Shown here one piece after another: positions 1 through 64,000 of a DNA stretch of 64,000 nt. Numbering within the stretch: position 1 is the stretch's first letter; every line of letters starts with the position of its first letter. Source of the DNA: Octopus vulgaris (lineage: Eukaryota); the NCBI GenBank assembly GCA_951406725.2, contig OX597832.1, positions 36,084,001-36,148,000 of the forward strand, written 5' to 3'. A model generated the notes under the pieces. That model made no database searches, was not told the origin of the DNA, and worked only from the letters and a program-made list of their open reading frames with translations. The position numbers were made by a program, and so were the translations under genes.

Positions 1-150
1 ATGCGCCAGAAAGCCTCGTTGCTACTCATGTCCCGTCCCACCTGATAATGCGTCACCTCATCCTGGCAGTATTCTTGTTGAAGTCCAAACATTGCTGCGT
101 CGGAACCCTTGTTCTGACGGTACATATGCACTTCGATATTGATGAGTTGA
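1..150 (-). mobile_element. Helitron Rep-domain fragment (degenerate)
   Basis: Minus strand reads INIEV..QNKGSDAAMFGLQQEYCQDEVTHYQVGRDMSSNEAFWR, matching the Helitron RepHel motif HINVE..KYVNKGSD.A.F...DEI..YQ.GRYISSNEA.WRI. It runs off the window edge. Confidence 0.8.
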
Positions 151-345
151 TCAAATAGATGACCTCGACTTCATTACATTCGATATGACAATAGACACCA
201 CAAGCAAAATTAGTTTCGCCTCTATTAAGGGGTTTACTAAATTTTGCAATAATCGTGGAAATGTCACAGGATGCAAATAAACCGCGGCCTACTTTAGCTG
301 GATATTTTGCTTCAATGTTTTCTTGCTTGGATATTATCATTCAGT

Positions 346-721
346 TTTCATCTTTTATCTTTTACTTGTTTCAGCCATTTGGCTGCAGCTATACTGGGAC
401 ACCGATTTGAAGAATTTTTAGTACTTTTTAAGCCAGGTACTTATTTTATCAGTCTCATTTGCCGGACTACTAAGTTACGGGGATGTAAAGAAATCAACAC
501 CGGTTATCAAGTATAGTGGGGTACAATAACAGAGACAAAGATACACACACGTAGATATACATATTCGAAGGGCTTCTTTCAGTTTCCATCTATCAAATCC
601 ACTCACAAGGCTTTGACCAGCCCGTGTCTATTGTAGAAGACACTCGCCCTATGTGCAACGCAGCGGGGTTGAACCCAGAACTATGTGGTTGGTAAGCATG
701 CTTCTTACTGCGCAGCCTCAC
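346..721 (-). mobile_element. tRNA-derived SINE, near full length (family A; Octopus OK/OR-type, CORE-like)
   Basis: Reverse complement aligns with the + copy at 55375-55727: tRNA-like head with GGTTCAA B-box, GGGCRAGTGTCTTCTAC core, AAAGCCTTGTGAGTGGATTTG, and a TGAAACAAGTAAAAGA tail. Confidence 0.9.
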
Positions 722-1657
722 TTTTATTTTTTCAGCTACTTTAATGACTTGTTTTTTGTTTCTAAATGGTTAAACAACACGTGGTTGCATCCTGCCGTTC
801 TAAATTACTGCTGTCTCTATCCGATTAGCTTCGTGATGTTCTCTAGCGATAATTTTAAAATGTAGGCCAAATATTCAAAAGGAATGAATATTGCGATCAT
901 AATGTTCTTCATTACACAGGCCTTGAGTAATTTTGTAGAGTAATTAGGAAAAAAAGAACAAATAAGATCACTAATCCACTTAAGTACTTATTGATAGAGT
1001 AATGGAATAATCTTAGTCTTTATAATAGCAATTAAGTTAAATATTGAATTTTTATATCAAAGATATGAAATTGAATTTATAAATGTGTGTGTTTGCGCAT
1101 TTGTGTGTGTGTGCACATATATTATACATTGGGGATCAAAAGATGATAAGAGAAAAATATCCTTTTCTTAAATACAATGCAGAATATTAAACTTTAACTG
1201 GTTTCGCCCCCTTTACTGATGAACATTGAACAATAAATAATTTTTTGTACCACAAGCGAAGCACAATTGTTGAAGGAAAATCGCATGTTACGTGAATGAT
1301 GTAAATATACTGATAAAAGTGACATGTCATTTTCAGTCAGGAATTAAAAATATGAAAAGACTTATCACTATTTCTAACTGCAAATGTCATTTAGTCGTTG
1401 TTTCGAGATAGAACCTGGCCAGGTGGTAGAATACTCCCACTTCACACCTGGTTTCATTCACCATTTTGAATGAACCTCCACGGTGACAAACACTGCATGC
1501 TAAACGTTTGCTGAATTAGAACCCTTTCTTTTTGCATTGCAAAGGAAAAGAAATAATTGTTTCTTTCCTAAACAAAATGAAAAGATTCTCACCTATTGTT
1601 TCTGATGGAAAACGATACAACAAAAATGGGGTCATGTGAATGATGACTGTTAAAAAA

Positions 1658-1875
1658 TGTGTGTGTGTGTGTTTGTGTCTATGTTTCCCCACCACCACCA
1701 CCATCATTGCTTGACAACCGATGCTGGTGTGTTTCCGACCCTGTAACATAGCAGTTCGACAAAAGAAACCGATAGAATAAGTACTAGGCTTACAAAGAAC
1801 AAGTTCTGAAGGCAAACTCTTTGAGGCGGTGTTCCAGCATGACTGCAGTCAAATGACTGAAACAAGTGAAAGAAT

Positions 1876-1878
<3 letters not shown>
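1658..1878 (+). mobile_element. SINE family A, 3' half
   Basis: TTGACAACCGATGCTGGTGTGTTT...GATAGAATAAGTAC...CCAGCATGACTGCAGTCAAATGACTGAAACAAGT, followed by (TAGA)n. Confidence 0.85.

Positions 1879-1950
<72 letters not shown>
1877..1950. repeat. (TAGA)n microsatellite
   Basis: Perfect tetranucleotide array at the SINE tail. Confidence 0.95.
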
Positions 1951-1952
<2 letters not shown>

Positions 1953-2439
1953 TATATATCCATACATATACATACATGTGTATGAGTGTGTGTAACTGTA
2001 ATGAATGGAAGTAATGTTTTTGTTATTAATCACGAGAGATGTCCAGTGAGAACTGGTATGGAGTAGAACAGAGCAGTAAATGATCTTCCAGTTGATCTAT
2101 TTCAAATATCAACTAAATTTTGTTCAATTATCGATCGCCATAATAATCATTACTTACCATTAATACAGGTCATAAAATTTCCCTCCCTTCCCATCTCTTA
2201 AATGTCCCAACTTGAGTTGGCTCTTGTACTCAGTTCACAATATAATAAAAGGCTTTGCTAGGCCTTGAGATTGTTTCCAAAAATGTATAACTTTTTAGTT
2301 ATTACCAAAGAAGAGGTTGACAGTCCTTGAAACAATGTTGGTCGTTTAGGAAGAGATTAACCTTAAATATGGAAACTTAGTAGAAAATTCAGGGAAGAAA
2401 CAAGAACCGTCCGTATTGCGACTTGCATAATCGTTTCTC

Positions 2440-2592
2440 GTTTATCTTTTATCTGGTTCAGTCATTTCATTACGGCCATGCTGGGGCACCACTTTGAAGT
2501 TTTAGTCGTATGAATCGACCCCACTACTTATTTCCTTTTTTTTAAAGCTTGGTACTTATTCTATCGGCCTCTTTTACCGAACCGCTAAATTA
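2440..2592 (-). mobile_element. SINE family A, 3' fragment
   Basis: TTCAGTCATT..GGCCATGCTGGGGCACC..GGTACTTATTCTATCGG is the reverse complement of the family tail. Confidence 0.85.
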
Positions 2593-2629
2593 TTTGATGA
2601 TAGTATACTTACACAAACTGACACACACA

Positions 2630-2674
<45 letters not shown>

Positions 2675-3007
2675 GTGTATTACACTATTATAATTTAACT
2701 TTTCAAAAAGCCTGTGAGGCAGGTGGTTGAGTAATTCGTGTTATGCAATCTATATAATGTTATACATCGTAAACAAATACGCAGCCTCGCTATGGAAAGG
2801 TGCCTAGCTTCATTTGAATGAAAACTACGCTCTGGTCATATTCGTTTTTTATTATCCCCGCCTAACATGTTCAGCAAACGTGGCTGCAGGATGTCGGATT
2901 TGCAGAAAACCGAACATAATTTAACCAGTTGATATGGCGCTGTTTGCTCACTTGACTGGTTGATAGACTGAGAACATCATCCGAATTCCTCCTGAACAAA
3001 GAACACG

Positions 3008-3312
3008 TCGACCAAAGTCTTGTGAGGGAATTTGGCAGACGGAAACTTAAAGAAGCCCGTCGTGTATGCGTCTGTGAGTGTGTTTGTGTGTGTGTATCTC
3101 TGTTTGTCCTTCCCCACGTTTGACAACCGGTGCTGGTGTGTTTACGTCCCCGTAACACAGCGGTACGGCAAAAGAGGTCAATAGAATATGTACAAAGCAT
3201 TAAATACAAAACAAAAGTAGTGAAGTCGATTCGTTTGACTAAAGTTCTCTGAGGCGGTACCCCAGCATGGGCGCAATTTAACGACTAAAACAAGTAGAAC
3301 ATGAAAGATAAT
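3008..3312 (+). mobile_element. SINE family A, 5'-truncated
   Basis: GACCAAAGTCTTGTGAG..GACGGAAACTTAAAGAAGCCCGTCG..GGCGGTACCCCAGCATGG..AAACAAGTA. Confidence 0.85.
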
Positions 3313-3659
3313 AAAAATAGTAAAGTCAATAAATGTTCAACAATAGTCATAGAATCTTCAGCGTTAATTACGTACAAATGGCAAAAAGTAAAGAAAAGAA
3401 CCGTTTTAGCATTTCTCATATTTGTTTTCTGGAGAAGCAGCGAAACTCTTCCTGGTAATGCGTACTGTATAAACCTTAAATTCAAATAAATATATTTCAC
3501 TCGCCTGCTAGATATTGAATCCCATTTTTGTTGATGCTTGTATAACGTTCGTAAAATTAAGCGTGTATATACATGGATCTGAATGCATCGATATTGATAC
3601 GTGCGTGTGTATTTGTATGCGGATGAGTTGTTGATTAAAAGCCGAATATTAGAATATCG

Positions 3660-3755
3660 AATGTGTGTGAGTGTGTGTATGCGTGTGTATACGCAAACAC
3701 ATACGTATAAATCCATATATATTTATATGTGTGTATGTGTACGTTTATATGTATG

Positions 3756-3811
<56 letters not shown>

Positions 3812-3911
3812 TACATACATATATACATATATATATGTATGTACAGATATGTATGTATGTATGTATGTATATATATATATATGTGTGTATATATATATAC
3901 ATATATATGTA

Positions 3912-3943
<32 letters not shown>

Positions 3944-4000
3944 CGTATATGTATGTGTGTATGTGTGTGTGTGTGCATGTGTGTGTGTGCATGTGTGTGT

Positions 4001-4045
<45 letters not shown>

Positions 4046-4095
4046 TGTGTGTGTATGTGTGTGTGTGTGTATGTGTGTGTGTGTATGTGTGTGTA
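3660..4095. repeat. compound (TA)n/(TG)n microsatellite
   Basis: Seen directly; explains the overlapping YIYI/VCVC ORFs. Confidence 0.95.
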
Positions 4096-4514
4096 CGCCC
4101 ACATCCAATTATTCAAGCATACATATGTACAACACACATATGCAAAAAATTTTCAAAATTATATAAAACACATTAGAAAAGCGTCGAAATAGGAAATTTT
4201 ATGAAAACGAAATAAATATCGGAGATTCGAAATCACGAAAACGAAAAACAACAATAAATAAATAAATGAACAAAAAGTAAAACATAAATGAAAAAAACCC
4301 CAAAAACACGGTGAATCCAATAATATAAAATATAGCGAAATGAAAAGACTAAAAGAATTGCATTCGATTTCAAAATCTTGAAGAGCAGTTAATTCTAATA
4401 CTGAGCGTGATATAAGCCTTGGCAGAACGAAAATACAAAACTATTTGAAAAGCCATTGGAAATTCTATACACACGCTTCGCAAAACAGTTTTAGGCATAA
4501 GTTATATATAGATT

Positions 4515-4579
<65 letters not shown>

Positions 4580-4744
4580 CAAATAATGCTTTAACGACGA
4601 GTTTGCTTGATGCAGTGTCGGCTATAAGGCTGGCAAAATGGAGATACTTAAAGAATATTTAGCTAACCATACACAACAATCGATAACAATAATTTCTTTT
4701 CTTGTTTTTTTTTTCTTACTTTAAAAAATTCCACGTTCATATGT

Positions 4745-4839
4745 TTGCGTGTGTGTGTGTGTGTGTGTGCGTGTGTGTATGTGAGTGTGTGTGTGTGTAC
4801 GTATTTGTGTATTATGTACATATATGTATATATATATAC

Positions 4840-4933
<94 letters not shown>

Positions 4934-5105
4934 GTATATATATGTGTGTGTATATATACATATATACATATATATACATACACATACAAATTATATGTTT
5001 ATATACATATATACATAAATATATATATATATATATATACAAACACACATACATATACGCACACATATATATACATATACATACACACACACACAAAAGG
5101 AGACA

Positions 5106-5185
<80 letters not shown>
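4745..5185. repeat. compound (TG)/(TA)/(CA)/(GA) microsatellite
   Basis: Seen directly. Confidence 0.95.
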
Positions 5186-5188
<3 letters not shown>

Positions 5189-5588
5189 GGGAAAGTAAGA
5201 AGATGACAAAAAACACGATTCCATTCCACTCTAATTTTCCTCCAGCCGTGAGTGAACAATAATGAAATAAATGGCTGCAGAATCACATCCATTTCCTTGT
5301 TAAAGTTATTCGGACGATTTTGAGAAGAGATATTTTAAATGTTTTTCGTGCTGCGTATGTATAGAGAGGCACAGCTCCACGTGTAGACGTAAAAGTTCGC
5401 ACGTTCATAGATATATATTTCTTTTGCCTCTGTGAAGGATGAACTTGTTTTAGGTTGTTATTTGTATTGATACAGAAGTTATATTTAGGATGGTGACGAC
5501 TGGGTAGATTCTGCTTCATTGTGTTATTTTCTATAGTATATTTTTGCACATACAAATACACACTCTTATGTATACATGTATACATGTA

Positions 5589-5746
<158 letters not shown>

Positions 5747-6001
5747 ACTTATAATTTCTATACACATACACGCACACACACACATATGAGTGTGGTGTGT
5801 GTGCTGATTTATTTTTTATAGAATCGCAAGTGAATGAAAATGTAAAAAGATGTTGGCATTATCAGATAAGTGTTATTGTTAACAGCATCCGGAGATTTTT
5901 GAAATGCTGTATATTCCTGGCACCCATTCATCCATCAATCTATCTATCCACCCAGCCAAGCAGCCAGCCGGCCATGCATACATACGAAATACATATGAAA
6001 A

Positions 6002-6050
<49 letters not shown>

Positions 6051-6151
6051 GGAGGGTTCATACCTGGTGTTCGTGGAGATCTATAATTAAGGAAAAATCC
6101 AGTGCAATAAAACCCTATTTGTGATGAGTGAATCTAATTACCATATTTGAG

Positions 6152-6475
6152 AAATTCAGTTGCTCACTTTTGTACTGTTGATAAAACTGGAGCGTCATCT
6201 CCTAATGTAGCAGTCATGTCAGAATGAATGTCCTTGGGGGCTAAACCCTTTTTTCAACAGGTACTTCATAACACTATGGTGCTAAATTTTGGCCATCTTA
6301 AGAGTAGTCGCAACGAATTATTTTAGAAGTCTTTTTTGAAGAATCGGATCTCTGTTTACCTGCAAATAAACAATGCAGTTATTAATAAGAAGCGTTGAAA
6401 TGAATGCATTCAAGACTCCACAGTTGTAACATCGATCCTTCATAATCAGCCATTGAACTTTTCAGCCCATCCTCG
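6152..6475 (-). mobile_element. mariner transposon 5' fragment (TIR plus transposase N-terminus, pseudogenised)
   Basis: Minus strand begins CGAGGATGGGCTGAAAAGTTC (mariner-type TIR) and translates MAKI*HHSVMKYLLKK/GLAPKDIHSDMTATLGDDAPVLSTVQK*ATEF, a mariner HTH region. Homologous to 10716-11010. Confidence 0.85.
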
Positions 6476-6775
6476 TTTCTCGATCAATCTATCTTTCTAC
6501 AATCGCTCTCCACATAACTCTTCCTCGCTACTATATCTATTTACCATTGCAGTGCAGCTCTCTATCTCTCTAACCAACGAAGATTTCTCCATGTGGTTAG
6601 CTGACTGGATAGAAATGGCAGTCAGGCCGTCTTCAGATCTTGTCCTACTAACTTGGAAATGAAGGACGTATCAGTTAATTTGGGTCTGGATTTTCTGTGC
6701 CAGGGCAAAAGACGGATGTTCACAGCTGATTATAGACCGATTCAATCGCAGCTTAGACGGGTTCTAAAGAAGAAG

Positions 6776-6845
6776 AGGCGGTGCCCCAGCATGGCCACAG
6801 CTCGTGAGCTGAAACTAGATAAAATAAAATAAAATAAAATAAAAC
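6776..6845 (+). mobile_element. isolated retroposon 3' tail related to SINE family A
   Basis: GAGGCGGTGCCCCAGCATGGCCACAGCTCGTGAGCTGAAACTAG followed by (ATAAA)n. Confidence 0.7.
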
Positions 6846-8243
6846 CACAATGGCACCAACGACAACAATGGCATCAACAACATCAACAGCAATAATTCCG
6901 CACTAACTGAATTATTATGAGGCTGTGATTGTAGCGAAAATTAATCATTTGTCAATAACTATGATGTGACACTGGAAGGAAAATAAGGTTGTGTGGTCTT
7001 CTCGATGACGAAGGTAAATAAATGATCGATGTAGGTGAAGCAGCTTTAATTCAGAATCGAAACCAAATGACGGAGTTGTTTAAACAGAAAATTACTGCCT
7101 CCACACGCGAGTGAAATTGTTATTAAAAATAATGATTATTAGTTCAGACGTTTCTGTAATGGTTGTATGTGAAGTGATTTGTTACATTGCTGGTCTAAAC
7201 ACACTCACACGCACGAAATCGTTAGTATTTACGAAACACTGGCACTGGATGGCACTGTTTACTTGGAATTGATTCAAAATTGCTTAAGAGAAAACACCTT
7301 CAACACTATACTAATATATTTGAATCTCATGGGTTCTAGGAATTAAGATGAACGTTTATGGTCAATTAGGTGCTTAAAAAGGTGCGTCGATTCGAATCGA
7401 ATTTTCCAGTAAACAGATGCGAATACTTATTTTAAGATATCGCTGTATCATTAACTGTAAAATATTTGCATAACCATCGGCTATAATCGCTACCTGGTAT
7501 ATGATTTTGTTGAAATAACATCGTCTGTTTATCGGCTTTCGTCTAAGGATTTCTATGAAGATAACATGTTGCATATAATAAACTGGCATTTGAACAGAAT
7601 GATTTCCTATCTCTTATTACATTCAGACACACAGATCTTACGTTAATATCTGCATATTTCACTTTTACGTTCTGCAATTGTTCCTTTGATTGGGTCATTT
7701 CAAAAGTATCTTTCCAGTGATTGACGACATTTCCTACAAATGCTAACTGAGACGTCGAAAGTTACTGAACTTGTAACAAATTCTTAAAGCTTTAAACCTT
7801 ACATAATACATTTGTATGATGACCAGAAGTATCTCTATGAATATATTGTACTGGAAGATAATTCAGTCATGATCGTATGTCAAATGAAATATTATTGTTT
7901 AGTTCCTTCGATTCCCATAGCTAATAACACGTGACAACGTTTCGAATGTTTAGTAGATTCTGTTCAGGAACTAAACTTGATTCGACATAGTAGTCTCATA
8001 TTTATTGTACCAACATCTATAAATATGTTACTGTATATAAATATAATCACTTGAATCCTAGGGAACCACTGGCAATCCAACCGTCAGAAAAAAAATCAAC
8101 GCAATAAAAACAAATATGTTAATTTGTCGGTGAAGACTTCTGTTCGGTGTGTTAGGCATTTTTGGGGCGGCAGAACATATGCACCCCACATTTAAAGTGT
8201 ATAGAATATACAGTAAATAAATATCGACCCAGCTATCCACTCC

Positions 8244-8249
<6 letters not shown>

Positions 8250-8323
<74 letters not shown>

Positions 8324-8422
8324 TATATATATACATATACACACATATATATATATATACACACACACACACATATATATATATATACATATATATATAT
8401 ACATATACACACACACACACAC

Positions 8423-8474
<52 letters not shown>

Positions 8475-8481
8475 CATATAT

Positions 8482-8545
<64 letters not shown>
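8250..8545. repeat. (CT)/(TA)/(CA) compound microsatellite
   Basis: Seen directly. Confidence 0.95.
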
Positions 8546-9211
8546 CGCACAAATACGGCAACTCAAACAAACCTACTCAAATGCACATACACGCGTGCCC
8601 ACACGTACATATCTATTTATGTGTGTGTGTGTCTGTCCGTCAGTGACATTCGCTTTCATCACACATTCGAACGCCACGCCATTTTACCGCCATCGTCCTA
8701 CCACAAATGGCATCATGTTTCGCCAGTATTCCCCAACCATTTACATATTGACAGCAACAACTGCGATATTTCTATTGCAGAACACCATTAGAAAATGCAG
8801 ATTTTCGGCGGGAAAAGTAATCTCATTCTAGTTGGGCTATTGATTGATTCTTTGAATATAGGTAGGAATACCAAATGCAATTCTTTGAAGGTGACTGAAC
8901 CATTCTCACATTACTTCTTCCTGACAGAGCCTCGTGTCAGGCAAACACGAATGACTGAATGCGATTGTGCGATAATTTCTGGTTAGTTCTTTCGTAAAGA
9001 AAATTAAAGAACACGAATTGATGATTAGTTTGGAAATGTCTATAATTAACCAATGCTTTCCTTCGTTTAGTATCTTTTGTTAAACCGTCGCAGAGTCTTT
9101 GATATCGGTTTATTCAGCGTTGATAACTATTAAAAACCGTTATTTTTGCACAGAACACTTGAAATTTGCTGACGTAATAGACTATTTAGGAATTCATCAA
9201 GAAGAATAAAG

Positions 9212-9279
9212 ACGATGATAGTGATGACGATGATGATGATGATAACGATGATGACGATGACGACGACGACGACGACGAC

Positions 9280-9322
<43 letters not shown>

Positions 9323-9329
9323 GTGGTGT

Positions 9330-9370
<41 letters not shown>

Positions 9371-9377
9371 TTGATGG

Positions 9378-9428
<51 letters not shown>

Positions 9429-9445
9429 CGACGACGACGACAGCG
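9212..9445. repeat. (GAT)n/(GAC)n trinucleotide array
   Basis: Seen directly; explains the poly-Met ORF. Confidence 0.95.
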
Positions 9446-10287
9446 ACGGGGAAGAGGGGGAGCAGGAGGATTTAGAGTTAGTTTATGAAGATGGTAGGCA
9501 TTGTCATCACGACCGTCAGCATGGAAAGTGTTCTTTAAGAAAGAAGAGTCTGCTCCTGAAGCTTGTTTTTGATTTTGCTGTCTTTGTTGAAGATGTATTT
9601 ATCAGTGGAAACAAAAAAATGCATAACTTTATTAGAAAAATAATGTTCCCTACACTATATTCTCAATAAACAAGGCTTCGATGTGCACTCTTCACATTTT
9701 GATGCACCGATATTACACCATCAATAGGAAGTGAAGGAGAGGGAAAGGCAGAGTGAAATTAAGGAATCAGTCAACTTCACGTTTTCGGGGTAATTCTGAT
9801 ATACGATATGACGTATAAAATATACGCCATACGACGATAAAAATATTCAGATAGAGGGATGTTTCCTGGAATGAGCTAATTTGAGAAATAGCTTTAAAAA
9901 TATTCATTTACTGATCAATGAGTTTATGGCAACACTTTAAGAGTTGTCTCTCAGGTGAAAATCTTGTTTAACGGAAGTGATTTGTGAAATCAATCACACT
10001 TATTTTGACATGGGCTTGAAGAATTCGTTATTGATCATGTCTGTCTTCACACACACATAAACACACACACGCGCGCGTATACATTTATAGAAACCTAGAT
10101 ATATGCACATATATATGTAGAGAGAGAGGTGGGGCGAGATACAGACGTGTTTGTGCACACACATATATATACACACACACACATATATACACGCGTATAT
10201 ATTTATATGTTTATATATTTTGCCAGCTGCACAAAAAATTTGATCCAGATATTATCTTCCCATAAGGCATGGTAATAGTATCTAGAA

Positions 10288-10463
10288 TGGTGGTTCCCAG
10301 CCTGGGGTCCGCGGACCTCTGGTGGTCTGCAAATATAGTACTAGGGATCCGTGAACTAAATTCAAAACTTCATATATATATATAAAGATAAGCACATAAG
10401 GATAAGCATATTAAAAGGGGTCCGTGGGAAAACCCATTTAAATAAAAGGGTTGAGAACCACTG
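10288..10463. mobile_element. hAT (Charlie/Buster-type) MITE
   Basis: Ends TGGTGGTTCCCAGCC and GGTTGAGAACCACTG, with internal GGGGTCCG subterminal motifs. Left flank ATCTAGAA fits the NTCTAGAN Charlie target preference. Confidence 0.8.
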
Positions 10464-10715
10464 TTTGGAACTTCTGTCAAAAGGTTCGGAATCACTGATC
10501 TGAGCTACTGATCTTGAATAGAATAAGGTAAAAAATTACCCCAGAAAAGTTGACTGTATTGAATCTCTCGAATCAAAAGAATCTTGATGGAAATTTGAAA
10601 TCAAACCGCCACGAAGTTAAAACAGGACCGGCCAGATCTTGTGTGGGACATCAAGAAAAAATATCCTCTGTTGTGGAAATCAGCTGTCCTCTGGATTCCA
10701 ATACGATCAGAAGTA

Positions 10716-11010
10716 CGAGGGTGGGATGCAAAGTTCATAGGTTGACTTTGAAAGCTTGACGCCAGAGGTGTGAAATCTTGTTTGCATTAATTTCAAATCT
10801 TCTTCCTTAATAACCGCTTTGTTTCTTTGCAGATAATCTGACTCTTCGAAGAAGACTTAAAATCTGGCATCGTGGGGTTATCAAGTAGCGGCAGAGAAAA
10901 GCTTTAGTCTCCAGGGACGTTCATGCTAATATGGTAGTCACATTACGGGATGACGCTCCAGCTTTATCAACAGTGCAAAAACGGGCAGCTGAATTTAGTG
11001 ATGGAAGCAG
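10716..11010 (+). mobile_element. mariner transposon 5' fragment
   Basis: TA followed by TIR CGAGGGTGGGATGCAAAGTTC. From 10862 it translates IWHRGVIK*RQRKALVSRDVHANMVVTLRDDAPALSTVQKRAAEF. Confidence 0.85.
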
Positions 11011-11096
11011 TATTAGTGTGATAAAGCAATATTTATATCCAACTTAACATGGATGCCTTCTTAGAACTCCGTATACTGCGTATATGTAGGTTTCTA

Positions 11097-11159
<63 letters not shown>

Positions 11160-11304
11160 CCTTATATGGGCGGATGGAGTATAAAAGTAAGCTACTTACT
11201 ACACAGCGAATTATTAATGTATTTATATATAGGATGCACCGAATAATCTTATAGGAAGATAGCTGAATATAAAAATGGATGCATGCATGACCTAACAGAC
11301 AGAC

Positions 11305-11369
<65 letters not shown>

Positions 11370-11584
11370 GTGAGAGAGTGAGAGTGAGAGAGAGAGAGAT
11401 GTGGGGAGAGAAAGACTAACAGATCGATTGATTTGGTTCCTAATGAAATGACCCATGTGACATTTAACTAAATTTAACAACCACAATTATGCAATTACTA
11501 TTTGGTTAGCAATGACTTCGTGCGAGTTATTGAAACGGCTTCGATGAAATGAAATTATTCAAACATCAATGATTCTTTACATAT

Positions 11585-11687
<103 letters not shown>

Positions 11688-12214
11688 CAGAGTCAGAGAA
11701 AGTCTGGTGTGAATGTGAAAAAGAGATGCGTGAATAAATGGGGACAAACTCAAAGCTTATATATATATATTTAGTTTGTGTAGGTGTATAGTTAAGAGTT
11801 TGTTCTAAAGGAATATTATTTAAGTTTAAACCAACAATCGCTTAAAGAAGTGAAGACACTTTCAGAGAGAAATCTCATCATAATATTGCATTTTCTTCGC
11901 GTACAATCCCATTATATTATCAAATGTCACTGTCTCCCAGGTAAATAGGTTTTGACATATTTCGGATTATCTGATGAAAATACTTATCGGACTGTCTCGT
12001 TGTATGTATGTTTATGCATTTATGTAGATGTGTATAGGCATGTATGAGTGTGTGCATATATTTTTGAATGTACGTGTGTATGTGTGCATATATGTATACG
12101 TATTTATACGTATTTACATGTGTGTAAATATATATTTTAAATATTCTAAATATTTACGTTTATGAATTTGTGTTTTAAGATTTCTGATGTAAAAGCTTGT
12201 GTTGAAACAGATAT

Positions 12215-12582
12215 TGTTATATTTCGGGAGGGTCACTTCTTTTTTTTGCCTAATAAACATACTCATTATACATTCATACGTCTCTCGTATATTACTGTTC
12301 TTATTTTCTCTTATGCCCATCGTCCGGTAATCTTTCGTCACACAACTGTTGCCTCTTCAGCGACCCTTTCCATCCACGTGTGTCCTCCTACTCCGCTTAG
12401 TCTAGGAGGACACAAGTGGGCGGAAAGGGTCGCTGAAGAGGTCACAGATGTGTGATGAAAGATTTCCGTACGATGAACATAAGATAAAATAAGAACAGTA
12501 ATAAACGAGTGAAGAACGAATATAAAGTACGTGTGGTTTATTTGGAAAACAAAAAACAAAATAACCATCCCGAAATATAACA
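12215..12582. mobile_element. foldback MITE with TGT...ACA termini (Ginger-like)
   Basis: Inverted arms of ~175 bp around a 12-bp loop (12391-12402). Termini TGTTATATTTCGGGA and TCCCGAAATATAACA; ATAT flanks both sides. Confidence 0.75.
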
Positions 12583-13982
12583 ATATCTAAATATTTACTT
12601 TTCCAAAAACTAATAATTAAAAAAGTGTTTTTAAAAATACTGACACAAAAGCAAAACAATGTTAACACTACGAAAAGCACTGCCAAAATGACTTCCCTTC
12701 CAAAACACCGGAAGCGTGCTAACGTTTCTGCCAGCTCGCCGCTTTTAAAACAGTTGAAATGTTGAGCTCCGTAATTTTTGGCGGGGCGGGGTGTATATGT
12801 ATATGTTTATGTGTTGTGTATTAAGTGTGTGCTGCGTATGTATGTATGCGTAAAGACAAAGAAAGTGAGATGGGTGCTTCAGTAACAACCTCGTCTATAA
12901 CAGCTAACAATCTTTTAACTTCACCTGTATATATTATTTGCGAAATCTTCATAGAGATGATTTTGCAGCTTCAGGTGAATATGTGAACCTTAAAGCATAA
13001 CTTGTTACTATTCAAGAAAGTAACTTCACGAAATAGAATCATCTGAAACTGTCAGGTATCCAAGCATTTCATATCGATATTCAAATTGCATCGTTTAACA
13101 TGTAAGGAAGCAATTCATTTTTATAGTATTTGCTGCAAACACAAATTCAATATTCTTGCATAGATATATGTAAATGTGTGTGTGTGTGCCTGCATGTGTG
13201 TGTGTGTGCGCATGCGTGTAAATTACCAAATGCATTCGACGAGATCTCTAAGTCACAGATACACACCACAGCATACATAAACACTTCAGCCTTTTTGCTG
13301 CTAATCATGAAATCCCTTGTTTTCATTTATCGCTTTCGATATGTTGTTTCAATATTTCCACCCGTTTCGTTTTCACGCTTTTTTCTTTTTTTTTACCTGG
13401 TATTCACCTGAGGTCGTCCATGATTCAACGGACTTCTGATTGAATCTTTTGCAGATATATGCATATCTTCCTTCATTATCTACTACATTATCAGGTATCA
13501 GAAGTAATGTGAATTTTGAGGAATATTAAGTTTCTATTTCTTTACATTGAGTTACCACATGGGGGTGGGGGAGGCTTCTTTATGGCTTGTCAAAAGTGGA
13601 ACGCTGTTGGAATGTTTTCGCCACCAGAAAACAACAAATTCGTTGCCGTAATAAAAAGCACAGTGAGCTTCTTAACGACCAAAGATATTGAGTTGGAGAA
13701 TCGACGAATCTATGGGTCTCGTAGCAAAACATGGTGTTTTTGAAACCTCTCAAGAGTTGGCATTTTCGAGATGCTTTTTTGAAAGATGATAAAATGAGAA
13801 GCATTTGATTCTTTTGTGCATTGGCTGAACCGTGCTGCTCATGTAACATTTAATGCAATTGGCGAACTTTATCTGATGTACGGCATAAGTAGGTAGGAAT
13901 ATGGTTAAGAGGCGAATGGGGGAGCTGAACGGCGAGTAGAGAGTTTTCACACACACACACACATATATATATGTGTGTGTGT

Positions 13983-14150
13983 GACCGCGTGAGTACCGTT
14001 GGCGATTTTTTTCCTCTGTCATCCCTTCTCTGGATCTTTCCTTCTCCTATGTTTCCGACGAAGAGCTCCGCTCGAAACGTTAAACCCTCCTTCTTTCCTT
14101 CTTTCCTGAGCGTCCAATAATACTATATTTGTTCCACGTCCTCGCTTTGT
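13983..14150 (+). mobile_element. Penelope-like terminal repeat with minimal hammerhead relic
   Basis: GTTT-CCGACGA-A-GAGC(TCC)GCTC-GAAA-CG-TT-AAAC at 14051-14085. Downstream CCTGAGCGTCCAATAATAC resembles the copies at 21.9 kb and 28.7 kb. Confidence 0.6.
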
Positions 14151-14856
14151 TATGTATATATATATATATATATATGGTCTACCAAATTTAGAATTTCAGA
14201 TAGTGGTGAAACAATATTCTATATAGTTTATATCATAAGAGACACCTGTCGAAGGCGCACTCCATGCAACTGAACTCGAAACTACGAAAGTACGACGTGA
14301 ACATAATAACCGCACTGCCATAAGAACTCTGTCTAAGAATAATATTTATTCAGAAGTTTATCTTCAGGCACTTACACACACTCACACACAAACATGCAGA
14401 TGCAGACACGCACATAGAAACACACACAGAGATACTGGTGTTATAAATTCTTATGTTAAATAAGATTTAGTAGGATAAACGCATCTTTTAGTCTCTGTTG
14501 TATAAACTCTCACTGATATCTCACTCTATATATTTGATAACTCGTTCCAGCGTCAACATGCCTTCCGACTAAAATCTTACCTAACACTTTCTCCGTCTAT
14601 ATTATAATTATATTTAGCGATGTTATTGAATCTGAAATATCTTGAATTACATTCTAAAGAAAACGTAGTCTGTGTGTATAGAAGAATTTACTTAATGATT
14701 CCATTTTCCTTTCGTGACTTGAAAACACGATTATGTAAAACAGTTTTGTTTCATCTCGTAAAATGTTGTATACATTTCCGAGTTGGAAAGTTGCAATGTT
14801 TGCAAACGTATTTTTCTTTTGATGCGTAGTTTATGTAGAATTGAAATTAAATATTT

Positions 14857-14937
<81 letters not shown>

Positions 14938-15659
14938 TTTTTGGACTTTTGTTGATATCATTGGTCGACTATAAAGCTGTTCGTTATTTCAATGTTAGAT
15001 TGGCTGAGACAATAACTGTTTCTTAATCAGTCGTCCTTTGTTAACGCAGGATTACCTGTCTTGGTGTTACACAATCTGTTCGCTTTTAAAATATTTTCTA
15101 TGGCTGGGTTTTTAGTATTTGAGGGAAATAATAGCCAATATTACTAGAGATGTACTGTGTCTGCGAAACAATATGTTGAATACTATTATAAAACAAGCTT
15201 AGAAATTGTTCAATAAATATATGTCTGCTTTAAATCAGTATACTGTTATGTTTTGATTTCCTGTATTCAGTTGGAAGAGGAGAGCTGTCCATGACCCACG
15301 AGGCTCACGCTGCTTAAACAGGTTAAAGTAAGAAGAGAAGATTTTTATGAGAGAGTTGTGACACGGGGAGAGTTTGCAAATATTTAATGCATGTCTGTGG
15401 ATGAGATAGAGTTGGGAGAATGGGTAAGAGAGAAGAGTTTTAAGCACCAAGTGGTAACACTTGTGTGTACCAAAGAAGCAAAAGTAAGTGTAACAATGGC
15501 AGAAAATGCTTTAATAATAACTAAACTTATTGGTCTGTGGACTTTTGGCAAGTATGTATGAAACACAGTCTTCAGAAAGTCTAACATTCCAAAAGTTAGC
15601 TTTCATATGCGCTGTTAAGTAAATGTCATTAAACTCTTTGATAAAGTCGTTGAATGACA

Positions 15660-16210
15660 TTTCTCATGGCATCAACAGACAAAATGGAAAAGTCATCACA
15701 GCGTGTGGCATCCCGGATGAGGGGCCTACCGCCATGAAACATGAAAATTGTCATACCGTCCAGCCTTTTTGCCATTCCCTCGGCCTAGCACCGCTGGCTC
15801 GAGTAGGAAAGGAAGGCCTGCGGTGTCTAGGCCCTGCTTTATGATCTTGTTAAAGGTGGCATGGCGTGGAAAGCGGCCAGCACTATGATGGCAGGGCGGT
15901 GGAGGGAAGCAAAACTCCACTGTGGATCTGTAGTGGCATTCACAAGGCTCGCCGATCTGGAGACAAAGCCTCAGGGAAACGCCAATGCGCAGGCAATCGC
16001 TATGAAGCTGATTGCCAGTTGCGAGTGATGGCATCGCATGTGAAGCTCGGAGGCTGAGCGGAAACATGCCAGGCAGTGCTTGTCAAGTCGGCACACTAGC
16101 TCGTCCGCGGTCATGCTACACTGGTGAGCATCCACTTTCTTTTGAGAGGACCGGACATCCACAGAGGGGAGAAGGGAATGGACATCAACTTGGCGCAATC
16201 GTTTCCCTAA
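15660..16210 (-). mobile_element. CRE-clade non-LTR retrotransposon fragment (zinc knuckle plus restriction-like endonuclease)
   Basis: LRIGVSLRL..EPCECH..CHHSAGRFPRHATFNKIIKQGLDTAGLPFLLEPAVLGRGNGK/RLDGMTIFMFHGGRPLIRDAT matches the RH..N..I...EP.GL.R.DGKRPDG.T..P...G..L.WDAT motif; frameshifted. Confidence 0.85.
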
Positions 16211-18859
16211 TATAAAACACCGAGAATTCGCGAATACAATGAACGGTGCTATTGAAGTGTTGCTTTATAGAAATATTCCTGTTTTACTTGAACTACGAGG
16301 CATTATTTCCCGCAATCGAACAACCCCTAATCATCCGACCCCTCCCCTACACACACACACGCATGCACAATAATTTCCTGTTCTCCCTTGATATAAATCG
16401 TTTGGCATTTCGATCCCAGTTCAACTGAATTACACAAATATTTCCAATCAATCAGGACAGGTAATCGAATAGCAGATCAATAAATGAAAATAATGCCCCA
16501 AACTACATCGAAAAAAAAAAGGACTTCTTTATTCAATTATTCGTCTGCTTCACACAAAGTAAGATAAGAAATATAAACAATAATGCATCCAAGGAGTTTT
16601 GTGGATTTAGAAATAAAATGAAGAGAAAAAAAGACAGCAAAAACCAAAAATCTCCACTTAACGCCATCGTTTCGTCCATGTAAACTATTATAAAATATCG
16701 GTCAATCAAAGAAAATTTCCATTCTGGCACGTCCAGTAAAACAGGATCTTTTTCTTCTCAAGTTTCCTCTTGTGGTGTGACATTAAAACCTAATTGCCCA
16801 TCTAACATTTAGATTTTTATAGACTCATTGATTTAGAACAACACGCTGTAACAGATGTCAACATCCAACACTATTTCTTTTCTTCTTCTTTCTCGTGTTT
16901 CTTTTATTATTTCTTTTCAATTCTCGTTCCTTTATTTTCTTTCATTACTCCGGATCTTCCTCTTTGTTTATTTCTTTTTCTTTCTTTTCATTTCTTTCTT
17001 ATTTATTTCGTTGTTATATTCGCCGATGAAGCATTCCGTTGAGTCAATACTGAGATTTAAACACCAGTTTTCTATGTTAGCAGATACCATTAACAAAAGC
17101 CTTTCTCCACCGACACACCGCTGATCGTGCCGTTCTCGATAATTTTATAGCTATTTCAAGTTAGCTGGCAAAGCAGACGATCGTCCATTCAAACTGAATC
17201 TGATCGACACAGACGTGGCTTTTGATACTGAAAAGAGCAATAGTCTAAATGGTGTTCACACAGCCTAGTTAAACAACAGCAAGTACACTTAACGCAATCT
17301 GGATAAAAAAATTTAACGAGCAAGGTTCGGTTTTAGCCTCTGTACTCAACTATTTTACGGCCATTTTTATATGGTATTTTCATATCAGAAATAGCAAAAC
17401 TGATATTTGCTCAAAATTATAAGACACAGCTGTTTATGAAAGGTTATTGCATAGATGTAACTCAAAGATCATTTGATCGCCGACTCATCTCGGCACAAGA
17501 AAAAACAGTTGGGAGTGTTAAACAGCCTCGTCTACAGACTTATAAAAATCAAATGCAAGAAAAATTTACGTAGTAGTATTATTTACAACAAACAAATATA
17601 TATATATGAATTAGTGCTTGTTATATTTCTGATTGACTTTCTGATTTATAATCTATTGGTGTATGTGTGTGTGCGCGCGCGCGTAAATATATGTGTACCG
17701 GTGCTTATATAATTGTAGCTGCTACACACTCTCCAGGTACATGCTATAATGATAAATTTGCTAATTAGCTAGTATTTCTTGTGCACCAAGCAATGTCTAT
17801 AATTATATGCATTAATAACAGTATAAGCGTTTGTTTAGTGGAACAAACTGCCTTTCTGTTGTTCTGGGTAGATTTGGAGATAGAAATACAAGTCGTATAC
17901 AGGGAAGATAGTGTGCTAAGGATGGAGGGTGAGTAAAAGAGGCGGTGAATGACAGAGGGGGGGGGTGAGACACTGAAGAAGAGACGAGAGAGAAATTGAA
18001 ATGGTACATGAAGCAGGAATGAATCAGAAAATGTTTAGATTGAATGCTCCATAATTATTGATGCCTTTGATATTTTCAACATATTTTTCTAATACTTTCT
18101 TGTTCATATTTTCCTGTTTATTTCCTTTATATTTTTCTTATATTTTCCCAAGAAATATAAACCTTACCTTTGCAATTGTAATGTTATTATAATTTTACTT
18201 TTACGTAGTTGCCATTTGGTCTCATTCAAGCAAACGAAATCTGTCATAGAAAGGTTTGCAAGACGTGTGCAAACATACCAACATGCAAGTATAAATGTGA
18301 AAGGTGCTGCAAGGACTTTATACAACATATGTATATCGGTGTGCGTGTGTATGCATGAAAAAACATATATAATTAATCAAAGGACATACTAAGTATGTCT
18401 ACCTGCTGGAAATAACAGTCAAAACTCTTATTTAAATCGCCAAAATACACTGATAATAACTACAGAAACCAACCGTCCGAAGACAAACAGGCTAAGACAT
18501 CTCTAAGCATATTAACATTGAAGCATTAACATTATCTTTAATTCATATTTATATATAAATATAGCTTCACGTAGACCTAAATATATCTCAAAATTCTTAT
18601 CTAATCAGAATTATTACTGGATTTGTATACTGACCGTTGAAAACCTATTTTGAATAATTAACTCTGAGCAAACCGGTAAACGTTTGGAGAAATCCCTTAT
18701 TAATTACCAACATATACATACATACATACATACATACATACATACATACATACATACATACATACATACATACATACGTGTGTGTGTATGTGTCCCCGAT
18801 TGGTGCAAAATTAATGGCTGAGTTTTTAGAAAACAGTTTTAGATAATATTTTTTTAAAA

Positions 18860-19472
18860 TTTCAATGGCTGTTATCGGCTTTTCACTGAATCCTGCATCC
18901 GCTGCTGAGAGCCGTGGTAAGGCGTTCATGTACGAACTAAAGTCCACTACCGTCCTCAACTCATCCCTCTGCCTCCAAAAAGCCGCGCGAAATGCTGCTG
19001 CACACATCTGCTCAGGACCAAGTGGCACGCGCCCGTCCCGATCCGTCAAAGCCTCTGATCTTGGTTACGTTCCCACGTCGTGTCTCCACCGTTCGGGCCC
19101 ATTGAACGGTTTTAGTTCTTTCGTGTTTGAGTGCACGGGTTATAGCTCTGAAAATGCAACCGTTGTGTTTCGCTTCGAAAAATTGGTCAATGGCCATTCT
19201 GGCCTAAGCACGAGCATCAGAACAACTGCGTCTGTCTAACTAAACCAACACCAGCGCGTGTCTTCTAGTCAGCCAACTAGTTCATCTTCTAATCTATTCC
19301 TTTCTATTGCTAACTTTTCGCTAAATCTACTCTAATCTCCCTCTTCAGGGCAATCCACCACCGGTTGTTGACAACTGCCCCTCTGAACTGCCGCTTAACT
19401 AGTTCACTAATCTTGTCCTTATAGTCTTTGTGCGCCAGAAAGGACCCATTCAACTTCCAGTAACCGGGTCCC
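18860..19472 (-). mobile_element. L1/Tx1-clade LINE ORF2 fragment (endonuclease-RT linker)
   Basis: GPGYWKLNGSFL...NRWWIALKREIR, and further on LPRLSAADAGFSEKPITAIEI; contains stops and frameshifts. Confidence 0.85.
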
Positions 19473-19478
<6 letters not shown>

Positions 19479-19532
<54 letters not shown>

Positions 19533-19609
19533 GTAATGATGATGGTATTGATTGGGATGATGGTGGTGATGATGATGATGAAGATTACGATGAGGATGAT
19601 GATAATTCC

Positions 19610-19665
<56 letters not shown>
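19479..19665. repeat. (AAT)n/(GAT)n array
   Basis: Seen directly. Confidence 0.95.
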
Positions 19666-19666
<1 letters not shown>

Positions 19667-21667
19667 TGACCCAATATGGCTAATAATTATAAAAGTCGTC
19701 TGCAATATTGAACAATATTGATTGAATTTTACGATATGTACCAATGGCGGAAATTATATAACCGAGTGTGATACATATCAGCAACTTATCTAGACTTACA
19801 CACGCATGCACACACACACGCACGCACATGTACACATGTACACACACACACACACATGTACACACACATGTACACATGCACGCACAATAATTATTGGTCT
19901 TATATTGCAACATATATAAAATAATCGGTAATATTTAACAATTGAAAAACATGCGATTACACACACACACACTACGCACACATACCACACACATACCACA
20001 CACATACCATACACACATACACATACATTTATACATTCACACACATATATGCACACACGAACACAGTTATCTGTAGTGTTGAGTTTGGTTGTCTTCGGCT
20101 TAGCGTCCATATTGCTTTTCTTCTTGTTCGTTATTCTAGTTCCATTGTTTTCGTATAGATGGCGAGTAATACATGTTGGTGTTGTTTCTGTTACTCCCAG
20201 TGTTATTGTTGTTGCTATTATTGTTAGTCTTGGTTTTTCTAATGCTGTATTGTTGGTATAGGCCTTTGATGATAATATTGTAAATGTGGTATTTTCGTTG
20301 TATTTGATATTGACGTTGGTGCAGTGGTTATATTTATTGGTGTTAGTGTGGGTGTTAATGCAGTAATTGTGTTGGGTGGTGGTGTTAATGTATCGGTGGT
20401 GGTGGTGGTGGTGTCTTGGTTGCGTTGGTGTAGGCGCAGTGCTGCTGTTGGTTTAGTTCGACAGACGCAGTTGTCTTGATGCTCGTGTTTGTGGTGGTGG
20501 TGCAGTTGGTGTGCGGTGCAATGGTTTTGGTGGTGTTCATGGTATGGTTTGTGTTGATGGTGTTGCTGAAAAATGGTGTTCACAAAGGCTCGTAGTGATA
20601 ATGAAGTCGGCGTTCGTATACTTTGTGATAGTGACAGCGAAAGTGGCGGCGAAAGGGAAATGTTGTTGGCTACGATGGTCGTGGTGGTGATGGCAGTCGC
20701 CACGGTGGTGGTCATAGTGGTCGTCGTCGTCGTCGTGTTGGAATTGCTAGCAGCAGCAGCAGCAGCAGTAGTAATAGTAGTAGTAGTAGTAGTAGTGTTG
20801 AAAATAGTAATGTTGTTGTTATGTGGTTTTATGTTCTCTTTTCTGCTGTTGTATCGTCGGTTTGGCTCAGTTCCATACACAGAGTTCTACTGAACTTGGA
20901 ATATCATGGGGATAGCTCTTTGTTACAAGACATTAGACATGTCTTTTCCGCAACGATAGTCTCTTGACATAGTTCTGGAACTAATGTGATTGCTGTAGTT
21001 GTTGATCGAATTGTCGTAAAGAACTACTGCGGGTAGAATCGCAGAATATTGTAAACGGGTAGAGAGATGTAGAGTTTACCCCAGAAATGAATATTTCGGG
21101 CTGAATTGTAATATAGAAGATAGTTGCCTCGTTAAAGATGTGTGATAGAGTAAAGAAGAGAAAGGTGAAGTCGGAGAATGGTGGAAAGACATTTCAGTAA
21201 AGCTGCGCTGTTTGTAGCGGCAAAATCCAAGATATTTACACGCAATTTCTAATCTAGTTCCGTATTTCTGTCAAATAAGAAATGATATAAGCCGCAAAGT
21301 CAATTCAAAATGACTGACTGTACATTCTAGGTTATAGGAACATTCCATTAACACACCACACATCATACGTATTAATTAATTTTATGTAAGAGCATATTTC
21401 TAATGTTGATATAAAATTGTTTTGCTGTTATAACCTAAAGAGGACGGACGCAATTATGAAATGGGCATGTTTTCTCAAGAGAGGAAACCAGGAATATATT
21501 CTTATATTGAATTTAATAATTCGTATGTCGTATGATGTGTTAACGTAATTTACCTTCTACAAGAATTGCCAACCAATTCTACACAATCAGTTGATTTATT
21601 CTGAATATTGATTCATATGTGAGACTGTTTGCGTATGTATGCATTCATACATACATACATGTGTGCG

Positions 21668-21747
<80 letters not shown>

Positions 21748-21802
21748 TGTATGTACGTACGTGCATATAGATATGCCCATACAAGTATGCAGATACATAC
21801 AC

Positions 21803-21834
<32 letters not shown>

Positions 21835-21841
<7 letters not shown>

Positions 21842-22010
21842 CTATGACTGACCGCTAACTCCAAGAGATTTTTAAATTCTCTCTCTGTTTATTTCCTCGT
21901 CTACCTTTCTGTTGAAGAGCGTAGGCTCGAAACGTAACAGACTTTCTCCCCTTCCCGAGCGTCAAACTAATACACCTGTCTTCGTCTTTAGTTTTTCTAT
22001 AAATTTTATA
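21835..22010 (+). mobile_element. Penelope-like terminal repeat with hammerhead-like motif
   Basis: CTTT-CTGTTGA-A-GAGC(GTAG)GCTC-GAAA-CG-TA-ACAG at 21905-21940. Same family as 28645-28835. Confidence 0.6.
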
Positions 22011-22174
22011 CATACATACAAACATACATACATACATACATACATACATACATACATACATACATACATACATACATACGTACATATATACGCACATGCA
22101 AACACACATACATACATATATACATACATACACTTATATATATATACGCATGCATATATATGTGTGTGTGTGCG

Positions 22175-22212
<38 letters not shown>

Positions 22213-23309
22213 ATCTTTAATCTTTTACTCGTTTCGGTTATTAAACTGCTGCCATTTCTACGCTGGTCATTCCGTGACAGTGGCCGCAGTTCATGGTTTG
22301 TCCGTTTTTGCTGTTTTCTCCTCCTTTGAACTTCATCCGTCTGTGCACCCTCTTTTTATCAATAATGCCATCTCTGTAAACAACCTGTCGCCTTCGGACA
22401 GCCTGCACCCCCACCTTTGTCTAAAATTCAACGACAGCATATTGTGTCTGTTTGGAACCTATTATTTGCTTGCAGTAAAGAACAGTTAGAAGAATTATAA
22501 TAGGGAAGAGCTCCTCTACAAACATAAACAGTTTGAACAACCTATCAAGAAGTTGTACCTTCATTTGCGTTACTTTCGGTATAGCACATAAGTAAACGCA
22601 ACGTGTATTTTGTCTTTACAAGCATTACGGTAAGAAGAAAGTCTGAGTTTGCTATTGGAAAGCATTCTCTACAATGAGTAAAACTGCTGGCGTTTTTAGT
22701 GGTGTGAATCTACTTTATACACTTTCTTAACCACAACTATTTCTAAAAGTCTGTGTGTAGTTCTGACAAAACGATAGTGTACTGGACGTTGCTTGCATTG
22801 CAAGCACAGCAAAAACGGTAAAGAAGGAAACACAATGAAGCAAAGCAGAATGATAGCAGTGGGGCTGAGGTGTTGACAGAATCGAAGGTTTGGGAGGAGA
22901 TGGAGACGACAATATAAAGCCGGCTTGTTCCTGTATGTATGTGTCTGTGTATGGTATGTCCAATGCCATTTCTTCCGATACAACACGCACAAAATAACCG
23001 CAAACAACAAATAACACTTAGATTTTGGTCGCCTCTCTCTCTCTGTGGATTTGAGAGTTTGTCTGCGTTTGTCTATGTGTGTTGATGTCTTTAACAAAAT
23101 AGTAATAATAGTGGGGATGTATTCATATATACGTATACCTACGCGTATACATTGATATGAACATATAACAATATATATATATGTGTGTGTGGTTGGGAAA
23201 TTAACGGATCTCTTCAGTTTGACTACCAATTTTCGAAAATTCGTGCTATTAAGTTAGAAATGGCCTGGGCCAATACTGGCCAAAACCTTTCTAAGTTATT
23301 CTAAGTTAT

Positions 23310-23357
<48 letters not shown>

Positions 23358-23749
23358 CTTCGTTACAATATCATAAATCAGGAAACGAGCATACCCTATA
23401 AAATATACAAGCACACACTCACTTACACGGACGCGAACACACACACATACGTTTTAGAATAAACTAAACTACGCATTTACTTTAAAGTTTGGTGAGTTCC
23501 ATAACAAAAGAACCCGTATTTCTTTGTCTTTTCGGCTTGTCTCCACCTAACCACAGCCTCCTAATGACTCAGTGATTCAGTCTGTTGATTGTCCCATAAA
23601 ATTGCAACATCAACTAAACTTAATGAGCTTTATAGACGTGACAACAATCTTCGCTTCGCTGACTTTCACAATAAATCTGTCATTACCACTTTATCATTCT
23701 ACTATTGACTTCCATTGTAACACAGATACACGCACACCCGCATACATAC

Positions 23750-23780
<31 letters not shown>

Positions 23781-23859
23781 CATACATACATACATACACA
23801 CACACATACATACATACATACATACATATCTTTTTATCCTTTGTGTATTACTTGTCGTT

Positions 23860-24130
23860 GGCCTTTAAGGGATTTAGTCGAACAAATCGACCGATATTTT
23901 TAGAGTACTTATTTTTTTTAAAGCCTGATCCTTATTCTATCGATCATATTTGTCGAACCGCTAGTTTGTCAAGCGATAGTGAAGAACAGTCAAAAACACC
24001 AAGACATACACATATAAATATTTTCAGTCTCTGTCTTTTAAATCTACTCACAAATCTTTGGTCGGCCGAAGCTATAGTAGCCCGAGGTACCACGCAGAAA
24101 GGCTGAACCCAGAACCATGTGGCTGGGAAG
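23860..24130 (-). mobile_element. SINE family A, degenerate, head cut by an adjacent element
   Basis: CTTATTCTATCGATC..ACTCACAAATCTTTGGTCGGCC..GCTATAGTAG..TGAACCCAGAACCATGTGGCTGGGAAG. Confidence 0.8.
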
Positions 24131-24134
24131 TTAA

Positions 24135-24560
24135 GGGATCTTTTCAGTTTGACTGCCAATTTTTGAAAATTCAAAATTTATTGAAAATTTTAAAATTTGG
24201 TTCATTAATGTAGTTTTTCAAGCTGAATTTCCAGAGAATTTTTTCTTTAATGTTAAAGAGGTTTAAAGTTTGATAAATTTTACCCAGACAGAGAACAGGA
24301 TTTGGAAACTGCCATTTTGTGCGTGACTGGACATTTTATCAACATCCTGAAAATAGCATGTGTCTTTATATGAAACTGTAAATAAATGAATTACGCTCGA
24401 CATATTTTGGAATTTTCAGGAAATACGAAATTGTATTCTACACTCGGAAATTCATACGATTATGCAAAAATAAAAAAAAACGTCCAAAATACATTCTGGT
24501 AATTTTTCGAACAAATCACAATTTTCATATTTCCTGCGCCACATAAATTCACAGAATTGG
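24135..24560. mobile_element. probable DNA-transposon end at TTAA (Kolobok-like terminus), unclassified
   Basis: TTAA|GGGATCTTTTCAGTTTGACTGCC cuts the SINE head abruptly and is followed by AT-rich subterminal-like sequence. No second end was found. Confidence 0.35.
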
Positions 24561-24604
24561 CACAAACAGCAGAACACAGCGTCAACACGTGGTTTCGCGT
24601 AGAC

Positions 24605-25934
24605 TAATATTTGTAAATACATGCTGTTGATGAGTCAAGCAATGATTGCAAAGTCTATCATGATCGACCATTTCTTTGAATAGAGTAATAAACCCATTAT
24701 TTTTACCAGTTAATGCAGGAGCACCATCAGTTGTAATCCAATCAATTTTATTTTTGTCAACATTGAACTTTTCTAATAATAAATTAACATACTCAATTAT
24801 GTCCGGTTGTTGTACCCTTCATATGACACACGTCCAACATTTCTTCAATGATGTTAAAATTGACATCAATTCCGCTGATGAAAACAACCAATTGTGCAGC
24901 GTCACTTTCATCAGTATCTTCGTCCAGTGCTAAACTGTAATGGACATATTTAGATAACTGAGTCTGCAATGTACCCACAATGCTGTCAGCTAAGTCACCA
25001 ATTCTTCTACCAATTGTGTGATGCTAACAGATTTGTTTCATTGAATAAGTTCACTTTCCCGGAACAATATTCATTAAAAGCAATTTCAATACATTCTTTT
25101 ATTAATTCGCCATCTATCAGTGGCTTTTTTGTACATATACCAGTTTTCCCAACATGTTTTTAAATTGTTTTGTCGTGAACTAAGCTTCTTCAATTCATCT
25201 ATTTTCATTTTCCTTCTAACTTGGCAGCATAGTGACGCTTAATACTATATTCCTTGCATACAGCAATTTTATCATTACATATGAGGCAGATAATATTATT
25301 GCATTCTTCAATTACGAAATATTTTTTCTGTCCATAGGCTATTGAATTTTCTCTTTTCTTCTGTTATTTTTCTCTTCTTAGTGCCAGATGCCATGACTAA
25401 ACAATAGGCTATTAACAATTAACAATTAAAATTGTTACGTGATCTTGCTGATATTAATGTTCCAGAAATCAGAAACAAATGAAGAATGAATAGGCTCTTC
25501 CGCATAAAGCGTTAGCATTGGGCTTAGCGTTGACTAGAAACAGTGAAGCACCACCGAAGTCACTAACACTTGACATTGTAAACAAGGTTAGACAAAAACA
25601 TTATCAATATTGATCCAACATCAAAAAATTTGAAACTGAAACAATGGCTGTTGATTATGCATCAACAAAATGGCTGACTCTACGACGTAGAGTCTGCCAT
25701 TCTACGTCATAAACCCCGTGACCTCCCTTGTTTTACCTCCCTCTATTCAGGTTTTCATTGGTCCGTTCAAAATAGCACACTCCGAGAATAATTTTCTCAT
25801 CATACATTATCTAAGTAAATGAAAATAAAACTAGAAAATAACACATAGAATTAGAATTTGAATCGCTAGCGGGCCGCATGAAAATATTAAATGGGCCGTA
25901 ATGCGGCCCGTAGGCCGCGGGTTGCACATCCCTG
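24605..25934 (-). mobile_element. hAT Buster/SPIN-like (GTF2IRD2/EPM2AIP1-type) transposon, 5' half, pseudogenised
   Basis: TIR CAGGGATGTGCAACCCGCGGCC ends at 25934. From the ATG at 25394: MASGTKKRKITEEKRKFNSLWTEKYF..CLICNDKIAVCKEYSIKRHY; YSLALDEDTDESDAAQL; TTDGAPALTGKNNG; HCLTHQQH. Confidence 0.92.
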
Positions 25935-26252
25935 GCCTAGAGTATGCCGTGTGATCAACACAACGTGCGCTTTGGACCAGCTCCTCGGCGCTAAATACTC
26001 GTAGGAGTGGTCTTCTCTGTGTGCACGATCTGAATATTTCACAGGATCTACTTCAGTACCCAGTATATTTATTCGACTAAAGGTTGTGATTACAGGTTAA
26101 TTCAATCCAACCTGGTGCATATCATTTAAGTACCCGATTCTTTCCAGAATCCTTAATATTATACACACACAATTAATGTAAACACCAGGCTGCAATATTT
26201 CACCAAAAAGGAGACTTATAATTGTCACTAAATGTGACTAGGGTGTTAGGAA

Positions 26253-26521
26253 ACACCCACATTGCTAGAAATAAGAGCTAAAATGCTCTAAATCTGTATT
26301 TAGCGTCATGAATGAAAACACAGACTAACGGGGAAATAACCGAACACCAAGATGGCTTAACTGATGATGGCAACGGAAATTTCCGAAACTGATGTGTCCG
26401 TCTTAAGAATTCTCGGTCGGTATTTTTCGGACAATTATGCTCCCTGTCTGTGTGTATGTTTTCATTCATGTGCGTTAACAACAGCGTTAGAGGACTTTAG
26501 CTCTTGCTTCTAGCAATGTAA

Positions 26522-26525
<4 letters not shown>
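26253..26525. repeat. ~270-bp imperfect inverted repeat (foldback) enclosing a hammerhead
   Basis: 26259-26282 versus 26496-26519 is complementary at 22/24 positions; 26307-26320 versus 26457-26470 at 14/14. Pairing continues inward to hammerhead stem I. Confidence 0.9.
26356..26407 (+). ncRNA. type I hammerhead ribozyme (predicted)
   Basis: Stem I CTTAA/TTAAG; core CTGATGA (26361-67) plus one extra T; stem II GG..CC; GAAA (26385-88); stem III AC.GA-TGTG-TC.GT; GTC cleavage triplet at 26400-02. Confidence 0.75.
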
Positions 26526-26565
<40 letters not shown>

Positions 26566-26566
<1 letters not shown>

Positions 26567-26705
26567 CATGTGACCAAGCGACCGACAAGGCCATCAGATG
26601 TTGTTACTCATCGCTGGTCACAATGCGCTTGTGGCTCATTTTAACCTTCAAATGACGTCACCCCGTTGGCTAGTCGAGCAGGCCAACATTCCCCGCTGAT
26701 CGAAA
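26566..26705 (-). mobile_element. probable retroposon 3' end fragment
   Basis: GC-rich block; minus strand reads GTTGGCCTGCTCG..GCGCATTGTGACCAGCGATG..AACATCTGATGGCC and abuts a (TA)n run. Assigned from recall only. Confidence 0.4.
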
Positions 26706-28011
26706 GAGATACTTGGAGCAAGTATATATATTGTACTGTTTATATAAATTCGACTATATTCATTATTACATTATCTACAGGTGTATCACAATAATACAAT
26801 GCCACACTGTCTACAGGTGTAGTACTATATACGTTACCACAATATAAATGTACTACTATACACACTACTATATGCTATAGATGTGTTACTATATACATTG
26901 CAGTACTATCTATATATGCACCACTCTGTATATGACCATTCTGCGGATTTAACACTATATAAATTACTACAAGGCAAATGGAAAAAGTGTAAAAAAAAAG
27001 GCATGTACTGTGATCTTGCCCAGGGCAAGTCGATCGAAAGAATAAAGAAATTATAAAACACTCGCTAATTACATGGAACACTTAATTCTTACTGTGGGGA
27101 ATTTGTAATATTTGTTATTTCTCTTGGCTTCTGTTGGCAGACAAAGTGAATGAAGTATTATATACCACTAGGATTCGATCCGCTAGCCCTAATACTGCTA
27201 ACACCAAACTCGGCCAACTACGTCAGGTAATACTTTATGTCGATAACTAAGAAATATTTTATGAGATCCAACCAATGTTCTACTCATTTTCTGAAGACAG
27301 GTCATGGCTGAAACCTTAGAATTCAATTATCAACTAACAATATCGAATTTTATAAACTTTACTGAACAGTTTTTGCCGAGGCAGACCAACACCAGTTTCC
27401 TTGCATTTTAGCATTTAACTTTATAGTATATATCTCACTGATAAAGGTTGGCTACATGTTATATTCAATATCAATGGTACAGAGATATGACATTCGTCGT
27501 AAATAATTGGATACATAGCTTGTAGATAGGAAATCTAAATTTCATATTTTCTCTCATCTTTATGGCTTCTTTATTATGTACAGGTTTTATTACATACTTT
27601 GGTGATATAAAAGTTCACAAGGTTACTGATAACAAACCACACATATACAAGGTTTCATATTCTTTCTTACAGAAATGTCGCCACTTGAAAGGAAGATTTT
27701 ACCTGATTTACAAAGTTTGTTGCAATAACAGTCTTAATTAGATTTAACAAATCATACGAAGACATATATATATAACTATTATCTTGTATGACAAGAAGTA
27801 CAACCCTGACAAGTTTCCATGCAGCTTTAATTCACTGCTGATGCTAGTTTACTTTACTTAATCCGTAAATACCCGCTGAAGAAGGCATGACCGTTACAAC
27901 ATCTCTATTCCTTAAGAATATCATGTGTACTACAACAATCAAAGAGACCTTGCCATAAAATATGGGAGTTGTGTTGCCGATGTAAATAATTTATATTATT
28001 TTGTCACATCA

Positions 28012-28215
28012 TGGCGACGAATTGCTAGAATCGTTTGCACGTTGGACAAAATGCTTAGAGACATTTCTTCCAACTCATTACGTTCTGGGTTCAAATTCAA
28101 CTTCATCTTTCATCCTTTCGGAGTCGATAAAATGATATCAGTTGACCACTTGGGTCGATGTAATCGACTAGCTGCCACCCTTCAAAAATTGCTGGCTTTA
28201 CGCCAAAATCTGAAA
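28012..28215 (+). mobile_element. SINE family B (Nin-domain-like)
   Basis: TTCTGGGTTCAAATTC..TTTCATCCTTTCGGAGTCGATAAAAT..GGGTCGATGTAATCGACT..AAAATTGCTGGC. Homologous to 49741-49933. Confidence 0.8.
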
Positions 28216-28644
28216 AAGACACAAAAAAGGAAAAAAACGCATATTTCATGAATTTCTTCCAAAATATAATTATTTTCCATTTATAAGGACTGTCTCGCTT
28301 CATGACAATGTTTAGTACATTCCTCGGGTTATGTGATTCAGATGATTTCAACGATGAATGAAAAATTGGTATACAGGATTACCTAAGACTAGAAATTTTA
28401 AGAAATTTGTAATCACCAAGATAAATTAAATAAACAAAATATTATATAAATATATTCTATGCGTGAAACTTCTAATCTCGCCAAATATCACGAAGAAATG
28501 TTTTTTATAAATTAACTGTCCACTACAGGACACCACGTCTCTCTCTTACATTCTCTTGTTCTCTTTTTCTCTACCTCTCTCTATATACATATAATTATAT
28601 CTATCTATCTATCTTTTTGTATATATAAATATATATATATATAT

Positions 28645-28835
28645 AGTGAGGATTTACAAAAACAAAACAAAACACGAAGACGGGTTTATAAACAACGAAC
28701 AGATGTATTAGTTTAATGCTCGGGAAGTGAGAAAGTCTTTTACGTTTCGAACCTACGCCCTTCGACAGAAAGGAACACAGAAATAAACAGGGAGAGAAAA
28801 TAAAAAGGTTTAGTGGCCAGCGAGGATCGTGGGTA
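28645..28835 (-). mobile_element. Penelope-like terminal repeat with hammerhead-like motif
   Basis: Minus strand: CTTT-CTGTCGA-A-GGGC(GTAG)GTTC-GAAA-CG-TA-AAAG (28737-28772). Paralog of 21835-22010. Confidence 0.6.
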
Positions 28836-28887
28836 AAGCCAAAAGAATGCGAAGTAATTGCAAGGTAAATCACAAAACAAATATGTG

Positions 28888-29287
28888 AACTAGAAAGGCA
28901 CTCGGAGAGCGCAAACCTCCGCCAAGCAACTCATTTTAAGATAGATACGCGAATAAAATTACTAATAGAGAAAGGAAAATAAACTTTGGATACATCAACG
29001 CCACCATAGGTTACGTGGAAACGATGAACGTGTTTTCAAGGGAGATAATCAAAGAACGTAACATTGTAATACTTCATGTAAAGTAAATATAACAAATGAA
29101 AAATCCTTCAAGAATCCATAAAAATTCCCAAATCACAACCAAAATTTCATCATCTGTTTGTTGTGTCTTTACCAACTTTTCCTGCAAGTTTCATTAAATA
29201 CCGTTCTCAACTTTTTGAGTCATTTTGCACACAGACGGACAAGCCAACGCCGATGAAAATATAACCTCCTTCCTTGACGGAGGTAAT
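28888..29287. mobile_element. non-autonomous DNA element, CryptonV/Helentron(HINE)-like
   Basis: Begins AACTAGAAAGGCACTCGGAGAGCGCAAACCTCCGCCAAG and ends ACAGACGGACAAGCC..ATAACCTCCTTCCTTGACGGAGGTAAT. Asymmetric subterminal inverted repeat ACCTCCGCCAAG/CTTGACGGAGGT plus a 3' hairpin. Confidence 0.65.
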
Positions 29288-29549
29288 TAATGTAGACTTA
29301 TCTTGTATTCAATATTTCGGGGCTTTGACTCCATTTTCAAGAAATTGACGAATGTTGCCGATATGCGTGTGTGTGAACGTGTGTGGATTGGATGTGCGCG
29401 GAAAGGTGTTGCTATAGCAACCAGCTAACTTCCTGTAACTGTCTTCTATTGTTGATCTTAGATTTCTTTTGGTGCATGAGGATGGCCCCAGAGATTCTAA
29501 GGTTTCCCCTGTTCCACTGTATTGCCACCATCCAAACGAAAATCATCAT

Positions 29550-29732
29550 TTACATTATTTACATTTGACGGATATTTGTCCTCATCTTGTTTGTTGTCAA
29601 CACAACGTTTCGGTTGATATATACTCCAGCCTTCATCGAGTATTTTGGGGAAATTTCGAACCTGGGTTCTTATTCGTAAGGTATTTTTCGATGTTATTGT
29701 TATTATTATTATTAATTATTAATTATTATTAT
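29550..29732 (-). mobile_element. family C element 3' part with hammerhead relic
   Basis: Minus strand: (AAT)n-AACATCGAAAAATACCTT..ATAC-TCGATGA-A-GGCTG..CAACC-GAAA-CG-TT-GTGT. Confidence 0.65.
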
Positions 29733-29734
29733 TA

Positions 29735-29812
29735 TGCCCGTGGGCATATGGCGTAGTGGTTAAGAGCACGGGCTACTTACCCCAAGATTCCGAGTTCGAT
29801 TCCAGGCAGTGA

Positions 29813-29869
<57 letters not shown>

Positions 29870-29896
29870 CAATAACAACATCGAAAAATACCTTGC
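29735..29896 (+). mobile_element. family C element 5' part: tRNA-derived head plus (AAT)n
   Basis: A-box TGGCGTAGTGG and B-box GAGTTCGATTCC, then (AAT)n and AACATCGAAAAATACCTT, which is shared with the adjacent inverted copy. Confidence 0.8.
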
Positions 29897-29989
29897 ACCA
29901 ACACCCTTTGTACCCATCAGGATGAAGAGGCTCAATCACTAACAGATTTACTACGCAGATACGAGTTACTGCTGGCGACGATGATATAA

Positions 29990-30029
<40 letters not shown>

Positions 30030-32434
30030 ATATATGCTACTACATACTCATACATATGCATTTACACGTACACACACATACGATATGCGAGCCGATTAGC
30101 TAACTAACAGTTGGAGTAGTAACTGTGGGCTGTATTTATAGGAATATATCAATTTCCCATTATCTGTGCTAAATATACATGTTGCCACCTTATATCACAT
30201 CAACCGATAAAACTGTTTGAGATTTATTTCGACCAATTCTCTTAGTAATGTTCTGTGAATGTTACCATTAATTTCTTCCATTCCGTTTCATTATTCACCC
30301 CTTCACCTATGAGGAAAATAGGCTCATTCCAACCAAAGTCTTTATAAATAGAAATTTGGAAAATTATTCACATGAAAACGATAAATATTCTGGAAATAAG
30401 AAAAGAAAATTCATTACAAAATGTACTTTATTCATTGGCTGTTAAAATCTTCATAAAGTCGCCCTAAAACTAGAAAGTGTTTTGGAAAGATATTTCTGGA
30501 ATAATAAATAAAAACTAATTACTAGAGCATTCTTATAGACAATACGGAATTTCGTTTAGTTTTCGCCTTCCTTTTCTATATTCTTTCTCTTTACCATCCC
30601 AAGAGTGTTAAAATGCAAATTAACCGCAATAAATCAATAGAAAACAATGAAACAGACGAGATAAATGCATTCAAACAAACATGTACCGAGTCGTGTGTGT
30701 GTGTGGAACAGGAGGCTCCTTGAGAAACCTTGCCCAGAGTCTTTCGCCTCCTGGTGCTGTGTTAACACCCATCTCTTCACTTGGCTTAGCTCACCAGCTG
30801 AGGTGGAGTACAAGGGTGTGGGGCTAGGGGCCATCAGGTGAGTAATTAAAAGTTGAATGAGGACCAGTGATGCCTGTCCACCTCACCATTCCTGGCAAGG
30901 TTCAACCATTTACGATTTAAGTAAAAACCCACTTTTTTCTTATGTTCTGGCCCACACGACGAGGCACCAACCCAAGATTGAGGATGATCTGAAATATATT
31001 CCAAGAATAAAGAAAAGCCTTATTCTAGTTATGTCATTCTCAAAAAATGCAGGGGCGAAATTTGACCAGTCAAATGTTCTTACATGGTTGTTAAGCAGAT
31101 CGAAGTCACATAATTATCAATGGCCTGAACATTTCTCCACTATTTGATGAGGAATACTACAGGCACTTAAGAATAAATGGTTTCCTATGATAGACTCCAT
31201 AAAGAAGACTGCAACCGGGGAACATAGCACCACAATTACAAAATATGGTTCTCGGAAATAGCTGCATGCAATAAATCGAATGTGTTTGCTGAACCGGTAC
31301 TGACGCCAACATTTGGACAGCAATATTGGGTGTTAATTGACATCCGATTGATGTAAAAACTTGAAGATATTGAACTCGTGCCAGGAATTTCTACAGCAAT
31401 GGTGATATATACTGCTTTTATTTAAAACTAAGACAAGGTAGCGAAAGCTTAACATCGATCAAAACAGCCTTTAAGTGTTGCATCGTATTCCTTCGACAAC
31501 ATCAACAAACTACCAAACGTCGAGGTCCTGCTATGGATCAAGTCTGCAGACGTGAAGTCGATAACACCACGAGAATTGGAAATGAGCTTCTCAGAAAGTA
31601 TTCCCTGACTGATGACCTAAAATATATACCGGGAGAAGTTGTTCAACTCCAGGGAAACAGATCGTCAAAAGAAAGACTTCATACAAACCAGCAAAGAGTC
31701 ATGCATGACTAAATTCACAGAAGGCTTTTAACTGACAGCAACATCGACAACTAAACGAGTCTGTCCTAGATTGATAACACTGGTCAACAAAATTAAATGT
31801 ACTCTACTCATTATGAATACAAATCAACTTTTTTGTATATTTGAAATCGTAATTATGTATTTGAAATCAGCATTAAAAACTGCATCAAGTACACCTTGAA
31901 ATATGCTTGATGAAAAATACTGGTTGACCAGGGTAATCAAGATAATATAAGGGGGGGGGGGGGGTAATAGCAACAAAATATCTAATGCGCCAAAGAGGTA
32001 AGGTTGCAGATAAAACCTTCTGGATGCGACAACCGATGCAGTCTCTGTCGAACTAACACTGAGAATGTCATTTACATCAGAAGAACTGACTGAAAATGTC
32101 TTTATGACATTGATTACCTGTAAGACATGGTGTCGTGGCCAGAAAACTATAGAATGAAACTCGGCGAAATGATTATTCTGAGAAGACAAATATAAGAATC
32201 TACCGTGATGAGGAGGGCATAACCATAAATATTTCGAAAGAATGGGTGGAATATCCCTGTCAAAGCTTGAATAAAATGCAAGAACATAATTTTCTGGAAC
32301 ACAGAAAAGAAACCATGCAAAGTAACTGAAACCAGTTGCCCGAAAGATGCGAACATTTAAGTCTTATTTGTAGGTTAGAAACAAGTTCTTTCTACATTGG
32401 GGAGAAATTCGAAAAATAAAACGAACCAAGCTTA

Positions 32435-32456
32435 CACACACACACACACACACATA

Positions 32457-32495
<39 letters not shown>

Positions 32496-32890
32496 GTACG
32501 TACATACATGCATACACACATGCATACATGAATACTTACATACATTTATACATGAATGCATACATACGTACGTACGTATGTACATACGTACATACACACA
32601 TACATACACACATGCATACATACATAAATACATACATACACATATGCATGCATGTATACATACGTACGTACGTACATATATATACACACACACAAACATA
32701 CATACACGCATACACACACAAGCATACATACTTACATACATACATATATACATACACACATACATACATACACACACACATACATACATACATACATACA
32801 TACATACATACATACATACATACATACATACACACATACACACAAACATACATACATACACACGCACACACACACATATATACATACATA
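32435..32890. repeat. (CA)/(CATA) compound microsatellite
   Basis: Seen directly. Confidence 0.95.
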
Positions 32891-34149
32891 TCAAGTAAAT
32901 AAAAAGAATGGAGTTTTTATGAGGTGAGACTAAAGATATTTTTAGGTTAACTAAATTTATAAATTTTCATAACCATTTTTGTGGCCATGTTTGGAGAGCT
33001 GGTGTTGAATTATTTGGAATCGTTGTCTTGTTGGAATGAGATCTGTTCAAGTGACATATTCACATATTTCACACATAAATGTGTCTACTAAACAACATTA
33101 TTACCGTTGTTATTTTGAAATCGGTAACTTTTACACGGTTAGTTCAGGTTATAGTCATTTTTAAATCAATGAACCTAAAATTATAACACCTAATGTTATA
33201 AAATCGTGAAAATAAAAGAAAACCACTTTTACTGACGAGTGTAGTTTATTAAATCAAATCAATGTAAACAAGTTTTATGTCTAATTTTGTAACAAAAATT
33301 AATTGAATCTAATAAACTCACGCAAACATCTCTTGCTCTCCTTTTTGCCTCCCTATCTCTCTCTCTCTCTCTCTCTCATCCCTACCCCCACAAACACACA
33401 CACACTCAAGGTCAATATCATACAAATGTGAAAATCATTTTAACATATATTACACAGAATTTATATTTTTATATGCACCAACAATTTTTTAAAGAACTAT
33501 ATTATCTCTCACGCGTGGTCTTTGAAGAATTTCGCAGTAAATTCAAATTATCTCGGAAGTAAATTTCTTCTATTTATTGATCAATAAAAAAAATCACTTA
33601 TCTGTCAATTGGTAATGTTTTTAAGGTGACACCTGGTATCAACTGTAAGTTGTTACCAGGACAATGATAGTGCTGGGTTATATTTAAGAGGAAAAGTGAG
33701 GAGGGGGCTTACGGTCAGCTTCCGACAGCCTTTGCATGACATGTGCCATCACAGACATGACTGTTATATCTACTTATCGATCCACAAAGGGACAAAAATA
33801 AGAGGGAATTCAAGAAGTAAAGAAGAGTAGCTAAATGCTGAAACACCATTAACCCAGATCTCTGTCGCCGTTGAGAATTTAGAAATAGTCAAAACAAAGA
33901 CCGAGAGACATTTTGTCCTATATCCTAACAGATCTGCCATTGTCCTCGAGTGTATGATTAATGTTGCTTAGTGTCAGGGCAGCCTTGGCTGAGTAGCCCT
34001 AAGCGTTCCATCCAGTTTCCTGACACTTAATATATTTTCTAATGCAGTCTTATCTCTTTCAAGACGATGGGGTTGGATTTAAGGTTACTCTGGCTGTTAT
34101 ATTTTTCTTTCTCCACAGTTATTAAGTTTCAAGAGCACAGCTAAAAACT

Positions 34150-34450
34150 GTGATGTACTGGTTTGTTTCACGTAAATTTGTGGATGATACTAACACTGGC
34201 ATGAAGTGTAGACAGCTTTGGACTCGTACAGGTCACTTCGTGTCACATTTTGAAGGTTGTGCTTTTGTAATCCAAGAGCAGGAGATAGATACAGCATATC
34301 ACAGAAACAGAAGAGGCAGGAAAGGATTTCAGCTCTCAACATGCGTCAGGAAATGTCGATTATGGCACAAGCTTGTGAACGATATTACACATCTGAACTG
34401 GAAAATGTCATTAAGCTACTACTTTCTAATGCAGTAAAATGCCGTCGATG
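34150..34450 (+). mobile_element. R4/Dong-clade non-LTR fragment (post-RT, zinc knuckle)
   Basis: SHFEGCAFVIQEQEIDT...CVRKCRLWHKLVNDITH. Homologous to ~42100-42260. Confidence 0.75.
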
Positions 34451-35046
34451 AAAAAGAATGTGCAATGCCAACTGAAGGAAAGATCGAAAGTATTTTTGTC
34501 TTTTTGAGTATATACACATGTTTCAACAGAAAGAACATTGGTGGAAGACTGGCATCAAAACGTTCCCTGAGTGCTAAACGCAACTGGTCTGATGCACTTC
34601 TATGTACGATTATAGAGGTCAGGTGCCTCGCAGATGCGAGCATTTCCTTTGGAATCTGTGAGAACGGGAACATTCACGGACAACTACTTGGAAAGCCACA
34701 GCTACTTTATTATAGATTATACACAAACGCACGCACAAACACACGAAAAGTTATCCATATATACATACATGTGTGTGTGTGTGCATGCACACGAATGTAT
34801 ACATTCGTTCATACATACATGCACTCTCACACGCGCGTGCGCATGCACAGGTTCTATTTTATTATTTTATTATTTTTGATTGGTAGAAAGTTAGTAATGT
34901 GACTCAAGGGCCAAGAGTTTGGTGCATCAAACTGTACATACATACATACATACATAGTATATGTATATATGCATATATATATATATGTGTATATATCTAT
35001 GAATGTATGTATGTGCATATAAAAATATATACATAGACATATGCAC

Positions 35047-35599
<553 letters not shown>

Positions 35600-36034
35600 T
35601 ACATACATACGTACACAGGCGCGCGCGTACAAAAGGCACACACAAACAGACACACATACTCACGAATACACACAGGTGTCTATCACGCACGCGCAGTCAT
35701 CTCCTTTCGGCGCACAAACACACTTCAATTTAGATTCTCTTTACAAAAGAAAACACAAAACGAACAACAACGTGGTTTTAGTCCTGCTAAATGGTAACAG
35801 GCACTTCTGTGGAAATGGTACCGTTGCGTAGAACATCAGTCGTCTCACATGAACGCTGCACACATCTTTTGCTAATAGAAATGTTCAAGCAAGCAAAATG
35901 GAGATCACGCGAAAGTGCCTTCTGCTACAAGAACAACAACAAAAGAGGCAGAAACAAAGAAAACCAATTTGGGATGATATTGCCAAAAAAACATTCTGTA
36001 TCTGCTCTTTGTGATTATATCAAGAAATTCCTTA

Positions 36035-36306
36035 TTGTTGCTGTTGTTGTTGTTTGTTGTTGTTGTTCTTCTTCTTCTTCTTCTTCTTCTTCTTCTTCTT
36101 CTTCTTCTTCTTCTTCTTCTTCTTCTTCTTCTACTACTACTACTACTACTACTACTACATTTTCTTCTACTACTAATTCTTCTTTTTCTTCTTTTCTCCT
36201 CCTCTTCATCCTCCTACTACTACTATTTCTTTTCTTCTTCCTCTTCTTCATTTTCCTCTTCCTCTTCCTCCTCCCCTCCTCCTCCTCCTACTACTACTAC
36301 TACCAC

Positions 36307-36353
<47 letters not shown>

Positions 36354-36430
36354 GTTGTTGTTGTTGTTGCTATTATCATCATCATCGTCATTATTATTAT
36401 TATTATCATCATCATCATCATCATCATTAT
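36035..36430. repeat. patchwork trinucleotide array (TTG/TTC/TAC/CTC/TTA/TCA)
   Basis: Seen directly. Confidence 0.95.
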
Positions 36431-37145
36431 CAATGAGAAACTAGGAGAAAAACAAGATGTCACGGGTTTCGTGTGTTAGAAGAATTGAAAATGAGAAGAA
36501 TTAGAATTTTAAACTTCAAGGTTGCCATGAAAAATTGGATTGAATTGTTTAGTAATGTAAAAATTCATTGAAAGAAATTGAAAATTTATCGGAAGCACAA
36601 AAGAAAAATCTATAAACAGAAGCAATTTCAAAGAATAAATAAAACAAGTAAATAAAACTAGCAAATTCTTTAAGATGGTATTTTGTTTCTCAGGAGCAAC
36701 ATTTTAAGAAAAAAGTTTGTTTTCCTCCACCACCACCTCTTCTCCTCCTCCTCCACATCTTTCTTCTGGCATAGTGTACTCTGACTTCATTATACAATAT
36801 TTTAAAGACTGTTGGACGTGGCTTGAGGTTGATTTCACATTTTCTTTGCTTTTTCTTTCCCTTAGAGGGGAGAGGGCAGCCTCCTTAGTCTATCCTTGGT
36901 CCTCCAAGGCTGGCGTGAGGAAAGCAAATCCGACCCGAATGTTTACAACAGGGTATATTCCTTTAAAGGCTGGTTGGAGGTGTGAGACTGGGCAATGTAT
37001 TACGCCTACCACATAAAGATCAGGAACCAAACCCGAGTTACCTGGGTTAAAGCTTATCTCTAGCAGGTCGAATAACCCTGTGCAAGCTCCCGAATGGAAT
37101 AAAATGGAGTCAGTGTGAAGCGACTTAAGCTTGACACATTTTGTC

Positions 37146-37225
<80 letters not shown>

Positions 37226-37829
37226 TTCTATCTGTCTCTCTCTGTCTCTCACCCCAACACACCTGTCTATACTTAAGCGTCTCAGGTTACTGTTACGTCT
37301 CTCTCACGCTCATTGATATTTCTAACTCTTCATATCCAAATACGGACTAAACCTCTTCCATTCTCTCTTAATCTGCTGCACATTTCTACCACCTCTTGCT
37401 AGCAACATATTGTCTCTATGAGTTGAGGGTTTCAGAATATTCTCCAGATGTAATGACATAACAACCTAGTCTTCTTATTCGACAATAAAATTTGTATTGT
37501 CCTCGTCAGTTTGCGACAGACGTGGAGGATTATGCTCAATATCATATTTCTTCAGTTTGAATAAGAGAAAAACGTATCTACACCAAAGTTTTAGTAGCTT
37601 ATGAAAAATTGATGATAAACGATGTCCAATATTAATAGCCTCGAGTATATATCGGTCATAAAAATCTTGTGGTTAACGAGAAAGCAAGAGAACGAAGGAT
37701 GGAGAGAGACAGAAAGGGTGAGAGAAAGAGAGAGGTGGGAAGTGAGAGAAAAGGAAGAAGCACAAATCTAAATTCAGCATCGGCTGGTTGGTATAGAATA
37801 CAGTGTTTGTGTCTTCAAACATATTCGAG

Positions 37830-38360
37830 TTGGTAAATGCAGAAGAATTGCAGGAGCTGGTACAGTATTGCACCAGTATCAGCATCTGGTCATCAGATGA
37901 AGGTAAGTGCAAAAGACAAACTCGTTAATCATCAATGCGGTGTTCATGCCTAGCCTAACCTACAGCTATGAATCTTTGTTAACGAGTGAAAGAATACGAT
38001 CGTAAATACAGGCGGCAGGAATGGGTTTTCTTCAAAGGGTCTTTGGAGTAGCGTACGCAGCTGAGATCAGAGAGGTGCTCCAAGTAAAACCGCTGCTTTT
38101 CCAGATTGAAAGATCACAACTGCAATACAACTGACATGGGATAAGAATGTCTCGGGGGAAAAAAAAATCTCTGGACAGGTTTACGGCAGAAGATCCAGAG
38201 TAGACCGCGAACAAGTTGGTTGGATAATAACTATGAGTTCGGTTGGTCTTGCTTTAGGATCCAGCCGGATCAATTGGAGACAGTTACTTCTGATAGGACC
38301 CGATGGAAAACATGCTTGAGGAACCTACCCCTACGACCCGCCCAGGAACAAGTGAGCGAT
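37830..38360 (+). mobile_element. RTE-clade (Rex3/Expander-like) LINE 3' fragment
   Basis: NAVFMPSLTYSYESLLTSERIRS*IQAAGMGFLQRVFG..IREVLQVKPLLFQIERSQLQY. Confidence 0.8.
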
Positions 38361-38429
38361 GAAGATGAAATGAGATATATATGTATGTATGCATGCATAC
38401 ATATGTGTGTAGTAGTGGTGGTGGTAGTG

Positions 38430-38478
<49 letters not shown>

Positions 38479-39590
38479 CAGCAGCAGCAGCAGCGACGAG
38501 TAAGTGATATATTGCCTTGTGGTAAATCCTAAGATGAACAAATGAAGAGGCTAAGGTTCGCTGATAAACGCTGCGGAGTTCATTAAATCTTCGAGGTAGA
38601 AGAATATTAGAAAACTATTAAAAAAATAACGGATATCTTTTCAAAGAAAACTAACAAAATAAGATAACTCTTGCTAAGTTGAAAATTGAAATTCTTAAAG
38701 TAGAGCGCGAATGAAAGACAGCCAGTAAACGTGAAAGCTATTCCCCGGATGAAAGAACGAACAATTTCCAAGTTTCCTTTGAAACATGACTAAAAATCAC
38801 GTTGGTTACCATTTTAGAAACACCTATCTTCAAATCTTTCTTCTCATCAAAAATAACGATACAGCAATGAAAATGCTTTCAAAGGGAGCGAAAATTCGAA
38901 AACAAAACCGAGAAGTTAAAAGGAAACAAAAAAAAACAAAAAAAAAGAACAAAAAAATGATGCGAGCATTAAAAATCTGTTTTTATTGCAAAGACAGAAA
39001 AAAAAAGGAAGTCATAAAAATATTTCAGTAGAAATGGTGAAACGTTATTTTATCGGAAATTGTTTACAGGTCTTTATGGTTAATCTCGCAGATATGAAAA
39101 GACTTTCGTTGTCAGCTCGAGACGAACAAGAAGTCATTCCTATCACAAGTAACAAACGCTACATGTCCACTCATCAACTTCGGTATTGATTTTCGAAATC
39201 AATACTTTAACGAAAGAAAAAATATTTTTAAAGAACAGCCTGCTGTTTGGCATAAAAGTTCAGGAGTAAATTTGAATGAACAACACAAGGAGTTGTTCGC
39301 TATTTAACTTAAATCTATGACACGATATCAGGCGTGACAAATCTCACCAATAAACTCGTCTAGAACTTGTAAAAGCACACGAGTCTTTAAATAGATTCAA
39401 CTGGAAACATCTCCTGCTAAAGTTATAGTTTAATTTGCATTGAATTAATTGAACATGCAGTGAAATATGAATAAAATTACACAGATTTGATCTGAAGAAT
39501 GTTTTCTCACATTAGTAAAAAGTCTTGGGTCCTAAATAAAGGGGAATAAAATTATAGCGTTCACGGTTTTATATGGAGGTCATATATAGA

Positions 39591-39690
39591 GGGCAGGCGT
39601 GGCTGAGTGGATGAGAAGTTCGCTTTCCACACATGTGGTCTTGCGATGAGTTTCACTGTCCAGCATCTTGGGCAAGTGTCTCATTGGGCT
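39591..39690 (+). mobile_element. SINE family A head fragment
   Basis: GGCAGGCGTGGCTGAGTGG..AGAAGTTCGCTT..CATCTTGGGCAAGTGTCT. Confidence 0.65.
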
Positions 39691-40499
39691 TATATATATA
39701 TATATATATATATGATTGAAAAAATTTGGAGTCAGCAAGGAGTACGGATGGACATTTATTTTCAATCGCTACAATTGCCTCAACGCAACGTCGATCTCCA
39801 GGCGTGCAGCTACTTGGTTATGCAACCGTTCTCCTGCATTATGAGATCGAATTGTGTTTCCTCAGGCGACTTGTAAATATCATCTCCGTAAGCTCAAATG
39901 TTCGGCTTCAAGAGAATCCTCTCTGTCTGTCGTGGCCTGAAGTTAGTTATTTCAGTAGTAGCCACTGATTTTATCAAGGTGTGTTGTTGCTGAAGGACCG
40001 TTGGCAAACTGCTTTGAATGTATAGATGTAGTGAGATGATGATTCTGCTACTGTTAAAATGGTTGTCGTTTTAAAGGGATTGGCATTTGGTTTCTTTGTA
40101 CTGTTGATTTGTTCTTCATGGCTGGTTACACTTGCGATTGTCCTTAGTTGACCTTTAAGAATCGGCCCATACGTATACATACATGGTCGTTCACATATAT
40201 ATCCATATACATACTAACGCTCGGACACATACACACAAATACGCCCATACATACATATGTGTGTGTGTATACACGTACGCATATACTGATATGTACGCGC
40301 ACTCACAATACATACACATATGCAAATATATGTACATATATATACACACGCAAGCATATACATACACAGATGCGTATGTGCATATATATATATATATATA
40401 TAATATAGGAATATATTCAACATAATAGCATTTTGAAACTACGTTTTCCTTAGCTTCGGCTGTGTAACAATCTATTCCTAACGAGATTTAGACAAAAGT

Positions 40500-42310
40500 C
40501 AACTCTTTTCATGTGATCGATGATGTTCCAGATAAGCACATGGAACCCTAATGTTAACTGGATAATTAATGCTTATCTGTCGACAGATGCTCTTACAGAA
40601 CATCTTGGAATAGAAGCAATCCGGATGGAGAACAAAACCTGAGGAAACGGCAATCCGTGCCACTTTATTGTATGGATGACTGCGATAATAAAATGTAAAG
40701 AGAAAAATTAGTCCACATCTTAGCAATTATATCTTATGCAAAAATAACAAAACTCTCTGGTGAATCTTCACACCAAGCTCTTGAGGGGAAACTAATTACT
40801 TTAAAGCATTAACTTAGAGTATTAAATTTCATTATCATAGAAAAATCCATAGGTATTATACGAAAAAATGAGGAAAAAAAACATCGTCATTAAGAAAGCT
40901 TCTTCTCAGAAAGATCAGGAATCTTTGGGGTCTAAGTTTTGGAACAAAAAGAAACACATTGAGACTAAATGCAGTTAGGAAAGAATACCAACATCGACAG
41001 TAAAACTTATACAATCAACCATGAAATTTTCACTTTAGCTGCAGATAAACTACATAATTAGAAGGAGCCTGCTACCGTTATTCACTGTCATTGAGAGACT
41101 CACAAAGACCTGGGCACTGATCTTCACTCCTACTACTGAGAACAATGGTCTCTGATGTTATAAATATTTATAAATATTTCAAAAGGAATATTCCAAGGAG
41201 ATAGTCTTTCTGTACTTTTATTTTGGCATTAAATTCCATTATCAGCTCTGTTTAAAAAAATTTAGTAGCTACATGCCAGGTTCTGTAACCCATAATTTCT
41301 TTGAAGATTGCTTGAAAATCTATGCTAAAAATCTTGACAATGCTAAAAGCAGTGGGTGTTAATATCAACATTTTTAGCTGGCAAAGGAATGGCACTCAGC
41401 ATAAAGAAATGTTCGTGTTTGATTGTTGAGCTTGAAAAATCAATCTTCCACAAACCCACAACTTGTGCAACAATGGTCTATCTATTTCTCCTGTTCCACT
41501 CAAAGAATGCTACAAATATATTGGCATTGAGGGAAATGCAAAACTGCTGTGAACAAAAATAGAATGACCCATGAATATTACACTAGACTTTGAAGACTAT
41601 GGCAGTCGGAAGTCTCCTATTCCAAGAGAATATCCCACAATGAATTTACAGTACCGGAATTGGTAGCAACATTTCAGATTCTTTACCAGTCTGTATCCTG
41701 ACATCAACTAGAAACTTCTGCAGAAACAGAGATATCAACAGGCTCTACCTTAGGTAAAGACAACGGGGGTAGAGGCTTGCGATCAGTGCAGACAGCCTTC
41801 AAATGGCATATAGCAGCTTTCAAACAAAAGCAAAATTAAATAGATAAACCCAGTGCTGAAAAGGGAACATCCTACAAACCAGTAGTAAACTCTTCAGGCA
41901 GCACTCACTCCCAGACAACTTCCCTATACAACCTCACAACAAGTGGCCTGACATGCCTCAAAAAAGACCTGTATGTGAAATGCTCAGCTTACCAAATAAA
42001 TAAATAAAGATTATGCTTGGGTATGTTCCCTGAAGACTTCAAGATGACATTAATATCCATATGAAGTACAGCTTTTCTTGAACTGACAACTGCTGTGTCA
42101 TCACATCAAATTTCGAAGGTTATGTGTTTGTAATCCAAGAGAAGGAAACCATTACAAAATACTTAATGAGCAAAGGAGACAGTGAAACCACCGGAGTCCC
42201 AAGATGCAATCAAAAATGTCAATAATGTCCTAATTACTGTGGAAGACATCATGTGTAATCAACATCTACCCCAAAACGTCATCAAGGTATCTAATGTGAC
42301 ATGATGCAAA
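40500..42310 (+). mobile_element. R4/Dong-clade non-LTR retrotransposon, heavily degenerate
   Basis: KGIFQGDSLSVLLF (~41180), HNFFEDCLKIYA (decayed xxDD box), NRLYL..GGRGLRSVQTAF (~41740-41800), SNFEGYVFVIQEKE (~42105). The left boundary is approximate. Confidence 0.85.
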
Positions 42311-42442
42311 TATCAATATTAGGAATATTTAATTACCATTAAGACTTCTACCAAGTGCAAACATAACAGTTGTTTAGGGACAAAGAAAGAGTTTATTCAC
42401 ATCAGCTGGGCTTATCTTACAGTTAAAAGCAAATATTGCCAG

Positions 42443-42545
<103 letters not shown>

Positions 42546-43207
42546 ACTGGCATTAAACCGTTTCTGTCCTTTATGATTGTCAACTCTTCCATAATCAGGT
42601 TCATGGAACTCTAAACTAATCTACTGCTTCCCATTCTAGTCTCCTGGAAGCAAATTATTTTGCGTTAAATACAAAATTAATTTTCTTCTTCCTCACTTAA
42701 ATTTTTGTTATTGTTGTTTTTAACTTTTTTTATTATTATTCATAGTTTCCAAAATAGTAACGAGAATAAATACTTAATTATCTTGCAACGGCTGCAACAA
42801 CTACATCACCACCAGCTTCAACACCACCAACAACAACAACTCTAACAAAAACAAAATCAACCACAACAATAAAACCTACATGAAGATATAAATATTATAA
42901 AATAATTTGAACATATTTTTTCGGGGTATAAAAAGCATTATATAAAAAATAATAATATTGAAACGAATAAATAAACTAAAATTTCAATTACAAAATTATT
43001 TTGAACATTTTCAAAACTCCAGCACGCAACATTTAACAATCCCAATAAGCTCTGTTGAGAAATTATCCAATAACTGTTTGTCAAATTTTCTACAGAGATA
43101 TTCTTAACGTTTCATCGATTACATCTGGAACAGGACTGTGTAGAAATAGACACTGTGTGCACTACACTTGTTTCCTCTTGTTTTCTTTAATCTCTTCTCC
43201 TCACTTA

Positions 43208-43239
<32 letters not shown>

Positions 43240-43634
43240 CTCTTTCGTTTTCTTTTTTCTCACCTCTTCATTTATGGAAAATATTCTGAAGCCATTGAAT
43301 TCTGCCAGTTTATTAGAAAAATATCATTGAATTGTACTTCATAAAAGGAAATGTTATAAAGCATGATTTATTTTGGTGAGACGATAATTTTGATAAAATT
43401 AATGTCTTTTGTTCGGTAAACACAATCTAAACCCATATGGCCTACCTGCCTCTCTTCTTTTCTTCACTCATACTTTATCTGTTCTCAATACAGTCCTCCT
43501 CTCCAGAGATGTCTGTCACCCTTTGAAACTCACTGCCCGTTAATGTGCTGTTTTCCTCTAATCTATTTGTTGCATCATTGATCATATGTCTGTTATATCA
43601 TGGCCAATCAGGTAAATAAACAACAACAACAACA

Positions 43635-43672
<38 letters not shown>

Positions 43673-44285
43673 ATGGCCAAATCAATGTTATTAGTTAGTC
43701 CAAGGTCTGCTCTGATCCAGCAGACCAAAAACGAAAACTATCCAACCATAGCCATCTGTCTTACCAAACAATACATTTAGTACAACAAATGCTTCCGTCT
43801 TTTTCTAAAGATGGCTTGAAGGCAATTTTGGCTGCTATTCCTTGCAAGTGTTGTGACCATATTAGGTTTACATATTTAGCAATCTGGTTGTGTTTCGAAA
43901 GGACACTGTAGAAAGTTAAAATAGCTGTTTTTCACACCAAAGAAGCCATTTCTCATAGTATTATTATTGATCTTTTATTAGACTTAATTATAATATTCAA
44001 TATTTAATGACAACATTCAATATACATATCTATTGTGATAAAATGGGAGCAGAGCTTACAGTGCTGTTGGATCCTATTCTAAGGTTTCTTTCCCCCTCCT
44101 ATCTCTCTCTCTTTCTCCCTCTCTCTTCCACATATGCACATACAACCTTTATTCCCTTTATTCCTACTTCTGGTGAATTTACCATTAATTTTCCTTTACT
44201 AGTCCAATAACTATTTTTTCTGTTGTACTATTTCTTTTAATGGGGTTCACACTGAGTGTCAGTTTAGCTGCCCTTTTTCGCCATA

Positions 44286-45200
44286 CAGTGGCCAGATTTA
44301 GCAATGGCCAAATTGAATTCGTGAGAATTTTATTTTTCCTTATGATGTAAAAATCTTCAAGAAAATATGCCCTTTTCTAAATGAAAATTAACAATGTCAA
44401 CTCTTGTATTTCGTAACGATTATCTGACATACCTACATCGAGTTTTATATCGAAATAAAGCAAAATAAAGCTTTCTTCATACTCACAGAATGACTTCTGT
44501 TACAACTTGAGTTATGCCGCTCGAGCGCATGGAACTAGAATGAGGGTTACGTTCAACAGTAGAAAAAGAAAAAGGAGGGTCAAACTTTGTAACTGCGTGG
44601 AAATATCAGTGTTTGAGTGATTCTTCTGATATAATGTAATTGTCGAATGAATTATAACTGTATGAGATGAAAGTTCACATCCACAACTTTCAAATGATAA
44701 ATAATTTTCCTTGGAAAATATTTATTTCGACATGAAAATGATGAAGCAAAAAGTGTGCTTTTGTGTGTTCAAACTGTGCTTGTCTCCTCTGTAAGGAGTT
44801 CTATAATGACATCTATTATGTTCTGGATATATTAATGTTGGAACATTCACATTTCAAGATATGTTTTCAGGAAGAAGATGCACATGTTGTCATGCACTCC
44901 TTCAACAAGATTTGTTGAGATTGAATTGTGCTGCCATTAATAATTCTATATCAATAACATTACCACCATTTATAGACCACTGTCTCTTTCTTTCATCTTA
45001 TTCTATCCCAGATTCAGCCGTTATTACTGCTCCTTTTCAGCTGTATGCAGTATAGCTAAGAGTGCTTCTTCACAACACAGATGTTACCAGTAATATCAGA
45101 AGTCATGCCATTATATTGTTTTGCCTTCCTGGCAGAGAAAGAAACAATTGAGTCTGTTATTAGATAATCGCAATCGCTGCCGATGTCATACAAATTCCTG
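44286..45200 (-). mobile_element. possible hAT (Tip100-like) relic
   Basis: CAGTGGCCAGATTTAG TIR-like end at 44286. Weak minus-strand remnants resemble Q.YDG..HC.AH.L and the ERSFS region. Confidence 0.3.
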
Positions 45201-46315
45201 ACTTTAAACTCTCAAATGGATGAGTAAGTGGATGCTAGAAAGTTCCCAAGATGATATCAAATAATGGCAACAAAAGAGAAGAAGTAAATTGAATGTAATA
45301 GCAGTTGGAAGCAGGACAAAAGCATTTTAAGCCTATTAACAATTTGCTGAACTTTGAAAGAATTCAAATAGAAATTTCTCTGAAGAATCTGAAATCTCTT
45401 GGTATTTCTCAAATATCAATTGATTGGTTCGTTTTAGTAGTTTGCCAATCGGTCTTTCTCAAAAGTGCCTGCAAGGAGACAACAAGGATTTTGTGACGTT
45501 CCATAAGTAGGCAAAAGTCCTTTCTTGTTTTGTTATCTGAATATATTATTATTATTATTATTATTATTACTATTTTTCAAAGATTTTGTTGAATTCTTTT
45601 CAATTGAATCAAATGCAAAACTTGTTGCAAATATCTCAATAGCATTTATGGTTTTATGTGGAGAAGAATTTTTGTGAGTGCATACGTATACACAAATGCA
45701 CACATTCTTATACACAAGAACTTATATGTTCACGCATACATTGCACATGCATACACACACACAACATATTTACATACACACAAATACATCTACAGCCAGT
45801 AGACATTAGCTAAGCTAAATCTGATATTAAACTGTTTAGGATTATAGTAGTGCCAATTAATCTCAATATAGTAAAACAGCTAACTGTTCATACACCTTTC
45901 AAAATAGTAAAACAGATAAACAATTATTCACATATCTGTTTTAACAGACACTTATATAAACAGTTATTTGTTTATCTAGATAACTTAGAGGGCAGCCACA
46001 TTAAAGTGAACACAAAACAATACTGTTTAGAAGCAGTTATCTGTGTAAACAAATAACTGTTTAGACATCATTTCCACCGACAAAATATACAATCCCTGGA
46101 GGATATTACCGATTTCCAATGCAATTATGTAATTAGTTGAGAGGGTTATTTTCCAGGAGCAGGGGAACCTGCAGCCTTCCAAAAGAATTCAGGATTTTCC
46201 ATTAAGAAATAAATTTTTGTTGGTTACATCTTATATTTATTCTAATGTTTTTAAATTCTTCAAGTCATTAAAAGGTTACCTTATAGATTTATATTTCCGG
46301 CATTAATATATATAA

Positions 46316-47200
46316 CTAGTTTGATACCCATTTCTTTGCTAACAGCAAAAAGGCAAAATATTAAATTTCAATTGTTTATCCATTTAAGATGCTACTTTTA
46401 CCATAAAATATATTCAGTTTAAATGCAAAAAGTCTTTGAAAGAAGTAAAAACTTAGAAAAATCAATGACTTATTAGGTATTTGTTAATTGTGTGAATTAT
46501 TGAAGACTTAATAAATAATCTTTCAATAGTTTAACTTTTGGTGTTTATTAGAAGAATATTTTGTATTCTACAAACTCTGTGTATACATTCTATGAAATTT
46601 ACATTTATTTCGATGACTTTTCCATAAGCAAGTTCCAAGTCAATGTTCTAATTCATCATTATGACATGTCTTTCTAACTGTGTGGTTAAATTCTCTTTTG
46701 TCAGCAAATATTCTCAAGTTTGTTGGATTAATTACTGCTGATAGCGACACTGAATTCAGATATGATTTCCACCTCTTTAAACTTATCCTTCACTCTTATT
46801 TAGCAACATAACAAAAGCAAGAATAATAGGAAATTGCAATCTTTCTAGAGTGACTCATAAATTAGTTTTAGATGGTTGAAAAAGCTATTAAGTTTGCTGA
46901 TGATCAGTAAATTGACAGTAGCATTGAGAACCATGTATCCAGTGCTAACTATTGCAGTGGCCATTTCTGCAACCTAAGTTTTGGCAAAGAATTACAGGAG
47001 CTCCAGTCTTGATTTTGATATGAAGTGATAGCCCACTTATACTTACGAAATTCAAAAATTCGGTGGGATGAAGAACCACCTGATTCTCTTCTGCCACTGA
47101 GTCTATGCTTTTCAGTATAATCACATTTGCAAGAAATTTATTGATAATTTCATCAATTAGCTGATGAATCTCATCAAATATAATGAGACAATGGTGCAAT
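46316..47200 (-). mobile_element. Helitron 3' fragment (Pif1 helicase C-terminus plus CTAG end)
   Basis: KSIDSVAEENQVVLHPTEFLN..SGL..KIKTGAPVILCQNL..NG and ERLQFPIILAFVMLLNKSEG. Terminal ...GGGTATCAAACTAG|T at 46316. Confidence 0.85.
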
Positions 47201-47399
47201 CTCTATGTGGTCATTTAAAGTGTGAGTAATAGCAATCAAATCTTTTTGAAATGTCTCCCTAACATCTTAAAAAGGAATGACATTTTGGATGTTGTTATGG
47301 TCAAAGCTAGAATGCCTAATTATGTGTGTGTGTGTGTGTGCATGCTTGTGTGTGTGTATTTTTAAGTTTGTGCATATACATACATGCACACTTACAAGG

Positions 47400-48720
47400 C
47401 TTTAACTGAGGGCTACACTCAGTAATCTGGTAGTCTCTAAGAAAACAAAAGAATGTTCTATGAGAGTGATACAAACAATGTATAAGGCTGCCAACAGCAA
47501 TGAGATCAGTAAAGAATTTAGTACACAAGTAAGTCTTCATCAGGGCTTAGTTCTAAACTCTCTCCTATTCATTATGGTTCTCCAGGCCATAACAGAGGAG
47601 TTTACTCCTGGTTGTCCATAAGGGATCCTATACATCTTTAATGCAGAGACAGTGTGACAATTAGAGAAAGAATTCTGGGTTTGAAAACAAAATTTAAACT
47701 AAGGAGCACTCAAAGTAATCCTGGCAAAGACTAAAGTTTTGAAAATTAGGGGAGAAGATGGGATCCTGGTTATCATCTTGATATACAGAAAATAGATAAG
47801 TAAGAATTCCGTACAGTGTACTAATTGTAAATGATGGGGACACAGAGGCTGCAGTCGGATCACAGATGTGTGCAGCAGATGCATGGGTGTAGTTACCAGT
47901 AAGAACACTGGTGGAAGAAGGTTCCATTGAAATAGTTGGTATCTGGTTATCTAGGTGACCTAATTAGCTGTGAAGGAAGGTGTTCTGAAGGTTTTGTAGC
48001 CAGATAAGAACAGGCTGGAACTAATACAGGGAGCTATTGCATATTTGCTAGCAACAAAACGAATGATACACTCTTTGATTGAAAGATTCATTGTAGGAGG
48101 CTGCATGTGGACAAAGTGCGACAGTGTGTGTGAATGTGAGGTAGATATTGAATGCAGAAGACAGGTGAAAGTTGGAAAGAAATGAAGCAAGCATGTTCTG
48201 TTGGATGTGTAATGTTGGTGGATATTGGTCAGTGTTTCTCAATCATTTGTGGACCCCTTTAATTCCTATTCTAATCAGCTGGACTCCAACAGCCATTCAA
48301 TGTCTAAAAAAATCCTATTGTATTTTTATAATTAAATATTATTAGGAATTGTATTAAAAAACTGTGTATTATAAGAAGTATAACCAATTCGTTGTAGATA
48401 AATTTTCACATGAGAAACCTTAAATGGACCCCAGTTGAGAACAAATGATATAAATGATGAAACATGGATGAGTTAAAGAGAAAAATTGGGTGTAAGAAGA
48501 ATTAAATACAGTATAGAAGAGAGAAGAAAGTATTGATTTGGGAATGTCATTCATATAGATGACGTCTAGGTAAATAAATGCGAAAACATTCAAGTAAAAG
48601 CAAGATCAAGGAACATATCAGCAAATGTGGCTAAAAAGATTGATTTCAGGAAACTGACTTTCACAAAAGGAGATGAAAAAAACATTGTATCAGGGAGGAC
48701 CTGTCTATCACTTGCTGCAT
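47400..48720 (+). mobile_element. RTE-clade LINE RT and 3' region, degenerate, interrupted by a MITE
   Basis: RVIQTMY..SKEFSTQVSLHQGLVLNSLLFIMVLQAITEEF..GCP; Cys-rich NSVQCTNCK*WGHRGCS; after the MITE, EKLGVRRIKYSIEERR. Confidence 0.85.
48230..48447. mobile_element. hAT MITE nested in the RTE
   Basis: CAGTGTTTCTCAA...TTGAGAACAAATG termini with GGACCCC subterminal motifs. Confidence 0.7.
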
Positions 48721-49015
48721 GGAAAAACAGGCATAAGAATGTAGAAGCTTATGGTGGTGGTAATCTTAGGGATGTTGGTGGTGCTGGTGGTGATGCTGGT
48801 GGTGGTGGTGGCAGTGATGATGATGATGATGATGATGATGATATATTCTTATTTAGTAAGTAGTTTACAAATTTAATTCTGTTTCAATTCTAACTTTGTA
48901 AACTACTCACCAAATAAAGAATGTAGCATTTTACTGCCTGAAGTATTGAACATTGTATTGAGTATCTGTAAACCTAAGCGAGAGAGAAAGAGAGAGAGAG
49001 AGTTAGTTACACATA

Positions 49016-49050
<35 letters not shown>

Positions 49051-49740
49051 TATTTGTATATATGTATGTGAAGATACATTTGTGTATGCGTATGTGCATG
49101 TGTATGCACGCGTGTGTGTTGTTCCATGGTTATGAGGGTAGTTACGTAGTTATAGAAGACTTTTATTAGCCAAACAATGTCAACACCCAATTATACCTTT
49201 AACGAATATATCTGGAAGGAATCTCCAGTATCAGAGGAGCCAATAAGTTGTTATGCGTGGACAAAGTGTTGGTGAAATTGCAAGAACCTTCTCAGACATG
49301 ACGCCAACGCTTGCAGTGAACTTTATTTTACCATTTATCTATTGAAAACAATCAATAGAAATTATGTAGTTTTAATTTTCTGTTATTGATCTGACTTCTT
49401 TTTACTCTCTTCAAAAGAATCTTTGTTATGTGCTTTGTATTGTTGTTGTTGCTGAGGTTATTGTTGTTGTTGTTGCTGTTGTTATCTTTTGTAGAATTGA
49501 TAAACTTCTTTCGTTCTTTCGGTCTCAATTTTTCAATAAATTCAAGATGTCTCCTTCAGTTTTCAGCTTTATCTTTTGGAAGTGCAGAGTGACACGTTCA
49601 TCGGGAATTATGGGAGGACCTGGATGTCACTTTCTCTTGTAAACTATACAAGTACATAATGGCACATTTCTTGTACTCTAAACAAGTACAAGTGGCACAG
49701 TCTTTCTAACCTGTAGAAGTACGTAATATTTATAAAATTG

Positions 49741-49933
49741 AAGGTGGTGAACTGGTAGAATCATTAGCATACTGGGCAACACCTTTACATTCTGAGTTCA
49801 AATTCCACTGAGGCTGACTCTGCCTTTCAACCTTTTGGAGTCAATGAAATAAGTACCAGCTGAGTACTAGGTTGATATAACTGACTTACCCCCTCCCCTA
49901 AAATTGCTGGCCTTGTGCCAAAATTAGAAACCA
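49741..49933 (+). mobile_element. SINE family B (Nin-domain-like), CpG-decayed
   Basis: TTCTGAGTTCAAATTCC..GCCTTTCAACCTTTTGGAGTCAATGAAATAAGTACCAG..AAAATTGCTGGCCTTGTGCCAAAATTAGAAAC. Confidence 0.85.
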
Positions 49934-50284
49934 ATATTTATTTAGTAATCTATGGAAGTACTTTAAAATACTTTCTCTGTAAGATATGAAAGTACTGAAC
50001 TGGATTTCTGTTATAAGTAAGGGAAGTACAGAGTTGACTCCTGTTATATTCTATAGAATATTTTGATTGCCGTTTGTGGAAGTACAAAGCAATGCTTTTG
50101 CTGTAACCTTTGAATGTACAGATTCATACTTTTGTAGCAATCTATACTAATTGACAGTTTATTGTAATATAAGGAGATGCAAAATGGCACTTTCAGTATA
50201 TTCTATGCAAACAGATAGACAACAACACATGCATACATGCACAGTATATAAACACACATATATGCTTAAAGCCAGCATATAAGA

Positions 50285-50960
50285 CTATAAGATCATGTCT
50301 GTAGTAATATATTGTTTCTGTGCCGATGACAACAAATACATATTATGTGCAAAACAAACTCACCTTTCTTGTTCCACATTCTTCACTCAGTACTTTCCAC
50401 AGTTCTGTTTATTTTTGCTTTAATAAAATTTGTTAATAATGACTGGCTTTGAGCAGCTATAAATGAGTCCTTCCATTTGTTTCTCAAGTTCTCCATTCTT
50501 CTTTCATAACCAAGATTTGTTGGCTGTAATACTCTGCATTTATCTGGGATGCTTGCCATGCAGCTCTTTTTTCCAGATGTTTCTTTCTCACTCTTGTATT
50601 CTTCTTTTCTTGTATTCTTTTGTGCTCTCCACAGCTTCTTTCCCCTCTCCTACGGAGGCTGAGATCACTTTTTCGTATGCTCTTCCCTATCACTTTCTGC
50701 CATCCCAATGCAGTCTTATAACTCATCAACACCATCTCAAAGATGTAATGACCTACACATGGTCAATGTCTCACTTCTTTTACAATCTACACCTCTAAGT
50801 TCTTTCCTAGTCCAGTTCAGAAAAGCAGCAGAATATCATATTAGAGACCATCACCCACAGGTTTGCTGCAAACATCTTTTTCTATTCATTCAATTTTGAG
50901 TTTAGCACCTTTTTTTACTCTTCTGAAATATTCCTTTCTCATCTTCTTCATTTTCTGACA
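50285..50960 (-). mobile_element. R4/Dong-clade non-LTR fragment
   Basis: KEYFRRVK/KVLNSKLN..YSAAFLNWTRKELRGVD..LTM..LH; GELEKQMEGLI/IAAQSQSLLTN; AQKQYYYRHD. Confidence 0.85.
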
Positions 50961-51024
50961 GAGAATTTAATTGTCATCATCATTGTTGCCATCATTGTTT
51001 TCTTTGTTCTCATCATCATTGTTG

Positions 51025-51848
<824 letters not shown>

Positions 51849-52599
51849 ATACAGTATTAGGATGCTATACCATTATATGAGATGTCAAACCACAACAGAA
51901 CTTTCAGCTAATTCTAAAAGTTCTCTACCAAATTATTTCTGAAGTTAATGGAATTTCTAAACATGCTTCTTAATCATAATGCCAAATATTCTCTATAACA
52001 TTCTTTTTTCCCACAAAAGAATAAAAGATTGTTTTATAAAGGATTCACCTGCCAATGCATCTGCCCTTAGAAACAGAGCCAACATCGAGATATCACATGG
52101 CTTTCCAATAGCGGAAGAGAAAGATTCTTTACATGTCTTTTATGATCATACACACACACACACACTCATACATGCTGATACATATGTATTCTCTTACACA
52201 TACATATACATGCATATCCTCACATATAGACACACACATACACACAAAAATTACATATATGCATTCATGTAAAAATTTACCCATAATCACACACACTCAC
52301 ATCTATATACAAATAGTTACGTGTCCACAAATACAAATGCACACATAAGCACTCCCACATGAATGCACACATATAAATATATGCGTATACTCATACATAT
52401 GTTTGTGCATGCATGTGCATGTGAGTGTGTGTGTGCATTTACCTGTGTGTGTGCATTTACCTGTGTGTGTGCATTTACCTGTGTGTGCACATACGGAGAT
52501 GAAGCTGCCTGTCAATGCATGCATACACTCACAGATATACATACATGTATGTATATGTGTGACACCAGCACCACAGCAATGCTTTTTACATGGCACCTT

Positions 52600-52830
52600 G
52601 GTTTTAGGATCTCAATTCTGTTGTTGTGGGTAGCTCTTCTTGAGTGTAGCAGTGTGTCACGTACCTTGGTCCTCTGTCATCTCTTTAATAAGGTTCACTG
52701 TTCTGAGATTGGCTTTTAATACTTCGTCCCATAACTTTCTGAGTCTCCCTCTTCTACAATTTCCCTCCACTTTAAGTGACCGGCACATCTTCATGCGACT
52801 TTCTTCGTCCATCCACATCACATGACAAAA
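52600..52830 (-). mobile_element. RTE LINE 3' end fragment
   Basis: HVMWMDEESRMKMCRSLKVEGNCRRGRLRKLWDEVLKANLRTVNL matches GHV.RM....K.....VEG...RGRP.K.W. Confidence 0.85.
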
Positions 52831-52927
52831 CCAGTACAACAAATATATTTACAAATGCATATGTATGGATACGTGTCTGTACACATATTGGACATGTGTG
52901 TCACAAATGGAATGTGTGTGTGTGGAT

Positions 52928-52982
<55 letters not shown>

Positions 52983-53636
52983 GAGTAGTAGTAGTAGTAG
53001 TAGCGGCAGCAGCAGCAGTAGTAGTAGCAGTAGTAGTAGTGTGCTCTTGGGCATGTGAAATTGTAAACGCTCATTATGCTGCATAAATGTGTTTGTATTT
53101 ATGCCTACATGAACGTTGCTACATGTCCATCAATCAGTATACACATGTATGTGTCTATACAAAGGCAAGTGTGGAGACCAAAAGAACAAAAAAGGCAATC
53201 CACCTCTCTGTCAATCTCCGTTTGTGTAGTGCAATGTGTAAGACGTTCGATCAAGCGAGGGGAGGCAACTGAGCACTGTGCACGTCCAGATAACATCTTT
53301 GCTGTCCATTCACATCAGCTAACGGCTGCTGAGACTGGTTGGATGAAAAAGATGACAACACTGATTGATGGAGAAAGTATTCGTAAATCATGAAACTCAA
53401 AGTCTCTCAATCATCAGTTTGCCTCCATCTATTTTTACATATATATATATATATGCTCTGACTTTATGTAACATTCCCTATTTTCTTTGTTTGATCAGTA
53501 CCATGTGTATATATGTGTATCAGAGTATAAGATGTGTGTGTGTCTGTGTGTCTGTGTGTGTGTACATATATACATATGTAAATGTATGTATGCATGTTGG
53601 TATATGTATACTATATATATGTATGTGTGAGTATTA

Positions 53637-53738
<102 letters not shown>

Positions 53739-54207
53739 GTAGTGAGATATATAGATAGATGGATAGATAGATACATAGATAGACAGATAATTATATACAG
53801 ATATAGATATATGCATATTTAAATGTATGTATGCATGTTAGTCTATGTATACTATATATATGTATGTGTGAGTATTAGTTTGTGTATATATATATATGTA
53901 TATATATGTATATACGTAAGTTTGTATGAAAGTATGTATGTGTGTATGTTGTTTTCTCCCTGTATTACACAATCTTTCAACATTAACTCAAACCACATCA
54001 GACATACACACACACAAATAGACATACACACATATATTTATCTTTATACACATACACACACAGACAAATATATACAAACACAGACAGACACACACACACA
54101 TATATGCATATATACATCATATGCATACACACACATGGTATATTCTTTCATCTACATGCACAGGGCACATACAGCACACATGTTTTGATCTACACACACA
54201 CACACAG

Positions 54208-54244
<37 letters not shown>

Positions 54245-54909
54245 CACACACACACACATGCACACACACACACACGCACATGCACATGCATATATGAACT
54301 AATTTCCTAACAGTTTTATATAGCAGAATGTGAAGATTTAATTTTTCCCATAATGTGGCTTAAAGTAGAAAAAATCACTGAGATAATAAAATATGAGATC
54401 AAATAAAAATCTTGTTTGTCTCCTTGCCTCTTCGTTCCTCTTCAGCATCACATTCCACTGAGTTTTGATAAATTAGTTGATTTTTTTTTTAAACTACCAA
54501 TACAACAGTCAGATCTCTATCTAGGTTATAGATTAGAATTTTGCCAACAAAATACAAGTTGCTTTATGATATTTATATACATTAATGTGGGTCTTTGTAT
54601 ATTAATATTCATATAGATACATAAGATATATATATATATATATATAAACACACACACACACATATCTATGAATGCATGTGTGTATGTATGGCTGTATGTG
54701 TGTGCTTATTGAGGTTGTGCATATATATTATGTATTTGTACTTATTTGTATAGATGTATTTGCATAGGCATGTATATATGTATATATACTAAAATGTGTG
54801 TCTGTATATACATGTGTGTGTGTATACATGTGTGTGTGTGTGTGTGTGTGTATACATGTGTGTGAGTGTGTGTGTGTGTGTGTGTTTGTTTGTGTGTATA
54901 TATATAACT

Positions 54910-55169
54910 ATGTTAAGGCATGGCAAACATCTCAAGTTATATACATTATTATTATTATTGGAAAAATTCAAAGTCTTACTGTTGCTTCTGGGATATCCCA
55001 GAATATGGGATATTCTGTCATCGGAACCCTTCTCATTTTCCCTATTTGTCTTCAATGAAGGAATATCTCATACTCTGCAATATCTCCGAAACAGCTGTAA
55101 GACTTTGAATTTTTTTCCAATAATAATAATAATGTATTATGACTTGAGATGTTTGCCTTGCCTGAACGT
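54910..55169. mobile_element. inverted pair of Penelope-like termini with hammerhead relics
   Basis: Arms of ~115 bp are reverse complements. The right arm has GTCT-TCAATGA-A-GGA..TCC-GAAAC-AGCT-GTA-AGAC (55048-55103). Confidence 0.7.
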
Positions 55170-55343
55170 TCAATGTCCTCTTTAACAATTATATATCCAC
55201 TATTTCAGAAATCTGCAATGGCTCCATAACTATCATCTTGGCTATAAACTTGGAGCCCTAGTAATCAATTGCAACACTTACCTTGCATACCTAACCATTT
55301 AGATCACCTCTGAACTAAACCCCTATATTTTGTGTGTGTGTAT

Positions 55344-55374
<31 letters not shown>

Positions 55375-55727
55375 GACGCAGGAGTAGCTGTGTGGTAAGT
55401 AGCTTGCTAACCAACCACATGGTTCCGGGTTCAGTCCCACTGCGTGGCACCTTGGGCAAGTGTCTTCTACTATAGCCTTGGGCTGACCAAAGCCTTGTGA
55501 GTGGATTTGGTAGACGGAAACTGAAAGAAGCCCGTCGTATATATATATATATATGCGTGTGTGTGTCTGTGTTTATGTCCTCGTTACTTTGTAGTTCGGC
55601 AAAAGAGACCAATAAAATAAGTACTGGGCTTACAAAAGTCCCGGGGTCGAGTTGCTCGATTAAAGGCAGTGCTCCAGCATGGCCGCAGTCAAATGACTGA
55701 AACAAGTAAAAGAGTAAAAGAGAAAGA
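55375..55727 (+). mobile_element. SINE family A, near full length
   Basis: Head TAGCTGTGTGG (A-box-like) and GGGTTCAGTCC (B-box-like), GGCACCTTGGGCAAGTGTC core, internal (TA)/(TG), tail ATGACTGAAACAAGTAAAAGAG. Confidence 0.92.
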
Positions 55728-56822
55728 GTATATATATATATACATATATATATTTAGCTGGAGACACTAACGTTTTAAAACTTGCATAAATAGTATCTTC
55801 AATGTACGAAACTTAGTAGCTCATAACTATATAATGTGTACATTAAACAACATAAGTATATGTACATACATACATACATACACCAATGTGCATGTATGTA
55901 TATGTGTATTTAGGCAAATATGCATAAATACATATGTATAGTGGGGAGATTTATGTGTGTGAAATATTATGTGTGCATGCATGTGTACATGTATTTGATC
56001 AGTTCTTTAGCTTTGATATAAAATTTATCTCTCATATCTGCTACACTGTGATATCTCCATTCTATCAAGAGTACAAAGCTAACTTCTGTGGTGCAGCACT
56101 TTTTTAGCAGCGTAACAATATAATGATATACATGAGAGTGCTTGTGTAAATACACATATGTGTATGAGCATGCATGACTGTGTATGTATATGTATGTGTA
56201 TAATTATATATGCATATATGTATATTTAAATGCAAGTATATATATATATGAGTGCATATCTATATATTTATTTATATATGTATATTATATATGTGTGTGG
56301 GAGGAGGGGTTTATGCACATATATACATACACATGTATGTATATATACCTCTGTATCTATTATTGTTTGTACATATGCATGTTTATTAAATGCATATCAT
56401 AATTGTTTTAACATCTATTTTCCATGCACACTTGAATGAGACTACATTGAGGCAGCATTTTCTACAGTTGGATGCCCTTCCTAGAGTCAATCCTAAACTG
56501 TGTCTAGTCTCTCATGCAATGACCAGCCTAGACATAGCTGCCCAACGAACTAGAGATGAGCCAACACTTTTTCAGTATGCCTTTTCTTTACAAAGGTCAC
56601 ACAACACATCAAGATATGTCAAGAAGCTCAGACATACTCTCATAGCAGACAGGAAGCAAGCCAGCAACATAGAGCCTGTATGAACTCTAATGCTTCTGTT
56701 TATTAACAGCAAACACATTTGAAGACGAGGAGAAGTTATCAACTCTCTTACACAGACACACTCTCATACACATTCACACATGCACATACACACACGCATG
56801 CACACATACATGTGCACACACA

Positions 56823-56967
56823 TCTTTTATCTTTTACTTGTTTCGGTCATTAGACTGCGGTCATGCTGGGGCACTGCCTTGAAGGGTTTTAGTTGAATGA
56901 ATCGACCGCAGTATTTAATTTTTCTTAAGCCTGGTGTTTATTTCATGCCCATACATGTGTGTGTCTG

Positions 56968-57007
<40 letters not shown>

Positions 57008-57192
57008 TATGTATATATATATATATATATATATACGATGGGCTTCTTTCAGTTTCAGTTTACCAATTCCACTCACAAGGCTTTGGCGGCCCAAAGCTAT
57101 AGTAGAAAACACTTGCCCAAGGTGCCATGCAGTGAGACTGAACCCAGAGCTATGTGGTTGGTAAGCTAGCTACTTACCATACAGCCACTCCT
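56823..57192 (-). mobile_element. SINE family A, near full length
   Basis: Reverse complement of the 55375 copy, with head and tail both present. Confidence 0.9.
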
Positions 57193-57239
57193 TGACATGT
57201 TTATGTTTCAGGTTCTCTATATAACTGTTTAATCTTTCC

Positions 57240-58218
57240 ATGTACAAAGGAAGCCTTGGAACTGTCAAAATTTCAAAGAGGCCATATTGTGAGTCAATCT
57301 GAAGGTGGACATAGTGTAAAATTGCAGAAAACCTTGGAATCCTGCTTTCTACAATTTATAGAGTAATTGGGCAATTCACCAGAGCAGGGAAGGAGTCCAC
57401 ATCACCTCACCCAGGTTGGCCAGAGCTCTGTGACAGGACCCTTCTCTTTGTTAAGAGAAGTGTGGAGGATAATCCTCATTGCAAGGCTTCTGACATAGCT
57501 GAAAAAGTTGGTATCAGTCCCAGAATGGCTGTCAGGTATCTCCACACACTTGGTTATTATTGCAGAGCAGCAAAAAGGAAGCCACTTCTTTGACCGGCCA
57601 ATATCAAGCTGAGAAAAGTTTGGGCCAGTGAGATGGTGGAGAGGCCACTAGCATTTTGGGACACTGTCATATTCTCCAATGAATCCAGATTTGCTGTATT
57701 TTCTGACAGTGGTTGAGTGTGGGTCTGGAGAGTCTGTGATCAAGAATTTGTCATGAAAAGATTGCAGCCAACAATGAAACATGGCAGTTATTCTGTGATG
57801 GTCTGGGGAGAAATTTGGAGCTGGTGGAGTGTGAGAGAAACATGAACTCAGGTAAATGTATGTCCATAATGCAGAAAGAGCTCCTTCCAATCTTCTCCAG
57901 TGGTGAAATGATTAAAGAAGACTCTTTATTTATGGAAGATGGGACTCCTTGTCACATGGCTAAAATGAGAAGGGCATTAAAAAGCTTCCATAGCTAAGCC
58001 AGTCACCGGATATGAACCCTACTGAACACCTCTGGGGCATAATGGATAGGACACTTGATAAAAAGAACAAGAAAGCATCTTCAAAGCCAGATCTTTTGAG
58101 ATTACTGCATGAAACTTGGCAAGAACTACCTCAACAGAATATTCGTCATCTCATCATTAACATGCCTAATAGGGTTCTCGCATTCAAAAATGCAAGAGGT
58201 GTGTCTACTAGATGTTAA
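57240..58218 (+). mobile_element. Tc1-family transposase pseudogene
   Basis: ELSKFQRGHIV..KIAENLGI..STIYR; AAKRKPLL; WDTVIFSNESRF; [11 protein letters not shown]; FMEDGTPCH; QSPDMNPTEHLW. Several stops and frameshifts. Confidence 0.93.
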
Positions 58219-58464
58219 ATATTCACTTTATAGCAATTAACAAATAATTTGAATGTATAATTTTAGATTTGAATAAATTTTAATCTCTATTTACTTCTGT
58301 CGTGTCTGTGTGTATATACATGCATACATACATACATATATATATGTATGCATGTGTTTGTCAAATTAATACACCTGCTTGTGGTTTATACACCTGTCCT
58401 CATATTTCGACTGTATATATATATGTATATGTACGTGTGGATGCATACATACACACATACATAT

Positions 58465-58544
<80 letters not shown>

Positions 58545-58884
58545 GTGTGTATATGCACATAACTATGATAGTAGAAATGCAATTCCTTATTTTCCTACAG
58601 CCACACACACGTGTGCAAATTTAGCAATCAATAAACAAATGAATGCAATCATTTGGAACTCCGCATTGGATGTTCCAAGAGCCTTTGGATGCTTAACTAC
58701 GAAGAATCATCAGGGAACGCTTTGTTGCATTGTTACAAAGAAACAACGTCTGGAGATGGGCAGATGGTGAGGCGTTGGTATGAGTATTCTGAGAAGGAAA
58801 GGGGAAAGAAAACTGTTGGCAGAGGAAATTAGAGGGACAAAGAAACAAGAGGACGTGAGAGAGAAACAGGAGATAAGAAAAAAA

Positions 58885-58992
<108 letters not shown>

Positions 58993-61289
58993 CAGAAAGG
59001 CAGACAGGCAGACAGCAGAAAGAGTTACATACGATGTGCTAAGGTGTGTCAATTCTGCCTTTTTTTTTTTTTAATGGAAATGTCCTCATTTATTTCACAG
59101 CTATAATTTCTATGAAATTTTCTCTTCCCACTCAAACTTTAAACAAATTAAATCAATCTTAAATAAAACAAAACAAGCAGAAGTTTTGCTGTTCACTTGA
59201 AATAAATGGTTCCTTAGAAAGAGAAAAAGCACTTACATATCTGACTTAGATTGGTGGAGGTGGGTGCATGTTAAGGGTGCAGTGAATCTATAAATGAAAT
59301 ATGGTGTAAGTAATTAAGGTTTCATGAGTAGAAATCCAAATAAAAGTTTGTCTGGGAAGATTAATCTTCTTGACTGACATGTTTACACAATGTTAACTTC
59401 AAAAAATCATTGTTATTTCAGTTTAAAGAATAATTACTCTGCTAATCAAAGACCAATAACAGAAGATAAATAGACATTCAATTAATTCTTAGAATTTATT
59501 CAACTCTCAAACATGGCAACATGTGATAATTTATGGTATAGGGTATACATGTGGCAGAAGTTGCTGTTTCGATCATGGTCAGTTCAGGATTGAAACAATC
59601 TATGATGAAATGCATTCCTGGAATGGCCATCCTCTCAGACACTGCACATCATCAAAGACATTATCTTTTGTCAGTTGTTTTTGTTTTTGTTTAAGATAAA
59701 GAGGTATAATTTGAGGGCGACTTAGCTGCTATTCTTAGCACATCAAACAATTCTATAAGGAATTCCATCATTGGCTCAAAGTTGTCATGGAGTATTCATT
59801 TATTGTTGGCCTCATGAGATAATGGAGTATACTCGCTAGTAACAAACTACTATGGAGTATCCACTAATTGTTGACCACCTAAGATTATGAGTATCCTCTA
59901 TGTGTTGATCACCATTGTTATATTTAACTGCAATTCCAAAGACAGAAACTTTACCAAAATATCCTTCAACAATGCTTGTATGATTTAAACAATTATAAAA
60001 CAATATGAAGAACTGAACAAAATTAATGAATTGCTTGTCTCTTTAAAAATACATTCCATTCAGTAAGCATGCTCCTGGCTGTAACTGGAATTAAGAATTC
60101 CAGTCAAATTTAATTACATGCTTGAATCAAGATCAGACTAATTTAAAAGAAACCTCTGTGGAATGAAAATTAATTTCTCCGTCTGTTCCAGAGAAATGTG
60201 GCACTGCTTAATTTATAAGTTATCCAGAACCAGTTGAGATGGCACAGACAGTAGAGAACCAACATAGATATAGTATAGAATTTAGCTTAGTTCTAACTCC
60301 AATGACCCAAAGAGTGATGTTACATTTTGTCTTTCATGATTCAATGAAATGAACAGATGTTGTTTTTCACCCCAGGTTAATTCTGAATGAAGTGGGGTGG
60401 AGGATAAAAAAACTAACTTAGTTTTCCAAAATTACCAAAATAAAAATGTAAATTCTTAAATAGGTAAACCATGCATTCATTTTAGTGTTTAGAGTCTTTC
60501 CACTTCTGGAGGATGTGTGACAATTACCAAATGGCAGCTGAGACCAGCTCCATTTGAGAAGGGGATATATATATATGTACGTAAGTATCAAACAATGAGA
60601 GTGAGTGCTCAGCACTGCGTTAGTGGATAAAGATTCTTTATTTGTGAAATAAGGCTATCATTGGTTTCATGTTAAGGAAGCCCTAGATAATGGTTAAGGG
60701 AAGGCTACCTTAGCATGAAACAATATATATACAAAACTGTGAAAATATTATTTTCATGTTAGTTTAAAAATAACAGCAGAACATTTACTTAGATGAGGAC
60801 TCAATACTGAGAGTAGAGTCAAATTTATTGTAAAGTTCACATTGATTAGGACTTCAAGTTTCCTTAAGCAGGTTATTCAACCAGTTTCAATGATGAGAAT
60901 TCGATAGTTTGATCAACTGAATTCCTTGTTCATTGAATAACCATATAAGTTGCAAATAATTCTACAAACAAGTCTGCCCTTGACATACATAAATAGAATC
61001 AGTGTGACACAGTGTGTAACAAAACAGTGCCTTTTTATTGCTGGTACAATTCGATAGCCATGATACACTTTCTATCTGGCTATTTTCACCCACAAAGGTA
61101 TAACCCAAGATGTTGGTCAATGGGATTGAACCCAGGACCTTGGGAATACAAAATGAACCTTTAACACACATACGTATTATATATGACATTTTATATAATA
61201 GTTCTTCTTCTTCTGTATAAAAATGGATACCAAGACTCCTCTGCTTCAGTGAGGTCAAATACAACAATAGATAGCACCTAGTCTTGGTA

Positions 61290-63219
61290 CCAATTTCAAT
61301 TCTGTTGGTAGGTAGTGGCACAGAAAGTTTGGTGTGTTTGCTTCAGACACAACATGATTCATTTCCCAGCCTCGTATACCATCCACGTGATACCCTTGCA
61401 ATAAAAGTAAGAACGTTAAAACGAAAGGCAATTCTTCTGTTTGTCATAAACTGTGATTACACAGAATGAATTTAGGAAATCATTCCAACCGTAATTACTG
61501 ATGACTTTTTAGACTTTTCTTAACGACAAAACAAGTAAACTTCAAAATATATTCATTAGACTTCATTTGTTATACAGAAACACTTTGAAGAAATGTTTTT
61601 ATTCATAGAAAGCTGTCTGTTGAATTTCCATGGCTACTTTTGTCTATTTTCAGTATCTCTTTAACCTTGGAATTACCATTATTCTTTGGTGTGTGTGACA
61701 AAAGATAAAATCAGCTAATATGTAGCGTTTGTGGTGAAAGCTACAATATAACAGTCGTTAGTTATGACTACGAACAGGCAAATAGCTTCAACGGCAATGG
61801 AAAGTTTTATTTATATGCGACTATTTAGTAGAATAGTCAAATTCTCCAAGACTATATTTAACAGAAAATAACACTTCCATTGAAAGGAAATGGCAGGAGA
61901 AAATTTACAAATGTTTTCTGTCTGTCTGAAGAGAGTTACTTTAAATTAGTGTAGTTTGCACATAAATCATTCAATACGACCACAACCAATTCTTATTTTG
62001 TTCACACAGTAAATACTTTCAGAGAATATATACCCTATTAGTATATCACAAAACAGATTGTTGATGTACAAAGCAGCAATTGTATATAATACAGCCGTTT
62101 TACTAAAGCTGAGGGTTAGATAGAGCATAATTAGATAGTTACTTAAATATTATCAAACTTTTAACATTCCCTCCTCGGTACAAGAATTCATGAAGCAGGC
62201 ACTTAACTCTCGATTCAAAAGTATTCAATGAATAAGAGAAAAGATCTTTTCCCCATTCTTGATAGGACATCACCGTGCAGTAGATAAAAATGTTGGATCT
62301 GCTAAATAATTCTTCACAGCTAGAAAAAGTGGAATATGAGGAATTGTAAGTAATGGCATGATTGTGTAATGAATGTGATACCATGTGATATCTTTGCATC
62401 ACATGGTATCATATTTGATACAATTGGGTCGCACTTTGAGTTGACCCTGCAAGCTAAATTTGGTAGATGAAATCAATGTGGTTCTACTGTGTGTTGTGTC
62501 CACCTCCACCTTTGAAAGATTCAAATTTGCACATGGCACTACGACCCATTTCCTCTCAATTTCTAAGCACAAGGACAACAGATCATACAATAAGTACAAC
62601 AAGATTATTAGTGACTTAATTGATGAATTTGAATGCCGTTTTGGTAACATCAAGGATTTTTTTCCCTTGATGAAAATATTTTCAGCACCTATGGAGATAG
62701 ATCTGGACACTGTTCCTGACATATTTCATATAGAGCTCCTGGAACATCTAACAACCATTCTCATCCCACCTCTTATTGCAGCTTCTCTTGGAAATAAAAA
62801 TTGACATCTGCAATTAAGGGTAATCTACTACTTGACTTTTGGAGTCAAATCCCAGAAAGGAAATGTCCTTAGTTACAGAAAGATTCCCCTATATTTGATT
62901 CAACATATTTGTGTGAAGCACTTTTAAGCAAACTGAGGATATCAAAACAAAATATTATGACCGATTGACTATCATGCCAACCATTCTCTCGTATACTGCA
63001 TCTTTCACCATGAGCCCTTGTTTTGACAAACTAGTTGAAAGTCAAAAGTAAAACAGTATCTCATTAAATTCCATTTTTCTATTTTTTTGTTACAGTCTTT
63101 CCTCTCTTAATATAATTTTTTCTTTAATTGACTTATATTTTACTTATTTTGGTGCAACCCACTAAAAAAAGTCCAGGCTTTGGATCTGGCCCCGATATTA
63201 AAAAGGTTGAGAAGCACTG
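61290..63219 (+). mobile_element. hAT Buster/Charlie-type transposon, degenerate, with 3' TIR
   Basis: LIDEFECRFGNI..IFSAPMEID...P...IEL and IFDSTYLCEALLS (hATC dimerisation FGSTY.CE). TIR GGTTGAGAAGCACTG ends at 63219. The left boundary is uncertain. Confidence 0.8.
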
Positions 63220-63661
63220 GTCTCGTCTTTTTCAGTTCCACAAAAAATGCAATGCCCACCACATATCAAGAAAATCCTTTCCTACCAATTGGAAACTAAA
63301 TCCATAAAAATCATTTTATCTCATGATCTTTCATTATAACTTCATATAAAGAAAACATTGTGAAACTACATCCAGAGAAGCAATTAATCAGATTTCCAAA
63401 ACCTTCCTACAAAACAACTTATTGTTTATTGGTCAGTTATTAGTTTACAGAAGTAAACTAAGCATTACCCATGTCAACTGCATCGGTCTGGGAGGGTTTT
63501 TACAAACCATAGGCACTGCCCTTTCTCCTTCCTTATCTTATTGCATATCTCATCAATGCAATATTGAAGTGAATATATCCCTGGTTGATGCCCTCTCTAT
63601 TATAATCCATCTATACATTATAAACATATATAAATAATTATACATACTATAATTTGACAGT

Positions 63662-63920
63662 GGAGGCACATGGCCTAGTGGTTAGAGCAGTGGACTCACG
63701 GTCGAGGGATTGTGGGTTCGAATCTCAGACCGGACGATGTGTGTGTTTATGAGAGAAACACCTAAGCTCCATGTGGCTCTGGCAGAAGGTAATGGCAAAT
63801 TCTTTCACCACTCTTTCCTCCTGCATCTTGCAGCTCACCTGTGACAGACCGGCGTCCCTATATGCCAAGGAAACTGGGAAACCAGCCCTTATGAGCCAGG
63901 CATGGCTCAGGAAGGAATAA
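63662..63920 (+). mobile_element. tRNA-derived SINE (family D)
   Basis: A-box TGGCCTAGTGG and B-box GGGTTCGAATCTC, followed by a non-tRNA body and tail (GGAAACTGGGAAACCAGCCCTTATGAGCCAGGCATGGCTC). Confidence 0.85.
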
Positions 63921-64000
63921 CTATAATTTGATAAGGTATGTAAATTATTTATAACGAGACACAGACTAAAAAACTTACAAATAAACTTTTAACAGGATAA

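Follow-up and report, generated by a model that had tools for sequence, protein, structure and literature searches.

A decayed hammerhead retrozyme copy in the Octopus vulgaris genome, with an inverted partial duplicate probably made by a Penelope-like enzyme

Hammerhead viroids and HDV-like circular RNAs combine a rod-like fold with a hammerhead ribozyme. In Metazoa, hammerhead-bearing non-LTR retrozymes have been described by Cervera and de la Pena (2020, PMC7229834), with repeats of 350–390 bp in mussel. A preprint (Li, Clavereau and Pollet 2026, 10.64898/2026.07.22.740005) regards animal retrozymes as non-autonomous sequences belonging to Penelope-like elements (PLEs), the argument resting on co-occurrence and on pLTR homology as found among vertebrates, in three insects and in a coral; the species list in its main text is without a mollusc. 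In PLE insertions a 5'-truncated copy lies alongside in inverted orientation, only one end bears a tail, and the targets are (TA)n (PMC8557442, PMC3846280). The PLE protein of the anole, for which a dimer is predicted, was found in vitro to nick and extend both target strands and to use uncleaved RNA, reverse transcription beginning at two internal sites that set the tail (PMC11167929). Among cephalopods, Penelope is reported as abundant in coleoids, in a source in which the word ribozyme does not occur (PMC8967140), and 235 hammerhead loci were counted in the giant squid genome (PMC6962438). No description of a cephalopod family such as the one presented below was found in the open-access literature, a scope outside which Repbase and Dfam lie.

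The locus is situated in a window of 64,000 nucleotides of Octopus vulgaris DNA (contig OX597832.1, positions 36,084,001 to 36,148,000), to which all positions refer unless another locus is named. It contains a type I hammerhead motif on the + strand (26356..26407) with predicted cleavage after C26402. The core bases listed in the initial annotation, CTGATGA (26361–26367), GAAA (26385–26388) and GTC (26400–26402), are present on that strand and agree with the type I core CUGANGA, GAAA and NUH, and the state of the stems given there was likewise confirmed. Stem I (26356–26360 with 26403–26407) encloses the core and is fully paired (5/5), while stem II (26369–26373 with 26380–26384), following CUGAUGA, and stem III (26388–26392 with 26397–26401), starting from GAAA, have one mismatch each, C26371/U26382 and U26390/C26399, respectively, the changes at 26382 and 26399 being private to this copy. 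The three stems, with II and III closed and I open, are found at the level of the family, the window copy being mismatched in II and III. In the family, a frame of about 28 codons starts at an ATG within the hammerhead core (26364–26445, + strand, in the window); the open reading frame of the anole PLE likewise begins at stem II, and the family frame is broken by indels of 1 or 2 nt between subfamilies.

A hammerhead descriptor of our own matched once in the whole window, on the + strand only, and four times in 30 crude shuffles; on its own, without the family, the motif exceeds chance only modestly. The Rfam comparison suggested at the outset yielded no hammerhead match for the locus at E values up to 10, nor did it for an intact copy of the same family (L132). 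Among 11 loci scanned no hammerhead reached the gathering score, two copies of the sister family described below matching beneath it (Hammerhead_3, 26.5 bits versus 48.5; HH9, 22.6 versus 52); a match at gathering score is a test against a library and stands outside the structural definition of a type I hammerhead. Rfam matches to miRNA and snoRNA models were dismissed as weak or as arising from (TA)n tracts. Since shuffled sequences also give motifs and the locus is without an Rfam match, it is on the strength of the family that the ribozyme motif is accepted as real.

Searching the genome (2.8 Gb, 227 contigs) with the locus resulted in 1853 first-look candidates, and three further family queries resulted in 1879, 1802 and 1833, numbers (about 1,800–1,900) that are not to be equated with copy numbers. 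Forty matches were scored per query, the best ones being 72–86% identical to the locus and the best full-query matches over all four queries 72–87% identical. The summed contig depth over 26233–26273 amounted to ~2,600 times (run X4) and ~1,700 times (run X5) that of a flank contig, which is again not a copy number. A solitary rod-shaped unit, one of the two models offered initially, is therefore not what the genome contains, a permuted monomer of 355 nt being present at very many places. The 355-nt period was obtained from the self-match of a natural copy (L007), and at many loci the sequence upstream of the ribozyme re-enters the unit's own 3' end. No non-repetitive open reading frame was found over the family copies, an LTR layout was absent from every map of family loci, and tblastn of the genome's PLE proteins against the window gave no match, so that the RT plus GIY-YIG frame of an autonomous PLE was not detected there. 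As for the proposed survey of copy number and arrays, it revealed very many dispersed copies and no long tandem array among the scored matches. Same-strand chains longer than 400 nt numbered 20, the longest of 626 nt containing two ribozymes; no chain of two full monomers occurred among the best 40 of 1833 candidates. Chains at four loci (L003, L043, L170, L172) cover two cleavage sites each, which indicates a template that was uncleaved or circular, and the lack of any chain beyond 626 nt speaks faintly against copying by a rolling circle. In two presumed-RNA contig sets short family pieces only were found, and contigs of this kind cannot show RNA ends or strand.

With a monomer of 355 nt, a GC content of 36% and no open reading frame, the unit lies within the range of non-LTR retrozymes (monomer ~170–400 nt, GC below 45%, no ORF). 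It shares with those described in PMC7229834 the canonical type I hammerhead, the length of ~355 nt and the low GC content, as well as the lack of an ORF, the abundance on a scale of thousands and the head-to-tail continuity of units. Unlike them, the octopus family is dispersed and consists of partial monomers, with no long array among the scored matches, and most of its sampled insertions are head-to-head, whereas the word 'inverted' does not occur in the main text of PMC7229834. It is also old and decayed by comparison, and circular RNA is putative here. Because tandem arrangement is only partly seen, continuity reaching about 1.8 units and copies otherwise being partial monomers among the scored matches, the family is filed as a dispersed variant of non-LTR retrozymes with putative cleavage and circles.

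A related copy located beside a PLE fragment led to a second family, with 1122 first-look candidates, that has its layout and 3' end in common with the first. Sister-family loci (L101–L130, e.g. L102:1470–1830, minus strand) show the same 3' region and end point and different, covarying stems. In a hand-picked sample of well-preserved segments (18 of 53 from family 1 and 16 of 31 from family 2), 92% of the cells were paired, compared with 21–37% in slid controls, and a double change was seen in 10 of 14 pairs. Six stem pairs differ cleanly between the two families, and the covariation thus represents few independent events and not 92. Between the two families the core is kept while the stems covary. 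The original assignment to the type I hammerheads of the retrozyme and Penelope-like world was right. A fixed core with swapped stems is the trace that selection on the hammerhead in the source elements would be expected to leave.

Superposition of the locus on natural copies demonstrated that the insertion is larger than first described. In place of the start claimed at 26253, it extends ~90 nt further to the left, to an end placed only within 26160–26171. The whole insertion (26160..26525, without strand) consists of two head-to-head partial copies of the 355-nt hammerhead retroelement unit, numbered here with C3 as 0 and with cleavage after +41. The inverted segment (26160..26334, − strand) corresponds to unit ~+79 to +243/248, aligns with L001 1472–1635 at 84% and bears the common 'long' 3' end of the family. 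The direct segment with the ribozyme (26332..26525, + strand) corresponds to unit ~−29 to +162, aligns with L001 1633–1827 at 86% and terminates at a 'short' 3' end. Both alignments overlap by 3 nt at the junction (26332..26334, without strand), where the native extended stem has its base. The two small hairpins noticed earlier do exist, hairpin B at 26224..26238 and hairpin A at 26241..26258, both on the − strand; rather than lying merely upstream, they belong to the inverted arm and to the 3' part of the unit. Hairpin B is fully paired (5/5) in 47 of 61 family-1 and 10 of 11 family-2 segments, counts which the search pattern itself favours, and hairpin A is shorter in the sister family, where its loop, as judged by eye, is often UUCG. 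A (TA)n tract (26526..26564, without strand), likely a target or end-derived tract, adjoins the right end of the insertion and masks any target-site duplication, which is thus unreadable. One 129-nt contig of run X5 spans the left end (26112–26240) with zero differences; this run is perhaps the assembly's own source, and the contig is therefore not independent support.

The minimum-energy fold of 26253–26525 comprises 102 pairs and has a z-score of −10.5, none of 100 shuffles being as stable. Its 14/14 paired block (26307–26320 with 26457–26470) was confirmed, as was the 22/24 block, which is composed of blocks of 12 and 10. The inner pairing of 26334–26360 with 26403–26432 is the family's native extended stem I. 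In the predicted folds of five natural monomers a long imperfect stem encloses the ribozyme, and branched hairpins are formed elsewhere (z −1.2 to −4.5), the stem spanning about −64 to +103 in L006, L007 and L059; the inner part of the rod is thus native. The rod is made up of the native stem around the ribozyme plus a copy, in inverted orientation, of the 3' part of the unit, and in its full form it is peculiar to the window insertion and a few similar ones. The initial alternative to the solitary unit, a cleavage product copied back in inverted orientation, holds insofar as one of the arms arose at insertion by inverted copying; it does not start at the cleavage site, the copied arm beginning at unit +79 with the junction ~38 nt beyond that site.

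The state of decay bears on whether this locus might yield a functional rod-shaped self-cleaving RNA, either viroid-like or co-opted, a reading for which the very stable fold speaks, along with the core bases, all retained at the locus as they are in 27 of 53 family-1 segments. These 53 ribozyme-spanning segments come from 44 loci, and the core together with all stems is kept in 6 of them. The stem-breaking bases (T in stem II, C in stem III) were each found in 1 of 53, in both cases the window copy, and since they are private to it this copy is likely dead. The predicted probability of stem II is 0.00 in the window copy compared with 0.6–1.0 in three better-preserved copies; stem III is predicted poorly in the latter too (0–0.22), and folding hence separates the copies on stem II only. 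Efficient cleavage has probably been lost in the window copy. Relative to the majority letter of each column, divergence has a median of 9.1% at non-CpG and 15.8% at CpG sites (99 segments, reference included), and the two window segments, with 9.2 and 9.9% at non-CpG sites, are typical of the family; moreover, the arms are mutually identical at only 78% over 85 nt. With a single ribozyme in one polarity, a unit-length circle cannot be cut from the locus. Hammerhead viroids and HDV-like RNAs resemble it in the rod of ~270 nt and the hammerhead, whereas ribozymes in both polarities, as in a viroid-like unit-length circle, were not found (one motif, + strand), the rod is genomic and locus-specific, and native monomers are formed of a stem and branched hairpins. 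One polarity and a locus-specific rod argue that this is not a viroid-like unit, and a functional RNA is regarded as very improbable. The locus is an ordinary decayed copy, and probably a fossil in the genome instead of a viroid-like RNA. In a search for young copies, exact matches to a 33-nt core stretch numbered only 2 genome-wide. Post-insertion selection on the core, suggested by mismatches of 6.5% and 4.9% in the core versus 7.8–10.1% elsewhere, was not accepted, since BLAST seeds and subfamily differences bias these rates.

Several other repeats accompany the insertion. Right after the (TA)n tract, 26565–26720 is a very abundant short repeat, probably a SINE, with a summed depth of up to ~1 million in run X4, and it also adjoins other family copies, e.g. 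L009 and L028. A moderately repeated element occupies 25700–25937, its right end presumably being a terminus of hAT-type MITE character, next to a 33-nt near-palindrome at 25669–25701. Degenerate direct repeats with spacings of 36 and 64–66 nt are seen at 26768–26980.

The anatomy of insertions was compared at 69 distinct loci, 23 duplicate loci having been dropped and L163–L182 left uncounted; these are top-scoring matches of the family queries and not a random sample. An inverted, 5'-truncated copy on the 5' side, as in PLE cargo, is present at the 41 loci that are head-to-head, while none is tail-to-tail and 28 are without adjacent inversion. At 24 of the 41, one end lies at +232–270 and the other at +150–215 (long and short); the other 17 break this rule. 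The long and short ends differ by ~45–85 nt, longer than the 30–40 nt PLE tail of the published descriptions. Segment starts in the 41 insertions are scattered from −144 to +203, and only 2 of 82 lie 6 nt or less from the cleavage site, the chance expectation being ~3 (82 × 13/355). A microsatellite adjoins 35 of the 51 long and 31 of the 46 short ends, versus 15% of random places, and is found at 10 of 33 5' ends; microsatellite or AT-rich targets are likewise a mark of PLE cargo. Flanks shared between loci were rejected as part of the unit, several different abundant repeats being found beyond (TA)n. Long inverted arms, which in L002 give a near-complete palindrome, would also suit a MITE or fold-back DNA transposon with the arms as terminal repeats. 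The junction points nevertheless differ between loci, the 28 loci mentioned lack inversion altogether, truncation affects the 5' side of copies that have one 3' end in common, and the unit shows circular permutation, all of which makes such an origin barely credible.

The Neptune and Penelope/Poseidon PLEs (PMC8557442, PMC3846280, PMC11167929) share with the octopus family the inverted 5'-truncated copy, microsatellite targets and a hammerhead near the end, and putatively also the one-sided tail and an internal start of reverse transcription. The family differs from endonuclease-bearing PLEs by having no ORF, a canonical rather than a minimal hammerhead and a longer end difference, and it is without nucleotide similarity to the sampled Neptune-like families. 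As with the retrozymes of Li et al. (10.64898/2026.07.22.740005), dependence on PLEs is proposed, monomers and dimers are seen and PLEs co-occur in the genome; pLTR homology was not found in the sampled PLE loci, the link to PLEs coming here from insertion anatomy.

The genome contains RT plus GIY-YIG elements with an open 781-aa frame, whose ends run into (TA)n and whose CxxxxCxxC linker fits the description of Neptune or Nematis in PMC8557442; they are obvious candidates for the helper. One Neptune-like PLE (L092:406–4087) has the 781-aa RT-CxxxxCxxC-GIY-YIG frame, an upstream frame of 359 aa and 385-nt pseudo-LTRs (1–385 and 4788–5172) that are 99% identical; its family is young, with many near-identical copies, and was possibly active recently. 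In a second Neptune-like family (L100), a 766-nt inverted copy (1321–2086 and 3718–4483) is 100% identical and hence marks a very recent head-to-head insertion. A minimal U3-A8 hammerhead lies downstream in 17 of 30 GIY-YIG loci (L067 and 16 others), with a palindromic stem III and 450–1110 nt past the match; minimal variants of this kind have already been described (PMC4209133).

The PLE sample comprised 69 loci and regions, out of 6136 and 10592 candidates. No autonomous partner sharing the unit was found in the GIY-YIG loci, ten regions, 3'-UTR scans or the older Neptune-like family. The family profile had zero matches in 29 older Neptune-like loci and matched 40 GIY-YIG loci and regions at one place only, a sister-family copy that a (TA)n tract sets apart from the element. 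RT fragments in decay, from another type of PLE, occur at L024:3–608, L028:2119–3185 and L147:121–393, with microsatellites between them and the family copies; we take them to be Naiad-like. These fragments, and the Neptune-like ones near L003 and L110, were rejected as partners because they are parted by (TA)n or lie on the opposite strand. The copies might alternatively be mere pseudo-LTR fragments of an unsampled autonomous PLE and not a self-contained retrozyme unit, considering that their insertion marks are PLE marks and that truncated PLEs commonly give solo and opposite-strand hammerheads (PMC4209133). That is unlikely given the 355-nt period and the return of the sequence before the ribozyme to the unit's own 3' end at many loci; no copy continues into an RT or GIY-YIG frame, the few nearby fragments being cut off by (TA)n, and the family stems are of canonical length, unlike the minimal U3-A8 hammerheads of the genome's Neptune-like elements.

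With good confidence, then, the locus is taken as a copy, ~9% decayed, of a 355-nt repeat that is dispersed and non-coding, its rod being the native stem plus an inverted partial duplicate that likely arose through a PLE enzyme acting in trans. The behaviour of the anole PLE and the insertion marks together lead us to infer twin priming, in which two cDNAs are joined head to head. The ancestral ribozyme would have cut multimers into monomers, possibly circles, and a PLE reverse transcriptase/endonuclease would have inserted the hammerhead unit in trans. On balance, and with restrained confidence, the PLE protein would have nicked both strands of (TA)n and primed two cDNAs within uncleaved multimeric or circular RNA. 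One cDNA would start at ~+243–249 and the other at +160–200, beside the two conserved hairpins; at the window locus they would have ended at +79 and −29 and been joined via a short complementary patch. The same family could have acquired the inversion differently at the insertion step, by fold-back of a single cDNA that primed itself at the native stem's base. Indeed, the native RNA pairs with itself at the junction (−29 with +79), junctions are alike in L003 and L012, and self-priming has been put forward for inverted PLE junctions (PMC3846280). The similar loci, however, all came from the query holding the window junction, the only one to retrieve symmetric junctions of this sort, and by our own reading such a symmetric pair is absent from all 20 head-to-head loci whose first retrieval came from another query. 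Fold-back moreover predicts equal outer ends, whereas those of 24 of 41 loci differ regularly, and this variant is rather doubtful. Within the twin-priming reading, a bolder proposal may be ventured tentatively, namely that both sister families consist of minimal circular-RNA parasites living on Neptune-type Penelope elements, and that thousands of their insertions record twin target-primed insertion in vivo, with a dimeric enzyme, two fixed internal starts flanking a conserved two-hairpin signal and head-to-head joining.

As a fossil, the single locus matters little, and the family is more useful. The enzyme that moves animal retrozymes has so far been argued from co-occurrence and pLTR similarity, while here the insertions themselves carry PLE marks, i.e. 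head-to-head inversion, two internal end classes and microsatellite targets, and two families have the 3' hairpin region in common with covaried ribozyme stems. The question of the helper and the origin of PLE inverted repeats thereby become testable on thousands of natural events. The family is new as a dispersed variant of retrozymes, and its insertions are informative on how retrozymes move. If the proposal of parasites of Neptune-type elements were true, the families would provide a natural cis signal of ~100 nt by which any RNA could be loaded onto a PLE enzyme, and proof, at the level of insertions, for the movement of animal retrozymes.
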